Of a stretch of DNA of 64,000 nt, positions 1 through 64,000 are shown in pieces (position 1 is the stretch's first letter; each line of letters opens with the position of its first letter). The notes beneath the pieces are model-generated. The model ran no database searches. It saw only the letters and a list, made by a program, of their open reading frames with translations, and was not told the DNA's origin. The stretch comes from Sedimentisphaerales bacterium (GTDB lineage Bacteria > Planctomycetota > Phycisphaerae > Sedimentisphaerales > SM23-30). Both the position numbers and the translations under genes were made by a program. The DNA lies in the NCBI GenBank assembly GCA_963663965.2, contig CAXXFK010000030.1:96001-160000 (forward strand). The letters run 5' to 3'.

Positions 1-304
1 CCGGGGCAGAAAATGTCAGGACATAGTTATAGGTATATGGTGCCCCGCGAAAACTCACTAAATCTGTGTTCGCTATTGGAGGGGTAAATAATGACATACT
101 GAATCCAGTAAAACTATCATCTGTCACGCCATAGTCAATATTATATCCAGAGAAGCTGACTGCAATACCACCCAGATTGCCAGAGGCCATGTCATTTACC
201 GTATCAACCACAGTCCAGTCAGTAAAGGTAATCGTTGATGCCTGCGCCAGCAAACATATTGTCCCTAGAAGGGCAATGCACAGATAAATGGTTATGTTTT
301 TCAT
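1..304 (-). CDS. Secreted protein, 5' part only (runs off window); PEP-CTERM-like N-terminus possible
   Basis: Manual translation from the ATG at 304: MKNITIYLCIALLGTICLLAQASTITFTDWTVVDTVND..., signal-peptide-like and open to the window edge; absent from the ORF track. Confidence 0.6.
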   Translation of the reverse strand, partial: MKNITIYLCIALLGTICLLAQASTITFTDWTVVDTVNDMASGNLGGIAVSFSGYNIDYGVTDDSFTGFSMSLFTPPIANTDLVSFRGAPYTYNYVLTFSAP

Positions 305-449
305 ATCTTATTCCTTTGTCAGTAATCGGTTATCGATAAACTCAGGGCATTTTACTACAACAATATTGTCCGATTCATCTACCACTTCAATTAAGAATGA
401 TAACATATTATTGGGAAAACTTCTAAAAGAATCTAGTATCTTATCAGGC

Positions 450-554
450 ACCATCACCTTGCCATACGATATTAATTATATCAATGAGGTCAAGGTAGTT
501 AAGCGGGAGGAGGATGGAATGTCTGGAGCGGAAAAGAATAAAGATTTACCATAA
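450..554 (+). pseudogene. 3' remnant of a YceK/YidQ-like lipoprotein gene
   Basis: TITLPYDINYINEVKVVKREEDGMSGAEKNKDLP* aligns with TITLPYDLYHIKDVKKGERVADEMPGAEKNEKSP* at 1951-2055. Confidence 0.7.
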
Positions 555-842
555 AGGGGGTGAAGAAATGGGTTGAACCACCGAGAATACCGAGGGCGCC
601 GAGGGAAGGGCCGAAGGGTTTTAAGCGGCTTTTGGGCAGGATGGATGGATGCGAGGCAAGGGCAATGCGAACTGAAAATATAACAGCCGAATTTAACCAC
701 GAAGCGCCTGCGGCTACACGAAGAGCGCCTGCGGCGCTACACGAAGGGCCAGTGGCCTGGTGGATGGATGAAATTTTTTGGCGAGAGTCTTGGGAAAAGC
801 CGGCGGCGTTGGTGGATGGCGGCAGTGCCGCAGCCAGATTTG

Positions 843-1669
843 GCGATATTGTCGAGCGGTACGAATATAATGCGTATGGCAAGACGGCGATCTATACGGG
901 GGCCGGGGTGGATGGGGACTGGTTTACCGGGGATGATGTGGCGGCGGAGGAGTCGGCGGTGGGCAATGCGGTTGGTTTTACGGGGCGGACATTAGACAGG
1001 CACCACCTGGCTGATTCGCTGGATGATGGGGCGTTGGCGATGATGGATTACCGGCATCGGATGTATGGGCCGGGGATTGGGCGGTTTGGGCAGCGGGATC
1101 CGTTGGAATATATCTCAACAAATACTTATTTTTTATTTGCCGCAAGATCAATTTATAGTGATACACATGATGACATTCTTTTAAATATATTAGATGATTA
1201 TTCTATTTTATTATTGAAATTTTCTATATTTGGATATTATAGCGATGGGTTGAATCCTTATGAATATGTCAAAGGGAAATCTACGACACAGATGGATCCC
1301 AGTGGATTAGTTTGTGGAGATGCCGCTACAGATTGGATCGTCCCAGATAAGCCTTTATGGGTAGTAGATTTTTCAAAAGCATGTGAAGAACATGATTCAT
1401 GCTATTGGGGATTTCCTCTTTACGCAAATACAAGATTCAATAATTATTGTCATTTGACAAAGGAAGATTGTGATTTAAATTTCTTAGATGATATGAGAGA
1501 AAATTGTCATGATCAGATTAGTGGCTTTCTTCAGGATTTTAGAATGTGGCTTTGTCATAAATTGGCAGGGATTTATTATGGAGCTGTAGATAAAGCAAAA
1601 CGTGCTAAAACAGGTTTTGCAAATTCGAGGATAAACAATTGTGGAGAATGTGAGTTCAAGTGGGAGTAG
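843..1669 (+). CDS. Orphan (headless) Rhs core fragment with phospholipase A2-like C-terminal toxin
   Basis: VERYEYNAYG, GFTGR, YRHRMYGPGIGRFGQRDP and DPSG core motifs. C-terminal FSKACEEHDSCY...DCDLNFLDDM...C...YYGAV fits prokaryotic PLA2 (CxxHDxCY). The ORF upstream of ~843 reads through a repeat, so the true start is unclear. Confidence 0.8.
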
Positions 1670-1713
1670 CATATCGATTAGACTAGGATTGCATGATTAT
1701 AGAAAGGAACAAT

Positions 1714-2055
1714 ATGAAAAATGTGGTGATATTATTTTGGCTATTGTTAATAGCCGGTTGTGCCGCAAATGCCAAATATGATAGCGGGTATCGGTATCCA
1801 TATGCTGCGACCGGGACCGATTTTCACATGATTGGCTTATCAATCTCGGGAAAGCCTGATGACGCGGAACCGGACGCGTTTGATTTTTTGTATGACCCGG
1901 TTTATATTCCTTTGTATATTCTGGATGTTCCGGTTTCTCTGGTATTTGATACCATTACTTTGCCATATGATCTTTATCATATTAAAGATGTTAAGAAGGG
2001 TGAGAGGGTGGCGGATGAAATGCCTGGAGCGGAAAAGAATGAAAAATCACCTTGA
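1714..2055 (+). CDS. YceK/YidQ (DUF1375)-like lipoprotein, candidate immunity protein
   Basis: Lipobox LIAGC; PYAAT..D and LDVPVSLVFDTITLPYD motifs; directly downstream of the toxin. Confidence 0.7.
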   Translation: MKNVVILFWLLLIAGCAANAKYDSGYRYPYAATGTDFHMIGLSISGKPDDAEPDAFDFLYDPVYIPLYILDVPVSLVFDTITLPYDLYHIKDVKKGERVADEMPGAEKNEKSP

Positions 2056-2648
2056 GTTCATGAAGGGCCCAAGATACCGTGGACAGTTACCGTATAATTG
2101 ATGCGAAGGCATGGGTGAGGCCCGACGGGCCGCGAGTTTTTAGTCGTGGCCGTGAGGCCTCGGGAAAGATGGGCGAATGGTAACAGAGCCCCGATGGGGT
2201 GAAAAGGAAATTGTTAAAGATGGATGACTTGATTAAAATATTCTGTCGGCCCCGCCATAGGCGGATCTGCGACCTTTGGGCCTTGGGAGTACCATCGACC
2301 CGCATTCCGGAACCTGACGGTCCCGGCTAGACACTGGCGGCCCGTTGGGCCTCAGGTGTGCGATGTGAGATTATCAGAAGCGATGTGTTATTTTCCTATG
2401 TCTGGTCATAAGAGCTTTAAAATAGGATATTGCCGAATAAAAACACGCTGAAGCGTGAACTCCGTACGGTTGCTGGTGATTTTTGTTTTTAATGGAGATT
2501 GTGTCATGATGGGGAATGATACGTCAGGCACCCACAAGCTTCGCTTTGCTGCGCTTGAAGGTACCCGGGATGGGATGTCGAGGGCACCCGGCGGGATTGG
2601 ATGTAGTGGAAATCCCGGATGCCAATTCCGGTTATGGAGATAAAAGCG

Positions 2649-3329
2649 ATGCGTTATTTAATGTTTGTATTTATGGCTTTGGGTATGAGTGGTTGTTGTC
2701 TGCCGGGTTTATATTACACCGATACGCTCCATGGCGCGGCCCGTTGTAATAATGTCAAGGCGATTGCCAAATTGTTGAGCGAAGGGCATGCGGTCGATGA
2801 GAGTCTTTCCAGATATAAGACGAGTCCGTTGTTTCATGCGGTGTCTTATGGCAGCTATGACGCTGCCGTTTATTTGATCGAGCAGGGCGCGGATGTGAAT
2901 TATCTAAACGATCATGGACAAACCCCGGCTTTCGATTTACATTATAGTTGGAATGGGATCAAGCTGGCACGGGCGTTGAAGGATGGCGGGGCCGATTTTA
3001 GTATCGTTGATCAATATGGCCGTACAGCCTTGAGAAACAATGTGGCTTTCGAATGGAAAAGCGGGCCCCGATCTTATCGCGCGGCGGAAGGTTTATTGAA
3101 GGCCGGGGCCGATCCCAATGCTAAAACCTGGGACAAGGAATGGCCCGAATTGATGTACGCGGCGAGTGATGGGGATACCCGGCTGGTGAAGTTGTTGCTG
3201 AAATATGGAGCGGATCCGTGTTGGCGGGATCTGAATGATCGAACTGCCCTGGATCTGGCCCGGGAGGAGAAGGCTTGGAGGGTGGTAAACCTATTGGAAA
3301 AATATGATTGTGAAAATGGATCGAAGTGA
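2649..3329 (+). CDS. Ankyrin-repeat lipoprotein
   Basis: Lipobox GMSGC; repeats SPLFHAV/GADVN, GRTAL/GADPN, LMYAA/GADP, RTALDLA. Confidence 0.8.
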   Translation: MRYLMFVFMALGMSGCCLPGLYYTDTLHGAARCNNVKAIAKLLSEGHAVDESLSRYKTSPLFHAVSYGSYDAAVYLIEQGADVNYLNDHGQTPAFDLHYSWNGIKLARALKDGGADFSIVDQYGRTALRNNVAFEWKSGPRSYRAAEGLLKAGADPNAKTWDKEWPELMYAASDGDTRLVKLLLKYGADPCWRDLNDRTALDLAREEKAWRVVNLLEKYDCENGSK

Positions 3330-3572
3330 GATTGTGACAGGATGGACAGGCTATAAGATCAAGGAGATACGATTTGAGATTTGATAAGAGATCACTGGAG
3401 GGGTATGGGCGGTTTACGAACCGGCCGTACGTTTAGATGGGATCTGGCGGGTGGTTAGATGGTCTTAGGGATCAGGAAGAACAAATTGTGTCGTGAAGGG
3501 CATCACGAAGCCAGAGGGTTGTGTGTGTTCCGGGTTGTAAAGAGTGTCCTGCCTGGGCCAGCGGGATCTGGA

Positions 3573-4127
3573 TCAGTAGAGATGGCCGCTGTTCCGGGCG
3601 TAGTCGTTGAGGACCTGGCGGGCCTGGGGGCGGAGGATGTCACGGATGACCTCGATCTGGCGGGTTTGATATTTTTCGACCCAGTTGTCGGGCTTGTCGC
3701 CTTCGTCGAATCCGATGGCGCGGGCGTCGGAATCGCGGGCGCAGCAGACCAGGGAATCGATATGGCACCAGGGGATGGCGCCCATGCACATGGCGCAGGG
3801 TTCGCAGGAGCTGACCAGCTGGTAAGGGGAGTGGCCGGAGAGCCGGTAGGTTTCGAGCGTTTGGTGGGCTAGCATGATAGCGACGATTTCGGCGTGGGCG
3901 ATACTGCAATTGAGGGGGACGACCAGGTTGGCGCCGGCGGTGAGCAGGGCGCCGGTATCGCGATTGAAGATGGCGGCGGCAAAGGGGCCGCCAGTGTTGT
4001 ATTCAACGTTGAGCCGGGAGAGCTGGATAACCAGTTCGGCGCGGCTTTCGACGGTTTGGTAAGCCGGTTGGGGTGGCTGGGAGTTGATTTGGGCCAGCCA
4101 GTTGGGGAGTTCAAGTTCGATTTTCAT
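3573..4127 (-). CDS. Cytidine/nucleoside deaminase family protein (TadA/guanine-deaminase-like)
   Basis: GGPFAA, AHAE and SSCEPCAMC zinc motifs; GFDEG. Confidence 0.9.
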   Translation of the reverse strand: MKIELELPNWLAQINSQPPQPAYQTVESRAELVIQLSRLNVEYNTGGPFAAAIFNRDTGALLTAGANLVVPLNCSIAHAEIVAIMLAHQTLETYRLSGHSPYQLVSSCEPCAMCMGAIPWCHIDSLVCCARDSDARAIGFDEGDKPDNWVEKYQTRQIEVIRDILRPQARQVLNDYARNSGHLY

Positions 4128-4306
4128 AGTAATATCCTTGAGTATGGCTGGATTATAGTGGATGATAGGAGAGGAGTCGATGGCTTTTTATTGGGGATTG
4201 GATTTATAGGGTGTTGCAGGCCTGTTGTAAAGAGAGGTTAGTCAGTATCGCATTTTATTGGCGCAATGGTAATGGCATTATCTTATGGAAGGAGCTGTAT
4301 GGCGAT

Positions 4307-4912
4307 ATGAAAAGAAAAGCAGACATGAAGGAAATGGCGGATGGTCAATCGGCGGAGGTGTGGGGTGAGGTGCTGGCTATTGAGGGAAGCTGGGAGGATC
4401 TGGCGATGGTTGAGTTGGAACGGAAGAAGTTGCGCCTGATCGCGCGGAGTCGTGGCGGGACGGTGTTGTTTGTGGGGCCGGAGGTTGCGGCTAAAACGCT
4501 GGCGGCGGGGCTGCTGGCGAAGAGACAGAGCCGAATCCTTTTGCGGGTGGATCTGGGCCGAGTGGTCAGACAGTATATTGGAGAGACAGAAAAGCAGATC
4601 GATCAACTTTTCAGTCAGGCTGAGAAGGCGGGCTGGGTTTTGCTGTTTGATGAGGCGGATGCTTTGTTTGGGAAACGGACGGATGTGAATGATGGGCATG
4701 ATCGTTATGCCAACCAGGAGGTGGGTTATCTGCTGGGCAGGCTGGAGCCATATCGTGGGCTGGCTATTATGACTTCGAATTGCCGGCATGAGAGTGAGGT
4801 GGACTGGCCGGTTCATTTTAATTATGTGGTTCGATTTGAGGGTAAGGCGGAGGAGAAGACAATCAGCCGCCGGGGGCTCAGGGCGGTCAAGCCGCAGGCA
4901 AAGAAGAAATAA
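4307..4912 (+). CDS. Single-domain AAA+ ATPase-like protein with degenerate Walker A
   Basis: VDLGRVVRQYIGETEK, LLFDEADALFGKR (Walker B), DRYANQEVGYLL; Walker A position reads GPEVAAKT; start uncertain. Confidence 0.75.
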   Translation: MKRKADMKEMADGQSAEVWGEVLAIEGSWEDLAMVELERKKLRLIARSRGGTVLFVGPEVAAKTLAAGLLAKRQSRILLRVDLGRVVRQYIGETEKQIDQLFSQAEKAGWVLLFDEADALFGKRTDVNDGHDRYANQEVGYLLGRLEPYRGLAIMTSNCRHESEVDWPVHFNYVVRFEGKAEEKTISRRGLRAVKPQAKKK

Positions 4913-5903
4913 ATCACAGATGGGCGCGAAGCCAGGAAGGGGGAACAGTCGAAACACGAATTTATGTGAAGAGGCACTCATAATCGATTTAACCCGTTAT
5001 TTTAAAAGTTGTTATGGTTATAATTTTGCTGGTTGGGTTTGTTTAGTTTTGGGGATTTTTAAACGCCCTGTGCGGTTGTGAGGCAAACAAATAAAACGGC
5101 CTTGATTACCATGGAGTTCATAGAAGTTCATGGAGAGAACAGCCTTAAAAATTTAAAGGATTAAATGGTTAAACGGCCGGGTTTCACACTAAGGCGCAAA
5201 GATACCAAGAAAAACAGCTGAACTATGAATTCATAGTAAAACTGGTAAATTATACTGATGGAAAACCGGGAATATGATCTTAATATATTATAAAAAAAGA
5301 AGTTAGAACCACGAAGCGCCTTCGGCTACACGAAGCGCGCCTGCGGCGCTACACGAAGGGGGGGACGGTCGAACTACGAATCCCGATGAATCGGGACGAA
5401 TGGGCACTTAAAATTATCATATAATTCATTATTATGAATGTGTTTATGGCTGTAATTTTTTTAATTGGGTTCGTTTGGGATTGGGGTGCGGTTGGGGGGC
5501 TGGTATGGGGTTAAATTCAGGAATTGGGCGGCCCTGATGGCTTCATATTGTAGTGAGAAAAAGATTAGGAATCGAAAAGGCGAATAGACGAAAAGAAACA
5601 GCCGGGGAGTATGTCGTTGTTCCGGTGCGTTTTGATATTTTGTTGTCAAAGAGCGATTTCAGGCTGGGTAAGCATATAAATACGTCGGTTAAGCAGGATT
5701 CCGTACTGGGGGTGGTTACCGATTGTGATATTATAGCATGATGTTGTATGAACGTCAAATATATTATCTGTTTTTGTATAATAAAAACTATGGAAAGGTT
5801 CAATAAATTGGTCAGCCGCTGATACGGGGATACCGGGGGGAAAAATTGTCCGCAGATGGCGCAGATTTGCGCAGATGGGCTGCGATCTTGGGCGCGACAG
5901 GAT

Positions 5904-5980
5904 GGAGGGGAATAAGAAATTGATTTCACCACAGAGAGGGCTCAGAGGACGCAGAGAAAAGGCAGAAGGAATTTAAGCGG
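5904..5980 (+). repeat. Composite spacer repeat, copy 1 (short)
   Basis: GGAATAAGAAATTGATTTCACCACAGAG...AGGACGCAGAGAAAAGGCAG, homologous to the copies at ~8960, ~12120 and ~15685. Confidence 0.8.
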
Positions 5981-6462
5981 GGGCCAGGCTATTGGAAAAG
6001 GGGATGGTTTGCGGTTGCAATTGGGGGTGGGGGGCGGTAGAGTGATAGGGTGTTCCATGAGAACTGTTTTGAGGATACCCATCGGGTATGAAAATATCCG
6101 GGCGCTCGCATGAATAAAGACGCGAAGCATCGCGTCTCTACCAGAGGGCGTTATTAATTATTGATGGTATAACTATGGAAAGAGTTTTGTCTGGTGATAG
6201 TTTGGGACGGAATGGTCTGGTAGGACGGGATTGCCTGTTGACTCATGAGAAATATTGTTCGGAATTGATTTGCGGGTCAATTTGATTGAAATAGAAGGGA
6301 GACATAGAACTGATGGAGGTTTATACGCTATGATTCACCCCGATACTGTGCTTGAAGGTAGTATCTTGCTTGATGAAAATGAATGACGATATGGAAGGGA
6401 CATTGATTTGATCGGCATGGGTAACGGGGGTTATGCTAAACGACTAACAAAGGAAGCATTCC

Positions 6463-7581
6463 ATGGAAGCTATTCATTACTTTATCGGCATCGCGATTCT
6501 TTCAACCGTATGGGCTATCATTTATAAGCGACTGGTTCAGAGTAAGCCGGTGAAGAAGGATAAAACTTTTGACGGGCCGTCCAGCGCACTGGGGCAAACG
6601 GTGGTGGCGCCGAGTCTGGCGAGTGAACTGCCAGCCGGGAAAAATGTGGTGTGGTGTTCTTCTTTTCAACTGGCCTGGAACGCTTTAAAAGATGACATAC
6701 TCAAGGAACCGGTGGAGTTGATTAAGCATCGGGAACTGGCCGAGTTGTTGAGCCGGTCCGGCCCTTCGGAAAAGGATATTGCCCCGGGCGATTATTACGC
6801 CAATGCCGGCCTAGTGATGGATGACATTGTCCAGACCATCCAGGACGATATGCGGAAAAAGTTTCCCGAGGAGCCGGTTCCGAAATTTGGCGATATTGGC
6901 CCTGAGACGGCACTGGTTTTGTATTCGTTTTTATCCGCCAATGTGCCCTTCGAGATACCCTATTTTGAAAACGACCAGAAGCTGGTTTTTGTGGATAGCT
7001 CCGGCCGGGAAACGCCCGTTCATTCCTTTGGCATTCGGCAAAAGGACCAATACGCTTATCATGAATTACGAGAGCAATTGGAAATCTTGTTCAGAGAATA
7101 TGATAAGAGACATAATCTGAAAGAGTGTGCGATTGACCTTTGTAAACAAGCGAGCCCCAACCAGATTATCATTGCCATGGTGGAGCCCAAGGCGACTTTG
7201 GCCGAGACGGTTACTTATGTTGACGAAAAAGCCAGTCAAAAAGTTGAAGATGAGTATGCGAGCCGTTTCAGAACTAATGATACCCTGCTGGTTCCCAATC
7301 TGTCCTGGAGAATCGTTCATGATTATGCTGAACTGGAAGGCGATAGCTTGGCAAACGACGCATTCAAAGGATACCCTATCGAAAAAGTCCAACAGGCCAT
7401 CCAGTTTCGCCTGGACCGCAGCGGAGCGGAATTGAAATCGGAAACGAAAATATGCTGTGGATCAATGTACACTGATTTTGTCTTTGACCGGCCGTTTATG
7501 ATCTATATGAAAAAGCGGGGCGCGGAGTATCCTTATTTTGTGATGTGGATCGATAACGCTGAATTGTTGGAACAATACTAA
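6463..7581 (+). CDS. Serpin-like protein, paralog A (N-terminal TM anchor)
   Basis: Highly similar to 13478-14623; C-terminal QFRLDRSGAE...FVFDRPFMIYM resembles the serpin hinge and DRPF signature. Confidence 0.6.
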   Translation: MEAIHYFIGIAILSTVWAIIYKRLVQSKPVKKDKTFDGPSSALGQTVVAPSLASELPAGKNVVWCSSFQLAWNALKDDILKEPVELIKHRELAELLSRSGPSEKDIAPGDYYANAGLVMDDIVQTIQDDMRKKFPEEPVPKFGDIGPETALVLYSFLSANVPFEIPYFENDQKLVFVDSSGRETPVHSFGIRQKDQYAYHELREQLEILFREYDKRHNLKECAIDLCKQASPNQIIIAMVEPKATLAETVTYVDEKASQKVEDEYASRFRTNDTLLVPNLSWRIVHDYAELEGDSLANDAFKGYPIEKVQQAIQFRLDRSGAELKSETKICCGSMYTDFVFDRPFMIYMKKRGAEYPYFVMWIDNAELLEQY

Positions 7582-8011
7582 GGCGGGCGAGCCGCGTTAA
7601 GAAATCAATAACTCACACAAGCCACTAAGACACGAAGATAAACAGCCATTTAGACAGGATCACAGGATCAACAGGATGGATCATGAAGAAGTGATGGTGG
7701 TTAATGATGCAGTGATACACCGGCAAACTTTGATTGTTCGGCGCCACCTGGATCCATCCTAGCTATGTCCGGGTTATGGAGCTGGAGTAAAGGCCTATTT
7801 TGAACCGCAGATCCCGATCAATCGGGACAGATGAACGCAGATAAAGCAAAGGGATAAGAGGAAAACGCAGTAATAAAACAAGAAGGCAGGAAGTTATGAT
7901 TTTAAGAAGATAATATGATGGTTCAGACAAAAGCACGAAGGCGTACAGAAAGGCAGAATTTTGACAGGATGAAAGACGACATGGGTAATGTGACTGGCCG
8001 AAAGGATTCCT

Positions 8012-8347
8012 ATGCAATTTCGGAAGAAAGATAATTTTTATGTCGTAACATATATTACAGGCCCTACTCATAACTATCTTGCATTAGAATTTTCAAAGGA
8101 TATTTATAATGACAAGGTATCAGTGGTAAAACTTGGAGAGAAAGACTCTTTAATTATCGAAACAAAACTTTTAGATACTGTGAAATCGGGCGTAAATGAG
8201 GCTAATAAAGATTTTAATGCAGATTTTAGAATACAAACCATACAGTATGTAAGCGATGATACACCTAAGTATGATATATATAAACAATTAGCATATTCAA
8301 TAATTGAAAGAATTATTACACAAGATGAGTATGATGCCATTATCTAA
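8012..8347 (+). CDS. Hypothetical protein (low GC)
   Basis: 111-aa ORF with AAGGA RBS; no recognised motif. Confidence 0.65.
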   Translation: MQFRKKDNFYVVTYITGPTHNYLALEFSKDIYNDKVSVVKLGEKDSLIIETKLLDTVKSGVNEANKDFNADFRIQTIQYVSDDTPKYDIYKQLAYSIIERIITQDEYDAII

Positions 8348-8473
8348 TCGATTATATTGTCCTTTGTGGGTGTTAAAATGTGGTGAGGTTCAGGTTGGCA
8401 ATCACGGGCAGGATGCCCGTGCTACGTGATTACGTGATTTGCTTACAAAACCCAAATGGCACAATGAATTTTT

Positions 8474-8704
8474 ATGCAGAACAATAATAGTAAACACACG
8501 CGGGTCTATGCAATCGTTCGATGGGATTTTTATCGGGACGATCTAAGCCATCTGACATTTGACATACTAAAAACGCGGGTAACAATAAAAAAGATTGTCT
8601 TGACACAAGAAAAAGCAGAAAATGAAACTCAAAGACTGAACGAGATTAATGCTGATAAGGGGTGTATTTATTATTATCTGATTACCAGAATGGATGATAA
8701 ATAA
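8474..8704 (+). CDS. Small hypothetical protein
   Basis: 76-aa AT-rich ORF co-oriented with its neighbours. Confidence 0.55.
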   Translation: MQNNNSKHTRVYAIVRWDFYRDDLSHLTFDILKTRVTIKKIVLTQEKAENETQRLNEINADKGCIYYYLITRMDDK

Positions 8705-8868
8705 TTATGGGGCTGTTCTTTCGGCCCTTCGGGCCTTATGGTGATATCGTGTCGGAGTCCGGGCCCTGACGGGCCCGGCTAGTGACTGGCAGCCCTTCGG
8801 GCTTCAGAGGGGGGATGAGGGGGATTGATTTGGGACGGAGAGGTGGCTTGCGATGGGGGATTAAAAAA

Positions 8869-9231
8869 GAATGGAATGGCGGGGAAAGGATGGGTACGGA
8901 CCTGTATGGACGGGCACGGACCTGCACGAAAGGGGGAGCGAATAGCCTTGTGATTGAGGGGAAATAAGAAATTGATTGCACCACCGAGGGCACCGAGGAC
9001 GCAGAGGAAAGGCAGGAGGATTTTATGTGGGGATGACAGGATGTGGAGAATGAGATTTGTTGTAAAATGATTGAGGGGGAAATGGTCCGCGGATGGCGTG
9101 GATCTTTGTAGATAAAGATGAAAAAGGAAGGCTCCGAATTTTGCTGGAGGGAGAGGGATGACGATGTGGAAGGGAAATTTGAGCGATTGGCCCGCCTGGG
9201 GCGGACCTGCGGCATGGGCAAACAAGTTTGC
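8869..9231 (+). repeat. Composite spacer repeat, copy 2
   Basis: Closely matches 12032-12268 over ~240 bp and 15680-15944 in its 3' part. Confidence 0.85.
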
Positions 9232-9315
9232 TTATGCTGATGCGTAACTTATATCACGGCCCAGTGGGCATTTTTAGTTGTAAGCAGTAGATTATTAATT
9301 GTTAATGGAATAGAA

Positions 9316-10221
9316 ATGAACAACCTGGATTATCTTAGGCTGATCTCATTTGGGATCGGCACGGTTTTCTTCAAGAAGAAGAAATCCATACTGGCAACAA
9401 TTATATTGACCGACCAATGCAATTTATCGTGCAAGCATTGTGCGGTCAATAATATGACATGCTTTATGGATAGTTACGAAGTGGTTAGAAAAGAGATGGC
9501 CGCGCTCTATAACGAGGGCAATCGAATTCTATTTTTTTGCGGCGGCGAGACCTATCTCTGGCGGGATGGCGACAAAGGCCTGGGGGATCTGGTCCGGGAA
9601 GCAAAACGGATCGGGTTTTATCTGGTGAATATTGTCACCAATGGCATATTGCTTGAAGACATTCCTGAAGCGGATGTGATTTTTTTAAGCCTGGACGGGC
9701 TTCGGGAAAGTCATGACGCCATCCGCGGCGAAACATTTGAACGGATTATGGCGAAGGTAAGAAAAACCCGGACTTCTAATATCTGCGTGTATATGGCGAT
9801 CAATGCCATAAACTATCTGGATGTCGAGCCGCTCACCCGATTGGTTCAGTCAGAAGCCAGATTGAGGTCGATATCGTTCAATTTTCATACGCCTTATCCC
9901 GGTACCGAGTCGCTTTCACTCACCCAGGAACAAAAACAGCTGACGGTAGCGAATATTCTGTCGCTGATCGACCGGGGTTATCCTGTTTTTAATCTTAAGT
10001 CAGGCCTGCGGCGCTATCTCAGCAATCGATGGCGACGGCCCAGTTACCAGTGCCTGGTATCGGAGCAGGGAACGCGGTATCCCTGCGGCCGGTGTGTTGA
10101 GATAGCGGGACTCTGTCAGGAATGCGGGTATATCTTTGCCGTGGAGTTTTCCTTGATATTCAACGGCCACCTGCCCACGCTCTATGAAATGTTTAAAACT
10201 TATAAAAGGTTTGTGTCATGA
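9316..10221 (+). CDS. Radical SAM protein with Cys-rich C-terminus
   Basis: CNLSCKHC, GGE, VTNG, SLDG; C-terminal C...CGRC...CQEC. Confidence 0.9.
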   Translation: MNNLDYLRLISFGIGTVFFKKKKSILATIILTDQCNLSCKHCAVNNMTCFMDSYEVVRKEMAALYNEGNRILFFCGGETYLWRDGDKGLGDLVREAKRIGFYLVNIVTNGILLEDIPEADVIFLSLDGLRESHDAIRGETFERIMAKVRKTRTSNICVYMAINAINYLDVEPLTRLVQSEARLRSISFNFHTPYPGTESLSLTQEQKQLTVANILSLIDRGYPVFNLKSGLRRYLSNRWRRPSYQCLVSEQGTRYPCGRCVEIAGLCQECGYIFAVEFSLIFNGHLPTLYEMFKTYKRFVS

Positions 10222-11474
10222 TTACCCGGATATTTAAATTCGGTTTGGCGGGCAAACTGAGTCCGTTTGTGTTTCGGGCCGCACGGGATTTTTTGCCGGA
10301 CTATACCATGGATAATTATGGCATTTATTTACATATTCCATTTTGCAAACAACTATGCGCATTTTGTCCCTATTACAAGGTTGTGTATAATGAATCCCTG
10401 GCGGGTCAATTTGCCAAGGCGCTCGAAAAAGAGATTGTCATGGCCGCAAGCCGGCTTGGAGAAAATAAAAGAATAAGCAGTGTTTATCTGGGCGGCGGCA
10501 GCTCCGCCTTGTTGATTTCGGATCTGCCTTCGATTTTTGACCGGATCAGGGAACATTTTCATCTTTCAGGAGGGACCGGTATTGAGCTGCATCCCCGGGA
10601 TGTGAATCGGGATACCCTGACCTCTTTACAAAAGGCGGGCGTGACGATGCTGAGTTTGGGGGTCCAATCGTTTCGACGGCAGCAGTTGTCCTGCCTGGGG
10701 AGGCTGGATATCGATCCCCTGCAAGCTTTGAAGCTGGCCGCTCAATATGACTTTAGCGCTTTGGATGTCGATCTGATATTCGGGATACCCGGCCAGGGCA
10801 TCGATGACCTCGAATCGGATTTCAGTACGGCGGTCCGACACGGCGCCACACAAATATCGACCTATCCATTTATCGCGTTTTCGTATTCCGGCCAATCCCC
10901 CAGACCGGCCGGTCACCGTCTTAAGAAAAAGATGCTGGGCCGACTGATTGAGACCGCCGACCGGATGGGTTTTGAGAGGACCTCGGTCTGGACCTTCGGC
11001 AAGAAAAACCGACCGTGCTATTCTTCGATTACGCGCGAAAACTTTTTGGGGTTTGGGCCCAGTGCGACGTCATTAAGCATGGGTGATTTTAAAATCAACA
11101 CCTTTTCCGTCGAGGCCTATATCGAATCGGTTGAACAGGGCGTGCTGCCGTCGGCTTTGCGTTTAGAATTTGACCGGAAGACCCGCGCCATGTACTGGTT
11201 GTTTTGGAGCTGCTATAACGGCACGATATCCAGCGCCGACTATGAAAGAATGTTCCAACGCGATTTTGGAAAAGATTATGGCAGGTTTCTTTCCGTCGGC
11301 CGACTATTGGGATGTTTGAAACGGCATGAATCTCAATCGAAAGACTGGCTGATAACCCGTCGCGGGAGCCACTGGTTTCATCGCATTGAACAGGCGTATA
11401 CCCATCAATATATTGACAAGGCCTGGTGTCAGGCGCAATTGAGGCCCTGGCCCGAAAAGATCGAACTGAATTGA
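10218..11474 (+). CDS. HemN-like radical SAM protein
   Basis: YLHIPFCKQLCAFCPY, YLGGG, SLGVQSF, DLIFGIPGQ, GFGPSA; ATGA overlap with the upstream gene. Confidence 0.9.
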   Translation: MITRIFKFGLAGKLSPFVFRAARDFLPDYTMDNYGIYLHIPFCKQLCAFCPYYKVVYNESLAGQFAKALEKEIVMAASRLGENKRISSVYLGGGSSALLISDLPSIFDRIREHFHLSGGTGIELHPRDVNRDTLTSLQKAGVTMLSLGVQSFRRQQLSCLGRLDIDPLQALKLAAQYDFSALDVDLIFGIPGQGIDDLESDFSTAVRHGATQISTYPFIAFSYSGQSPRPAGHRLKKKMLGRLIETADRMGFERTSVWTFGKKNRPCYSSITRENFLGFGPSATSLSMGDFKINTFSVEAYIESVEQGVLPSALRLEFDRKTRAMYWLFWSCYNGTISSADYERMFQRDFGKDYGRFLSVGRLLGCLKRHESQSKDWLITRRGSHWFHRIEQAYTHQYIDKAWCQAQLRPWPEKIELN

Positions 11475-11572
11475 ATATGACAGGAGAGCTTGCGGGGAGG
11501 AAACTAATCCATTAAAAAGACAACTATAAGAAGAAAAACGACGGTTAATTGACCTGTTCGAAAGATTTATCG

Positions 11573-12022
11573 ATGAAACTCAAACTGCTACAAATCTTGC
11601 TGGTTTCTGCTGCCTTTGGCTGGGCAATCAGTATCTACGGCGTTTTTTGTTCGTGGGATTCGGCATTGGTTCAACTGAAAGGCTTAGGCGCTGATGCGAT
11701 TCCAGATGATCCCATGCTTGACTATTGGTTACGGATGGCAGCCGGGGCATTTACGGGGATTGGGGTGTTTTGTATGGTATTAGCAATCAATCCCAAGAAA
11801 TATTCAGCCGTTATTCCCTTTGCAGGTCTATTTCTCATTATTGAAGGCATCATCCTGCTGGTTCATGGGATTCGGTTAGGGCTTGAGCCGATCCCCTTCT
11901 ATTTTGATGTTACCTTTTGCCTGGCAACCGGGACAGGCATCTGGCTGTTGAGGCATGAAGCGGCGGCTTTGAAACAAGGAAAACAAGGTGACACTGCCGG
12001 GGATCGTGAGGCGTGTTTGTGA
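11573..12022 (+). CDS. Membrane protein (about 4 TM)
   Basis: Hydrophobic segments in the ORF translation. Confidence 0.7.
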   Translation: MKLKLLQILLVSAAFGWAISIYGVFCSWDSALVQLKGLGADAIPDDPMLDYWLRMAAGAFTGIGVFCMVLAINPKKYSAVIPFAGLFLIIEGIILLVHGIRLGLEPIPFYFDVTFCLATGTGIWLLRHEAAALKQGKQGDTAGDREACL

Positions 12023-12031
12023 TGGGGGCAG

Positions 12032-12268
12032 GAATAGAATGGCGGGGAAAGGACGAGCACGGACCTGAACGGACGGACACGGACAGGCACGAAAGGGGGG
12101 GCGAATAGCCTTGTGATTGAGGAAAAATAAGAAATTGATTGCACCACCGAGGGCACTGAGGACGCAGAGGAAAGGCAGGAGGCGATTAAGTGGGGATGCC
12201 AGGGTGTGGAGAATGAGATTCGATCAGAGATGATTGGGGGGGAATGGTCCGCGGATGGCGCGGATCTT
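12032..12268 (+). repeat. Composite spacer repeat, copy 3
   Basis: Direct repeat of 8869-9107. Confidence 0.85.
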
Positions 12269-12378
12269 CGACCTCTGGGCTTTAATGAAGCGATGAAAAT
12301 TTATATTGCTGTTTTGTCCTGCAGAGCTGACAGCAAACCGCATATACAAAAATACTTGAATAGGAAAGGCACAGACAA

Positions 12379-12900
12379 ATGATAAGCAGTGGCGATAAAA
12401 TCCGCTTTAAGCTCAAGCCCGGGGATATTATGACAGCCGAATATTTTATGATAAAAAACTGGCTCACCGGACGTGGGCGTATGATGGCAATGGGTTTTGG
12501 GTGCATTATTTTGATAACCTTAGTTTTGATGCCCTTATGGTTTGTTTTCACCCAAAAAGCGTCTATTCATGATGTCATACGCTGGGATAATCCATTGCTG
12601 TTCATTGTGCTATTTCCATTTATATTCATGATCTATCGATATATAGGGATTAAGCGGGATGACAAACGCTTGGAAGAAATAGTCGTTTCGCTGCAACTCG
12701 AAGGCCTCTGGCAACAGAGCAGCACCTTCAATGGAATCATCAAATGGGAACAGATAGCGGATATTCATGACTTCAGGGGGAATATCATCTTTCAAATCAA
12801 AGAGGGCGTACTTCTCTATATCCCCAAACATGCCTTTGACGATATTCAAGCTGCCGACAGCTTCAAAGCGGCCGCAATTGAATTGTGGCAAAAGAAATGA
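12379..12900 (+). CDS. YcxB-like membrane protein
   Basis: Two TM helices, then IKWEQI...LYIPKHAF. Confidence 0.7.
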   Translation: MISSGDKIRFKLKPGDIMTAEYFMIKNWLTGRGRMMAMGFGCIILITLVLMPLWFVFTQKASIHDVIRWDNPLLFIVLFPFIFMIYRYIGIKRDDKRLEEIVVSLQLEGLWQQSSTFNGIIKWEQIADIHDFRGNIIFQIKEGVLLYIPKHAFDDIQAADSFKAAAIELWQKK

Positions 12901-12915
12901 TCACAGGATAATGAC

Positions 12916-13425
12916 ATGAGCGACATTATTACATATACCCTCAGCAACCAGGATGTCCAAATCCTGATGAAGCATGCCTATCGTTATGGGATCGGACAGC
13001 AATTTCGATTTCTGATCACGATTGGACCTTTGATTATCATTACCATTATGGGATATTATCTCTATCGTTCAGAAAACTGGCGGGCGGATCTGCCTGCTAT
13101 TATTATTGCCATTTTGGTAGTTTCCGTCTTCTTCGGACTCATGTTTTTAAATTGGCGTCGCAATTTTATTAAATCCATATCTACCAAGGAGCCGCACAGT
13201 GTGCAGCTTTGTGACGATGGGATCTGTATCAATAACCACACTATTGATGGCAAGGTAAACTGGTCGGTCATATCAAAAGTTCAGTTGTTCGATAATCTTA
13301 TGCTATTCCTGACAGGTAATGATCTCCATACGGCCGTACTGCTGGCGCTTCCCCGTCATGCCTTTTCCAGTGATGAAGAGTTCGAAAACTTTTTCCAGCA
13401 GGCAAACAATCAATGTACGGCTTGA
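12916..13425 (+). CDS. YcxB-like membrane protein
   Basis: Two TM helices, then VNWSVI...LPRHAFSSDEEF. Confidence 0.7.
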   Translation: MSDIITYTLSNQDVQILMKHAYRYGIGQQFRFLITIGPLIIITIMGYYLYRSENWRADLPAIIIAILVVSVFFGLMFLNWRRNFIKSISTKEPHSVQLCDDGICINNHTIDGKVNWSVISKVQLFDNLMLFLTGNDLHTAVLLALPRHAFSSDEEFENFFQQANNQCTA

Positions 13426-13477
13426 ACTGAAAAAGTGACAATTACCATTAGAGTCGCTGTCTATTACGGAGCAGTCG

Positions 13478-14623
13478 ATGATGTCGAAAAACCAAACAAT
13501 AACATCCCACACAAACCTTATTCATAATATCATCGCTATCATTACGGTCGTATGTGCTATCTCCTGTAAGCCGCCGGGCCAGAGCGGGCCGGTGAAGAAG
13601 GATAAAACCTTTGACGGGCCGTCCACTGAGCTGGGGCAAACGGTGGTGGTGCCGAGTCTGGCGAGCGAACTGCCGGGTGGAAAAAATGTGGTGTGGTGTT
13701 CTTCTTTTCAACTGGCCTGGAACGGTTTGAAGGATGACATAATCAAGGAACCGGTTGAGTTGGCGGAGCATCGGGAATTGGCTGAGTTGTTGAACCGGCC
13801 CGGCCCATCGAAAAAGGATATTGGCCCGGACGATTATTACGCCAACGCCGGCCTGGTGGCCGACGGTATTATCGAGACTATCCAGAACGATATGCGGAAA
13901 AAGTTTCCCGAGGAGCCGGTTCCGGATTTTGGCGATATCGGTCCCGCGACGGCCGTGGTCTCGTATTCGTTTTTATCGGCTAATGTGCGCTTTAAGATGC
14001 CCTATTTTGAAAATGACCAGAAGCTGGTTTTTGTGGATAGCTCCGGCCGGGAAACGCCTGTTCGTTCCTTTGGGATTCGGGAAAAGGATGATTACGCTTA
14101 TTATAAATTGCGAGAGCAATTAGAGATCTTGTTCAGAGACTATGAACCGGATTTTAAACTCAAAGAGTGCGCGATTGACCTGTGTGCAAAATCGAGGCCT
14201 AACCAGATTGTTATTGCCATGGTGGAGCCCAGGGCGACCCTGGCCGATACGGTGGCGTACATTGATCAAAAAGCCGGTCCCAAAGCTGAACGAGGGTATA
14301 TGAGCCGTTTCGGTCCCAATGATGTCCTGCTGGTTCCCAATCTGTTCTGGAAAATTGTCCATGATTATGCCGAATTGGAAGGCAACCACCTGGAAAACGA
14401 CAAATTTAAGGGATACCCCATTGAAAAGGCCCGGCAGGTTATCCAGTTTCGCTTGGATCGCAGCGGGGCTGAATTGAAATCGGAATCGAAAATGTACTGC
14501 TTGCCGATGCCCACCTATTTTGTCTTTGACCGGCCGTTTCTGATCTATATGAAAAAGCGGGGGGCGGAGTATCCCTATTTTGTGATGTGGATCGATAATG
14601 CTGAATTGTTGGAACAATACTAA
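13478..14623 (+). CDS. Serpin-like protein, paralog B (putative lipoprotein)
   Basis: Lipobox-like CAISC; body paralogous to 6463-7581 from PVKKDKTFDGPS to the stop; DRPF motif. Confidence 0.6.
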   Translation: MMSKNQTITSHTNLIHNIIAIITVVCAISCKPPGQSGPVKKDKTFDGPSTELGQTVVVPSLASELPGGKNVVWCSSFQLAWNGLKDDIIKEPVELAEHRELAELLNRPGPSKKDIGPDDYYANAGLVADGIIETIQNDMRKKFPEEPVPDFGDIGPATAVVSYSFLSANVRFKMPYFENDQKLVFVDSSGRETPVRSFGIREKDDYAYYKLREQLEILFRDYEPDFKLKECAIDLCAKSRPNQIVIAMVEPRATLADTVAYIDQKAGPKAERGYMSRFGPNDVLLVPNLFWKIVHDYAELEGNHLENDKFKGYPIEKARQVIQFRLDRSGAELKSESKMYCLPMPTYFVFDRPFLIYMKKRGAEYPYFVMWIDNAELLEQY

Positions 14624-15295
14624 GAATCAATAGCTCACACAAAGTCACTAAGACACAAAGATAAACAGTCATTTAGACAGGATCACAGGATGAACAGGAT
14701 GGATCATGAAGAAGTGATGATGGTTAATGATGCGGTGATACCCCGGCAAGCTTTGATTGTCCGGCGCCACCCGGATCAGTTTGTCGAGGCTATCCGGCCG
14801 CATCCTAGCTATGTCCGGGTTACGGAACTGGAGTAAAGGCCTATTTTGAACCGCAGATCCTGATCAATCGGGACAGATGAACACAGATAAAGCAAAGGGA
14901 TAAGAGGAAAACGGGGAATTAACAGGTACGCTGAAGCGTGTGTTGCTCGAAGATAGATCAAGCAGAATTGCTTAACCTGCCTGACTAGCCCAAGTATTTC
15001 TGTCGTCCCTGCGGGACTTGTTCTGAGTGGGTTTGGTCTGAATCCCCCCAATGAATTGTGGGGCTACGCACTGACAGCCCGCCTGAGGAGGATCTTCGAC
15101 CCTGTCGGGCTTCAGGGGTATCCGCCGTACGGCAGATGGTATTATTCGTGATGCTCAACCTGCATTTGGGCAACAGGCCCTGAGGCGTGGACTCCGTACG
15201 GGGGGAGGGGCGAGCCGATATGACTATTGCGAAGCCGGGCGCTTCGGATTATAATAGCGGGATGATGTTTGTAACCTTGCTGAAAGGGCGCGATG

Positions 15296-15562
15296 ATGGA
15301 AATTGACTATGATAAAATTGATGAGATGGTGCTGGCGCTGTTGTATCTGACGAGTTTTCAGAAAAGAAAAGGGTTTCCATTGCAAGCCTGGAAGGGTATG
15401 GACTGGGAGGCCTTGAACCGGCTGCATGAGAAGGATTATATCTGTGATCCTGTCAATAAAAACAAGTCGATCACCTTCACTGAAGAAGGATTTGACCTCA
15501 GCGAAAAGTTATTTCAAAAACATTTTGGTATAAAAGAGAAAAAGGGCGGAAAGGAGAAATAG
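15296..15562 (+). CDS. DUF6429-like small protein
   Basis: IDEMVLALLYL...AWKGMDWEALNRLHEKDYI.DP.NKNKSITFTEEG pattern. Confidence 0.7.
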   Translation: MEIDYDKIDEMVLALLYLTSFQKRKGFPLQAWKGMDWEALNRLHEKDYICDPVNKNKSITFTEEGFDLSEKLFQKHFGIKEKKGGKEK

Positions 15563-15679
15563 GTTAGCGGATTTTTGCAGGAAAAAACAGGAGAAAGATT
15601 TCGCAGTTGGAGAAGAAAAAAAAGATATTAACAGGCACGCTAAAGCGTGGACTCCGTACGGGGGATCGATTGGGGGCTG

Positions 15680-15944
15680 GAGGGGGAATAAGAAAATGAT
15701 TTCACCACAGAGGGCACAGAGGACGCAGAGAAAAGGCAGGAGGAATTTAAGTGGAGATGACAGGATATGGAGATTGAGATTTGTTGTAAAAAGATTGGGG
15801 GGAAATGGTTCGCGGATGACGCGGATTCTGAATATTGCTGGAGGGATATGAATGAAGATGTGGAAGAAAAACTGTTTTGATCAGCCCCGAAGGATCGGGA
15901 CTTTGCTATACTCAGCATGGGCAAAACAAGTTTGCCCATCCTAC
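15680..15944 (+). repeat. Composite spacer repeat, copy 4
   Basis: Homologous to 8958-9231 and ends, like copy 2, in CATGGGCAAA..AAGTTTGC. Confidence 0.85.
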
Positions 15945-16049
15945 GGGACTTCGATCCTTCAGGATTCAGGAGCGCGAATGGAACTGGATTTGACCTTGTG
16001 AATTGGATGACTATGGAATTTTAGAATTATTAATAAACAGGTATCGACT

Positions 16050-16436
16050 ATGAATAAATATATTATATACTTGATAGTCATTTTATTTTCAATATGTGGG
16101 CATGGCTGTAAAAAAAAGACCAAGAACTATTGGTATTCAGTTTGTGTAAGTATTCAGTCAGAAGGAATAAATGATCTTGAGATAACGGGTGTAAATTGCG
16201 AATTTTATAATTGGGTAGGGCGTGGCCGCAGATTGGTTGGAAGCTATTTGGTTAGTGGTGCGCCGTATCATTATCCTATTCCAGAAAAAGTAGCGTTTAC
16301 ATGGAAAGACGATGAAGGCCAGGATCATCGTGTGGAGGTAGAAGTAAAAAACAAACTGCCGGACCCGTTTGAAGGTGATCTCATATTTACTATTTTAGAA
16401 AATGATCAGGTTAATGTCAGCTACAAGAAGAAATAA
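16050..16436 (+). CDS. Putative lipoprotein
   Basis: Signal peptide with GHGC lipobox-like motif followed by KKK. Confidence 0.65.
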   Translation: MNKYIIYLIVILFSICGHGCKKKTKNYWYSVCVSIQSEGINDLEITGVNCEFYNWVGRGRRLVGSYLVSGAPYHYPIPEKVAFTWKDDEGQDHRVEVEVKNKLPDPFEGDLIFTILENDQVNVSYKKK

Positions 16437-16537
16437 TTGACATGGGGCTTTGACAGGTTATAACTATTGTAAAATGATCAATCAACCGGTGGTAAAACCA
16501 ATTTTAAAAGACGATTAAAAAAAGGTATTGATATCCT

Positions 16538-17137
16538 GTGAAAATCGAATCCGTTACATCACACCGATCCCTGTTTCAACGCATTCTGGCATGTGTCGGA
16601 CTGACGGGGATCGCTGCTATTTTCTTGCCTATCGATCAGCATGATTTTGTGCTTTGGAAGATGATATGGTCACTTGATATTCCCTCTCTTTGTTTTTTTC
16701 AACCCTTATTGCTGACAATTCCTATAACAGGCGCCACTATTCGTTGGTTAAAAGCCGGTAAACTGACGCGCCTGGAACATGTGTTGAGTTATGTTATTGC
16801 AGCAGGCTCAGCCAGTCTGATGTTTTGGCCATTTCGAGATATTGGCTTGTTTACCTATTGGACGGCATGGATCTTTTTGGCTTGTATTATAGTGATATTG
16901 ATGATTGGTGGCGTTATCGTGGTATTTAATATTCGGTTTGGCGTTTATAAGTCCTGGAGTCCGATTATGGCTATGCAAACCGTATATCTGAATATGGCGA
17001 TTCCGGTTCTATGTTACGATTGGGGAAATTATCGGCTGGGGGAATATTGCATGTTACTGACAGCAGTCGCTTATATCGAACAAATGGTTTTTGCCTGTAT
17101 AACGAATACCTACGAAGGCTACAACAAATACAGGTAA
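16538..17137 (+). CDS. Multi-pass membrane protein
   Basis: Several hydrophobic segments; AAAGGT RBS. Confidence 0.65.
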   Translation: MKIESVTSHRSLFQRILACVGLTGIAAIFLPIDQHDFVLWKMIWSLDIPSLCFFQPLLLTIPITGATIRWLKAGKLTRLEHVLSYVIAAGSASLMFWPFRDIGLFTYWTAWIFLACIIVILMIGGVIVVFNIRFGVYKSWSPIMAMQTVYLNMAIPVLCYDWGNYRLGEYCMLLTAVAYIEQMVFACITNTYEGYNKYR

Positions 17138-17205
17138 TGTGCCTCGTTGCATTGGCAATATGAAACATTTAATCTCATTCATTACTACTTTTCAGGAGTG
17201 ATATC

Positions 17206-17424
17206 ATGACCAGGAAATGTCCATTGTGTGGTTCGGAAAATTTGGAGGCGGGAGGGATTCAGTCGACGGGTAAGGTTTATTTGAGGTTGAGTAAGACTAA
17301 GATCATGACTCTGAAGACCTCGGATGTGGAGCTGGAGGCCGGTCTCTGTATGGATTGCGGGTATGTGCTGTTGTTTGGCGATCTGGAGAAGGCCAGGGGA
17401 TTGATTAAGACCAAGGCGGAGTGA
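17206..17424 (+). CDS. Small zinc-ribbon protein
   Basis: CPLC...CMDCG; AGGAG RBS. Confidence 0.75.
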   Translation: MTRKCPLCGSENLEAGGIQSTGKVYLRLSKTKIMTLKTSDVELEAGLCMDCGYVLLFGDLEKARGLIKTKAE

Positions 17425-17551
17425 TTGGGGGGGATGGATATGTGAGTTGATACCCAGCGGGTATGGATAGAGACGCAAAGCATTGCGTCTCTACCTGCGG
17501 GTGGTTGCAATCGTTATTGGTAGAAAATAACTGTTATTATGGAGGCTGAGT

Positions 17552-17740
17552 GTGAAGTTGATAGCCGTTATTCTGGTGTGCGTGGGGGTGGCGATGGTGG
17601 TTTTGTCGTTGAAAGGGGTGGCCGTAGTCTATAATATGGAAGAGCCCACGGAGTTTGCGGTTCCGACGGCCCGGATTGGGACGGGGATTTTGATTGCTTC
17701 GATTGGGGCGGTGTTGTTTCGGATTCGGCGGCGGCGGTGA
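17552..17740 (+). CDS. Small 2-TM membrane protein
   Basis: GGAGG RBS, two hydrophobic stretches, basic tail. Confidence 0.5.
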   Translation: MKLIAVILVCVGVAMVVLSLKGVAVVYNMEEPTEFAVPTARIGTGILIASIGAVLFRIRRRR

Positions 17741-17831
17741 AGAAGTGGGCTGGATATTGACGGCTGGGGAATGCAGTGCATCTGGTATGATGGATATGAA
17801 AATAAAAACGAAAAAAATATTGGAGTTGATC

Positions 17832-19965
17832 ATGATGTGTACGCGCGTTTTATTCGTGATGGGATTGGTGTTGGGGCCGGTTGGTGGTTTGTGGGGCGGG
17901 GTTGCCTCGGTTGAGTGTCAAGAGGACCGAACGTTTGTGATACAAAACGACGCGCTGAGCCGGACGCTGGCGATTGGGGACGGGGGGCTGGGTACGATTG
18001 AGATTGTCAATAAGGAGGCGAGCCGGGTGATTCATCCGACGGAGTGCCGGGAGTTTGGTCTGCGGATTTCGCAGGGGACCGACCGGGAGGGGACCGATAT
18101 TGAGTTGACCGCGGCGGATTTCAAGTATGTCTCGCACCGGGTGTATGAGGTGGCCGGGCCGGACCGGGGACAGGGGTTGGCGGTTATGCTGGCCGATCTA
18201 ACGCATAAAATAAGCGTTGAGGCGCATTATGAGCTGGCGGATGGGGATTTTTATTTACGGAAGTATCTGGTGATCCGTTCGGAAAGGCTGGTTACGCTGG
18301 AACGGATCGATGTGGAATTGATCGGGATCGCGGATGGGTATCAGCCGTATCAGAAGCGGGAGATTTATGCCCAGGGGCCGGGTCAATGGCGGCCGGGACT
18401 GGGGCAGCCGCTGTTTACCAGGGAAAGCGCGACGTTCTGGGGTGTGGAGTTTCCGGCCGCGGATAATGGGATTAAGAGACGGGTGATGGCCTGTGGGTAT
18501 TTATGGGGGCGGCAGATCGAGGCGGACAGGCCCTACCAGACCTATCGGGCGGTGATGGGGGTTGGGGATGATCCGGCCTATATTACGGATGCGTTTCTGG
18601 AATATATTGATCGGATCCGGATCCGGCCCTTGCGGTTGCAGACCCAATATAACAGCTGGTTCGATACCGGGCGCGGGGTCAGCCGGGAATCGTTTGCCAA
18701 AAGTGTGGCGAAGATCCATCAGGAGCTGGTTGAGAAGCGGGGGGGGCTGCCGCTGAAGGCGTATGTGATCGATGATGGCTGGCAGGACAGCGGGACGCGG
18801 GCGAACTGGACGGATAAGGTGTGGAAGGTGAACGAGAAATTCGATCCGGATTTTGCCCGGAGCAGGCAAGCGGTGCAGAGCGCCGGGGCCAGTCTGGGGT
18901 TGTGGCTGAGTCCGGGCTGTAATTTCGGGGCGCGAAGTATGGTGCCGAAGTTGAAGGCGGCCGGTTTTGAGGCGCTGGATAACTGGATGTCGCTGGCGGG
19001 TGAGAAGTATATGCAGGCCCTGGAAGACCGGATGGTGGAACTGGCGCGGCAGGGTGTGACTTATTTCAAGCTGGATGGATTGTTCGGGCATTTGAATGTC
19101 CGGGATTTTGACTTACAGGGCGCCGCGCATGGGCTGCCCGGGATGCCGCAGTTGGATCTGGAAGGGTTCCGGTCGGATGATGCCCGGCTGAATCACGCGA
19201 AATATGATGAACTCAAGATTTACTATTTAACGGCGGGGACCGAGCGATTGATCCGGCTGTTTGACAAGGTGGCGGAGGCCCGGCCGGATATTTATATGGT
19301 GATTTCCAATGGGGCTTGGCTGAGTCCCTGGTGGCTGATGCATATCGATTCGGTCTGGATGATCAACGCGGGTGACGCCGCCGGCGGCAGCAGCCGGACC
19401 GAAGAGCTGGTTTATCGGGATGGGGTTTATTATGAGATCTGGTCGAGAGAGCATACGCAGTATCCGATGAATTCGATTTTTAATCATGAGCCGAAGAAGA
19501 CCCGTACCGGGGAAGCGGCGGATGTCTTCAGGAAATATCTGTATATGCATCTGTCGCGGGGGACCGGGTTTATCGAGTTTGTATATCAAGCCGTTTGTGC
19601 TGTCGGAGGGTGACTGGGGATATTCTGGCGGAGGGACTGGATTGGGGCGCATGAGTATTTTGCCCACCTTTAAGCGTTCGCGGATGCATGGGGGCGATCC
19701 CAGGAAGCAGGCGGTGTATGGGTTATACCGGGTGGGACGGAACGGCAGGGGTATATCAGTATTCATAATCCGGCTGAAAAAAGAACAGGATTATGCCTTG
19801 ACGCTGGAATCGCGGGTTTGGGACTGGTGGTTGGCAGTGGGGCCGTTTCGAGGTGAGTTCGCCGCTGGCCGATTCGCTGGAGGGGTTGGAAACCGGTTTA
19901 TCAATTTGGCGATACGCTGGCTGTGAAGCTAGGGCCGGGGGAGATCCGGATTTTTGAATTTTAAT
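17832..19965 (+). CDS. GH36-like glycoside hydrolase (alpha-galactosidase / alpha-N-acetylgalactosaminidase-like), 3' end frameshifted
   Basis: YNSWFD, IDDGWQD, LGLWLSP, YFKLDG motifs; coding continues in other frames after ~19580 (LYIKPFVLSEGDW, MHGGDP); 3' end approximate. Confidence 0.8.
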
Positions 19966-20190
19966 GCTGAAGGTGCAGGAGTGGACAGACCGTGAATAGA
20001 GTAAACGGCCGGTTTTTTACACAAAGCCACCAAGCCACAAATAAATCAGTCAAGTAGATGAAACCACGAATTCACTCGAATAAACCGCTGACAAAAAAGC
20101 GGATTGATTTGCTTAGTTTTGAGGTGGTAAATATATAAGGATGTTTTTGTTGTTAATGTATTACCGGTAGTTAAAAAGGTGAGGTTTGTG

Positions 20191-20555
20191 ATGTCGAACG
20201 CGTTGAATGTGATTTATCCTTATAAACATGATGGGATGTGGGGTTTTTTGACGATGCGCGGGTGGGGTTGGATAAGGAGCCTTTTGTGGAGGGCGCCGAT
20301 ACGATGATCGATCAGGTGGTGGCGTTCAAGGGGCTGACTAATCCGGAGAAGGGGTTTCCGGCTGATTTTTCAGTGCAGGCGAGTTTCCGCGCTATGATAT
20401 CAAGTTTGACTGGATTTCGGGCCGGGGACGGCGGGAACTGGTATTGGGTCGGATGAATTACTGATGGAAGGCTGGCTGTGTCCCGGCTCTGTTCAAGTAT
20501 TTTTGATAAGGCGCCGAAAACGATTTATGCCCGGTTTGAAGATAAATCGGAGTGA
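20191..20555 (+). pseudogene. DUF6717-like protein with several frameshifts
   Basis: MSNALNVIYPYKHDGMW / FDDARVGLDKEPFVEGAD / GGNWYW / MEGWLCP pieces lie in different frames. Confidence 0.6.
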
Positions 20556-20612
20556 CTGAAGTGTTGTTAAGGTTATTTTGAATATGATGTTGTAATTTGA
20601 TAGAGGTTTATT

Positions 20613-21393
20613 ATGAATACGAAGCGATGGCGGCTGGTGGCGATGGTGGTTTTTTTTTGGTTTTGTGCGGACAGGGCGGCTGGTATGTGATATCGGCGGA
20701 TGAGCCGGCGGGGGCGCCGGTGATTTTTATGATTGGGGATTCGACGATGGCGAATAAGCCGCTGTTTCCGGCGCAGCCGGAGCGGGGCTGGGGGCAGTTG
20801 CTGCCGCTGTATTTTAAGGATGAGGTTCGGATCAGGAACCTAGCGCTGAACGGGCGCAGCTCCAAGAGTTTTCGTGATGAAGGGCGCTGGAAGCCGGTAA
20901 TGGAAGGCCTGCGGCCGGGCGATTATGTGATTATTCAGTTTGGGCATAATGATCAGAAGTCGTACGATCCGAAGCGGTATACGGAGGCTTTTAGTTCGTT
21001 TAAAGAGAGCCTGGGGCGTTATGTCAGTGAGGCGCGCGCCAAAGGGGGGATTGCCGGTGCTGGCGACGCAGGTGGTGCGCCGGAAGTTTTCGGAAGAGGG
21101 GGAGCTGGTGGATACGCATGGCGATTACGCGGTGGCGGTGCGGCAGCTGGCGGCGGAGCTGGATGTGCCGCTGCTGGATATTGAGAAGTTGAGCGGCGAA
21201 CTGGTGCGGCAGCTGGGGCCGGAGCGCTCCAAGAAGCTGTATATGTGGGTGGAGCCGGGTGAGTTCGATGCGGTTAAGAGTGAGAAGAAAGATGAAACGC
21301 ACCTGAACGCGTTTGGGGCGTGCCGGATCTGTGATCTGGCGGCGCTGGAGATTCGGGCGAAGGTTGGGGGACCTGGGACGGTGGCTGCGGTGA
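20613..21393 (+). CDS. GDSL/SGNH rhamnogalacturonan acetylesterase-like (CE12), frameshifted
   Basis: IGDST, GWGQ, NGRSSKSF, IQFGHND, ETHLN; frame changes near 20655 (poly-T) and 21048 (poly-G). Confidence 0.8.
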
Positions 21394-21455
21394 TTTTGGC
21401 GCTGGCGGGAAATAAGATAATCACTGAAGTGAAAGGGCCTTTATAATGTGTGGAA

Positions 21456-23525
21456 TGGATTTTATTAAGATATGGCGGTTGGGGTCTTTGTTTATCATGG
21501 GGTGTTTGGTCTTGGGATTGGCCGGGGGGTACGCGGTGGGTGCGGCGGATGAGGCGGCGGGGAATCTGCTGGGTAACTCTTCGTTTGATGAAATGAGGCC
21601 GATTCCGGCGGGTTGGGAGTTCAGGGACTGGAATGAGACGGGTCGAAACGCATGGTGGGGATGGGAGGATGGCGGGCGGACGGGTCCGTGTGTGATGATT
21701 CGTTCGAAAAATGACCAGGGGGTGGACGCGGCCTGGACGGCGAGGGTGACGGTGGAGCCGAACCGGTTCTATCGGCTGGCCGGCTGGATCAAGACACGGG
21801 GATGTGCGGGGGGCCAGAGGGGCGCTGCTGAATATCCAGAATATGCAGTCGGTGAGGACCGAGGCTATTACCGGGACGCGGGACTGGACTGAGGTGTCGA
21901 CAATTTTTCGAACGGGTGATTCGCCGACGGAACTGGAAATCAACTGTTTACTGGGTGGCTGGGGGGAATCGACCGGGCAGGCCTGGTTTGATGATATTTC
22001 GCTACAGCTGATAGACGACATAGACGAGTTGGCCGGGGCGGTAGTGACGGTGGATGAGGGGGCTAAGGCGTGGGCTTACAGTCCGATGATCTTTGGGGGA
22101 TTTATCGAGCACTTTCATCGGCAGATCTATGGTGGGATTTATGATCCGGGTTCGGAATGGTCCGATGGACAGGGATTTCGTCGGGATGTGATTGAGGCCT
22201 TGAAGGAATTGAAAGTATCGGTGGTGCGCTGGCCGGGCGGGTGCTTTGCCAGCGGGTATCACTGGCGGGATGGTGTGGGCCCGGTTCGGCGGCCGGTGCC
22301 TGATCCGGTGTGGGGAGTGGTGGATTCGAACGCGTTTGGTACGGATGAGTTCTGGTTGTGGTGCGCGCGGGTGGGGGCCAGGCCTTATATCTGTACCAAC
22401 GCGGGGAACGGCACACCGGAGGAGATGCGGGATTGGGTATTGTATTGTAATGGGCGGGAAGGCGCGATGGCCCGGCTGCGGCAGAAGAACGGGCACGAAC
22501 AGCCACTGAATGTCCGGTATTGGAGTATCGGTAATGAAAACTGGGGCGGGCATGAGATCGGGGCCCGGACACCGGCGGAGTGGGGACCGCTGGTGCGGCG
22601 GTGCGCGGAATTGATGCTGGAGGCGGATCCGGAGCTTGTTCTGCTGGCGGCGGCGACGCCGGATCGGAACTGGACGCTGCCTTTGTTGAAAGAGGCGGGG
22701 GCGTATCTGGATTATGTGTGTATTCACGGGTACTGGCTGGGCAACTGGGAGGTGAACGCAACGCCGGATTACCTGTCCTGTATCATGCAGTCGGAGAAAC
22801 CGGAGCAGACGATTGTCGGGGTGGCGCGGATTGTGGATGAGGCGGGGTTTGGAGACAAGATCAAGATCGCGTTTGATGAATGGAATCTGCGCGGCTGGCA
22901 TCATCCGGGTTTTCCGCGGAAGGTGGTGGGTGACAGGGATGATATTGAGGCGAATAAGCTGATTGCGGCGAGGGATAAAAACGCGATCGCGTCACAGTAT
23001 AGCATGGCGGACGCATTGTTTTCGGCGTCGTTTCTGAACGCGTGCCTTCGGCATGCCGAGGTGGTGGGTATGGCGAACATCGCCCCGATTGTAAATACGC
23101 GGGGGCCGCTGTATGTGCATTCCAAAGGGGTATTGAAGCGGACCACGTTTCATGTGCTGTCGATGTATGCTAATCTGCTGGAGAGTGAGGTAGTGGCGGC
23201 GCAGGTACGATCGGGGATGCTGACGCATGCCAGTGAGTATGTCGCAATGGTGGATGGGGTGGTGACGCGGGATGCCAGTGGCAGGCGGTGGGCGCTGGCG
23301 CTGGTGAATCGTCATCCGGAACAGGCAGTGGAGTGCCGGATTCAATTGGAAGACCGGGTATTGGATGGTGTTGTGGATGCGACGGTTCTGAGCGGGGATT
23401 CACCGGATGCTTATAATGACCTGGATCATCCGGAGCGGGTGATAGCGGAGAAGAAACAGTTGCCGGTGCGGGATAATGTGATGACGCTGGGGCCGCACTC
23501 GTTGACGATTGTGAAGGTTGAATAG
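21456..23525 (+). CDS. GH51 alpha-L-arabinofuranosidase with N-terminal CBM-like domain, frameshift near 21805
   Basis: GGFIEH, RWPGG, FGTDEF, WSIGNENWG, AFDEWN, MANIA; N-terminal part lies in ORF 21446-21892. Confidence 0.9.
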
Positions 23526-23631
23526 CCGGGGGTGTTGGTAAGGAGTTGGTGATTGAATAAATAGGGGACCCCGGGGGTTTTGGGGACGCCCGGGGTGTGT
23601 TAATCTTAACCGACAGGATTGAGGTTGAGGA

Positions 23632-24645
23632 TTATTTGGTTGTGAGTGGCCGGAAGACTTCTTCGGGGGGGAGTTTCATGGTGGTCCAGACGTTGGGATC
23701 GGTGGCTTTGACGCGTTGGGCGACCTGTTGGGCGAGGTCGTTGTTGCCGGCTTTGTGTTCGAGGGTGGCCAGGTAGTGCAGGGCGAAGGCTTTGATAGCG
23801 GCGGGCCGGTCGGGCTGGGTTTTGAGGAAGGTTTCGATCTGGGTACGGGCGGCGTCGTAGTCTTTGTCCTGGGCGAGTTTGAAGGCGATAGTGAGGCGGA
23901 TGGGGTTTTTACTGAAGTCGAGTTTAATGGCCTGATCGGTGTGCTGTCGGGCGTTGTCGATCTGGTTGGCTTCGACGCATTTAACGGCCATGAGCAGGTG
24001 CAGGCCGGCGTTGTCGGGATATTTTTTGAGCAGGGGCTCGATCAGACGGATGGCTTTTTCGGGGCTGGGACGGTCGACGATGGTGCGGGCCCAGACGCCG
24101 TAATAGGGGTCACGGGCTTCGAGGATTTTGAGGTGTTTTTTCGCCAGGGATTTGTTGCCGCCGTCTTTGGATGCATTGTTGTTGTACATATTGATGAGAT
24201 CGAAGCGGGCCTCGTGGTGGTCGGGCTGGAGTTCGAGGGTTTTTTCGAAGGCGGCGATGGCGGCGCGGACGTGGTCGCCGAAGCGTTCGGGCTTACCGAG
24301 TTTGTACTGGTTGATGGCGTTGTAGACGCAGGTTTCGCCCAGCCAGAATTGATAGCGTGGGTTGGCGGGTTCGGCTTGGACGACTTTTTGCGCGGCGGTC
24401 TGGGCCGGTTCGAACTCGAAGAGATAGAAGAGCAGGCGGGAGTATTCGAAGCGGGCTAGGGCATCATCGGGATGGCCGGCCAGGTGGGTTTCGAGCAGGT
24501 CGCGGGCATCCTGATTGTGGCCATCCATGCGCAGGTCGTAGGCCTGCTGAGCGATGGAAGGCTTGGGGTCTTCGGCGAAGATCGGGCCTGTTAGGAGGGT
24601 GGTTAACAGGATGGTTAAGATGATGAAGGGCTGGGTGGTTTTCAT
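23632..24645 (-). CDS. Secreted tetratricopeptide-repeat protein
   Basis: Signal peptide MKTTQPFIILTILL; TPR-like helices (HPDDALARF, AFEKTLELQPDH, KYPDNAG). Confidence 0.8.
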   Translation of the reverse strand: MKTTQPFIILTILLTTLLTGPIFAEDPKPSIAQQAYDLRMDGHNQDARDLLETHLAGHPDDALARFEYSRLLFYLFEFEPAQTAAQKVVQAEPANPRYQFWLGETCVYNAINQYKLGKPERFGDHVRAAIAAFEKTLELQPDHHEARFDLINMYNNNASKDGGNKSLAKKHLKILEARDPYYGVWARTIVDRPSPEKAIRLIEPLLKKYPDNAGLHLLMAVKCVEANQIDNARQHTDQAIKLDFSKNPIRLTIAFKLAQDKDYDAARTQIETFLKTQPDRPAAIKAFALHYLATLEHKAGNNDLAQQVAQRVKATDPNVWTTMKLPPEEVFRPLTTK

Positions 24646-24751
24646 GATGGGATCCTTGGGTTGGGGGTATTGGTTGACTTGTTCCATGTGATCGGGATGG
24701 GGACGGCCGGCCATAAGCTGCGCTTGAAGGTGGTGCGCGGCATGGTCCGGG

Positions 24752-24982
24752 TCAGGAGGATTGGTATCGCCGGGTCTGGTTGGGGGTGGTGGCGCGGAGT
24801 TCGTTGAGGTTGATCTGGAGGGCGTCGCGCATGGATTCGTTGGCGGTTTGATAGTGCTGGTTGAGGGTTTGCTCGATGGCGTGGCGGGAGGCGAGGTAGG
24901 CGCCGGGGAAGAGGATGATCAGGGTCAGGATGGCGGTCAGCAGGCCGAGGACGATTAAGATGGCTATGGGTTTACGTTTCAT
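24752..24982 (-). CDS. Small membrane-anchored hypothetical protein (3' end possibly frameshifted)
   Basis: N-terminal TM; promoter and operator immediately upstream. Confidence 0.5.
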   Translation of the reverse strand: MKRKPIAILIVLGLLTAILTLIILFPGAYLASRHAIEQTLNQHYQTANESMRDALQINLNELRATTPNQTRRYQSS

Positions 24983-25008
24983 GATTGTGAGCCCCTAAAC
25001 AGGATTGT

Positions 25009-25053
25009 TTGTATATCTATATACAATATATCACACAACAGAGATAGAGACAA
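25009..25053 (-). promoter_or_regulatory. Sigma70-like promoter overlapping a palindromic operator
   Basis: Minus strand TTGTCT-17nt-TATATT (25053-25025); near-palindrome TTGTATATCTATATACAA at 25009-25026, GntR/YtrA-like in style. Confidence 0.55.
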
Positions 25054-25487
25054 GTATTCTGGCCGGGATTTTTGGGCAGCGATGGGGGGGAAGGGATGTA
25101 ACTCGTTGTATATAGTTAAGATATATACATGTGTGGCCGGCGAAAAAATTTTTGTTTTTTCCCGGGCCGGTGGCAGTAGGGTTTTATCGGACCGGTTTAT
25201 TGCATATAAACCCTACAATCGTAATAAACGCACCGGGGAACCGGGTGAAATCGAGTTTCGGCCGGGTTGCCGGGCGGTTTTTTTTATCATTCCGGGCTGT
25301 CTATTTTGTAGAATGAAGGTACGAAGCGTTTTTATCTCCTTTCGCGGCGCTTCCGCCGACAGTTGCCTCCAATGCCCTGTGCAGCTGCCGGCTCTTTTTT
25401 TATTGGGTTGGGACCCGCAAACCCGAAGTTGAAACTGCGGGCTATTTACGGTTGTCCCTGCCGGGACATAAGGTTTGGTACCTATTT

Positions 25488-25709
25488 CTATTTTTTATTG
25501 TAGTATTCGTCGAGAATTTTCTGGGCCTGGGTGAGGTCTTGCTGGTGGACGAGGATACGGACTTCGCCGGGGGCTTCGGCGCGGAGGCCGCTGGTGAGTT
25601 CGCCGATCATTTCGGCGTAGATGTCGTGTTCCTGGAGCATATTGATGATGAGGATGGCTTCGGTTTCGCGGGGAACGCGGGTGAGTTCGACGGGGGTAGG
25701 GGTGGTCAT
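25488..25709 (-). CDS. DUF2007-like small protein
   Basis: EAILIINMLQEHDI...VRILVHQQDLTQAQKIL; AGGAG RBS. Confidence 0.7.
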   Translation of the reverse strand: MTTPTPVELTRVPRETEAILIINMLQEHDIYAEMIGELTSGLRAEAPGEVRILVHQQDLTQAQKILDEYYNKK

Positions 25710-26237
25710 GCGGAGCTCCTTTCCTGCCTGGGCGGTTAAGCCGCGGACGATATCAGAAGGTATTTCACACAAAGGTAAACAGCCAAAAGCGAGACCTATG
25801 AACACGGATAATTACAGTTTGATTCCGGATCTTAGGACCTTTTATTTTGTTGGGTATCTGCTATCGTTTTGGCCGAAACGTCTGGAGTATGATAGCAGGA
25901 TTGTTGGGGGAATCCAAGGATAAAGGGCGGGGGTGGGCGGGACCTGTTGGGGTGAAGTTGGGCGGGAAGTGGCTGTTGGGTTCGTTTGGAGTTGGAGGTA
26001 AGTTGTTGGGGTGTCGGGAATAATCCTGGATAAGGATGGCCGGGGTATGTGTTGGGTTTGGACCCGCAGTTGAAACGGCGGGGTATTTACGGTTGTCCCT
26101 GACGGGACATAGAAAGGGGTATCCCGCGGGGCGGGATGCTGTTTAATGGTTGTTGGTTGCATAGTTTTGTCCTTGTTTGGGGTTGTTGATTTAATTGGGA
26201 CGTTATTAAAAATATTGGGCAGGATGCCCGAGGTACG

Positions 26238-27675
26238 TTAGTAGTGGGTGGTGGTGATTTTGGAGGCGGGGGCGAGGTGGTTGACGAAGAAGTAGCGGAA
26301 GTGCGTCGATGATGTGGTCGTGGGTACCGTCTTTGTGGGGGAGTTCGGAGAGTGAGCCGGAGTTGAGGCGGGCGTATTTGAGGCTGGTGAGGGCCTGGAT
26401 GAGGTGATGGCATTGTGGGTTGATGATGAGCTGGGGTTGGCCGGTGGCGGGCCGGAGGGCGCGGCGGATGAGTTCGACGCCTTCGATAATGCGGGTGGGC
26501 CGGTAGCGGAGCGAGTAGCCCTGGGCGGCGAGTTCGTCGATGGGGCCGGTGCCGGTGATGTCGTTGCGGTGGCGGCCGGCGGGATCGCAGCTGATGGTGA
26601 GGGGGGCGGGCCAGAGATCGCGCAGGGCGCGGAGATGCTCGCCGAGGATCATGCGGGATTGGAGGTATTCGTTGAGGACGCGGACCTGGCCGCTGACGAT
26701 CTGGATGAGCAGGGCGGCGAGCGGGTTGCTGTAGCCGAAGTCGAGGGACCAGTAGACGGGTGAGCCGGGGTCGAGCCGGATGGGGGCGAGGTGAGCGGCG
26801 GGGTCGAATTCGTCGAAGACGACATCCTGGCGGGAGGGCTCGAGGCAGAGCATTTCGGAACGCCAGGCGGCGCGGCTGCTGCGCTGTTTGATGGCGATGG
26901 CGTCGTCGATGGCGAAGTAGCCGGCGGCGTTTTGGGCGCGGGACTGGCAGTCTTCGAGGAGCGGGCAGCGGCTGCAGTTGTGGTCGGAGCAGGGCTGGAT
27001 GACTTCCCAGAGGCACCAGCGGAAGAGGCGCATGTGGGTATCGGCGGATTGCCGGACGATATCGTGCATGAGGCCGAAGGGCTGGTGCATGGTACTGAGG
27101 ATTTCGAGCCGGGCGGGGATCTGGTCGCGGGTCTGGGTGGTGAACTGGGCGGCCTGCCAGACTTCGGGGTCGAAGAGTTCGATTTCGTCGCAGCGGAGGC
27201 GCTGAACGTGTTTGCCGCGAACGCTTTTCTGGGATTGGGTGAGGATGTCGACGCGGGCGCCGTTGGTGAAGCGGCAGTGGTCGGCGCGGGCGGGTTCGGC
27301 GAGATAGGGGCTGAAGCCGGCGTCGAGGTAGTGGCGGAGGTAGTTGTACATGAGGCGGGACTGGTCGTGGGAGCCGCCGAGGATGCAGGTCTGGATGTGG
27401 GGCAGGGAGAGGCATTCGATGAGGGTGGCGACGGCGCCGAGCTGGGTTTTGCCGCCGCCGCGGTTGGCCCAGACGATCAGGTCGCGGGGATGGGCGCGGT
27501 TGAGGATGCTTTCGCAGAGGTAATCGAAGGGGGAGTCGTGGTTAGGGCAGATGGATTGGGAGGGGATTTTGAGGTTGAGGGTGGTGAGGAATTGGGTTAG
27601 TTCTGCGGGGGTTTGGGGTGGGGTGATTGGGTTGGTTTGGGACGTTGAGTTGTTGTTTTCAAATCGAGAATACAT
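26238..27675 (-). CDS. terL: Phage terminase large subunit-like protein (1-nt frameshift near the C-terminus)
   Basis: Walker A ANRGGGKT, VRG, Walker B LRCDEIE, motif III ILST, nuclease LDFGYSNP, CDPAG, DHIIDAL. Removing one base at 26297-26298 restores DALRYFFVNH...HY* with stop at 26238. GGAGGT RBS. Confidence 0.85.
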
Positions 27676-27911
27676 AGCATGACCTCCTTTTTAAAAAAGT
27701 ATCTTTTGATTTTTTGAGTTTGTATACCGACTTCGTAATTAATTATTTATTGGTACCTTAGAGTACGATTAAAAGTTATTTTTGGCCGCATGTGGGCCGG
27801 CCTCATGCGGATAATTTAAGGTATTCGCTGCGCTCATGGATGTTCATATCAGCATGGGCAAATTTTTCAAATTTGCCCATCCTACATAAAATCGCACGGG
27901 TTGTGTTTATC

Positions 27912-28448
27912 CTATGTGATCATTAATTCATTGTTATAAATGGTGTTACGATCATTTTTTTCTACATTGGGTTCGTTTGGTATTGGGGGGTGTTTGGCTT
28001 CGTTTGTGGTAGGAGTGGCGTTGGGATTGCACTGGATGATGGGGGTGATCTGGTAGCCGGCGTCAAAGAGGATGTTTATGCAATTGTCGATGACCTGTTG
28101 ATATTCCCGGTCAGTGGGCGGGGTAAGAATGTTGAGGTCGTCATTTGATTTGGAAATGGCGAGAAATTGCTGGATGAGTTGGGCGGTGGCGCGGCGGGCG
28201 GTGATGTTATTTTCTGAGCGGGACTGGACGACGAGGCGTCGGAGGGCCTGGTGGCCGGCCCGGGTGGCGGTGAGTTTGTAGTCGCGGCGTTCGTAGGCGA
28301 TCAGGCCGGCCAGTTCGCAATGGTAGGTGTGGGTGTCGATGATGTACTGGCGCTGACGGTGGGTGGTGTTGATGATGGCGAGGAACAGGTCGTTGACGGG
28401 ATGGTGGTAGTATTGGGCCCGGGCGAGAATTTGCATGGCTCGATTCAT
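27912..28448 (-). CDS. Hypothetical protein upstream of terL (small-terminase position)
   Basis: MNRAMQIL... with AGAGGTG RBS and its own promoter; no motif recognised. Confidence 0.6.
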   Translation of the reverse strand: MNRAMQILARAQYYHHPVNDLFLAIINTTHRQRQYIIDTHTYHCELAGLIAYERRDYKLTATRAGHQALRRLVVQSRSENNITARRATAQLIQQFLAISKSNDDLNILTPPTDREYQQVIDNCINILFDAGYQITPIIQCNPNATPTTNEAKHPPIPNEPNVEKNDRNTIYNNELMIT

Positions 28449-28520
28449 GGTTTCACCTCTTTTTCTTTGTCTGCGATTTAATAAATCTGCCGAGTTTGAC
28501 CAATATTGGCCGACTGTGGG

Positions 28521-28549
28521 ATTATAGGGGAAGTTTTGTAATAAGTCAA
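28521..28549 (-). promoter_or_regulatory. Near-consensus sigma70 promoter
   Basis: Minus strand TTGACT-17nt-TATAAT with an AT-rich upstream region. Confidence 0.75.
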
Positions 28550-29056
28550 TATATAATATTATTATTTTGTAAAATAACACAAAATATATATTAGTTTTTG
28601 TTTTGAAAGCAATAGGTCTTATAGGTCCGATAGGGCTTATAGGTCTTTAAGATGTTTGTTTTTAGTTGGTTATGGTTATTTTTGGGTTTTGTCAACTAAA
28701 TAATTATCACTGTGTTTAATAGATTTTGGGCGTTTAACGATGGCTAGAGGTGTGGTTGGGTGATCAGGGGAGGTCGGAATGTTGACTGGGGTATTCATCA
28801 GTTTATGAGGTATGGAAATTTAAGGGTGTTTAATCTGGGATTCATATAAAGTCGTGATACCATTAAAGCAAATTGCTGAGCTTTACTGGTTAAGTTTGGA
28901 GTTAATAAAGGTTGATATTGGAGTTGGTTGGGGGTAGAATCCGGTGAAAATTTGGTCAAATAGAGAGATTAAGATAAAAACGGCTTGTTGATTCTGGTCA
29001 TTGGCAAGCGGTAGAAGTAAACGAATCATGACTAATGAAGGTTCAGAGGATCTGAC

Positions 29057-30184
29057 ATGAATGAGTTTCGATTAGCGAGAAACGGTTTGCTAAGCCTGTT
29101 ACTGCTGGGCGGGTTTGCTTACGCGACGAGCCAGCACCCTTTGCCGGTGGATAACCGGGCGCTTTATACGATGTCGTGCGCGGCGTGTCATGGTCATCAG
29201 GGTCGGGGCGCGCCGGCGGGGATGGTGGGGTTCGATGTGCCGTTGCCGGATTTCACCGATTGCAATTTTGTGACACGCGAACCTACCGCGGACTGGATTA
29301 TCGTGGTGCAGGAGGGCGGCCCGGCGCGGGGTTTTTCCGAGATCATGCCGGCGTTTGGCGATGCCCTGACCGTCGAGCAGATCACGTCGATCCTGGCGTA
29401 TATCAAAACGTTTTCCGATTGCGACGAATGGCCGCGGGGCGAAATGAATCTGCCGCGCGCGCTTTATACCAGCAAGGCGTTTCCGGAAGATGAACTGGTT
29501 TTGAGCAGCGATATTTCCACGGACGGTCTGAATAAGTTGAGCAATAAAATGATTTATGGCAAGCGGATCGGCGCGCGCAGCCAGATTGAAGTGACCCTGC
29601 CGTTTGGCTGGCAGCAGATCGAAAAGGGTGATCCGGGCGGCGAGCGGGAATGGACCTCGGAGCTTGGCGATCTGGCGCTGGGTGTCAAGCATGTGTTATT
29701 TCATAATTTCGATACCAAATCGATTATTACGGTCGCCGGCGAGATTGTGCTGCCAACGGGGGATGAAGACGCCGGTTTTGGCGACGGCACCACCGTTTTT
29801 GAGCCCTACCTGGCATATGGCCAGCTATTTCCGGCCGATTTCTTTTTTCAGTGCCAGGGCGGATTCAAATTGCCGTTTGAGGACCAGGACTTTAATAAGG
29901 AAGCGTTTTTTAAAATGGCGGCCGGTAAAACGATTTCGGTGGGGCGGTATGGCAGAGGCCTGTCGCCCATGGTGGAAATCCTGGGCGCCCAGGACCTGGA
30001 AACGGGTGATACGCCCAGCTGGGATATTGTGCCCCAGATCCAAATTCCTTTGAATACGCGCCAGCATGTGCGGCTGGGGGTTGGGGCACGCATTCCGTTA
30101 AACGACCGGGATTTTCGCAGCCCGGTCTATGGTATTTATTTATTGTGGGACACCTTCGACGGCGGTTTTTTTGACGGTTGGTAA
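29057..30184 (+). CDS. Monoheme cytochrome c fused to a probable outer-membrane beta-barrel domain
   Basis: Signal peptide, CAACHG, MPAFG; C-terminal alternating beta-strand pattern (LGDLALGVKH, LPTGDE...GFG). Confidence 0.75.
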   Translation: MNEFRLARNGLLSLLLLGGFAYATSQHPLPVDNRALYTMSCAACHGHQGRGAPAGMVGFDVPLPDFTDCNFVTREPTADWIIVVQEGGPARGFSEIMPAFGDALTVEQITSILAYIKTFSDCDEWPRGEMNLPRALYTSKAFPEDELVLSSDISTDGLNKLSNKMIYGKRIGARSQIEVTLPFGWQQIEKGDPGGEREWTSELGDLALGVKHVLFHNFDTKSIITVAGEIVLPTGDEDAGFGDGTTVFEPYLAYGQLFPADFFFQCQGGFKLPFEDQDFNKEAFFKMAAGKTISVGRYGRGLSPMVEILGAQDLETGDTPSWDIVPQIQIPLNTRQHVRLGVGARIPLNDRDFRSPVYGIYLLWDTFDGGFFDGW

Positions 30185-30200
30185 GCTAAGGAGCAAACTT

Positions 30201-31823
30201 GTGAAACATCATTTTAATCACATTGACTATATCGGTATCTGGATTGTTGTATGCGCGCTGGGCGGCTTTTTGTATGGCAAGCAGGCGCCTCAGCCGTTAT
30301 TCATTACCTCGGACCGCTGCATGGCCTGTCATAACGGTCTGACCGACGACGCCGGCAAGGATGTCTCGATCGGGGCTAACTGGCGCGGGTCCATGATGGC
30401 CCATTCGGCTCTCGATCCATATTGGCAGGCCGGGGTTCGGCGCGAGATTATGGAACATCCGGAGGCAAAGGAGGCCATCGAAGACAAGTGTTCATCATGC
30501 CATATGCCCATGGCGCGATTTATGGCGAAAGCCGGTCAGCAAAAGGGCCAGGTATTCGCGCATCTGCCTTTTACCCGGATGATGGGTGCGAACGCTCCGC
30601 TGGCGTTTGACGGGGTGTCCTGTACGATGTGTCATCAGATCAGCGCGGAGAAGCTGGGTACGAAGGAGAGTTTTACCGCCGGGTTCGTGGTCGATACGGT
30701 TAAACCCCTGGGCGCACGCACGGTCTATGGCCCGTTTGAAATCGATCCCGGTCGGCAGCGGGTCATGCGGTCTTCGGCGCTGTTAGAACCTGCCGAAAGC
30801 AAACATATCCAGGACTCATCTTTTTGCGCTTCGTGTCATACGCTTTATACCCATTCGCTGGGGGCGGACGGTGAAGTTGTGGGCGAACTGCCGGAACAGG
30901 TGCCTTATCTGGAATGGTATCACAGCAGCTATAAAGATATCCGGAGCTGTCAATCCTGTCATATGCCTGAGTTGAAGAACCCGACGCCGGTTACTTCGGT
31001 GTTGGGAATCGCGCGGGAGGCCTTTTCGCGGCATGTCTTTCGCGGCGGTAATTTCTTTATGCCGAAAATCTTCAATCTCAATCGCGTCGAACTGAGTGTG
31101 CAGGCGTTGCCAAACGATCTCGATCGAATGGCCGAGGAAACGGCCCAGCATCTGAAGGATAAAGCGGCCGGCCTGACTATCGAGAGCGCCAAACTGGGCG
31201 ATGGTGAGATACAGCTGGACGTCCGGGTTCGCAACTTAACCGGGCATAAACTGCCGACGGCTTATCCGTCGCGGCGGGTGTGGCTGGCGCTGGATGTGAC
31301 CGATGAGAAGGGCCGGACGGTCTTTTCATCGGGGAAACTGAATAAGGACGGTTCGATTGCGGGCAACGATAACGACGCGAACGCGGCCAAATACGAACCG
31401 CACTATGACCTGATTACCCGTTCGGACCAGGTGCAGATTTATGAATCGGTTATGGCCGACTATGAAAACAAGGTTACCACCAGTCTGCTGGCCGGATTGC
31501 GGTTTGTTAAAGACAACCGCGTTCTGCCCCGTGGATTCGATAAAAAAACCGCTGACGACGATATTGCGGTCCAGGGAGCGGCGGCGCGGGATAGTAATTT
31601 CGATGGCTTCGGCGATATCGTTAAGTATGCGATCAAAGCCGATAACGCCGCCGGGCCGTATCGCGTCAGCGCGACTTTGTACTATCAGCCTATCGGATTC
31701 CGCTGGGCCCGGAACCTTAACGAGTTTAAGGCGATGGAAACGGAGCGGTTTGTGAAATACTATGATGAGTTGGCCCATTTATCCGCGATTGCGCTGGCGC
31801 AAGAGGCGGTTGTGGTGGAGTAG
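30201..31823 (+). CDS. Pentaheme cytochrome c
   Basis: Five CxxCH motifs (CMACH, CSSCH, CTMCH, CASCH, CQSCH); GHKLPT; AAGGAG RBS before GTG. Confidence 0.9.
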   Translation: MKHHFNHIDYIGIWIVVCALGGFLYGKQAPQPLFITSDRCMACHNGLTDDAGKDVSIGANWRGSMMAHSALDPYWQAGVRREIMEHPEAKEAIEDKCSSCHMPMARFMAKAGQQKGQVFAHLPFTRMMGANAPLAFDGVSCTMCHQISAEKLGTKESFTAGFVVDTVKPLGARTVYGPFEIDPGRQRVMRSSALLEPAESKHIQDSSFCASCHTLYTHSLGADGEVVGELPEQVPYLEWYHSSYKDIRSCQSCHMPELKNPTPVTSVLGIAREAFSRHVFRGGNFFMPKIFNLNRVELSVQALPNDLDRMAEETAQHLKDKAAGLTIESAKLGDGEIQLDVRVRNLTGHKLPTAYPSRRVWLALDVTDEKGRTVFSSGKLNKDGSIAGNDNDANAAKYEPHYDLITRSDQVQIYESVMADYENKVTTSLLAGLRFVKDNRVLPRGFDKKTADDDIAVQGAAARDSNFDGFGDIVKYAIKADNAAGPYRVSATLYYQPIGFRWARNLNEFKAMETERFVKYYDELAHLSAIALAQEAVVVE

Positions 31824-31932
31824 TTGTGTGTCATTTGTGAGCCTGATAGAGACGCAAGGCCTTGCGTCTCTACTGTTGGGCTTTAGTGATGGGATGGAGA
31901 GGTTGAATTTTAAAGGCGATGAGGTGTGAGTT

Positions 31933-32358
31933 ATGCGTGAGAAGAAGATCATTGGGCGGATTATATGGATTGGCGTTGTTTTGGTTGTTGCGGCGGGAGT
32001 TGTTTTTTGGGGGTATCGATGGTGGAGAGAGCGAATGATAGTTGGTCATCCCGGGGGTGTAAAAAGCCAAATGAAGATGTTTGTAAGTGCGCTTGAAGCT
32101 TACCGGATCAGTACGGATGGGTATCCGGATAGCGAGTTGGGGTTGCAGGCATTGTTGGTGGAGCCGCCGGGAGTAAATGGGTGGGCGGGGCCTTATCTGA
32201 TAGATCCCTGGATTCCGCGGGATCCGTGGAATAGCGCTTATATTTATGAGTATCCCGGGCGGATTCATCCTGATTCGTTCGATCTGATCTGTATCGGGCG
32301 GGATCGAGTGAGGGGGAGCGCTGACGATATTGTGATGTCGGGGTTGAGCCAGAGGTAG
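31933..32358 (+). CDS. Orphan GspG-like (T2SS pseudopilin G domain) protein
   Basis: YP...GLQALLVEP...WAGPYL...PRDPWNSAYIYEYPG; no GFTLIE prepilin motif. Confidence 0.75.
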   Translation: MREKKIIGRIIWIGVVLVVAAGVVFWGYRWWRERMIVGHPGGVKSQMKMFVSALEAYRISTDGYPDSELGLQALLVEPPGVNGWAGPYLIDPWIPRDPWNSAYIYEYPGRIHPDSFDLICIGRDRVRGSADDIVMSGLSQR

Positions 32359-32840
32359 TAGTTGGGTTTGTTGGGGGTGGTTGGCGGGAAGAGGGTCATG
32401 CCGGCGCGTTGGAGGAAGGGGTGGAACTGGCCCAGGCGGGTGAGGCATTCGATGGCGGAAACGTTGAGGAGCGGGAGGGTGTTCTGGACGAGGCGGGGGC
32501 CGAGGCCCCAGCCGCGGAGGAGCGGGTGGATGACGATGCGGCTGAGGCAGCGCATGTCGGTATTGAGGCGGGTGAGGTGGCGGCCGCGGACTTCGGGCGG
32601 GTAGAGGCCGTTGAGGGCCTGGGAGCGGGCGGCGGAGTTGGGGATGCAGTAGCCGTAGACGATGACGCCGGCGAGCCGGTTGGGGATGGCGCGGAGGCGG
32701 GGATGGTCGGGGAGCTGGAGGGCGAAGATGCGGGCGATGGGGCCGAGTCTGGGGTTGCAGTAGTGGTATTGGGCGAGGGAGCGCCAGGCGGCGCGGTCGG
32801 CGGGGATGACCTGGGATGACTGGATGAGTGAACCGATCAT
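32265..32840 (-). CDS. GNAT-fold acetyltransferase-like protein
   Basis: WRSLAQYHY; LSRIVIHPLLRGWGLG acetyl-CoA-binding motif; AAGGAGGT RBS. Confidence 0.75.
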   Translation of the reverse strand: MIGSLIQSSQVIPADRAAWRSLAQYHYCNPRLGPIARIFALQLPDHPRLRAIPNRLAGVIVYGYCIPNSAARSQALNGLYPPEVRGRHLTRLNTDMRCLSRIVIHPLLRGWGLGPRLVQNTLPLLNVSAIECLTRLGQFHPFLQRAGMTLFPPTTPNKPNYYLWLNPDITISSALPLTRSRPIQIRSNESG

Positions 32841-33604
32841 GATGGGGACCTCCTTTTTCAAGATATTAGAGCGGGTTTCACACGAAGGCACGAAGCCACG
32901 AAGATTAACAGCCGAAAAGGCGAACCACGAATTCACACGAATGGACACTAATATTAGATAAAGAATATATATTAAAAATACAATAATACTATATCAGGCT
33001 AGTATTGCACATAGGTGTAAAGCCGTAAAAAAAACAGCTAAACAGCCGATAGAACCACGAAGCGCCTTCGGCTTCACGAAGAGCGCCTGCGGCGCTACAC
33101 GAAGGGCCGGTGGCCTGGTTTAGAGTTAAGGATATCGATAGTTTGTTTTTGGGATGAATCATAAGGGACCGCGTTACTGAAAAAGATAAAAAAGGGTAAC
33201 AGCCGGTAGAACCACGGAATACACGGAACACACGGAAAAAAATGCAATAGTAATAAAATAGATATATAATATATAATAACGTAATAGCGTGCGAGGCGTT
33301 GGCTGGTTTTGAGGTTAGAGGGCTTAATATTTTGTTTTTGGGATGAATCATTATGATTGACTCGATTAATGGGTATAGGTGTTCACATAGTCATCGCTTT
33401 GGAATTATGCTGCCCTTGCAGGGCGATAGCTGTCCCGGCGGGTTCAGACCCAGGGTTGCACTCGCTGCGCTCGTTTTCCCTCTGGGTTATGTTATAATGG
33501 CCCCGCCTGAGGCGGATCTTCGACCTCCGGGCCGTTTAGGTAACCGCCTTCGGCGGAAACTATTTTTGTGTGTTCACTAACTAATGGGTTATGGTTTGTT
33601 GCTT

Positions 33605-34282
33605 TCATGGGTCATTCTTTGGTTGGTGGTGGCTGGTCTGGGACTGGCCGTTGGGGTAGCGGCGGATGAGGGTGTCGGGTTGGAGGTCATCGATGAGGTC
33701 GTCGCGGTGTGAGGCGAGGATGAAGCGGGTGTGGGACCGGCGTGACCATTGTCGGATGCGGTGGCAGAGTCCGGCGGCGGTGATGAGGTCGAGTGAGGCG
33801 GCGAATTCATCGGCGCAGATAACGGCGGGTTTGAAGCTCATGGCGCGGGCCAGTCGGAGGCGATCGAGTTCGCCGACGCTGAGGTTGGGTCGCAGCCAGA
33901 CGGCCGGTTCGCTGAGGCCGGCGAGGGTGAGGAACTGGAGGGCCTGGTCGAGCGGCAGGTGGTTGAAGCAGTCGGCGGGCGCGGCGCCGGAGGGAATGGA
34001 GATGGCGTTGAGGTCAACGAGCTGGCGCGGATCGGGCCAGGCGGTGTGCAGGTGGCGGAGGATGGCCTGGAAGGTGAGTGATTTGCCAGAGCCGCTGGGG
34101 CCGGTGAGGTAGACGATCTGGCCGGGGGACAGGCTGAAGGGTCGGGGCGGGGCCGGCTGGAAGGCGGGTTGGCGTTCTATGGGCAGCCCAAAATGGCGGG
34201 CCAGTTCGAGGCCGCGCGCGCTGAGAAATGGGGTATTTGTGTTATTGAGATCGGCGAGATTTATCGTGCATTGAGTTCCCAT
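33605..34282 (-). CDS. Stand-alone ABC-type ATPase (no permease)
   Basis: GPSGSGKS, LSVGE signature, ICADEF/SLD, ILASH; GGAGG RBS. Confidence 0.85.
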   Translation of the reverse strand: MGTQCTINLADLNNTNTPFLSARGLELARHFGLPIERQPAFQPAPPRPFSLSPGQIVYLTGPSGSGKSLTFQAILRHLHTAWPDPRQLVDLNAISIPSGAAPADCFNHLPLDQALQFLTLAGLSEPAVWLRPNLSVGELDRLRLARAMSFKPAVICADEFAASLDLITAAGLCHRIRQWSRRSHTRFILASHRDDLIDDLQPDTLIRRYPNGQSQTSHHQPKNDP

Positions 34283-34301
34283 GGTTTTCCTCCAAATATT
34301 T

Positions 34302-34730
34302 TCATCCGCATTGCTGGCGGGTGAGTGTGTCGAGTCGGTTCTGGATGGTTTCGATGCGGCGTCGGACTTCGTAGCTGCCGAGTTGTCGTTTTTGTGCGAT
34401 TTTGCGGTAGCCGAGGTTGAGCATGAAACTGTCGTAGGCGATCTGGCGGTCGAGGGGGTGGAACTGGTCCCGGTGGCGGATGATATCGATGTAGCGGCCG
34501 TGGATCAGGCGGCGGGAAAGGGATTTGATGCGGGAGGCGATGGTTTTTTCGGAGGCGTGCAGCAGGCCGGCCAGGGACCGGATGGGAATATGGTGGATGA
34601 GATGGGCCTCCATGAGGGTTCGTTCGTGGGGCTCGAGCCATTGCAGTCTGAGGCGGACGGCTTCGGTGAGATTGGGGCAGCGGCCGGGATTTCTGGCGGA
34701 TTCGACCGAGAAATTATCCAGATTTATCAT
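34302..34730 (-). CDS. Tandem HTH (sigma region 4-like) protein
   Basis: IPIRSLAGLLHASEKTIASRI and LGYRKIAQKRQLGSYEVRRRI; AGGAGGT RBS. Confidence 0.65.
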   Translation of the reverse strand: MINLDNFSVESARNPGRCPNLTEAVRLRLQWLEPHERTLMEAHLIHHIPIRSLAGLLHASEKTIASRIKSLSRRLIHGRYIDIIRHRDQFHPLDRQIAYDSFMLNLGYRKIAQKRQLGSYEVRRRIETIQNRLDTLTRQQCG

Positions 34731-34969
34731 ATAACACCTCCTGTTTTATTGTTGCATATACCAATAACATATGATATAATATACTTAACAGGAAACTATT
34801 TCCAGGAAAAAATATTAGAAATGTATAAAATAATCTGTAATTAGTTGACAAGAAAACATTTTGGTGCATAATTTTATTTGAATAACTGGATTTTTAGTTC
34901 CTTGGGTTATTAAAATATGAATGAAGACGTTTGATCACTATTAACTGAAAAAAAATTTAACCGGAGGCG
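34731..34969. promoter_or_regulatory. AT-rich divergent control region
   Basis: TTGACA-16nt-CATAAT at ~34845-34872 toward the repressor; weak minus-strand promoter toward the HTH gene. Confidence 0.5.
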
Positions 34970-35764
34970 ATGGCCATGTCATTAGGATCGATGATTCGTA
35001 AGAAGCGTGAAGAAAAAGGTTTAACACTTGACGAGATGAGCCGGCGCACAGGCTACAGCAAGCCCTATATTTCAACTGTGGAGACGGGCCGGGTGAAAAA
35101 TCCGCCAGCGGATGAACTCTTGGTGAAGCTGGAAGAGATTCTGGAGTTTGATGACGGGACATTATTACACATTGCGCATATGGAAAAACTGCCGACGGAT
35201 ATCCGTCAGGCGTTTGAGGACAGTCAGGCGGAGAATGAGCACTGGCGCTCGTTGTTGAATGAGATGATCAGCAAGCAGCCTGAGCTGGGCAAGAAGATGA
35301 AGTCAGACAAGTTTTATGACAAGATTCTGAGACCGGACCAGAACTTTATCAAGATGGCGACGGCTGGCCGGATGGTGCCGGTGATTAACAAGGTCACCGC
35401 GGGTTATCCATTGGATTACGATGATATGGGCTATCCACCGGGCAGCGCGGATGATTATATCCGGTGCACCGACCTGCATGATCCGAACGCGTTTGCGGTG
35501 CGTGTAGTGGGTGATTCGATGGAGCCGAAGTATATAGAGGGAGATATTGTGGTGTTTTCACCGAACAGCCAGGTGGAGAATGGCGATGATTGCTTTATCC
35601 GGCTGACAGATCCTCATGAAACGACGTTTAAGCAGGTGTTTTTTGAGGATTCTGGTTTGATCCGGTTGCAGCCCCGGAACCATATTTATCCGCCGATGAT
35701 TTTGGAAGAGAGTAAAGTGAATGGAATCTGGAAGGCGGTGATCCGACAGGAACGACTGGACTGA
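34970..35764 (+). CDS. CI/LexA-like repressor (XRE HTH + S24 peptidase)
   Basis: N-terminal XRE HTH; VTAG cleavage-site motif; VVGDSMEP catalytic Ser; TTFKQ catalytic Lys. Confidence 0.9.
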   Translation: MAMSLGSMIRKKREEKGLTLDEMSRRTGYSKPYISTVETGRVKNPPADELLVKLEEILEFDDGTLLHIAHMEKLPTDIRQAFEDSQAENEHWRSLLNEMISKQPELGKKMKSDKFYDKILRPDQNFIKMATAGRMVPVINKVTAGYPLDYDDMGYPPGSADDYIRCTDLHDPNAFAVRVVGDSMEPKYIEGDIVVFSPNSQVENGDDCFIRLTDPHETTFKQVFFEDSGLIRLQPRNHIYPPMILEESKVNGIWKAVIRQERLD

Positions 35765-36104
35765 CCAGCGGGTGTTGTACCTGGGACACGTTGATCCATT
35801 TAAGCCCAATGGGAAAGAAGATTCCCGAACGCACGCCAGATAAATTTTTACGCGTGTAGAAGTTATATCACGGCCCAGCGGGCATATTCCCTGGTAAGCA
35901 GTATATAATTTCAGAGAGGTGGTTATTTATATTGACCGCCTGTAGGATTGACGATAAACTCCCAAGAGATCAGCGAGAGAGCGCCGTCAGGTCCGATAAC
36001 TTGTCGGCGTATTGAGTTGATTGTTATCAGAACAAAGTATATCAACGAGTTATAACTCCCGCCCAGGTTGCCTCAAGGTCAGTACGGCAGGGATAACAAG
36101 CTAT

Positions 36105-36968
36105 ATGAGTAAAAAACCGCATACCTCATTTTCTGAAGATTTCAGGATATTTTTCTTCAGAGGACTTGCTACCCTCCTGCCTACTATTCTTACGATATTC
36201 CTATTAATCAAGTGTTATGACTTTGTCCAAGTGAATATCAGCCGCCATATCACGGACGGATTGATCTGGTGTGTGGTGACGATCTGTGACAAGGCTGTTG
36301 CAGAGTATCCGAATCTGAGCAATGAGGAAATAAAAAAATATATTAACGTCGTCAAACCTCATGATTTCAATCCAAATGACGATAAAGATAAAACAGCCGT
36401 AAGGTTATGGACCTTGCGGCAAAAATGGAACCATGAGCCTCATTCGCTCGTAGGATTCGTACTGGCAATCATGCTGGTATATATTATCGGACGCCTGCTG
36501 GCGAGCTATCTGGGCCATAGTTTATGGTCCTTATTTGAGAAATCCGTGCAACAGGTGCCCGGATTCAAGCAAGTATATCCCTATATCAAGCAAGTAACAG
36601 ATTTTCTTTTTGGAGAAAATAAGATAGAATTTAACCGGGTAGTCGTAGTTCCCTACCCGCGTAAAGGACTGTGGTCGTTGGGCCTGGTGACAGGCGATGG
36701 CTTGAGCCATGTTTCGGAGAGTACTGGAGAGCAATATATAACGGTATTCATTCCGAGTTCCCCGACGCCCGTGACCGGTTATATTATCCAGGTGCCCAAG
36801 CATGAGGCGATCGACCTGCCGATCACGATCGAAGAGGCGATCCGCTTTACGGTAAGTGGCGGGGTGATATCGCCGGATCAGCCGCTGTTGAAGGGGCGTA
36901 GCAAGCCGATCCAGATCGACCCAGTCAAGACGGAACGCAATCCTGTAAATGAAGGAGATGACCCATGA
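36105..36968 (+). CDS. DUF502 membrane protein
   Basis: FFRGLATLLP, VVVVPYPRKG, VFIPSSPTPVTGY, SGG. Confidence 0.85.
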   Translation: MSKKPHTSFSEDFRIFFFRGLATLLPTILTIFLLIKCYDFVQVNISRHITDGLIWCVVTICDKAVAEYPNLSNEEIKKYINVVKPHDFNPNDDKDKTAVRLWTLRQKWNHEPHSLVGFVLAIMLVYIIGRLLASYLGHSLWSLFEKSVQQVPGFKQVYPYIKQVTDFLFGENKIEFNRVVVVPYPRKGLWSLGLVTGDGLSHVSESTGEQYITVFIPSSPTPVTGYIIQVPKHEAIDLPITIEEAIRFTVSGGVISPDQPLLKGRSKPIQIDPVKTERNPVNEGDDP

Positions 36969-37312
36969 TCGTAAAAATCACCGGCAAACACATGGAATTA
37001 ACGGACGCCATGAAGACCTATGCCGAGAAGAAAGTGGCCAAGATCATAAAATTTCATGATAAGGTTTCGGAAATCGAAGTGATTTTCGATGTGGAGGGTC
37101 AGAAGACCCATGTAGAATTGATCGTTTGTGTGGCGAATCATACCAAGCCGTTTGTGGTCACGACCAGTGACGAAGACGCATATGCCTGTCTGGACCTGGC
37201 GATCGACAAGATGGATCGTCAGATCGTCAAACACAAGGAGAAGGCGCGCAATCATAAGGGCAAAACCGGGGCTGGTGAAGCGGCCGCGGAAGTGCTCGAA
37301 TCGAAGGAATAA
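36965..37312 (+). CDS. raiA: Ribosome hibernation promoting factor (HPF/RaiA)
   Basis: ITGKHMELTDAMKTYAEKK...DAYACLDLAIDKMDRQIVKHKEK. Confidence 0.9.
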   Translation: MIVKITGKHMELTDAMKTYAEKKVAKIIKFHDKVSEIEVIFDVEGQKTHVELIVCVANHTKPFVVTTSDEDAYACLDLAIDKMDRQIVKHKEKARNHKGKTGAGEAAAEVLESKE

Positions 37313-37541
37313 GCCCTGGCGCGCCGGGGCTGTCTCAGGATCCGGCGCGGCAGGTGAGACATTGTCCGAGTCCGGGGTCGTAGAGACCCGGTTTCGGAGG
37401 GCGAGAGGCATCGGCCATGGACTCATGGCGTTGCTGGGCCCGCTGCTATAATAATTATTGTAATGACCTCAAAGGCGCATGCGTCTAACGGGGCGTTGAA
37501 CCTGTTCAATGGGCATTATTGTCCAGTGGAGTAAATGACCG

Positions 37542-38021
37542 ATGAAACTTTGTGATTTCATAGTAGCCGAGGCGATCGTGCCGGATTTGCAAGCGAGCAC
37601 GCGGGACGACGCCATTCGGGAGCTGGTGGGCCACCTGAAAGACGCCGGCAAGATCAGCGAAACAGATTTTGAAGATATCGTGAGCAAGCTCATCGAGCGG
37701 GAACGCCAGGGGAGTACGGGAATCGGCAAGGGAATCGCCGTGCCGCATATCAAGCATCCGGCGGTTACGCAGATCATCGGCACCATCGGCCGGAGCGCCG
37801 AAGGGATGGACTTTAATTCACTGGACAAGGCGCCGGTTTATTCCATCATGCTGCTGGTGAGTCCTCCGAATAATCCGGACAAGCATCTGGAAGCGATGGA
37901 GCGGTTGTTTTCGCATTTGCAGCGTGATATGTTCCGCAAGTTTCTGCGTCAGGCCGAAACCCAGCAGGAAATTGTCGATCTACTGAAGGAAGCTGACGAA
38001 TCGACGGACAGCGCGCTGTAG
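37542..38021 (+). CDS. ptsN: PTS IIA (Ntr/fructose-type) component
   Basis: RERQGSTGIGKGIAVPH; FNSLDKAPV. Confidence 0.85.
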   Translation: MKLCDFIVAEAIVPDLQASTRDDAIRELVGHLKDAGKISETDFEDIVSKLIERERQGSTGIGKGIAVPHIKHPAVTQIIGTIGRSAEGMDFNSLDKAPVYSIMLLVSPPNNPDKHLEAMERLFSHLQRDMFRKFLRQAETQQEIVDLLKEADESTDSAL

Positions 38022-38101
38022 CGGTCTGTCGGACGAGAGTCAGCGTGGCGAGATAAAGAACCCCGTGTCAAGCGGGGCGACCCATTAACCAAGAGGACCA
38101 C

Positions 38102-38377
38102 GTGGCCGCCGATACAAAAAAACTGGAGCGATTTGTCGAAGTAGGCATCGAAGACGGGCTGCATATGCGTCCGGCGATGAAGCTGGTGGACCGCGCGAAT
38201 GGATTTCGCAGCGAGATTACGGTTTCGTACAACGATCTATCGGTAGACGGCAAGAGCATCATGCAGGTGACCATGCTGGCGGCGACGAAGGGGACCCGGT
38301 TGTTAATTGTCGCGGAGGGTCCTGATGCCGCCGAGGCGCTGGAGGCCCTGGCGGCGATCATCGAGCACCCGGAATAG
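38102..38377 (+). CDS. ptsH: HPr phosphocarrier
   Basis: GLHMRPA (His15), DGKSIM (Ser46). Confidence 0.9.
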   Translation: MAADTKKLERFVEVGIEDGLHMRPAMKLVDRANGFRSEITVSYNDLSVDGKSIMQVTMLAATKGTRLLIVAEGPDAAEALEALAAIIEHPE

Positions 38378-38557
38378 CGCGGGAGCGGCGGCCGGGAGGA
38401 GGCATAGAGCAGAAAAGGAAATTCGGCATGGTTCAATCGATATTGAGCCACGAACCGGGACTGTCAGCGGGATTCGAGCCCGCGGCCCGGGGAGCCGTGA
38501 AGGAATCCGATACAGAACTTTTGCGACGCCACGGCGTCCACTGAAAAGCGAACCGCC

Positions 38558-40315
38558 ATGGAGATTATCAAGGGTATAGGCGTATCGCAGGGCGTGGCCA
38601 TCTGCCCGGCCGTGATACTTGAGACGGAAGACTTCAACATTCCGCACCGCACCGTGCCGGCCGCGAACGCGCGGCACGAGATACAATCTCTGCGCAAGGC
38701 GTTTCTGGACGCGACCCAGGAGGTGTCGGATTTACAGGTATCGCAGGCGGGCCTGCTGGACAGTTCGGTGAAGGACATTTTTGCGGTGCATCTGCACTTT
38801 TTGCGGGATCGCACCCTGCGCAAGCGGATGACGGATCTGATCGGTGAGAAGCATTATTCGGCGGAATACGCGGTGAGCGTGGTGATGCGGGATATTGCCA
38901 AGCATTTTGCCTCGGCGCGCGACCGGTATATTTCGGAACGCGCCAGCGATATTTTCGATATCGAGCGGCGTTTGATCCGTCATCTGACGGGTGAGCGTCG
39001 CAGCGACCTGCAGAACCTGACCGAGCAGGTGGTGATTGTGGCGCATGACCTGACGCCGACGCAGACGGCCCAGTTCAACAAGGAGCTGGTGAAGGGGTTT
39101 GCCACGGACGAGGGGGGCCGGACCTCGCATACGGCGATTGTGGCGCGTTCGCTGGGGATCCCGGCGGTGGTGGCGCTGGGCAATGTGACCGCATCGGTGA
39201 ACCTGGGGGACCGGGTGATCGTGGATGGCAATCGCGGGATTGTGATTGTCAATCCGGACCCGGCCACGCTGGACGATTACAAAAAGTATGTACAGACGAT
39301 CCGTCAGCATGAGCATGAGCTGGATGAAGTGGCGAAACTGCCGGCGGTGACGCTGGACGGTCAGTCGATCGAGTTGCTGGGGAATATCGAGTTTCCGAGC
39401 GAGTCGCAGATTGTCTTGAACAAGGGCGGCGCGGGGATCGGATTGTACCGGACGGAGTTTCTTTATCTGGAGGCCAACGAGGATCCAACGGAAGAGGACC
39501 ATTACCGGGCGTATGTGGATGTGCTGGAGGCGTTTGGCAAGCTGCCGGTGACGATCCGGACGATCGACCTGGGCGCGGATAAATTTACGCAGCAGCGGAG
39601 CGGATTGCCGGAGCGGAACCCGTTTCTGGGGTTGCGGTCGATCCGGTACTGTTTACAGAATCTGCCGATTTTCAAAACGCAGATCCGGGCGATATTGCGC
39701 GCGTCGGTCAAGGGTCAGGTAAAGATCATGTTCCCGCTGATCACGAACCTGCTGGAGGTGCGTCAGGCGAAATGGGTGGTGGCGGATGTGATGGAGGATC
39801 TGGAAGAGCAGGGGATCGAATTCGACACGGAGATCCCGATCGGGATCATGATCGAGACCCCGGCGGCGGCGCTGACGGTGGATCATCTGGCCGACGAGGT
39901 GGATTTCTTTTCGATCGGCACCAATGACCTGATTCAGTACACCCTGGCGGTGGACCGGGTGAATGAGAAGGTGGCATCGTTATACAGTCCGCTGCATCCG
40001 GCGATATTGATGCTGCTGGATAAGATCGCCAAGGCGGCGAACCGGGCCCGGATCGGGGTGAGCATCTGCGGGGAGATGGCGTCGGAATCGGAATTGATCC
40101 CGTTATTGATCGGGCTGGGCTTTGACACCTTGTCGGTGGCGCCGCCCATGATTCCCGAGGCGAAAAAGATCGTGCGTTCGGTGAATACCGAGTATTGCCG
40201 GCAGATCGCCCGGCGCGCGTTGACCTTTGATACCGATACACAAACCGTCAGCTATTTGCGCGAAGAGTTGCGCAAGATCCAGAACGGGGAAGTGGGGACC
40301 GAGGATACCTGCTGA
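38558..40315 (+). CDS. ptsI: PTS enzyme I
   Basis: GGRTSHTAIVAR, GLYRTEF, ERNPFLGLR, DFFSIGTNDL, CGEMA. Confidence 0.95.
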   Translation: MEIIKGIGVSQGVAICPAVILETEDFNIPHRTVPAANARHEIQSLRKAFLDATQEVSDLQVSQAGLLDSSVKDIFAVHLHFLRDRTLRKRMTDLIGEKHYSAEYAVSVVMRDIAKHFASARDRYISERASDIFDIERRLIRHLTGERRSDLQNLTEQVVIVAHDLTPTQTAQFNKELVKGFATDEGGRTSHTAIVARSLGIPAVVALGNVTASVNLGDRVIVDGNRGIVIVNPDPATLDDYKKYVQTIRQHEHELDEVAKLPAVTLDGQSIELLGNIEFPSESQIVLNKGGAGIGLYRTEFLYLEANEDPTEEDHYRAYVDVLEAFGKLPVTIRTIDLGADKFTQQRSGLPERNPFLGLRSIRYCLQNLPIFKTQIRAILRASVKGQVKIMFPLITNLLEVRQAKWVVADVMEDLEEQGIEFDTEIPIGIMIETPAAALTVDHLADEVDFFSIGTNDLIQYTLAVDRVNEKVASLYSPLHPAILMLLDKIAKAANRARIGVSICGEMASESELIPLLIGLGFDTLSVAPPMIPEAKKIVRSVNTEYCRQIARRALTFDTDTQTVSYLREELRKIQNGEVGTEDTC

Positions 40316-40403
40316 CCGGCGAAGAACTATTAAAGGCATGAGGAAAGCTCCCGACTGACTGAAAGCAGTCATGCGGGATCTTTCCTCCTGACCGTCCATT
40401 TTT

Positions 40404-41096
40404 ATGGATCAGAAAAGCGAAACAAAATACAAACTGGCCGTCTGGTTTGCCATTGGCGGCGACAAGCGGTTTCTGTCGCATCGTGACACAATCCGATTCT
40501 GGCATCGCGCCCTGGTGCGCGCGCGGGTGCCGGTCGTCTATTCCAAGGGATTCAATCCACACATTCGGTTTTCGATGCCGCTGCCCCGATCGGTAGGAAC
40601 GGCGGGCGCGTGTGAATTGATGCTGGTGGAGGTTCCGTGGCAGTCAGACCTGACGGGTTGGACCGAAGCGCTGGCCGGGACGCTGCCGGAGGAGATTGCC
40701 CTGCTGGGTCTGCAATGGATCGCGTGTCCGATCGATGTGCAGCCGTTATGGGCGGATTACCGGATCGGGTTCGATCCGGCGGCAGCGGACGAACTGGCGG
40801 TGAAGGTGGCGGCGTTTGAGCAGGCGGAGCGCTGGCCGGTCTCGCGGCCGAAGCGGGGCAAGCATCTGGCGCGGACCATCGATTTGAAAGAGCAGGTGGC
40901 GCGGTTGCGACTGGAAGCGGGCGCGGTCTGCTGCCGGGTATTGCCGGGGTCGAGCGCGACGGTGCGGATCGATGAACTGATGGCGGCGCTGGGTTATGAC
41001 ACGGAGCGTCTGCCGCTGCGAATCGACCGGGTGGGAGTGGGCTGGCGGCCGCCATTGGATCGCGCGCCGGCAGTGGAGGTGATCCGTGACGAGTGA
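40404..41096 (+). CDS. DUF2344 (radical SAM-linked) protein
   Basis: RFLSHRD...RALVRA...YSKGFNPH...LP.SVG. Confidence 0.85.
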   Translation: MDQKSETKYKLAVWFAIGGDKRFLSHRDTIRFWHRALVRARVPVVYSKGFNPHIRFSMPLPRSVGTAGACELMLVEVPWQSDLTGWTEALAGTLPEEIALLGLQWIACPIDVQPLWADYRIGFDPAAADELAVKVAAFEQAERWPVSRPKRGKHLARTIDLKEQVARLRLEAGAVCCRVLPGSSATVRIDELMAALGYDTERLPLRIDRVGVGWRPPLDRAPAVEVIRDE

Positions 41097-41200
41097 GGAT
41101 GGAATGGGCCTGAAGGGCCAGGAAAATTTGAGTATAAGCCGGAATGCCGGCTTTGAACATAACACAAAATAAATGAAACGAAGTAAAGAAGACAACAATC

Positions 41201-43489
41201 ATGAGTGAAAATCAACCCTCGACCGAATCGGCCGAAAAGACGGTGACGGAAACGGTCAAAAAAGATGAAATCCAGGAACCCAGTAACGAAACAACGACAA
41301 AACCCAAGACCAAACGACGTGGCCGCTATAAACGCAAGCCCAAAGCGGAAACGGTCGAAGAGAAAGCTGAAAAGAAACCGGTAGAAGCCGCGCCGGAGGC
41401 GACGGCGGAAAAGGACGCGGTGGCCAAGGAGCCGGAAAAGAAATTCGATCCGGCGGATGAAATTCCATCGTGGGATGATGACGATGAGCCGGCGCCGGTG
41501 GTGAAGGTGAAAGAGCCGGAAGTGGTGAAAGAACCAGTGGTGGAGAAAAAAGAAGCCAAGGCGGAGGAGCCGGTGAAAGCGGAGGAGCCGAAAGTGGCGG
41601 GTAAAGAACAGAACCGGGCCCAGACTAATCCAGCGGGGCGGAAGCATTCCCGGCCGGATTCAAGGGGCCGGTCGCGACGTCCGGAGCGGGGTGAGAAAAA
41701 GCCATCCGGTCCGGATGGGGCTGAGGAGAAAGTCCGCGAAGAAAAAGTCCGCGAAGAAAAAGCCCGCGAAGACAAAACGCGTGAAGATAAATCGCGCGAG
41801 GAGAAGGCTCCGCCGCAACGGCCGGGTGGTTATAATAATCAGCCGCAACGACAAAAAAGCGAGAATGGCCAGGCTCATCGCCGGCCGCAGGGCTCCAGGC
41901 CGGACCGATCGGCCAGGCCGGCAGCGGCGCCGAGTCCGGCGGCGAATAGCGGCGGATCGCTGCAACGGGAGATGCTGATCAATATTTCGCAGGGGGAAGA
42001 GTGCCGGATTGCCATTGTGGCGGATCACAAGCTGGATGAGCTGTATGTCGAGCGGCTGTCGACGGCGAGCGTGGTGGGGAATATCTACAAGGGCAAAGTG
42101 GTGAATATGGAGCCGAGTATCCAGGCGTGTTTTGTGGATTTCGGGATCGGGCAGAACGGATTTCTGCATATCAGCGATGTGATGCCGACCTATTTCAAGA
42201 ACGGCAAGCGGGAGTCGGAGCGGGTGGGCCAGAAGCGCCCGCGCGATCAGCGGCCGCCGATCCAGGATTGTTTCAAACGCGGGGATGAGGTGGTGGTGCA
42301 GGTGATCAAGGCGGGGATCGGGACCAAGGGCCCGACGCTGAGCACGTACCTGTCGATTCCGGGACGGTTTCTGGTGATGATGCCGGGGATGAACCGGACG
42401 GGGATTTCGCGCAAGATCGAAGATGACGAGACGCGGGACAAGATGCGGGAGTTGATCCGGCAGCTGGACCTGCCGCGGGACATGGGTTTTATTCTGCGGA
42501 CGGCGGCGCTGGGCAGCACCAAGCGGGATATCCGGGCGGATTACAGTTACCTGATGCGGCTGTGGAAGCGGATCGAGGAAAAGACGGAGAAGCAGGCGGC
42601 GCCGTGCGAATTGTACCAGGAATCGGATTTGATTTCGCGGACGCTGCGGGATGTGTTTAACAGTTCGATCAACCGGATTGTGTGCGATTCGGAATATTCA
42701 TGGAAGAAGGCGCGGGATTTTCTGGCGATTGCCATGCCGCGTTCGAAGCAGAAGGTGATCCGGCACGAAGGCAAGCAGCCGCTGTTCAGCAAGTACCGGA
42801 TCGAGCAGGAGATCGAGCAGATTCAGTCGCGGCATGTGCCGTTGAAGATCGGCGGGTCGATCGTGATCGATCAGACCGAGGCGATGGTGGCGATTGACGT
42901 GAACAGCGGGAAGTATCGCGTGCATGAGAACGCCGAGGAGACGGCGCTGAAGATCAATATGGAGGCGGCCAGCGAGATCGCGCGCCAGCTGCGGCTGCGC
43001 GACCTGGGCGGGGTGATCGTGATGGACTTTATCGATATGATGCAGGCGCGGAACCGGCGGGCGGTGGAAAAGGCGCTGCGGGACGCGGTGGCGGCGGACC
43101 GGGCCAGCACCAAGATCTTGCGGATGAGTCAGTTTGGTCTGATCGAAATGACGCGGCAGCGGATGAAGCCGTCGCTGAAACGGAGTATTTATATCGACTG
43201 TCCGCACTGCAAAGGGTCGGGGTTGATCAAGTCGCCGGAGAGCATGTCGATCGAGGTGATGCGCCGGCTGCAATTTACCATCGAGATGGAGACTATCCAG
43301 CAGATCGATATTTCGGTGTCGCTGGAGGTGGCGGGGTATTTGCAGAACCGCAAGCGGACCGCGATTGCCGCGCTGGAGAAGAAATATGACAAGGGGATCT
43401 TTATCAACGCCAATCCGGATATCAGCAACGATGAGGTGCGTTTCCACGCGCATGACCGGCGGGGGATCGAGGTGCCGATCGATTTTTGA
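41201..43489 (+). CDS. Ribonuclease E/G family with long charged N-terminal extension
   Basis: S1 domain GNIYKGKV/FVDFG; AIDVNSG; QLRLRDLGG..VMDFIDM; CPHC. Confidence 0.95.
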   Translation: MSENQPSTESAEKTVTETVKKDEIQEPSNETTTKPKTKRRGRYKRKPKAETVEEKAEKKPVEAAPEATAEKDAVAKEPEKKFDPADEIPSWDDDDEPAPVVKVKEPEVVKEPVVEKKEAKAEEPVKAEEPKVAGKEQNRAQTNPAGRKHSRPDSRGRSRRPERGEKKPSGPDGAEEKVREEKVREEKAREDKTREDKSREEKAPPQRPGGYNNQPQRQKSENGQAHRRPQGSRPDRSARPAAAPSPAANSGGSLQREMLINISQGEECRIAIVADHKLDELYVERLSTASVVGNIYKGKVVNMEPSIQACFVDFGIGQNGFLHISDVMPTYFKNGKRESERVGQKRPRDQRPPIQDCFKRGDEVVVQVIKAGIGTKGPTLSTYLSIPGRFLVMMPGMNRTGISRKIEDDETRDKMRELIRQLDLPRDMGFILRTAALGSTKRDIRADYSYLMRLWKRIEEKTEKQAAPCELYQESDLISRTLRDVFNSSINRIVCDSEYSWKKARDFLAIAMPRSKQKVIRHEGKQPLFSKYRIEQEIEQIQSRHVPLKIGGSIVIDQTEAMVAIDVNSGKYRVHENAEETALKINMEAASEIARQLRLRDLGGVIVMDFIDMMQARNRRAVEKALRDAVAADRASTKILRMSQFGLIEMTRQRMKPSLKRSIYIDCPHCKGSGLIKSPESMSIEVMRRLQFTIEMETIQQIDISVSLEVAGYLQNRKRTAIAALEKKYDKGIFINANPDISNDEVRFHAHDRRGIEVPIDF

Positions 43490-43723
43490 TATGGGGTAGT
43501 GGACCGGCTGGCTGAGTTGTAATTGGACTCAACAGCCGGGTTGGTGCGAAGGCGCGAAACCGCAACCAAAGAAAAGATATTTCACACGAAGGCACGAAGA
43601 AAAACAGCCGAACCACGAATCCCGATGAATCGGGACGAATTAACACCAATAAAATTAATAACGGCCATTTAAGCTATGGAGGTATTCTGCTTGCGGTGCA
43701 CACGAAGGGGCATGAAGATTTAA

Positions 43724-43830
43724 TAAAATATAACAGCCTTTCAAACCACGGAATACACGGAATACACGGAAAAAAGAAAATAAGAAGATGATATTGGCAG
43801 GGAAGTTTTACGCCTTAATTGTATGGGGAG
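43724..43830 (+). repeat. Left direct repeat flanking the GxxExxY gene
   Basis: TAAAATATAACAGCC...ACCACGGAATACACGGAATACACGGAAAAA...ATTGGC.GGGA.GTTTT; repeated at 44389-44495. Confidence 0.85.
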
Positions 43831-43885
43831 AGATGCTGGTGTGAGAGGGTGGTTGTGCCTGTTTTTATGAAAGGGGGAACCGGTT

Positions 43886-44262
43886 ATGAGTGAGATGAAT
43901 TTGAGGAGGAGAGTTTTAAGATTCGGGGCGCTGTTTTTGAAGTGTATCGGGAGATGGGGTGTGGATTTCTGGAGGCGGTCTATCAGGAATGTCTGGGGAT
44001 GGAATTTGACAGCCGGGGAATTCCGGCGCTGGCGAAACGGGAGCTGGTCTTGCATTTTAAAGGGAATCGACTGGAACAACGATATCAGCCGGATTTTGTG
44101 TGTTATGACCGGATTATAGTCGAGTTGAAGGCGGTGAACGAACTGGCGGATGAACACCGGGCACAAGTTCATAATTATCTGAAAGCGGCGAAACTGGAAT
44201 TGGGATTGCTGGTTAACTTTGGACATTATCCCAAGGCTCAGGTGGAAAGGATTGTCCGGTGA
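43886..44262 (+). CDS. GxxExxY family protein (1-nt frameshift near 43900)
   Basis: FEEESFKIRGAVFEVYREMGCGFLEAVYQECL...PDF...IVELKA...QVHNYLKA..GLLVNFG; the ATG at 43886 is out of frame by one base. Confidence 0.85.
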
Positions 44263-44388
44263 AAGGGTAAACGGCCGGGTTGGCTGCGGAATGCCTGGGG
44301 CGGTCTGGCTGCCACAAAGGGGGAATATCTTACATGAAGGCGCGAGGGAAAACTGCTTTTGACAGGAGATGAGAAAAGGGAAAAGGCA

Positions 44389-44495
44389 TAAAATATAACA
44401 GCCGGGTTGACCACGGAATACACGGAATACACGGAAAAAGAAATAAAGGAAGTGGTATTGGCGGGGAGGTTTTGCGCTTTAATTGTATTGGAGGG
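44389..44495 (+). repeat. Right direct repeat flanking the GxxExxY gene
   Basis: Homologous to 43724-43830. Confidence 0.85.
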
Positions 44496-44632
44496 GGTGA
44501 TAGTGGTTCGAGAGAGTTGGGTGTAAGTTTTTGTCTGGCAGGGGATTAAAAAAAAATTGCATGTTCGATCTTTCCCAAAGGCATCCGCCAGAAAAAAGGA
44601 GTCCGCAGATGACACAGATGCACGCAGATCAT

Positions 44633-44674
44633 ATGAACAGTGACCCGCAAACTTACGCCGTGATCGGTGCGGCT
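44633..44674 (+). pseudogene. 5' stub of a second GxxExxY-like gene
   Basis: MNSDPQTYAVIGAA matches a typical GxxExxY N-terminus; preceded by CCGCAGATGACACAGATGCACGCAGAT. Confidence 0.55.
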
Positions 44675-44716
44675 GAATCTGGCAACTAGCTGTGCGATAA
44701 ATGTAGCATTTATTTA

Positions 44717-46544
44717 GAGCCTGTCCGCAATTCTTGGATTTTGTGAGCCGCGGTTTTGGGAGGACTGATTTTGAATCGTATCATCAGTAGATGACGGCTG
44801 GTGTCCAGGTTATTTTCGTTCAGCGGGTGATTTTCCGATTTCTGCGCATAGTAGCCCCATAAACAGGGCAAGCCGGGGTGGTTTTAAGCCACTTTTTGTC
44901 GTTCTTTTTCCCGTTCTTCCTCTTGAGCCAGCTTAATTCTGGCCAATACCCAGAGGTTGTGCGATAAAATGCTCAGGCCCATATGGACTTGGCGGTGATC
45001 AAAGCCTTTTTGTTTCATGGGCGCCCCGCAAAAACCATGGCTCAGGATGCTGATTCGGGCTTCGGTCTGACTGCGGCGAGTCTGAGCCTGCCGGAACGGC
45101 TCTTCCTGAAGCCTTTCCTTCAGCAAGGCCGGGCTGAGCGGACAAACCGCATTAAAAATATCGTGACTTTCCATGTATTGGCGATTCCCGGCGCTGTCGA
45201 AGCCCCGATCGCCGGCCAACAGCTTGACTTGATTACCAAGCTTCTCTTCCATACGCCGGTGGCTGGCTTTAAGCATTTTTTCATCGCTGGGACCTTGCTG
45301 ACGAAATAACTTCCAGTCCATGATTAAGCCATTGGATTGTTCGGCCAGATAAAGTTGGTTGCCAAATTCCGTCTCCGCGCCGGCCTTGCGGCGCACGATC
45401 ACATGGATATCCGGCTCGTAAAGGCTCAAGATCTTGTCTGGATTGGCAACCTTGCGTTCGCCGATCATGCGTTCGTGAGCCTGCCTGACCACGGCGGCCA
45501 ACTGACAGGTCACGCCGGTAATCTGTTTGACGATTTGCCGGACGGAACCGAGAGCGATATCGGCCTTTTTCCAGTGGTTTTCCAGGTTTTTCAGATGATT
45601 TTCCGCATGATTCAAGACCCGCCGGATCAGTTTTTTCATCTTTCGCAAAACCGCTTTACGCAGTTTTTTCGCGCCCTTTTTGCGGTTAACATAGGTCATC
45701 TCCATGCAGAGCTTATTCATGTTTGAAATAAACTTAGCCGGCTCGCAAGGCATGCGACACAGGATCCCGGCTTTACGAATACGGGCCGTCGCCTTCATCA
45801 AGGTACGGGTCGCATCTCTAAACAGCAGCCAGTCGATCGGATAATGAATGTGGGCGCCAATGCAGGTACAGTCAAAATAAGCCTGACTGAAATCCAGGGG
45901 GGCCTCCAAAACAACCGAACCCTGGGCCACTTGAAAAAACAGTTCTTCCGCCTGAGCGATTAACTGAGGCGAAAGCGCGTTTTCCAACTCGTTGATTCTG
46001 GTTTTGCCGGGGATCCGAGGCAGATCAAAGCGGTTAATGCCGCAAAACCACTGATACAGTTCGCTATGAGACAAGGCCACGGCAAATTTACGCAACGACA
46101 AACCCAGCCGCTTACGCAGGATCGACATCCGTAACGCCCAAACGGCCTGGGCACGAATATTCATGCGATCCGTATGGGTTAATTTAACCGGCGTGTCAGT
46201 GCCAAAGTGCTCGATGGCCATTTCAGCGTAAGCTTTGTCGAGAAAATACTGGAGAAACAACTGCTCCAGATCGCTGTGGCGGATGATCTGGTCCATGGCC
46301 AGCAACTGCTGGCGTTCCTGGCGATACTCCAGACAGCCAAATTCTTCCGGAATACCTTTGTCAAACAACTGCTGAACGGGTAAAATCTCTGGCATAGGTG
46401 TGTTCCCTTTTTTAAGGAAAAATGATTCGCAAAACATTTTATAACACACCTATTTTACGGTTTTGACCCAAAATAGCACGCTATAACTCCGACTCTTTTA
46501 CATAATCTTCTGAAATCTATAGGGTTAAAGCTACGGACAGGCTC
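44717..46544 (-). mobile_element. Insertion sequence (IS5-like DDE)
   Basis: TIRs GAGCCTGTCCG / CGGACAGGCTC; flanked on both sides by TATTTA (44711-44716 and 46545-46550). Confidence 0.85.
44884..46395 (-). CDS. DDE transposase
   Basis: FDCTCI..IHYP.D, KILSLYEP, EFGNQL, AGDRGFDS, RRSQTEARI. Confidence 0.85.
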   Translation of the reverse strand: MPEILPVQQLFDKGIPEEFGCLEYRQERQQLLAMDQIIRHSDLEQLFLQYFLDKAYAEMAIEHFGTDTPVKLTHTDRMNIRAQAVWALRMSILRKRLGLSLRKFAVALSHSELYQWFCGINRFDLPRIPGKTRINELENALSPQLIAQAEELFFQVAQGSVVLEAPLDFSQAYFDCTCIGAHIHYPIDWLLFRDATRTLMKATARIRKAGILCRMPCEPAKFISNMNKLCMEMTYVNRKKGAKKLRKAVLRKMKKLIRRVLNHAENHLKNLENHWKKADIALGSVRQIVKQITGVTCQLAAVVRQAHERMIGERKVANPDKILSLYEPDIHVIVRRKAGAETEFGNQLYLAEQSNGLIMDWKLFRQQGPSDEKMLKASHRRMEEKLGNQVKLLAGDRGFDSAGNRQYMESHDIFNAVCPLSPALLKERLQEEPFRQAQTRRSQTEARISILSHGFCGAPMKQKGFDHRQVHMGLSILSHNLWVLARIKLAQEEEREKERQKVA

Positions 46545-46620
46545 TATTTATGCGCGGCTCCTAACGCTGCATTTCCCATCATAATACAATTTCCGTAAAA
46601 AATTCACAAACCACCCCAGG

Positions 46621-46931
46621 GTCTTCTATTTCTGCCATACCGACCATCTGGGCTCCTCAGCCATCATGAGCGACCGCGCCGGGGCCCTTGTCAATCAATA
46701 TGGCTACCGGCCCTTCGGCGCCGATTGCTCCCCGGCCTTCTCCGGCCTGACCCTCTCGCAACGCTTCACCGGCCAGACTTACGATGAAGCCATCGGACTC
46801 TACTACTATCAATCCCGCTATTACGATCCGGCCATCGCCCGATTCATCCAGCCTGACTCGATTTTACCTTCCTTCGGTTCTCAGGGACTTAACCGCTACA
46901 GTTATTGCTACAACAATCCGCTTAAATATAC
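46621..46931 (+). pseudogene. Rhs core fragment lacking a toxin domain
   Basis: HTDHLGS, YRPFG, RFTGQTYD..GLYYYQSRYYDP..ARFIQPD, LNRYSYCYNNPLKYT; breaks just before DPxG at the repeat GGGCGGTCAAGCC. Confidence 0.8.
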
Positions 46932-47020
46932 AGGGCGGTCAAGCCACAAGCAAGAAAATATATCTCACACGAAGGCACGAAGATACAAAGTGAAACAGTC
47001 AGGAAGGTGAACTGCGAATC

Positions 47021-50000
47021 TTATCTTAATGCAACATTTAAGACAAACATTTTGATATACAAACCGTTTTTAGATAAATCATTTGCTTGCTTTTCAAGAC
47101 CTGCTTTAAGGTCGTTTATCGCCCCCTTCTGACATGGCTTTGTCTTTTTTATATTATTCTTATTTCTACATGTTTGGTTATAACAAATTGAACAACCATA
47201 CCAACCCACTAGATATAAACCATATTGGCAAGAATTATCTTTTAAATAGCGATCGACCAATTGATTTTTCATTGCATTATAAATATCGGTATGCCAACAC
47301 CCCTTACATTCGATAATTACTTTTAAACTTGGTCTGTTATCCGTTGCCGGCAATTCAACAGTAATATCAAGATTCTCCCCGGGTCGATTTCCACGACCTT
47401 TTCGAATTTGAGGCTCTCTTGTTGTTATAATACGCTTTTTCAAATCATCATCCAGATGTCTCTTTATGTAATCTGAAAAAGTATTTTCATCTTTAGGACG
47501 ATATTTTTTCTGATCCATGTGATTCCAGAGATCAATCGCCGCAGGCGTTTCACCTTGAAGTTTTTGCTCTAGTTTTTCAAGCGATTCAAGAATTATATCC
47601 AACAATTCGCTTTCACATCTAATGTTTCTAATATCTGGAGACGACATCATTTGATAGAATTCGTGAATTGTTAGCGGTTCCCAGATATTACGTCTTGTAT
47701 TCTCTTTCGCTATTACTAGAGTTCTATTCAGCCATAAATACTCTGGAAACTCCAATTTGATAATTTCAATAGCTTTACACGCTTCAACAGATCCAATGTT
47801 TTTAAGGTAAGACAAAAGGTTATCTCGAAACTCAACAATACTATCGCGGCGTCCGACAAAATGGCTTTCATTAAGCCTGGGATTTTCGGAGGATGGGAAT
47901 TGTTTAACCATCCATATGTAGAGATTAGCTATTTCTGTTTCATTTAATAGGTGCGAAATATTTGTATTACCGTTACCTGAAACACACGCGTATTCCAGAA
48001 ATAATTCTTGACCAAAATTATTATCTCTATTTATTTCATGCCATAAAATATTCCAAGCGCCATTAACTTCACCGGTCATAAGAGCTATAGACGCCGCAAT
48101 TTTTTTGATCTTATCACTTTCTTCTTCCGATTGTAACACTGCCAGCGCTTTCACATAGTCTATTGCTGGTTGGTATTTTTGAACTAATAATAAAGATAAT
48201 ATATGGCAGATTGAACTACTTTGTTTTGAAGTGAACTTAAGTCGGCTAATACTTTGTAATACGGTCTCACACATATTATTGTCCCAGCAACCATCCAGTT
48301 TATCACACACATCATTATGGCGAGCATGATTAAAATCTACTTCTATTAGCAATTCTACATTTCGCAATAACGTTTTTGGGCATTTATGGTAAGCCATTGA
48401 CAACAATTTCTTTTTAATGTCAAGTTCTTTGTCTGAAAACGATATCCCTATTAAATATGGCACCCACTTTTCCCAAATATCAATATTCAGATCATCAAGA
48501 ATTTCTGGAGCATTTATTAACAGTGTTGCAAAGGCTTTGTTTGAAGAAATGTCTGTTATATGCCATTGATTAGGCTCATTGATCCATTTCATGGCATCAG
48601 GAAATTCTTTAATCAGAAATTGTTTAGCGGATTTAATAATTCTTTTTTTTGTTAAACAGTCTGCTTTAGTCCAGCCTGGCAACTCGGAAATATTTAACAA
48701 TGACCATTTTGCAGCATCATAGTTTTCATCAGTATCTTCAAGCGTTAAATCAAAGCATAGTTCATGCCATTTTTTATAATCACCGTTTTCTATAGCATTT
48801 AACCAATGCTTCACTCTATCTGCTGGAAGCCAATCGAGGGTTTGGGATGCAATATTTTTGTTTTGTTTTTCTTGCCATTTTTTATTTTCGATGAAATCCT
48901 CTCGATATTGTCGAGCTTTTTCAGAATTTAGATCAATCGGCATTAATCCTAAAGTATCACACAATTCACTTGACTCGTTGACTGCCTCTATAATCATATT
49001 ATTATACGATATGTTTTTGCGGTCATATTGAAATAATAATTGTTGTAATACTTTGCCCCATTTCTGTGAAAGCGGCAGATTAGTAGACTCTCGATAATTT
49101 TGTATTAACCATGGTATATCTTCAATTGCTATTAAATTTGGCATTCCATAAACCATCTGACCTGCTACTTGGAAAATTGAATCGATGTCACATAATTCAA
49201 CAATTCTCTTAACTAAAATTCGACTATTGACTCTGTTTTCAAATATTGCTTTATTACTTTCATAAACCTCCTTGCTTTCAATCAGAGATTCACGAATGAT
49301 CAATAGTGTAATGCAGAGATGGGCGAGAGAAGTTATCACATATTCATTGTCAATATTCCCAAAAGCTTTTAGCACTAAAGAGTCTTTGGTTCTGTTTAAT
49401 CTATCAGGAAAACGTTTTTCTATGTGATTTTGAAGCCATTTTATAGCACGTGGTAAATCGTTCGTTTCAAGATTTTCAACAAGCAAATTTTCTAAAAAAC
49501 TAGTATACGCAGAATAACTATAACGTTTACGTGGCAAATCCAAATATTTAAATAATTCTTCTGCTTCAATCAAATTCGGCCATAAAGACTCACATGCATA
49601 TCCTTTTAATGATTCTTCATCATCAGTATTAGTGTTTAGAAAAAGCAAAGGTTTCATTTTAATCTTGATATTGTCTTCTGCAACTTCACATATATAAGCT
49701 GCGGCAGCTATTCGTAATCGAATAGCTTCTTGATGATTAAGGGCAATATCAAGAATGGTTTGCTGTAAGCCTATTGTTCGACTAATGCATGCGATATGAA
49801 TCAGAGATTCTCTTACATAAATATCAAGCTGTTGGTTTTCTATATATGGTTTTAATTGATTGGACAAACCAGGATGGTTTATTTTCTTATAATCGACATA
49901 ATTTTGCCAACCGAATACATTAATTTTTCCACAGGCTAATAAGTCAATAATACCTTGGGCAAGACATTCAAGTTCAGCAATTGAATAATGACAGATATCT

Positions 50001-51262
50001 CCCTTAAGCAACACTTGAGGATCGTGAGTTGCAATATAATGAAAGGCATCTTTTCGATAACTAGCAATCCATGCGGCAACTTCAGTCAATTGAGGTATTA
50101 CTTTTATTTCTGAATCAAATTGAATGCAAAGTAAATTTTCGATTAATTTCAGCTTAATTTTGCTATCGACAATGTGCTTTGATGCCAAGTACTCTGCATA
50201 TCCTTGATGAACAAAACCCAACAAGTCATTACCCCTTAACGAGAATAATCCTGTCTGTAGCGTGTCATTTATCTCAGATCTTGAACAATTAACAACTGAA
50301 ATTAAATCTAAAACAGAAAGTTGATTGTTTTTTAATTGTTTTGCAGGCCCATCATAAAATTCAGATTTATTACATAATAGTGAAATAGCCGCAATTTTTG
50401 AAGCAATCTCCCGCTTTTTATATAAAGATGTTTTAGAATTAAGGCTATTGGATAGGTCTATCCAGCTTGGATTATATTCTTCACAGAGAATTTTACAGCC
50501 TTCTTCAAACAATTCTTTCTTAGTAGATGGAAATTTATTGTGATTTTGATACAAATTGATTAGAAAATTAAGCGTTAAAGGTTTAATTGCAAAAGGCACA
50601 ACCTCTATTTCCTCAATCCCTTTAAGGAACAAATCTGGATTTATATTGTTCGTTTCAGCAGCTTCTCGAACATCCTTTCTTCGTAATGGTGTAAGTTCAT
50701 AGATAGCATATCTATTGGTATCTACTGAATTATTCGTATTATTCCAAATCAAAGGGAGGCGATTATTAAATACAGTTGGCCAATCGGCCGAACGGCATAC
50801 AATTCTAAGTCTAAGACGAGATAGATGACTTTGGATAGCATTCAATTCATCGCAGATAATATTGGCTACTGTTGGAATATGAATTCTACATTCATCAAGG
50901 CTATCTAAAAACAGATCAAGAGTGTGATCGTTATTCAACCAGCTGATAAAATATTCTGAACGAAATATGTCATCGATCAATAATGAACTTTCACAGTATC
51001 GATTCAAATTAAAATTCATTATTTTTGAATTTGTATTTGATTGTGATCGGCATATATCTTCAATTGCTGTTGATTTTCCTATACCAGGTTCGCCGAGAAG
51101 TGCCAGACAGGGCATATTTGCAATCATTTCGTAAGAAACGATATCTGGATTAAAGAGTTTGAGACTGTCATTTTCAGGATCTGACATGAATCCATTATCG
51201 CCTAGATGAATTTGTCCTGTGTGAGGACACCAAAAACGTTTCCACTTATATTTTACCTTCAT
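47021..51262 (-). CDS. STAND/NACHT NTPase with C-terminal PD-(D/E)XK-like nuclease (Avs-like antiphage protein)
   Basis: Walker A LGEPGIGKST, Walker B LFLDSLDE, IVCR, KPLTL, FVHQGYAEYLA; C-terminal E..FSD...DI....IIECKGCW...QL..RYL...GLYLVGW; much lower GC than neighbours. Confidence 0.8.
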   Translation of the reverse strand: MKVKYKWKRFWCPHTGQIHLGDNGFMSDPENDSLKLFNPDIVSYEMIANMPCLALLGEPGIGKSTAIEDICRSQSNTNSKIMNFNLNRYCESSLLIDDIFRSEYFISWLNNDHTLDLFLDSLDECRIHIPTVANIICDELNAIQSHLSRLRLRIVCRSADWPTVFNNRLPLIWNNTNNSVDTNRYAIYELTPLRRKDVREAAETNNINPDLFLKGIEEIEVVPFAIKPLTLNFLINLYQNHNKFPSTKKELFEEGCKILCEEYNPSWIDLSNSLNSKTSLYKKREIASKIAAISLLCNKSEFYDGPAKQLKNNQLSVLDLISVVNCSRSEINDTLQTGLFSLRGNDLLGFVHQGYAEYLASKHIVDSKIKLKLIENLLCIQFDSEIKVIPQLTEVAAWIASYRKDAFHYIATHDPQVLLKGDICHYSIAELECLAQGIIDLLACGKINVFGWQNYVDYKKINHPGLSNQLKPYIENQQLDIYVRESLIHIACISRTIGLQQTILDIALNHQEAIRLRIAAAAYICEVAEDNIKIKMKPLLFLNTNTDDEESLKGYACESLWPNLIEAEELFKYLDLPRKRYSYSAYTSFLENLLVENLETNDLPRAIKWLQNHIEKRFPDRLNRTKDSLVLKAFGNIDNEYVITSLAHLCITLLIIRESLIESKEVYESNKAIFENRVNSRILVKRIVELCDIDSIFQVAGQMVYGMPNLIAIEDIPWLIQNYRESTNLPLSQKWGKVLQQLLFQYDRKNISYNNMIIEAVNESSELCDTLGLMPIDLNSEKARQYREDFIENKKWQEKQNKNIASQTLDWLPADRVKHWLNAIENGDYKKWHELCFDLTLEDTDENYDAAKWSLLNISELPGWTKADCLTKKRIIKSAKQFLIKEFPDAMKWINEPNQWHITDISSNKAFATLLINAPEILDDLNIDIWEKWVPYLIGISFSDKELDIKKKLLSMAYHKCPKTLLRNVELLIEVDFNHARHNDVCDKLDGCWDNNMCETVLQSISRLKFTSKQSSSICHILSLLLVQKYQPAIDYVKALAVLQSEEESDKIKKIAASIALMTGEVNGAWNILWHEINRDNNFGQELFLEYACVSGNGNTNISHLLNETEIANLYIWMVKQFPSSENPRLNESHFVGRRDSIVEFRDNLLSYLKNIGSVEACKAIEIIKLEFPEYLWLNRTLVIAKENTRRNIWEPLTIHEFYQMMSSPDIRNIRCESELLDIILESLEKLEQKLQGETPAAIDLWNHMDQKKYRPKDENTFSDYIKRHLDDDLKKRIITTREPQIRKGRGNRPGENLDITVELPATDNRPSLKVIIECKGCWHTDIYNAMKNQLVDRYLKDNSCQYGLYLVGWYGCSICYNQTCRNKNNIKKTKPCQKGAINDLKAGLEKQANDLSKNGLYIKMFVLNVALR

Positions 51263-51443
51263 ATTTCTCACAATATCATTAAACTCCTATGTTCCAATTC
51301 AATATTCATCCTTCATAAACTAAGTGCTCGGTGGATGCCATGTTGACGAATGGGCGGAGTATGTTGGGATCAAGATCAATAATGTTTGAAGTATCAATGC
51401 CTTTTTTTACAGAGAAAGTCTTATACTTAGTCTTTTGGCAAAT

Positions 51444-51821
51444 TTAGTACCCTTTGGTTCTTGAAATGACTTTTCCTGATTTAATAACAAAACTATCTGA
51501 TTTACCAGCATGATAGAACAGGAGCAGTTCAACTATATTACCTTCAGGATCAAGTGATTGTGAGGTAAGTTGTGGTTTTCCATAAAGACAAAACAGAATT
51601 AGCCGATTCATGCCTAGTTCAAATTCAGCTGACTCTACTAGCTTCCAGTCAAGTTCTGAGAATAACCTGCGGTGATCGATCTCTTGCTGAGCTTCAGGGG
51701 ACTTGGTTAAACACCATTGGATACATAATGCATCATCACTAAGAGAGGGATATTGAGAGGATGGTACCAACGAACTACACCCAATAAGCAAAAATAGAAT
51801 AGGGCATATAAAAGTACGCAT
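51444..51821 (-). CDS. Putative lipoprotein
   Basis: Lipobox LLIGC; GGAGGT RBS. Confidence 0.65.
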   Translation of the reverse strand: MRTFICPILFLLIGCSSLVPSSQYPSLSDDALCIQWCLTKSPEAQQEIDHRRLFSELDWKLVESAEFELGMNRLILFCLYGKPQLTSQSLDPEGNIVELLLFYHAGKSDSFVIKSGKVISRTKGY

Positions 51822-52213
51822 AAATACCTCCTGCAACTTGAAATAAAATGGCTACTATATATTTTTGTTTAAAATAACAACCTTAAATTTTCTGAACACA
51901 TAAACATAAGTATATATAAATTGTTTTAGCGAGCAAGCATAAATTGAGAGAAGGTGAGATGAAGTGCGAAAAGGTATCAAAAGTGAAATGGTTGGGATAG
52001 GATGGGCACGAACGTTCACAGACCTGTACGGACAGGCACGAAAGAGGTGCGGGGAGGATGTGTGTAGTGCAATGGGGGGATTGGTTCTTTGAATGGGAAT
52101 TTTGGATTTGAAAAAAAGATAAATGGGGGGAAGAAAAAGGGCAACCACGGGGGGTTGCCCGTACACGGGGGGGGCGTTGGCGGGGCAGGAATATAATGGA
52201 TGGGTACGGACGT

Positions 52214-54661
52214 TTACTGACCTGTACGGGTGTGGATGAGTTTTTTGTTGGTGAGGTTGTTGACTTTCAGTTGGTATTGGGGGGGGATTTTGGTATTGAG
52301 GGTGATCTGGTTGTTGTCGGTTTGCCAGTGGATGGCGATGGGGCCCTGCGGGGTGGGGATGGCGCCCTGGCAGCTGGTCAGGTCGAGGTCGCGGAGGGTG
52401 AGGGTGATGGTTTTGGCGATGGGGTCGTATTGGAGGCCGAGGATGTCGCGGTAGAGGCAGTGGGCGACGTGGGAGGCGAAGCCGTGGTTGCAGCTGGCGT
52501 TGGCGCTGACGTTTTCCCAGAGGGTGCCGGTCTGTTGGGCCATGTAGGTGAAATAGCCGGAGAGTTCGTCTTTGAGCCGGGGGCAGGCGCCGTAGCGGCT
52601 GAGCAGTTCGAGTCGGAGGTAGTTGCCGATGAAGGCGTTGGCCATGTGGACTTCGGGGAAGGCTTTGGTGGTTTTGCGGTCGGGGCCGAACTGGTCGCGC
52701 AGGGTGGACCAGAGCTGGGGGTGGGTTTCGGGTGAGGCGATATTGAAGAAGAAGGCGAAGTACTGGCAGACCTCGGATCGGTTGGTGGTGGGCTTGAGTT
52801 TGCCATCCTGGCGGAGGGCGTTATCGACGAAAAACCGGCCATCGAACGATTGTTTGGCGATGGTCTGGCGGAGGGTGTTGGCCCGGTCGGTGAGTTGGGG
52901 CTGATGATAGAGGGCTCCGGCGGCCTGGAGGACGCGGGCGTAGAGCATGTTGGAAGGGTAGTTGACATCCTGGACGAAGGAGTTGGCGGCGGACCATTCG
53001 ACGAAGACCCAGCTTTTCAGGTTTTCGAGCAGGCCGGATTCATTTTCGAAGGGCTTGAAATAGTCGAGCAGCTGCATGACACGTGGTTGGAGGGCGTCGA
53101 CCAGGGCGCGGTCGCCACTGCGGGCGAGGTATTCTTCCAATTGGACGACGAACCACATGGCCCAGTTGGGGATAAAGACGCGGTCGTTGTGGTCGGAGGG
53201 GTAGCACATGGGCAGCATGCCGGGGGGCAGGAACTCGAAGGTTTTGGGCAGGAGGTAGCTTTCGAACTGGTTTTTTTCGATGGTGGTGTTGCCGGTGAGG
53301 TCGAGTGCGACGCGGGAGGTGAAGAAGCTGTCGCAGAGCCAGCCGGCCCGTTCGCGGGAGGGGCAGTCCATAAAGACGTCGGTGGCGTTCTGGCGGAAGG
53401 TGGCGACGGCGGCGTTGAAGATGGCGTTGAGTTCGGGATCGCTGCAGGAGAATTGAGCGGTGTCGGTCTGGTCGTTGGCCAGTTCGCGCAGGGTGATGTT
53501 GCTGACGGTGGCGGAGCCGGAGCAGATCATGATTTTGAGGGCTTTGAAGGTGTAGGGTTCGAAGGATTCGAGTTGATAGCGGCCGGGGGCGAGTTCGTAG
53601 CCGATGGCGTTGACGCAGCCGAGCCGCCTGAAGTTGACGTCGTTGCCGGAGAGGATTTCATCGAAGGTGAGGTAGAGGCGGGTGGGTTCGGTGCAGCTGA
53701 TGTGCAGGCCGGGGAATCCGGTCAGGTTGGCGCCGAAGTCCAGGATGGCGAACTCGCTGGTTTTGAGTGGCAGCGGGTTGGACTGCCAGGGTTGGTTGAG
53801 TGGTTCGAGGCGGGTGGTTTTGGTTTTTTGCAGTTCGTTAGAGGGGATGACGACCAGCTGGTCCTGGGGGTAGCCTTTGAAGGCGGGGCCGATATTGACC
53901 AGGGACCGGTCTTTCCAGAGATTGTCGACAGGCAGGTTCTGTTCGAAGGCGCCGCGGGCGTGGAGTTGGCGTGGAGTGAGGATGGTATAGCGATGGTAGC
54001 CGACGCGGCGGGGCAGGAGGTTGGGCGTGGGCTGGATGGCGCAGGCGATGGATTCGATGGAGGCGTCTGGATTGGCGCGCCAGGCGTCGGCGCCGGGAGT
54101 GAGGCGGTAGTATTCGATAAAGGGGCGCTGGAAGCTGTAGCGCTGGACTTTCTGGAGGTGCTGGGGCAGGAGCAGGGCCGCGAAGGGATGGGTGGTGGAG
54201 CCGGTGGCGGCGAGGGTTTGGTTGCCGGCGGTGATTTCGGCCTGGAGGAAGGCGGGCTGATCGAGCAGGTAGTAGCTGTTGACGTTGTAGCCGGCGACTT
54301 CGATGGCGATCAGGTTGGTGGGCTGGAGCCGGGTAGTGGGGAGCTGGTAGCGGTCGACGCGGTAATAGCCGTGCGGCCCGCGCGCGGGGCCTTCGGCGAG
54401 GAATTCGCCGTTGAGGAAGATGCGGTAGCGGGTGGAGCCGCAGAGGGTGAGCCAGGTGTCTTCGGCCGGGCGGTCGAAGGCGGCGCGGAAGCCGACAAAG
54501 AGGTTCATTTCGGTTTCGCGGCCGGCGGGCCAGATGGGCCGGGCGGATTGGAAGGCGGATTCCGCGGAGGCTGGGGCCTGGCTGAACGCGGTGGTGGCGA
54601 GGCAAAGGGTGGTTAATAATATGACGGCCGAAATGCGGACAGGGCGGATCAGGTCTGGCAT
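52214..54661 (-). CDS. GH78-like alpha-L-rhamnosidase
   Basis: Signal peptide; LDFG; MDCPSRERAGWLCD; TLWEN...SCNHG. Confidence 0.85.
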   Translation of the reverse strand: MPDLIRPVRISAVILLTTLCLATTAFSQAPASAESAFQSARPIWPAGRETEMNLFVGFRAAFDRPAEDTWLTLCGSTRYRIFLNGEFLAEGPARGPHGYYRVDRYQLPTTRLQPTNLIAIEVAGYNVNSYYLLDQPAFLQAEITAGNQTLAATGSTTHPFAALLLPQHLQKVQRYSFQRPFIEYYRLTPGADAWRANPDASIESIACAIQPTPNLLPRRVGYHRYTILTPRQLHARGAFEQNLPVDNLWKDRSLVNIGPAFKGYPQDQLVVIPSNELQKTKTTRLEPLNQPWQSNPLPLKTSEFAILDFGANLTGFPGLHISCTEPTRLYLTFDEILSGNDVNFRRLGCVNAIGYELAPGRYQLESFEPYTFKALKIMICSGSATVSNITLRELANDQTDTAQFSCSDPELNAIFNAAVATFRQNATDVFMDCPSRERAGWLCDSFFTSRVALDLTGNTTIEKNQFESYLLPKTFEFLPPGMLPMCYPSDHNDRVFIPNWAMWFVVQLEEYLARSGDRALVDALQPRVMQLLDYFKPFENESGLLENLKSWVFVEWSAANSFVQDVNYPSNMLYARVLQAAGALYHQPQLTDRANTLRQTIAKQSFDGRFFVDNALRQDGKLKPTTNRSEVCQYFAFFFNIASPETHPQLWSTLRDQFGPDRKTTKAFPEVHMANAFIGNYLRLELLSRYGACPRLKDELSGYFTYMAQQTGTLWENVSANASCNHGFASHVAHCLYRDILGLQYDPIAKTITLTLRDLDLTSCQGAIPTPQGPIAIHWQTDNNQITLNTKIPPQYQLKVNNLTNKKLIHTRTGQ

Positions 54662-55099
54662 GATGACTCTCCGTTACAATTCGAGTAATGATCGATGAAT
54701 GCAAATTCTGGCGTGACAATTTGCATGTGATTTTTGTTTAACTACGTTTTGGATATAGGTTTAACTAATTTGATGGGGTGCTTATTGCCTGGGAAGTTAA
54801 CTGCAGATTGGGTGGATTGATGATATTAAACGCAGGAAAACAGTTAGTAAAATTTTGAGAAAATGGGGGCAGCAAAGCAAGGGTGATAAGATTGTGTGTA
54901 TTCGATCATGTAGTGGGGTGATGGCATGGGGATTGCTTGTGTTATTATGTATTGTCCGATAGAGCGATATTTAAGTTGTTGATAATGAATGGATTAGAAT
55001 TTATTTATGAGATGGCAGTTTTGAAAAAAATGTAAAAATCCGGCGCGGAAAGTGAAATAATTGTCACTTATGGCGGCCGGGTGTGAAGGATATCTGTTT

Positions 55100-55516
55100 A
55101 TGATCAGTTCGAGAAATCAGTTGCCTGGTGTGATCAAGAGTGTGTCGCGCGGGGTGGTGAATGCTGAAATTGTGATGGTGACCGGGTCGGGGCTGGAGAT
55201 TACCTCGATTATTACGGTGGGGAGCTGTGTGATGATGGGGTTGCGGCCGGGGATGGCGGTGGTCGCGGTGATCAAGGCGTCTGATGTGATGGTGGCAGTG
55301 GGGCATGGTTTTTCGGTGAGTACGCGGAATCATATTCCCGGGCGGATCAAGAGTATTACTCCGGGTGTGGTCAACAGTGAGATTGTGATCGACGCGGAGG
55401 GGACGGAACTGGTTTCGGTGATTACGGAAGCCAGTGTCGAGCGGCTGAAGCTGACGGAGTCGATGAGTGTTTCGGCACTGGTCAAGGCATCCAATGTGAT
55501 TGTGATGACAGGATGA
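55100..55516 (+). CDS. Double TOBE molybdate-binding protein (Mop/ModG-like)
   Basis: Two S.RN..G repeats, each with SIIT/SVIT and A.IKAS.V. Confidence 0.9.
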   Translation: MISSRNQLPGVIKSVSRGVVNAEIVMVTGSGLEITSIITVGSCVMMGLRPGMAVVAVIKASDVMVAVGHGFSVSTRNHIPGRIKSITPGVVNSEIVIDAEGTELVSVITEASVERLKLTESMSVSALVKASNVIVMTG

Positions 55517-55573
55517 GTGATCAGTTGCGGGCAGCGGTAAGATATAAACCAAGTAATAGAAAGAGGAATACGA

Positions 55574-56362
55574 TTGAGAAAGGCTGTTGACATTCAGGTG
55601 ATCTTGGTGGGAATGCTCTGTTGGGCGCTGACGCTGTTCTGTGTGGGGTGTGGTCGAGAGCAGGCGGAGGCGGGCGCGGGGACGGTGATAGTTTTTGCGG
55701 CGGCCAGTACGACCAACGCGGTGATGGATATCGCGGCGAAGTTTAAGGAGGAAACGGGGATGGAGGTGGTGACGAATTTCGCATCCGCTTCGACCCTGGC
55801 GCAGCAGATCGAAGCCGGCGCGGATGTGGATGTTTTTATTTCGGCGAATGAAAAGTGGGGTGATTACCTGGAAGAAAGAGAGCTTTGTGTGGTTCGTAAA
55901 ACGATTGTGGGCAACCGGATCGTGATTGTGGCGGCGGCGGACACGGGCCGGACGGTTGAGTCGCCGGAATTTTTGCTGGATGAGGCGGTTCAAACGGTGG
56001 CCATGGGTGATCCGGAGCATGTGCCGGCGGGGATATATGGCAAAGAAGCGCTGGCGCGGCTGGGGTTGTGGGAGTCGGTGGCCGGCAAGGTGACGGCGGC
56101 GAAGGATGTGCGTTCGGCGTTGGCGTATGTGGAGACGGGGGCGGCCGAGGCGGGGATAGTGTATTCGACCGACGCGGCGATCAGTGCGAAGGTTCGTGTG
56201 GTTTATCAGTTTCCGGCGGACGCGACGGCCCGGCCGATAGCGTATCCGGCGCTGATGATTAAAAACGCGGTGAATCCGGAGGGGGCGCGTGAGTTTTTGG
56301 CGTTTCTGGAGAGCGAGACGGCTCGCGCGGTTTTTAGGGAGTATGGATTTCTGATCGATTGA
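55574..56362 (+). CDS. modA: Molybdate ABC transporter substrate-binding protein
   Basis: VFAAAS, FASASTLAQQIEAGA..DVFISAN, DPEHVPAGIY, GIVYSTDA. Confidence 0.92.
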   Translation: MRKAVDIQVILVGMLCWALTLFCVGCGREQAEAGAGTVIVFAAASTTNAVMDIAAKFKEETGMEVVTNFASASTLAQQIEAGADVDVFISANEKWGDYLEERELCVVRKTIVGNRIVIVAAADTGRTVESPEFLLDEAVQTVAMGDPEHVPAGIYGKEALARLGLWESVAGKVTAAKDVRSALAYVETGAAEAGIVYSTDAAISAKVRVVYQFPADATARPIAYPALMIKNAVNPEGAREFLAFLESETARAVFREYGFLID

Positions 56363-56372
56363 CGAGATCAAG

Positions 56373-57056
56373 ATGATATTAACACCGGAAGAATTCAGCG
56401 CGCTTAAGCTCAGTACGGTTTTTGCCTTGATGGCGGCGACCCTGGGGATTGTTCCGGCGATTGGAGTTGGGTACTGGCTGGCGCGGAGCCGGGCGGGATG
56501 GAAATGGCTGGTGGAGGCGGGGGCGAATCTGCCGCTGGTGCTGCCGCCGGTGGTGACGGGGTATCTGTTGCTGCTGCTGCTGGCGCCGTCGGGGCCGATC
56601 GGGGGGCTGTGCACGCGGCTGGGGTTTAAGGTGATCTTTACGCCGTACGCGGCGATCCTGGCGGCGATGGTGGTGAGTTTTCCGCTGGCGATGCGGACGG
56701 CGCGACTGGCGTTTGAATCGGTGGATCAGAAGCTGGAGCAGACGGCGCGGACGCTGGGGGCGACGCGAATGGAAGTATTTCGGCAGGTCTCTTTGCCGCT
56801 GGCGCGGTATGGGATTATCGGGGGGTGGCTATTGGCCTTCGCTCGGAGCCTGGGCGAGTTTGGGGCGACGATTATGATTGCGGGGAATATTGCCGGGAAG
56901 ACCCAGACGATTCCGCTGGCGATTTTCGCGAAGGCGACGCAGCCGGGCGGGATTCAGCAGTCGTGGCGGCTGGTGATGCTGTCGATTGTGGTGTCGTGTA
57001 TTGCCATCGCGCTGGGTGAGCGGCTGGGCCGCAAGCGGAAGGGGAGGGCCGGTTAG
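56373..57056 (+). CDS. modB: Molybdate ABC transporter permease
   Basis: LPLVLPPVVTG, ARTLGA, FARSLGEFGAT..AGNI.GKTQT. Confidence 0.93.
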   Translation: MILTPEEFSALKLSTVFALMAATLGIVPAIGVGYWLARSRAGWKWLVEAGANLPLVLPPVVTGYLLLLLLAPSGPIGGLCTRLGFKVIFTPYAAILAAMVVSFPLAMRTARLAFESVDQKLEQTARTLGATRMEVFRQVSLPLARYGIIGGWLLAFARSLGEFGATIMIAGNIAGKTQTIPLAIFAKATQPGGIQQSWRLVMLSIVVSCIAIALGERLGRKRKGRAG

Positions 57057-57083
57057 CGGTGATGGATGTGAGGCAAGCCAAGT

Positions 57084-57824
57084 GTGATTATTATGAGGGC
57101 GATGATGCTGCTTGATCTGCGCTGTCAGCATGAGTTTTCCGACCATTTCGGGATCGATGTGGACCTGTCCTGTGAGGTTCGTGCGCTGGCGCTGTTTGGT
57201 CCATCCGGCAGCGGCAAGACGACGCTACTGTCGGCGATCGCGGGGACTTTTATGCCGCGGCGCGGCCGGGTGGCGCTGGATGGCCAGGTTCTGCTGGATA
57301 CTGAGGGGGGGCGGTGTGTGCCGCCGGAGAGGCGTTCGATCGGGGTGACGCCGCAGCATTCGCTGCTGTTTGAGCATATGGATGTACGGAGGAACCTGGA
57401 ATATGGGATGCCGAAGAACCGGTGGTGGAAGCGGCATTCGTCGCTGGTCTGCCAGCGGGAGATCCGGTTCGATCAGGTGGTGGAGATCCTGGAGCTGGAG
57501 CGGTTGCTGGGGCGTTTTCCGGAGCATCTTTCGGGGGGCGAGCAGCGGCGGGTGGCCATTGGGCGGGCGCTGCTCAGTCAGCCGCGGATGCTGATTCTGG
57601 ATGAGCCGCTGTCGGCGCTGGATGATAACCTGAAGCAGCGGATACTGGATTATCTGAAACGGGTAATCGAGCACTGGCAGATCCCGACGATTATCATTAC
57701 GCACAGCAAGGCGGTGGTGGGCGCGCTGGCGGATAGTGTGATTATGGTGGATGGTGGCCGGATTATCGGGATGGGGGCGCCTGGGCGGATGCTGGGGGTG
57801 GCTGAGGTCAAGACGGCGGGGTGA
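57084..57824 (+). CDS. modC: Molybdate ABC transporter ATPase (short, no TOBE)
   Basis: GPSGSGKTT, LSGGEQRRVAIGRALL, ILDEP, ITH. Confidence 0.9.
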   Translation: MIIMRAMMLLDLRCQHEFSDHFGIDVDLSCEVRALALFGPSGSGKTTLLSAIAGTFMPRRGRVALDGQVLLDTEGGRCVPPERRSIGVTPQHSLLFEHMDVRRNLEYGMPKNRWWKRHSSLVCQREIRFDQVVEILELERLLGRFPEHLSGGEQRRVAIGRALLSQPRMLILDEPLSALDDNLKQRILDYLKRVIEHWQIPTIIITHSKAVVGALADSVIMVDGGRIIGMGAPGRMLGVAEVKTAG

Positions 57825-58470
57825 GTTGTAAGTGGTTTTATCTTCGGTGGATATGGGTGATTTTGGTTTGATTGGGTTCGTTTGGATTGGGGTGGGGGGC
57901 GGAGAGGTTGTTCGGAGAATTGGGCGGCCCAGATATCAGGTAGAGGTTGTTGAGGAAGGTGGGAACTGGTGAACCACGAATGGATATGAATACACGCTAA
58001 CAAAGAGTTGGAGACTAACAATATGGGTTTAAAATATAACGGCCGATTGAACCACGAAGCGCCTTCCTGGGGCGGATCTTCGGCCCTCCTGAGGCGGATC
58101 TTCGACCTACGGCGCTACATGAAGGTTAACAAAAAATATAACGGCCGGTTTAACCGCAGGTGGACGCAGATAAAATATTGATAAGCTATTGAAATATAAG
58201 AAGATATAACCACGGAAAAACACGGAAAGACACGGAAGAAATCAGGGTTAAGAAGTTAAAATCAAAGAAGATGGAACTATAGAAAGGGGCGAAAATAAAG
58301 AGTGGCTGCGCCACGAGTTAAATTTTTAAAGGCAGGGTTTTACCATGAAGATATCATGAAAGCCAGAATGTCCCGTTGCGGTGGTTCGTGCTATAATGCA
58401 CATTTGTTGTATATGAACACGAGCTGCCCGGGGGGCGCTCATGACACCTTTTTACAGGAGCATTCTGGCT

Positions 58471-59526
58471 ATGAAGACTATTATGGCAATTGATTTAGGA
58501 AAATTCAAGAGTGTAGCGTGTCGTTATCAAATTGGCAGCGGCGCCCAGGAATATTGGACGATTCCCACCCGTCCGCAGGCGATTCACGATCTGGTGGTGA
58601 CTCATTCGGCCGATTGTGTGGTTTTCGAGGCCTGTGGTATCATTGGTTGGATCTGCGATTTATTGGATGATTTGGAGATTGATTATCGAGTGGCCAATAC
58701 CAATAGTGAGGAGTGGCGGGGTAAACGCCTGAAAAAGAAGACGGATCGCAAGGATGCGCTGTGGCTGGCCCGTCGGACGGCACTGGGCGATCTGCCGACC
58801 GTCTATGTGCCGGGTAAGGCGGTGCGCGAGAAACGGGCCTTGATTAATGAACGGAAAAGTATCGTCGAACGAATAACACAATGCAAAAACACCATCCGGG
58901 CGCTGCTGGATCGTCAGGCCCTGCCGATGCCTTCCGGCAAAAACGGCTGGTCGCAAAAACAGATCGCCCATTTGCGGAGTCTGGCCTGTCCCATGGCCGA
59001 GGTGCCGGTGGAGGCGCTCTGGCGTGGCAGCTTGTGGGTGGAATTGGAGTTATTGCACACTCTGGGCGAATTGTTGTTGGTGATCGACAACAAACTGCAT
59101 GCCCTGAACCAAACGGACCGGCACGTGCAATTGCTCACGACCATTCCGGGCGTGGGCGAACGGACGGCCGAAGCGGTGGCCGCTTTAATCGATAATCCCC
59201 ACCGGTTTCAGAACTGCAAGCAGGTGGGCTGCTATATCGGTATGACCCCGCGCCAGTATCAATCGGGAACGATCGACCGGCAGGGCCGCATCAGTAAGGA
59301 TGGCAATCGTTTGCTGCGAAGTCTGCTGGTGGAGATCTGCTGGCTGGGCCAGCGAACCAATCCGTGGATACGAGAAACGTATCAGCGGATCCGGCGCGAC
59401 AGCAAGACACGCTCCAAGATAGCGATTATCGCGGTGGCGCGGCGGTTGTTTGTGCGGATGTGGGCGATGTTGCGCGATGGGACGCCCTGGCAGATGCCGC
59501 CGCTGAAGGCTGCCGTATCCGGATAA
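58471..59526 (+). CDS. IS110 DEDD recombinase/transposase
   Basis: AIDLGK, VFEA, KTDRKDA; TIPGVG; GMTPRQYQSG; GRISKDGNRLLR; AVARRL. Confidence 0.95.
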   Translation: MKTIMAIDLGKFKSVACRYQIGSGAQEYWTIPTRPQAIHDLVVTHSADCVVFEACGIIGWICDLLDDLEIDYRVANTNSEEWRGKRLKKKTDRKDALWLARRTALGDLPTVYVPGKAVREKRALINERKSIVERITQCKNTIRALLDRQALPMPSGKNGWSQKQIAHLRSLACPMAEVPVEALWRGSLWVELELLHTLGELLLVIDNKLHALNQTDRHVQLLTTIPGVGERTAEAVAALIDNPHRFQNCKQVGCYIGMTPRQYQSGTIDRQGRISKDGNRLLRSLLVEICWLGQRTNPWIRETYQRIRRDSKTRSKIAIIAVARRLFVRMWAMLRDGTPWQMPPLKAAVSG

Positions 59527-59960
59527 AAAATACGTTTTGATCGCGTACCGTTCTTTGACTGATTTTAACGAATGCTTAGATTTTGCTTGATTGACATCGA
59601 TATGGAACCTTGTTTCACTTGATGGGTCTAGAGCCTGACGTGAAGATTAAGCCGTATCGTAAACGATGGAATGGGACCATGGTAAAAAAAGAAGACCTGG
59701 ACACCCCGGATAGAAGGCTGAAACAATCGAGCATTTTATCGAATAAAAATAAGGATTCGCTGCGCGAAAATTTGTTTGATCAGGTTTATCGCTTATCGTC
59801 CAAAAAGGCAGGAGGGGCGGCGTAGGTACGCCGCCTGCCTTCCCGGACCCCTTGACGGCGCTCAGGTCGCTCCTCAGCGTTGCCTTATCCTCCGCAAGGG
59901 CAAGGACAGGATAACATGTTTTGAAATAAGGAAATACAATAAAATGCCATATAAACCACT
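59527..59960 (+). ncRNA. Candidate bridge/seek RNA region (boundaries unknown)
   Basis: Position in the IS1111-type 3' non-coding end; contains short matches to the reconstructed target and donor. Confidence 0.5.
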
Positions 59961-60189
59961 TTTCCCTCTTGACCTCTGGCTTCATAGAAGATTGTGAAGG
60001 GCATGAAGTTAAGAGGAAGAATTAACAGCCGGTTTAACCGCAGATGGACGCAGATGAAACAGCCGGGGTTTACCATCTGGGGCGGTCAAGCCGCAAGCTT
60101 AAATGAGTTTGTGGGGTTAAGATTAACGAATTGCTCGAATGTAGCAACACGAATCAATATCAAGATGGTCAAAAGGCTGGTATAATTCC

Positions 60190-61086
60190 TGGCAGACGTC
60201 GGCGACCTATTTCAATATGTATGACCGGCTGGGCAGTATCCGGATTGTTTTTGACTGGAATGGCGATGTGGTCAATCAGTTTAATTACAATGTTTATGGC
60301 GAGCCTACGCAGGAATTGTTTGTTGAAAATGGTTCGCTTTACAGCAGCTGCTATAACAGCTATCACCGGTTCGCCAATTATAAATGGGATGCCGCCGTCG
60401 GTATGTACGACTGCAACGCGCGGTGGTATGATCCGGTAATCATGCGGTTTACGGGGCGGGATCCGGTTCGGGGTGATTTTAATGAGCCGTTGAGTCTGCA
60501 CCGGTATTTGTATTGTGTGAATGAGCCGGTAAACATTATCGATCCAGCAGGTTTAGAGGGGAATTTATCTGAGTTAAATTTTACACAAGGCGTACAAAAT
60601 GGTATGCGCGCATATGGTGCTGCCGATCAAGCTCACCAAGTATATGGTTATGTTGAAATGTTTACCAGTGGATTATCATTAGGCAATATAATGCTAACTG
60701 TTGCAATTGATGTGGGTATGGATTATGCTGGTGGCAAAGTATTTCAAGCGTTAGCAGATGTTCGTGGCGGAGTGATGAGTTGGATTCGAGCTAAAGGACT
60801 ATATGGTGAAGTTGCATCAGGTATAGCTAAGAATTCTAAACATATAGATTCTATTACAGGAAGTGCGCATTATCGTATCCCTGATGAATTAACTAAGACA
60901 TCATTGACTGAAGTAAAAAACGTAAAAAAATTGAATTATACAAAGCAAATCGAGGATTTTATTTTATATGCTAACGAAGAAAATTTAACGTTTACTATTA
61001 GGTTAAATAGTGGTTGTAAAAAAATTGCTAAGCGAATAAAAGAATTAGAAAAGGTTGGTGGGATAATTATTGACTATTATGACTAA
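60190..61086 (+). CDS. Orphan Rhs core fragment with Tox-REase-7-like nuclease toxin
   Basis: YDRLGS, YNVYG, ARWYDP..RFTGRDP, HRYLYC.NEPV..IDPAG; C-terminal RIPD....EVKNV..L.YT.QI.D; true start unclear. Confidence 0.8.
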   Translation, partial: WQTSATYFNMYDRLGSIRIVFDWNGDVVNQFNYNVYGEPTQELFVENGSLYSSCYNSYHRFANYKWDAAVGMYDCNARWYDPVIMRFTGRDPVRGDFNEPLSLHRYLYCVNEPVNIIDPAGLEGNLSELNFTQGVQNGMRAYGAADQAHQVYGYVEMFTSGLSLGNIMLTVAIDVGMDYAGGKVFQALADVRGGVMSWIRAKGLYGEVASGIAKNSKHIDSITGSAHYRIPDELTKTSLTEVKNVKKLNYTKQIEDFILYANEENLTFTIRLNSGCKKIAKRIKELEKVGGIIIDYYD

Positions 61087-61164
61087 GTACACTTCTAAAA
61101 ATATAAAATCAACCCAGTAGGTAAAAACATCTTAAACTAAAGAATTGATTAGGTATGCAAAATA

Positions 61165-61914
61165 ATGGAGAATGAAAAAAAAAGTAGAGAAGAATATTTA
61201 GAAGATATTGAAGAAGCTGAACGACCTGTCCTTGAAAGTTTAAAACTGATAGGGATTGAAATAGATGATATTTCTGATTTGATTAACAAATATACAGATT
61301 TGCCTGAGGATGTCGTTTGTGTATTATTAAAATGGTTGCCGGCAATCAAACAGCACAATATTCAGAATATGGTAATACGGGCTATTGGTAATACCAAATG
61401 TAAATATGATGGCATGCCTTTGGCAACACTGTTTGAAAAATCGGATGGGATTCGTAATAACCGCTGGGCCATTGCTAATACGATAGCTATCTCTAAACCA
61501 ATGCATATTAACGAGTGGGTAACAACTGCAGTAAAAAATAAAAAATATGGCAAATCTCGTGAAATGCTTTGTGATGCAATCGCAAAAATGCTGTCGTACG
61601 GTGAGGCTGTTGCTGTGTTACAGGCGGTGTTTGATGATTTGCCGGCTCATAGCGCTATTGCGTTAGGCAGAATTGGAAAAGAATCTTCTGTGAATGAATT
61701 TCTGGAACGGAAGAAAGCGGAAATTGAAAACGAAATTAGCCTTGAGCGATTTGGTAATGACTGCAAGTTTATACCGCAAGAAAATGTGTCTTATGCCTCG
61801 AGCCTGCCAATATCGATCAGTGAGGAGGAACTGAGGAGAAACTATCTGAAGTTGAGTTTGAAAACGATAGGAAAGGCGATCCGAAAAATTGAGAAACGGA
61901 TTGAAAAAAAATAG
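61165..61914 (+). CDS. HEAT-repeat-like putative immunity protein
   Basis: VIRAIG, RWAIANTI, YGKSREML..AI, ALGRIG; directly after the toxin. Confidence 0.7.
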   Translation: MENEKKSREEYLEDIEEAERPVLESLKLIGIEIDDISDLINKYTDLPEDVVCVLLKWLPAIKQHNIQNMVIRAIGNTKCKYDGMPLATLFEKSDGIRNNRWAIANTIAISKPMHINEWVTTAVKNKKYGKSREMLCDAIAKMLSYGEAVAVLQAVFDDLPAHSAIALGRIGKESSVNEFLERKKAEIENEISLERFGNDCKFIPQENVSYASSLPISISEEELRRNYLKLSLKTIGKAIRKIEKRIEKK

Positions 61915-61994
61915 TTTAAGCTTATTAAGTGCCATTGGGATCAGGGACCATTTAGGTTGACATGGCGCTGATATGGTGCCAGAATAGGGTGATC

Positions 61995-63460
61995 ATGCCA
62001 CGAGCTAGACGCAAAAGTTATGGCGGTTATCTTTACTATATGTTTAACCGGGCGAATGGCCGGCTGTGGATTTTTCGCAAGGCCGGCGATTTTGCGGCGT
62101 TTGAGGCTATACCCGGCCAGGGCCAGGAGCGGACGGGGAGAGGATGAGGCGTATTTGAATTGCCGAGGGGGTTGGGGAAAGGCGGGAGATAAGGGTTGAG
62201 CATATAACGGCCGGTTTATCCGCAGATGATGCAGATAAAAATTAGTTAAGATATTGAAATATAAGAAGATATAACCACGGAAAAACGCGGAAAGACACGG
62301 AAGAAAAGCAGGTGGCTGCGCCACGATTTAAATGGGTTATTACCACAGAGGTCAGGAGGGCACAGAGGATGAGGAGCAGGGAAGAGTAAAAGCTTTTTAG
62401 ACAGGATCACAGGATTGACAGGATTTAAGAAAAGAGGGTTGGGAAAATATAATGGCAGGGTTAACCGCAGATGGACTTAGGGCGGTCAAGCCGCAACGCC
62501 AAAAACAGCTCACACCAAGCCCCAGAAAAACAGCCGGTTTAACGCAAAGACGCTAAGGTGCAAAGGGTGGGCAACGGCTGGGAGAGTCAATAGTTGACGG
62601 AAGGCGCAAAGTGATATAAGTTTTTGTTTTAAAAGATCAGCTATTCTCCAACACAACAAACTTCGCTAAAATAACAAAGAATTGAAGGATTGTAGTACGG
62701 AAGGAAATATCATACATTTTCACCGTATAGTAAGTGAAGGGAGTCCCGATGAATATCGGGATAAATTCCGGAACGGCCGAAGAGATGAAAAAAGCACGCT
62801 GAAGCGAACTCCGAACGGGCCGGGAACTGGCAGCCCGCCTGAGGCGGATCTTCGACCCTTCGGGCTTCACTGATGTGAATGTGGGTTTATTGATATTGTG
62901 AGATTGATGGGATTGCAGGCCGAGGAAAAGGGAGGAGATGAGAATTGAAAAAAAGATAACTGGGGGTGATGGGCGATTGCGGGGGAGGGCAACCACGGGG
63001 GGTTGCCCGTACGTGGGGGATAAAGATACGGTATAGGGCATATTTATCAGGGGCGATTTAAGAGCTTTCCGATTCAGGGGCAGATATCGGGAACCTCTAA
63101 AAATTCATTCAGGGCTGCAAGCGGTCTGGTTCTCCTCTGGACGGCGTCACAAAAAAACCGTGAATATTGTCAAATAGGCCCGGTTCTTTGTTCCTTGCCA
63201 GAGAAAGACCATCCTCGCTTTCGCCTCTAAAGCAATTTTTAGAGATACCCTATATTATGTGACGGCGATGCGATATGTCGAAGGCAATCCGTTGCGGGCC
63301 GGACTTGGTGAAGGATGCGGCGGATTGGCCCTGGAGCCGCTATGGCCGGCATGCGGGCGACGCCGGCCGGGATACGCCGATTACCCTGAGCGAGTATAGC
63401 ACGCCTCTGCCGGAAAACTGGGTTAGACTGGTTCATGCTAAACTCGACGGGTTGGGTTGA
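61995..63460 (+). pseudogene. Fragmented RAYT copy
   Basis: N-terminus MPRARRKSYGGY (61995-62140), GHIYQGRFKSFPIQGQ (63036-63085) and C-terminal part (63253-63460), all matching the copy at 63519; interrupted by repeats and a MITE. Confidence 0.8.
63089..63250. mobile_element. MITE-like element (162 bp)
   Basis: TIRs GGGAACCTCTAAAAATT / AATTTTTAGAGATACCC (15 of 17 match); inserted at CAGAT|TATTATGTG, which is uninterrupted in the intact copy. Confidence 0.8.
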
Positions 63461-63518
63461 AAGGGGTCAGGAACCATTTAGGTTGACTTGGCGCTGATAC
63501 GGTGCCAGAATGGGATAT

Positions 63519-64000
63519 ATGCCACGAGCGAAACGCAAAAGTTATGGTGGTTATCTTTACCATGTGCTCAACCGGGCGAATGGCCGGCTGCGTATTTTTC
63601 GCAAGGCCGCTGATTTTGCGGCGTTTGAGGCCATACTCGGCCAGGGCCAGGAGCGGACGGGGATGCGGATCTGTGGGTATTGCCTGATGGGCAATCACTG
63701 GCATCTTCTGTTGTGGCCGCGGCATGACGGGGAGCTGTCGGAGTATATGCGATGGGTGACGGTCACGCACACGCAGCGGTATCATGCCGCCCACCGCAGC
63801 GCCGGTACGGGCCATATTTATCAGGGGCGATTCAAGAGCTTTCCGATTCAGGGGCAGATTTATTATGTGACGGCGATGCGATATGTCGAAGGCAATCCGT
63901 TGCGGGCCGGACTGGTGACGGATGCGGCGGATTGGCCCTGGAGCAGCTATGGCCAGCATGTGGGCGGCGCGGGCAGGGAGACCCCGATTACCCTGAGTGA
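63519..64000 (+). CDS. REP-associated tyrosine transposase (RAYT, Y1 HUH), partial at window end
   Basis: Manual translation MPRAKRKSYGGYLYHVLNR...YCLMGNHWHLLL...QGRFKS...RYVEGNPLRAGLV...WPWSSY; upstream TTGACT-17nt-CAGAAT. Confidence 0.9.
   Translation, partial: MPRAKRKSYGGYLYHVLNRANGRLRIFRKAADFAAFEAILGQGQERTGMRICGYCLMGNHWHLLLWPRHDGELSEYMRWVTVTHTQRYHAAHRSAGTGHIYQGRFKSFPIQGQIYYVTAMRYVEGNPLRAGLVTDAADWPWSSYGQHVGGAGRETPITLS

Follow-up and report, generated by a model that had tools for sequence, protein, structure and literature searches.

Organisation of the locus

The cassette lies in a 64-kb window (the whole stretch of DNA analysed) and consists of a plus-strand repressor gene and five minus-strand genes that diverge from it (Table 1). 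Every gene named in the original prediction was found in its place and on its strand, with DUF502-hpf-EIIA adjoining, and the strong Shine-Dalgarno sequences attributed to the cassette are matched by Shine-Dalgarno-like sites upstream of 6/6 starts. The series is also interrupted by repeats, as had been claimed: the seven intergenic stretches tested recur throughout the genome, each with 5–44 BLAST matches. Between the ABC ATPase and GNAT genes, three stretches tested gave 23–44 matches in the genome, and contig depth is raised. The cytochrome c pair and the gspG-like gene, present in 0/59 related loci, are local insertions.

Table 1 Features of the cassette and of its insertions, in window coordinates
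Feature	Coordinates	Strand	Evidence
CI-type repressor (HTH_3 + peptidase S24)	34970..35764	+	Pfam and PHROG
AT-rich divergent control region, repressor vs operon	34731..34969	.	sequence
Tandem sigma70-region-4-like HTH protein, probable late activator	34302..34730	-	weak Pfam matches
Soluble ABC ATPase, terminase-adjacent phage type	33605..34282	-	phrog_293 E 1e-19
Inserted genome-wide intergenic repeats	32949..33604	.	BLAST, contig depth
GNAT acyltransferase, ABC ATPase partner	32265..32840	-	phrog_886
Inserted host genes, outside the system	29057..32358	+	Pfam
Cytochrome c pair	29057-30184 and 30129-31823	+	Pfam
gspG-like pseudopilin	31933-32358	+	Pfam
Diverged small terminase (TerS-like), the 'unknown ORF' of the original prediction	27912..28448	-	hhalign
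Large terminase TerL	26206..27675	-	PHROG TerL E 3e-12

The cassette had been described as host-like in composition, which holds for codon use (70th–99th percentile of same-strand-class host genes) but not for the GC3 of ABC, GNAT and TerL, which at 0.80–0.88 exceeds the genome's 90th percentile (0.70); host genes nearby have a likewise high GC3 of 0.75–0.78. No tRNA was found in the 64 kb. Across the class Phycisphaerae the gene order repressor / HTH-ABC-GNAT-(ParB)-TerS-TerL is kept, with one cassette copy per genome, and the copy described here is without ParB, split by insertions and equipped with an aberrant TerS. A fixed site beside DUF502-hpf, for which a synteny search had been suggested, was rejected, as this neighbourhood recurs in only 2/41 other repressor loci and the adjacency is incidental.

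Conservation and descent of the large terminase

The ATPase and nuclease motifs of TerL are invariant in 60–61 of 61 orthologues. The assembly carries an extra base at 26299, beyond the last nuclease aspartate. Because 60/61 orthologues continue in the other frame past this point, and because a 237-nt contig of another sample is without the base and otherwise identical, the frameshift probably reflects either a mistake in the assembly or a rare variant, and the true stop likely lies at 26238-26240. The original prediction had allowed for a real frameshift with no structural genes in the genome; the frameshift is absent from the other sample and structural genes were found, as described below. 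Nor is the locus absent from relatives, the other contrary case considered, with TerL present in 39/40 good genomes of the order, in 51/61 of all its genomes and, by two counts, in 130/198 and 132/201 genomes of the class.

The proposed comparison with the species tree, made in 30 genomes with RpoB as one marker and FastTree supports, shows that TerL and RpoB share 20/27 splits; 13/15 strong TerL splits are shared and one conflicts. Values of dN/dS for TerL, obtained as had been suggested, range from 0.055 to 0.174 in 10 pairs, all drawn from genomes other than this one, and indicate purifying selection; every cassette gene stays below 0.27, and the pair G037/G042 has a dS of 0.73 in TerL and of 0.63 in RpoB. 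On these tests the long residence that had been postulated stands, as do vertical descent and purifying selection. The closest cultured phage TerLs are only 24–28% identical, and a scan of viral contigs with TerL returned 0 loci.

These data also weigh on whether the locus is an ordinary or decayed prophage. Insertions, repeats, the missing ParB and the frameshift in this assembly could be read that way, as could the sister TerL clade, which sits in prophage-like head modules. Set against a single copy in 39/40 good genomes of the order, a host-like tree, dN/dS far below 1, the lack of a fixed attachment site and the second sample without the frameshift, a prophage is very improbable, and the earlier judgement against a recent one stands, since distribution, tree and dN/dS largely refute a recent or decayed element. 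As to inducible prophages, the window has no match to PF00589, the presence of the locus is not patchy and no replication genes occur among the scanned neighbours of the loci.

The small terminase, the repressor and the activator

Profile comparison of the 'unknown ORF' with the family whose gene stands before TerL in relatives gave an hhalign probability of 85% (E 6e-6), and 11/19 members of that family match the TerS profile phrog_2538. By these profile matches the gene is a diverged small terminase, and our earlier reading of it as a stray mobile gene was given up after this comparison. The ORF has 19 matches in this genome and none in 60 relatives; the TerS-like gene is present in about 15 copies here. 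Its structure model is poor (pLDDT 56.9), a fold search with this model found no match, and in the Atlas it falls with viral hypothetical clusters only (0.86).

In the repressor, the Ala-Gly cleavage site and the catalytic Ser and Lys are invariant in 22/22 cassette-linked orthologues, and RecA is present. The protein is therefore predicted to be cleavable by RecA, from which we infer SOS control of the cassette. It is distinct from the host's canonical LexA; a second, LexA-like S24 gene was read by eye on contig C29. Repressor matches occur in 52/61 genomes of the order, unlinked cases included, and in several families the gene lies at a third site. The HTH gene is found in 18/21 cassette loci; an orthologue matches sigma-factor and Q-like PHROGs, and in the Atlas the protein falls (score 0.94–0.98) with clusters made up of sigma70-r4 proteins from Planctomycetota. 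With the HTH profile, run without a positive control, 5 genomes of families f11, f23 and f25 gave no match. In 10/16 genomes of the order an 18-bp palindrome upstream of the HTH gene scores at least 10, but the stretch scanned in this genome reaches only 4.9; no convincing motif was seen upstream of the repressor or portal genes.

The ABC-GNAT pair

The Walker A, Walker B and signature motifs of the ABC ATPase are conserved in 35–36 of 37 sequences, and in relatives the GNAT is often fused to it. The GNAT assignment is backed by matches of 14/20 orthologues to PF00583 and by a structure model with a pLDDT of 88.7. Foldseek searches with this model place phage Mu Mom (E 1.5e-5), TmcA and NAT10 at the top, and in VIA Mom ties with ordinary GNATs (Z 12.7 vs 12.9). 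By eye, a His-Tyr and an Arg that never vary in the family resemble H58, Y59 and R111 of Mom (PMC13219725, in the part available), with which the protein shares the GNAT fold; Mom, however, uses glycyl-tRNA to modify DNA adenine, whereas the cassette family keeps an acyl-CoA-type motif. Orthology with Mom found no support in profile comparison (hhalign probability 0.4%). DNA is the suspected substrate. A literature search returned no tested function for the phage ABC-GNAT module.

The head operon and its link to the motor

That the window holds no portal, capsid or integrase is correct, the integrase being judged by the PF00589 search, but portal and capsid do occur on the same contig. The single portal-scaffold-capsid-adaptor operon that matches the cassette, with portal and capsid at C30:195.4-198.7 kb, lies 72 kb away, in agreement with the forecast that structural genes would be found elsewhere. 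By profile matches the portal is of SPP1 type and the capsid of the SU10 family, and together with TerL, TerS and the scaffold they are Caudoviricete-derived particle proteins. The capsid gene is found in 49/61 genomes of the order and 117/201 of the class. Of the 201 genomes, 113 have both TerL and capsid, 12 have TerL only, 4 capsid only and 72 neither, counts that leave out 7 weak TerL rows. Cassette and head operon are far apart in closed genomes and about 0.7 Mb apart in G037, and in G131 the cassette continues directly into portal and capsid. The capsid tree shares 15/27 splits with that of RpoB and conflicts with it at 5/13 strong splits, a poorer fit than that of TerL.

Among the genes of the head operon, neither a tape measure nor a tail tube nor an endolysin was recognised, and many genomes retain portal, scaffold, capsid and adaptor alone, tail genes often being lost while the head stays; DNA injection is therefore doubtful. 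Holin-like and lipoprotein genes end the operon in relatives and do not adjoin it here. A 303-aa tyrosine recombinase 1 kb past the operon, to judge from its size probably host XerD, falls into no cluster with genes from the 19 further head loci.

In families without this motor and capsid, their place is taken by a Mu-like head, part of another complete terminase-portal-capsid set; it was found in 28 genomes, with no overlap between the two systems. ABC-GNAT is more widespread than this TerL (150/201 genomes) and is kept in most families with the Mu-like head. The idea that it had outlived all packaging genes in f11 and f23 was overturned, as genomes of these families carry the Mu-like module. 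The minimal head-only operons, the breadth of ABC-GNAT and the closed genome G067, in which the whole cassette is present but neither the capsid family nor the portal was matched, are what would be expected if the particle were host-owned, DNA-filled or empty, and served another role, such as damage-triggered chromosome cutting and the release of DNA or cargo. We consider this unlikely, given the tight co-occurrence of motor and portal/capsid and the alternative complete set in families that lack this one, which point to the packaging of DNA as the trait under selection. The mutual exclusion of SU10-type and Mu-type heads likewise suggests selection on packaging function, rather than on one ancestral phage.

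In IMG/VR this capsid gene turns up, as a lone copy amid replication genes, on two phage contigs, and these copies are nested in the host capsid tree; one groups with family f9 (support 1.00, 80% identity). Such a host-type capsid on phages may be a sign of conflict or hijack and, like the frequent loss of tail genes with the head retained, would suit an anti-phage device, in which the host's own terminase and capsid are expressed after damage or infection and mis-package or cut phage DNA or poison head assembly, as phage satellites do. Defence systems typically show a patchy, fast-moving pattern, and the complete, slow-evolving, single-copy motor and head, with TerL tracking the host tree, make defence an improbable role.

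A candidate gene transfer agent

We consider it fairly likely that a phage-derived particle system, domesticated early in Phycisphaerae and working as a gene transfer agent (GTA), has its control and packaging genes in this region. Since matching capsid genes lie elsewhere on the chromosome, DNA-filled particles are probably produced by the host itself, and their induction by DNA damage is also probable. In the mechanism that we tentatively favour, the CI-type repressor would keep the divergent operon shut until, upon DNA damage, activated RecA prompts its self-cleavage, whereupon the tandem-HTH protein would turn on the unlinked head operon. TerS-TerL would then cut DNA and pump it into heads; the cargo would be the host chromosome, since neither locus was found to come with genes for integration or replication. 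The ABC-GNAT pair may acylate a packaging-linked substrate, most likely DNA, a tentative proposal and the weakest of these steps. Released particles could carry host DNA to relatives in the manner of a GTA.

According to the available part of PMC9662315, GTAs (viriforms) are defined by Caudoviricete-derived particle proteins, endogenisation often over several loci and mostly vertical inheritance, and further by packaging of mostly random host DNA, inability to package their own gene set and delivery to other cells. The genomic evidence here provides Caudoviricete-derived proteins, multi-locus endogenisation and mostly vertical inheritance. In the same portion of that source, RcGTA and CcGTA (Rhodogtaviriformidae) and BaGTA resemble our system in their Caudoviricete-derived terminase, portal and capsid, several loci, vertical descent and lack of integration or replication genes at the loci. 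They belong to Alphaproteobacteria, however, whereas this system comes from another phylum and another phage ancestor, with an SPP1-type portal, an SU10-family capsid, a TerL at most 28% identical to those of cultured phages, and its own CI-type repressor and ABC-GNAT-ParB genes; neither a tape measure nor a tail tube was recognised in it. Membership in Rhodogtaviriformidae is unlikely, the SPP1/SU10 families and the planctomycete host setting it apart. BhGTA (VSH-1) of Brachyspira likewise has dispersed loci, with the terminase apart from the head genes, and its induction by DNA damage (PMC9662315, as far as available) is a precedent for the damage control inferred here; BhGTA is confined to one genus and has a demonstrated endolysin and transfer, whereas the present candidate system is class-wide.

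Most likely, then, these genes encode an undescribed, independently domesticated GTA-like particle. GTAs are proven in few lineages only, and how common they are is still an open question; this candidate is class-wide in Planctomycetota, has a named repressor, activator and motor, and is directly testable in cultured strains. The conserved ABC-GNAT pair gives a handle on what a terminase-linked module of phages does, and perhaps on a new DNA modification. A broader and rather speculative picture, which we think unlikely, would be that most Phycisphaerae own one damage-induced DNA-packaging particle whose constant core, ABC-GNAT, marks host DNA chemically and thereby protects it from restriction in recipient cells. 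Motor and head would be exchangeable, with one group of families having passed from an SU10-type to a Mu-type head and mostly kept ABC-GNAT. The system would also be parasitised, its capsid gene captured by phages, its TerS family carried by satellites and TerS spread to about 15 sites here, where the copies might act as additional packaging starts or be selfish riders.

No description of this system came up in the literature searched, and the ABC ATPase classification of Krishnan et al. 2020 may already cover the ABC-GNAT phage module. Phages nickie, SSU5, Cyrano and RHEph10 carry homologous ABC (34–39% identical to an orthologue of the cassette gene), GNAT (25–27%), ParB and TerL genes. The nickie-type module, unlike the cassette, is part of a replicating phage, and the nickie portal and capsid do not match the profiles of this system. 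The nickie gene order, ParB-ABC-GNAT-TerS-like-TerL-portal-capsid, is the order seen in G131.

Cassette genes in the window

All of the genes originally predicted stand at their stated places in the window, namely the six cassette genes, the cytochrome c pair, the gspG-like gene and the DUF502-hpf-PTS neighbours, and a Shine-Dalgarno-like site lies upstream of every cassette start. The host-like composition first judged by eye is borne out by codon use at the 70th–99th percentile; GC3 is high in the cassette and likewise in the neighbouring genes. The window yields no PF00589 match, as the claimed lack of an integrase implies, and no tRNA gene. The housekeeping DUF502-hpf adjacency does not hold as a general feature, since of 41 other repressor loci just 2, from one family, share it, and the cytochrome pair and gspG are present in none of 59 related loci. 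In that pair, a cytochrome c fused to a MetA-pathway-type β-barrel is followed by a multihaem cytochrome, a possible outer-membrane electron-transfer pair. An island of 32–35% GC with weak or reversed skew is probably a recent insertion.

The TerL frame is broken by one extra base at 26299, directly past the last nuclease aspartate, beyond which 60 of 61 orthologues use the other frame. The base is absent from one short contig of another sample (237 nt, depth 5.2) and, because this base-free evidence is a single contig, an assembly error is likely rather than certain. The TerL Walker A and B motifs, coupling motif and three nuclease aspartates are invariant in 60–61 of 61.

Locations of features outside the core cassette and of loci in related genomes
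Feature	Location	Remark
Short intergenic repeats	25421-25470 + 26062-26111; 27790-27900; 33040-33530	partly palindromic; 7-44 genome matches
Cytochrome c pair	window 29057-31823	
Low-GC island	window 47001-52000	
Dispersed TerS-like copies	source genome C1, C2, C10, C11, C13, C15, C22, C27, C28, C35, C41	e.g. L192-L195
Satellite-like element	L311:11900-16852 (C22)	at tRNA-Thr
Satellite-like element	L312:674-5991 (C24)	at tRNA-Leu
Three-copy two-gene unit	L313:5298-8566	just beyond head operon
DUF1376 and HNH genes	L041:8897-10476 (G025)	inside cassette
Phage-borne capsids	L081:5970-7124; L082:7023-8183	IMG/VR contigs
Mu-like module	L330:11564-17870; L332:11578-17435	terminase-portal-protease-capsid-adaptor

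Conservation and descent

Within the order, 51 of 61 genomes contain a TerL match, or 39 of 40 when only good genomes are counted; across class Phycisphaerae the figure is 132 of 201. The match usually occupies one place per genome, even in those of ~2 Mb, and strong matches outside the class are confined to three genomes of a phylum-wide sample. The synteny expected among relatives is found, a divergent repressor facing HTH-ABC-GNAT-(ParB)-TerS-TerL in 21 loci with varying flanks; the repressor, matched in 52 of the order's 61 genomes, adjoins the cassette in 22 and is sited elsewhere in the other families. In one relative, ParB and TerS are separated by genes for a DUF1376 protein and an HNH endonuclease.

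Vertical descent and constraint, both anticipated by the original prediction, are evident: TerL and RpoB trees of 30 genomes share 20 of 27 splits, and of 15 strongly supported TerL splits 13 are common and one conflicts. Agreement with RpoB is lower for the capsid tree, at 15 of 27 splits and with conflict in 5 of its 13 strongly supported ones. Pairwise dN/dS, from relatives exclusive of the source genome, is 0.055–0.174 for TerL (10 pairs; an eleventh was saturated), 0.04–0.27 for ABC, 0.07–0.18 for GNAT, 0.08–0.27 for HTH, 0.10–0.22 for TerS and 0.02–0.16 for the repressor. The system is domesticated, under selection, split between loci and equipped with an intact motor. Set against this record, a decayed prophage is very improbable.

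A separate head operon

In one relative (G131), an SPP1-type portal and SU10-family capsid come directly after TerL, and these were used as queries against the source and other genomes. The structural genes predicted to lie elsewhere do so: the source genome carries a single portal gene and a single capsid gene at C30:195.4–198.7 kb, a site 72 kb away from TerL and 35 kb outside the window, in a portal-scaffold-capsid-adaptor operon with eight genes without family names. Neither tape measure, tail tube nor endolysin was recognised in it; its middle genes are frequently missing among relatives, and in the source genome it is not adjoined by the holin-like and lipoprotein genes that relatives have. 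Just beyond it lies a two-gene unit in three tandem copies, the end of which we take to be a PEP-CTERM-like tail.

The capsid occurs in 49 of the order's 61 genomes and in 117 of the 201 in the class. With 7 weak rows set aside, so that TerL is scored on strong matches, 113 genomes of the class carry both TerL and capsid, 12 TerL only, 4 capsid only and 72 neither, a co-occurrence given without a p-value because kin are not independent. Of the TerL-only genomes, six fall into a sister TerL clade, where the gene after TerL, in the four scanned, is a different portal type within prophage-like modules; these are likely mobile relatives of the ancestor. Five sister-clade loci (L293, L294, L297, L298, L299) have other portal and capsid genes, some with ParB-ABC-GNAT-TerS. 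The closed genome G067 (L046) has a full cassette, including ParB, with no match to capsid or portal.

Small terminase and regulation

The ORF at 27912–28448 occupies the TerS position of relatives and aligns with their TerS family (probability 85%, E 6e-6), 11 of whose 19 members match a TerS PHROG. About 15 copies (19 matches) lie at unrelated intergenic sites in the source genome, and this type has no match in 60 relatives. For the 11 copies compared, dN/dS is 0.49 when the cassette copy is paired with the rest and 0.28 when the ten others are paired with one another. The copies have Asn/Pro-rich tails and mostly open frames, some broken, and no transposase was seen beside them.

Across all 22 repressors compared, the Ala-Gly site and the Ser-Lys dyad are invariant; the source genome has RecA and a separate LexA-like gene (C29). 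An 18-bp palindrome upstream of the HTH gene scores 13.2 bits versus 8.7 and 7.9 in two shuffles. Ten of the 16 genomes score at least 10, and five of these ten have no adjacent repressor; the palindrome is weak in the source genome, where the stretch scanned omitted the last 25 bases.

ABC-GNAT pair and a Mu-like module

The nearest phage ABC and GNAT genes are those of nickie, SSU5, Cyrano and RHEph10-type phages, with the order ParB-ABC-GNAT-DNA-binding-TerL-portal-capsid in nickie. The best Foldseek neighbours of the GNAT model (pLDDT 88.7) are Mu Mom, TmcA and NAT10; in VIA, Mom ties with ordinary GNATs, and profile comparison with Mom gives no match, so that DNA acylation by the pair is a lead from neighbourhood and fold rank.

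GNAT occurs in 150 of 201 genomes of the class, including families f11 (9/9), f23 (11/11) and f25 (1/1), which have neither the cassette-type TerL nor the SU10-type capsid. In these families GNAT and the ABC domain make up a single fused protein, and at 9 of 12 such loci an HTH_3-S24 repressor precedes it or is close by. The fused orthologues group as one clade within the host tree. Two scanned genomes of these families carry a Mu-like TerL-portal-protease-capsid-adaptor module. Its capsid is present in 28 of 201 genomes (f11 8/9, f17 3/4, f20 7/8, f23 9/11, f24 1/1), with no overlap with the 117 SU10-type genomes when lists were compared by eye. A strict link is countered by f20 and f24, with Mu-like capsid and no GNAT match, and by f25, with GNAT and neither capsid. 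The module is a candidate second domesticated particle.

Proposed mechanism and alternatives

We tentatively propose that RecA-dependent derepression of the cassette would allow the HTH protein to switch on the head operon, that host DNA would be packaged, with acylation by ABC-GNAT, and that particles would be released and their DNA transferred. We consider such a GTA-like role the most probable reading, although by a modest majority of our confidence. Three of six viriform criteria for GTAs agree with the sequence (PMC9662315, available parts), which makes the system a candidate GTA and not a member.

Lone, intact SU10-type capsid genes in two phage contigs sit among replication and methylase early genes and are nested within the host capsids; the host-type portal is absent from the fetched 17–18 kb of both. 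These copies may be signs that the host system is live. Anti-phage interference by the system appears unlikely, as does, to the same degree, a particle with another role.

Openly accessible listings and abstracts on terminases, prophages and GTAs of Phycisphaerae, Planctomycetota and Sedimentisphaera gave no description, and a term search of GTA reviews, within the text covered, gave no mention of planctomycetes. PMC10945688 reports a cultured planctomycete strain with a chronic phage, and terminase and capsid terms are absent from its available parts. Three elements are, in our view, apparently new: the connection of the packaging and control locus to a head operon, the mutually exclusive alternative of Mu type, and the multiplication of TerS.

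Each of the two satellite-like elements of the source genome encodes an integrase (short or partial in C24), an excisionase-like regulator and replication genes. Each also has a TerS of the cassette's family, of a more typical kind, and may ride on the host's particle.
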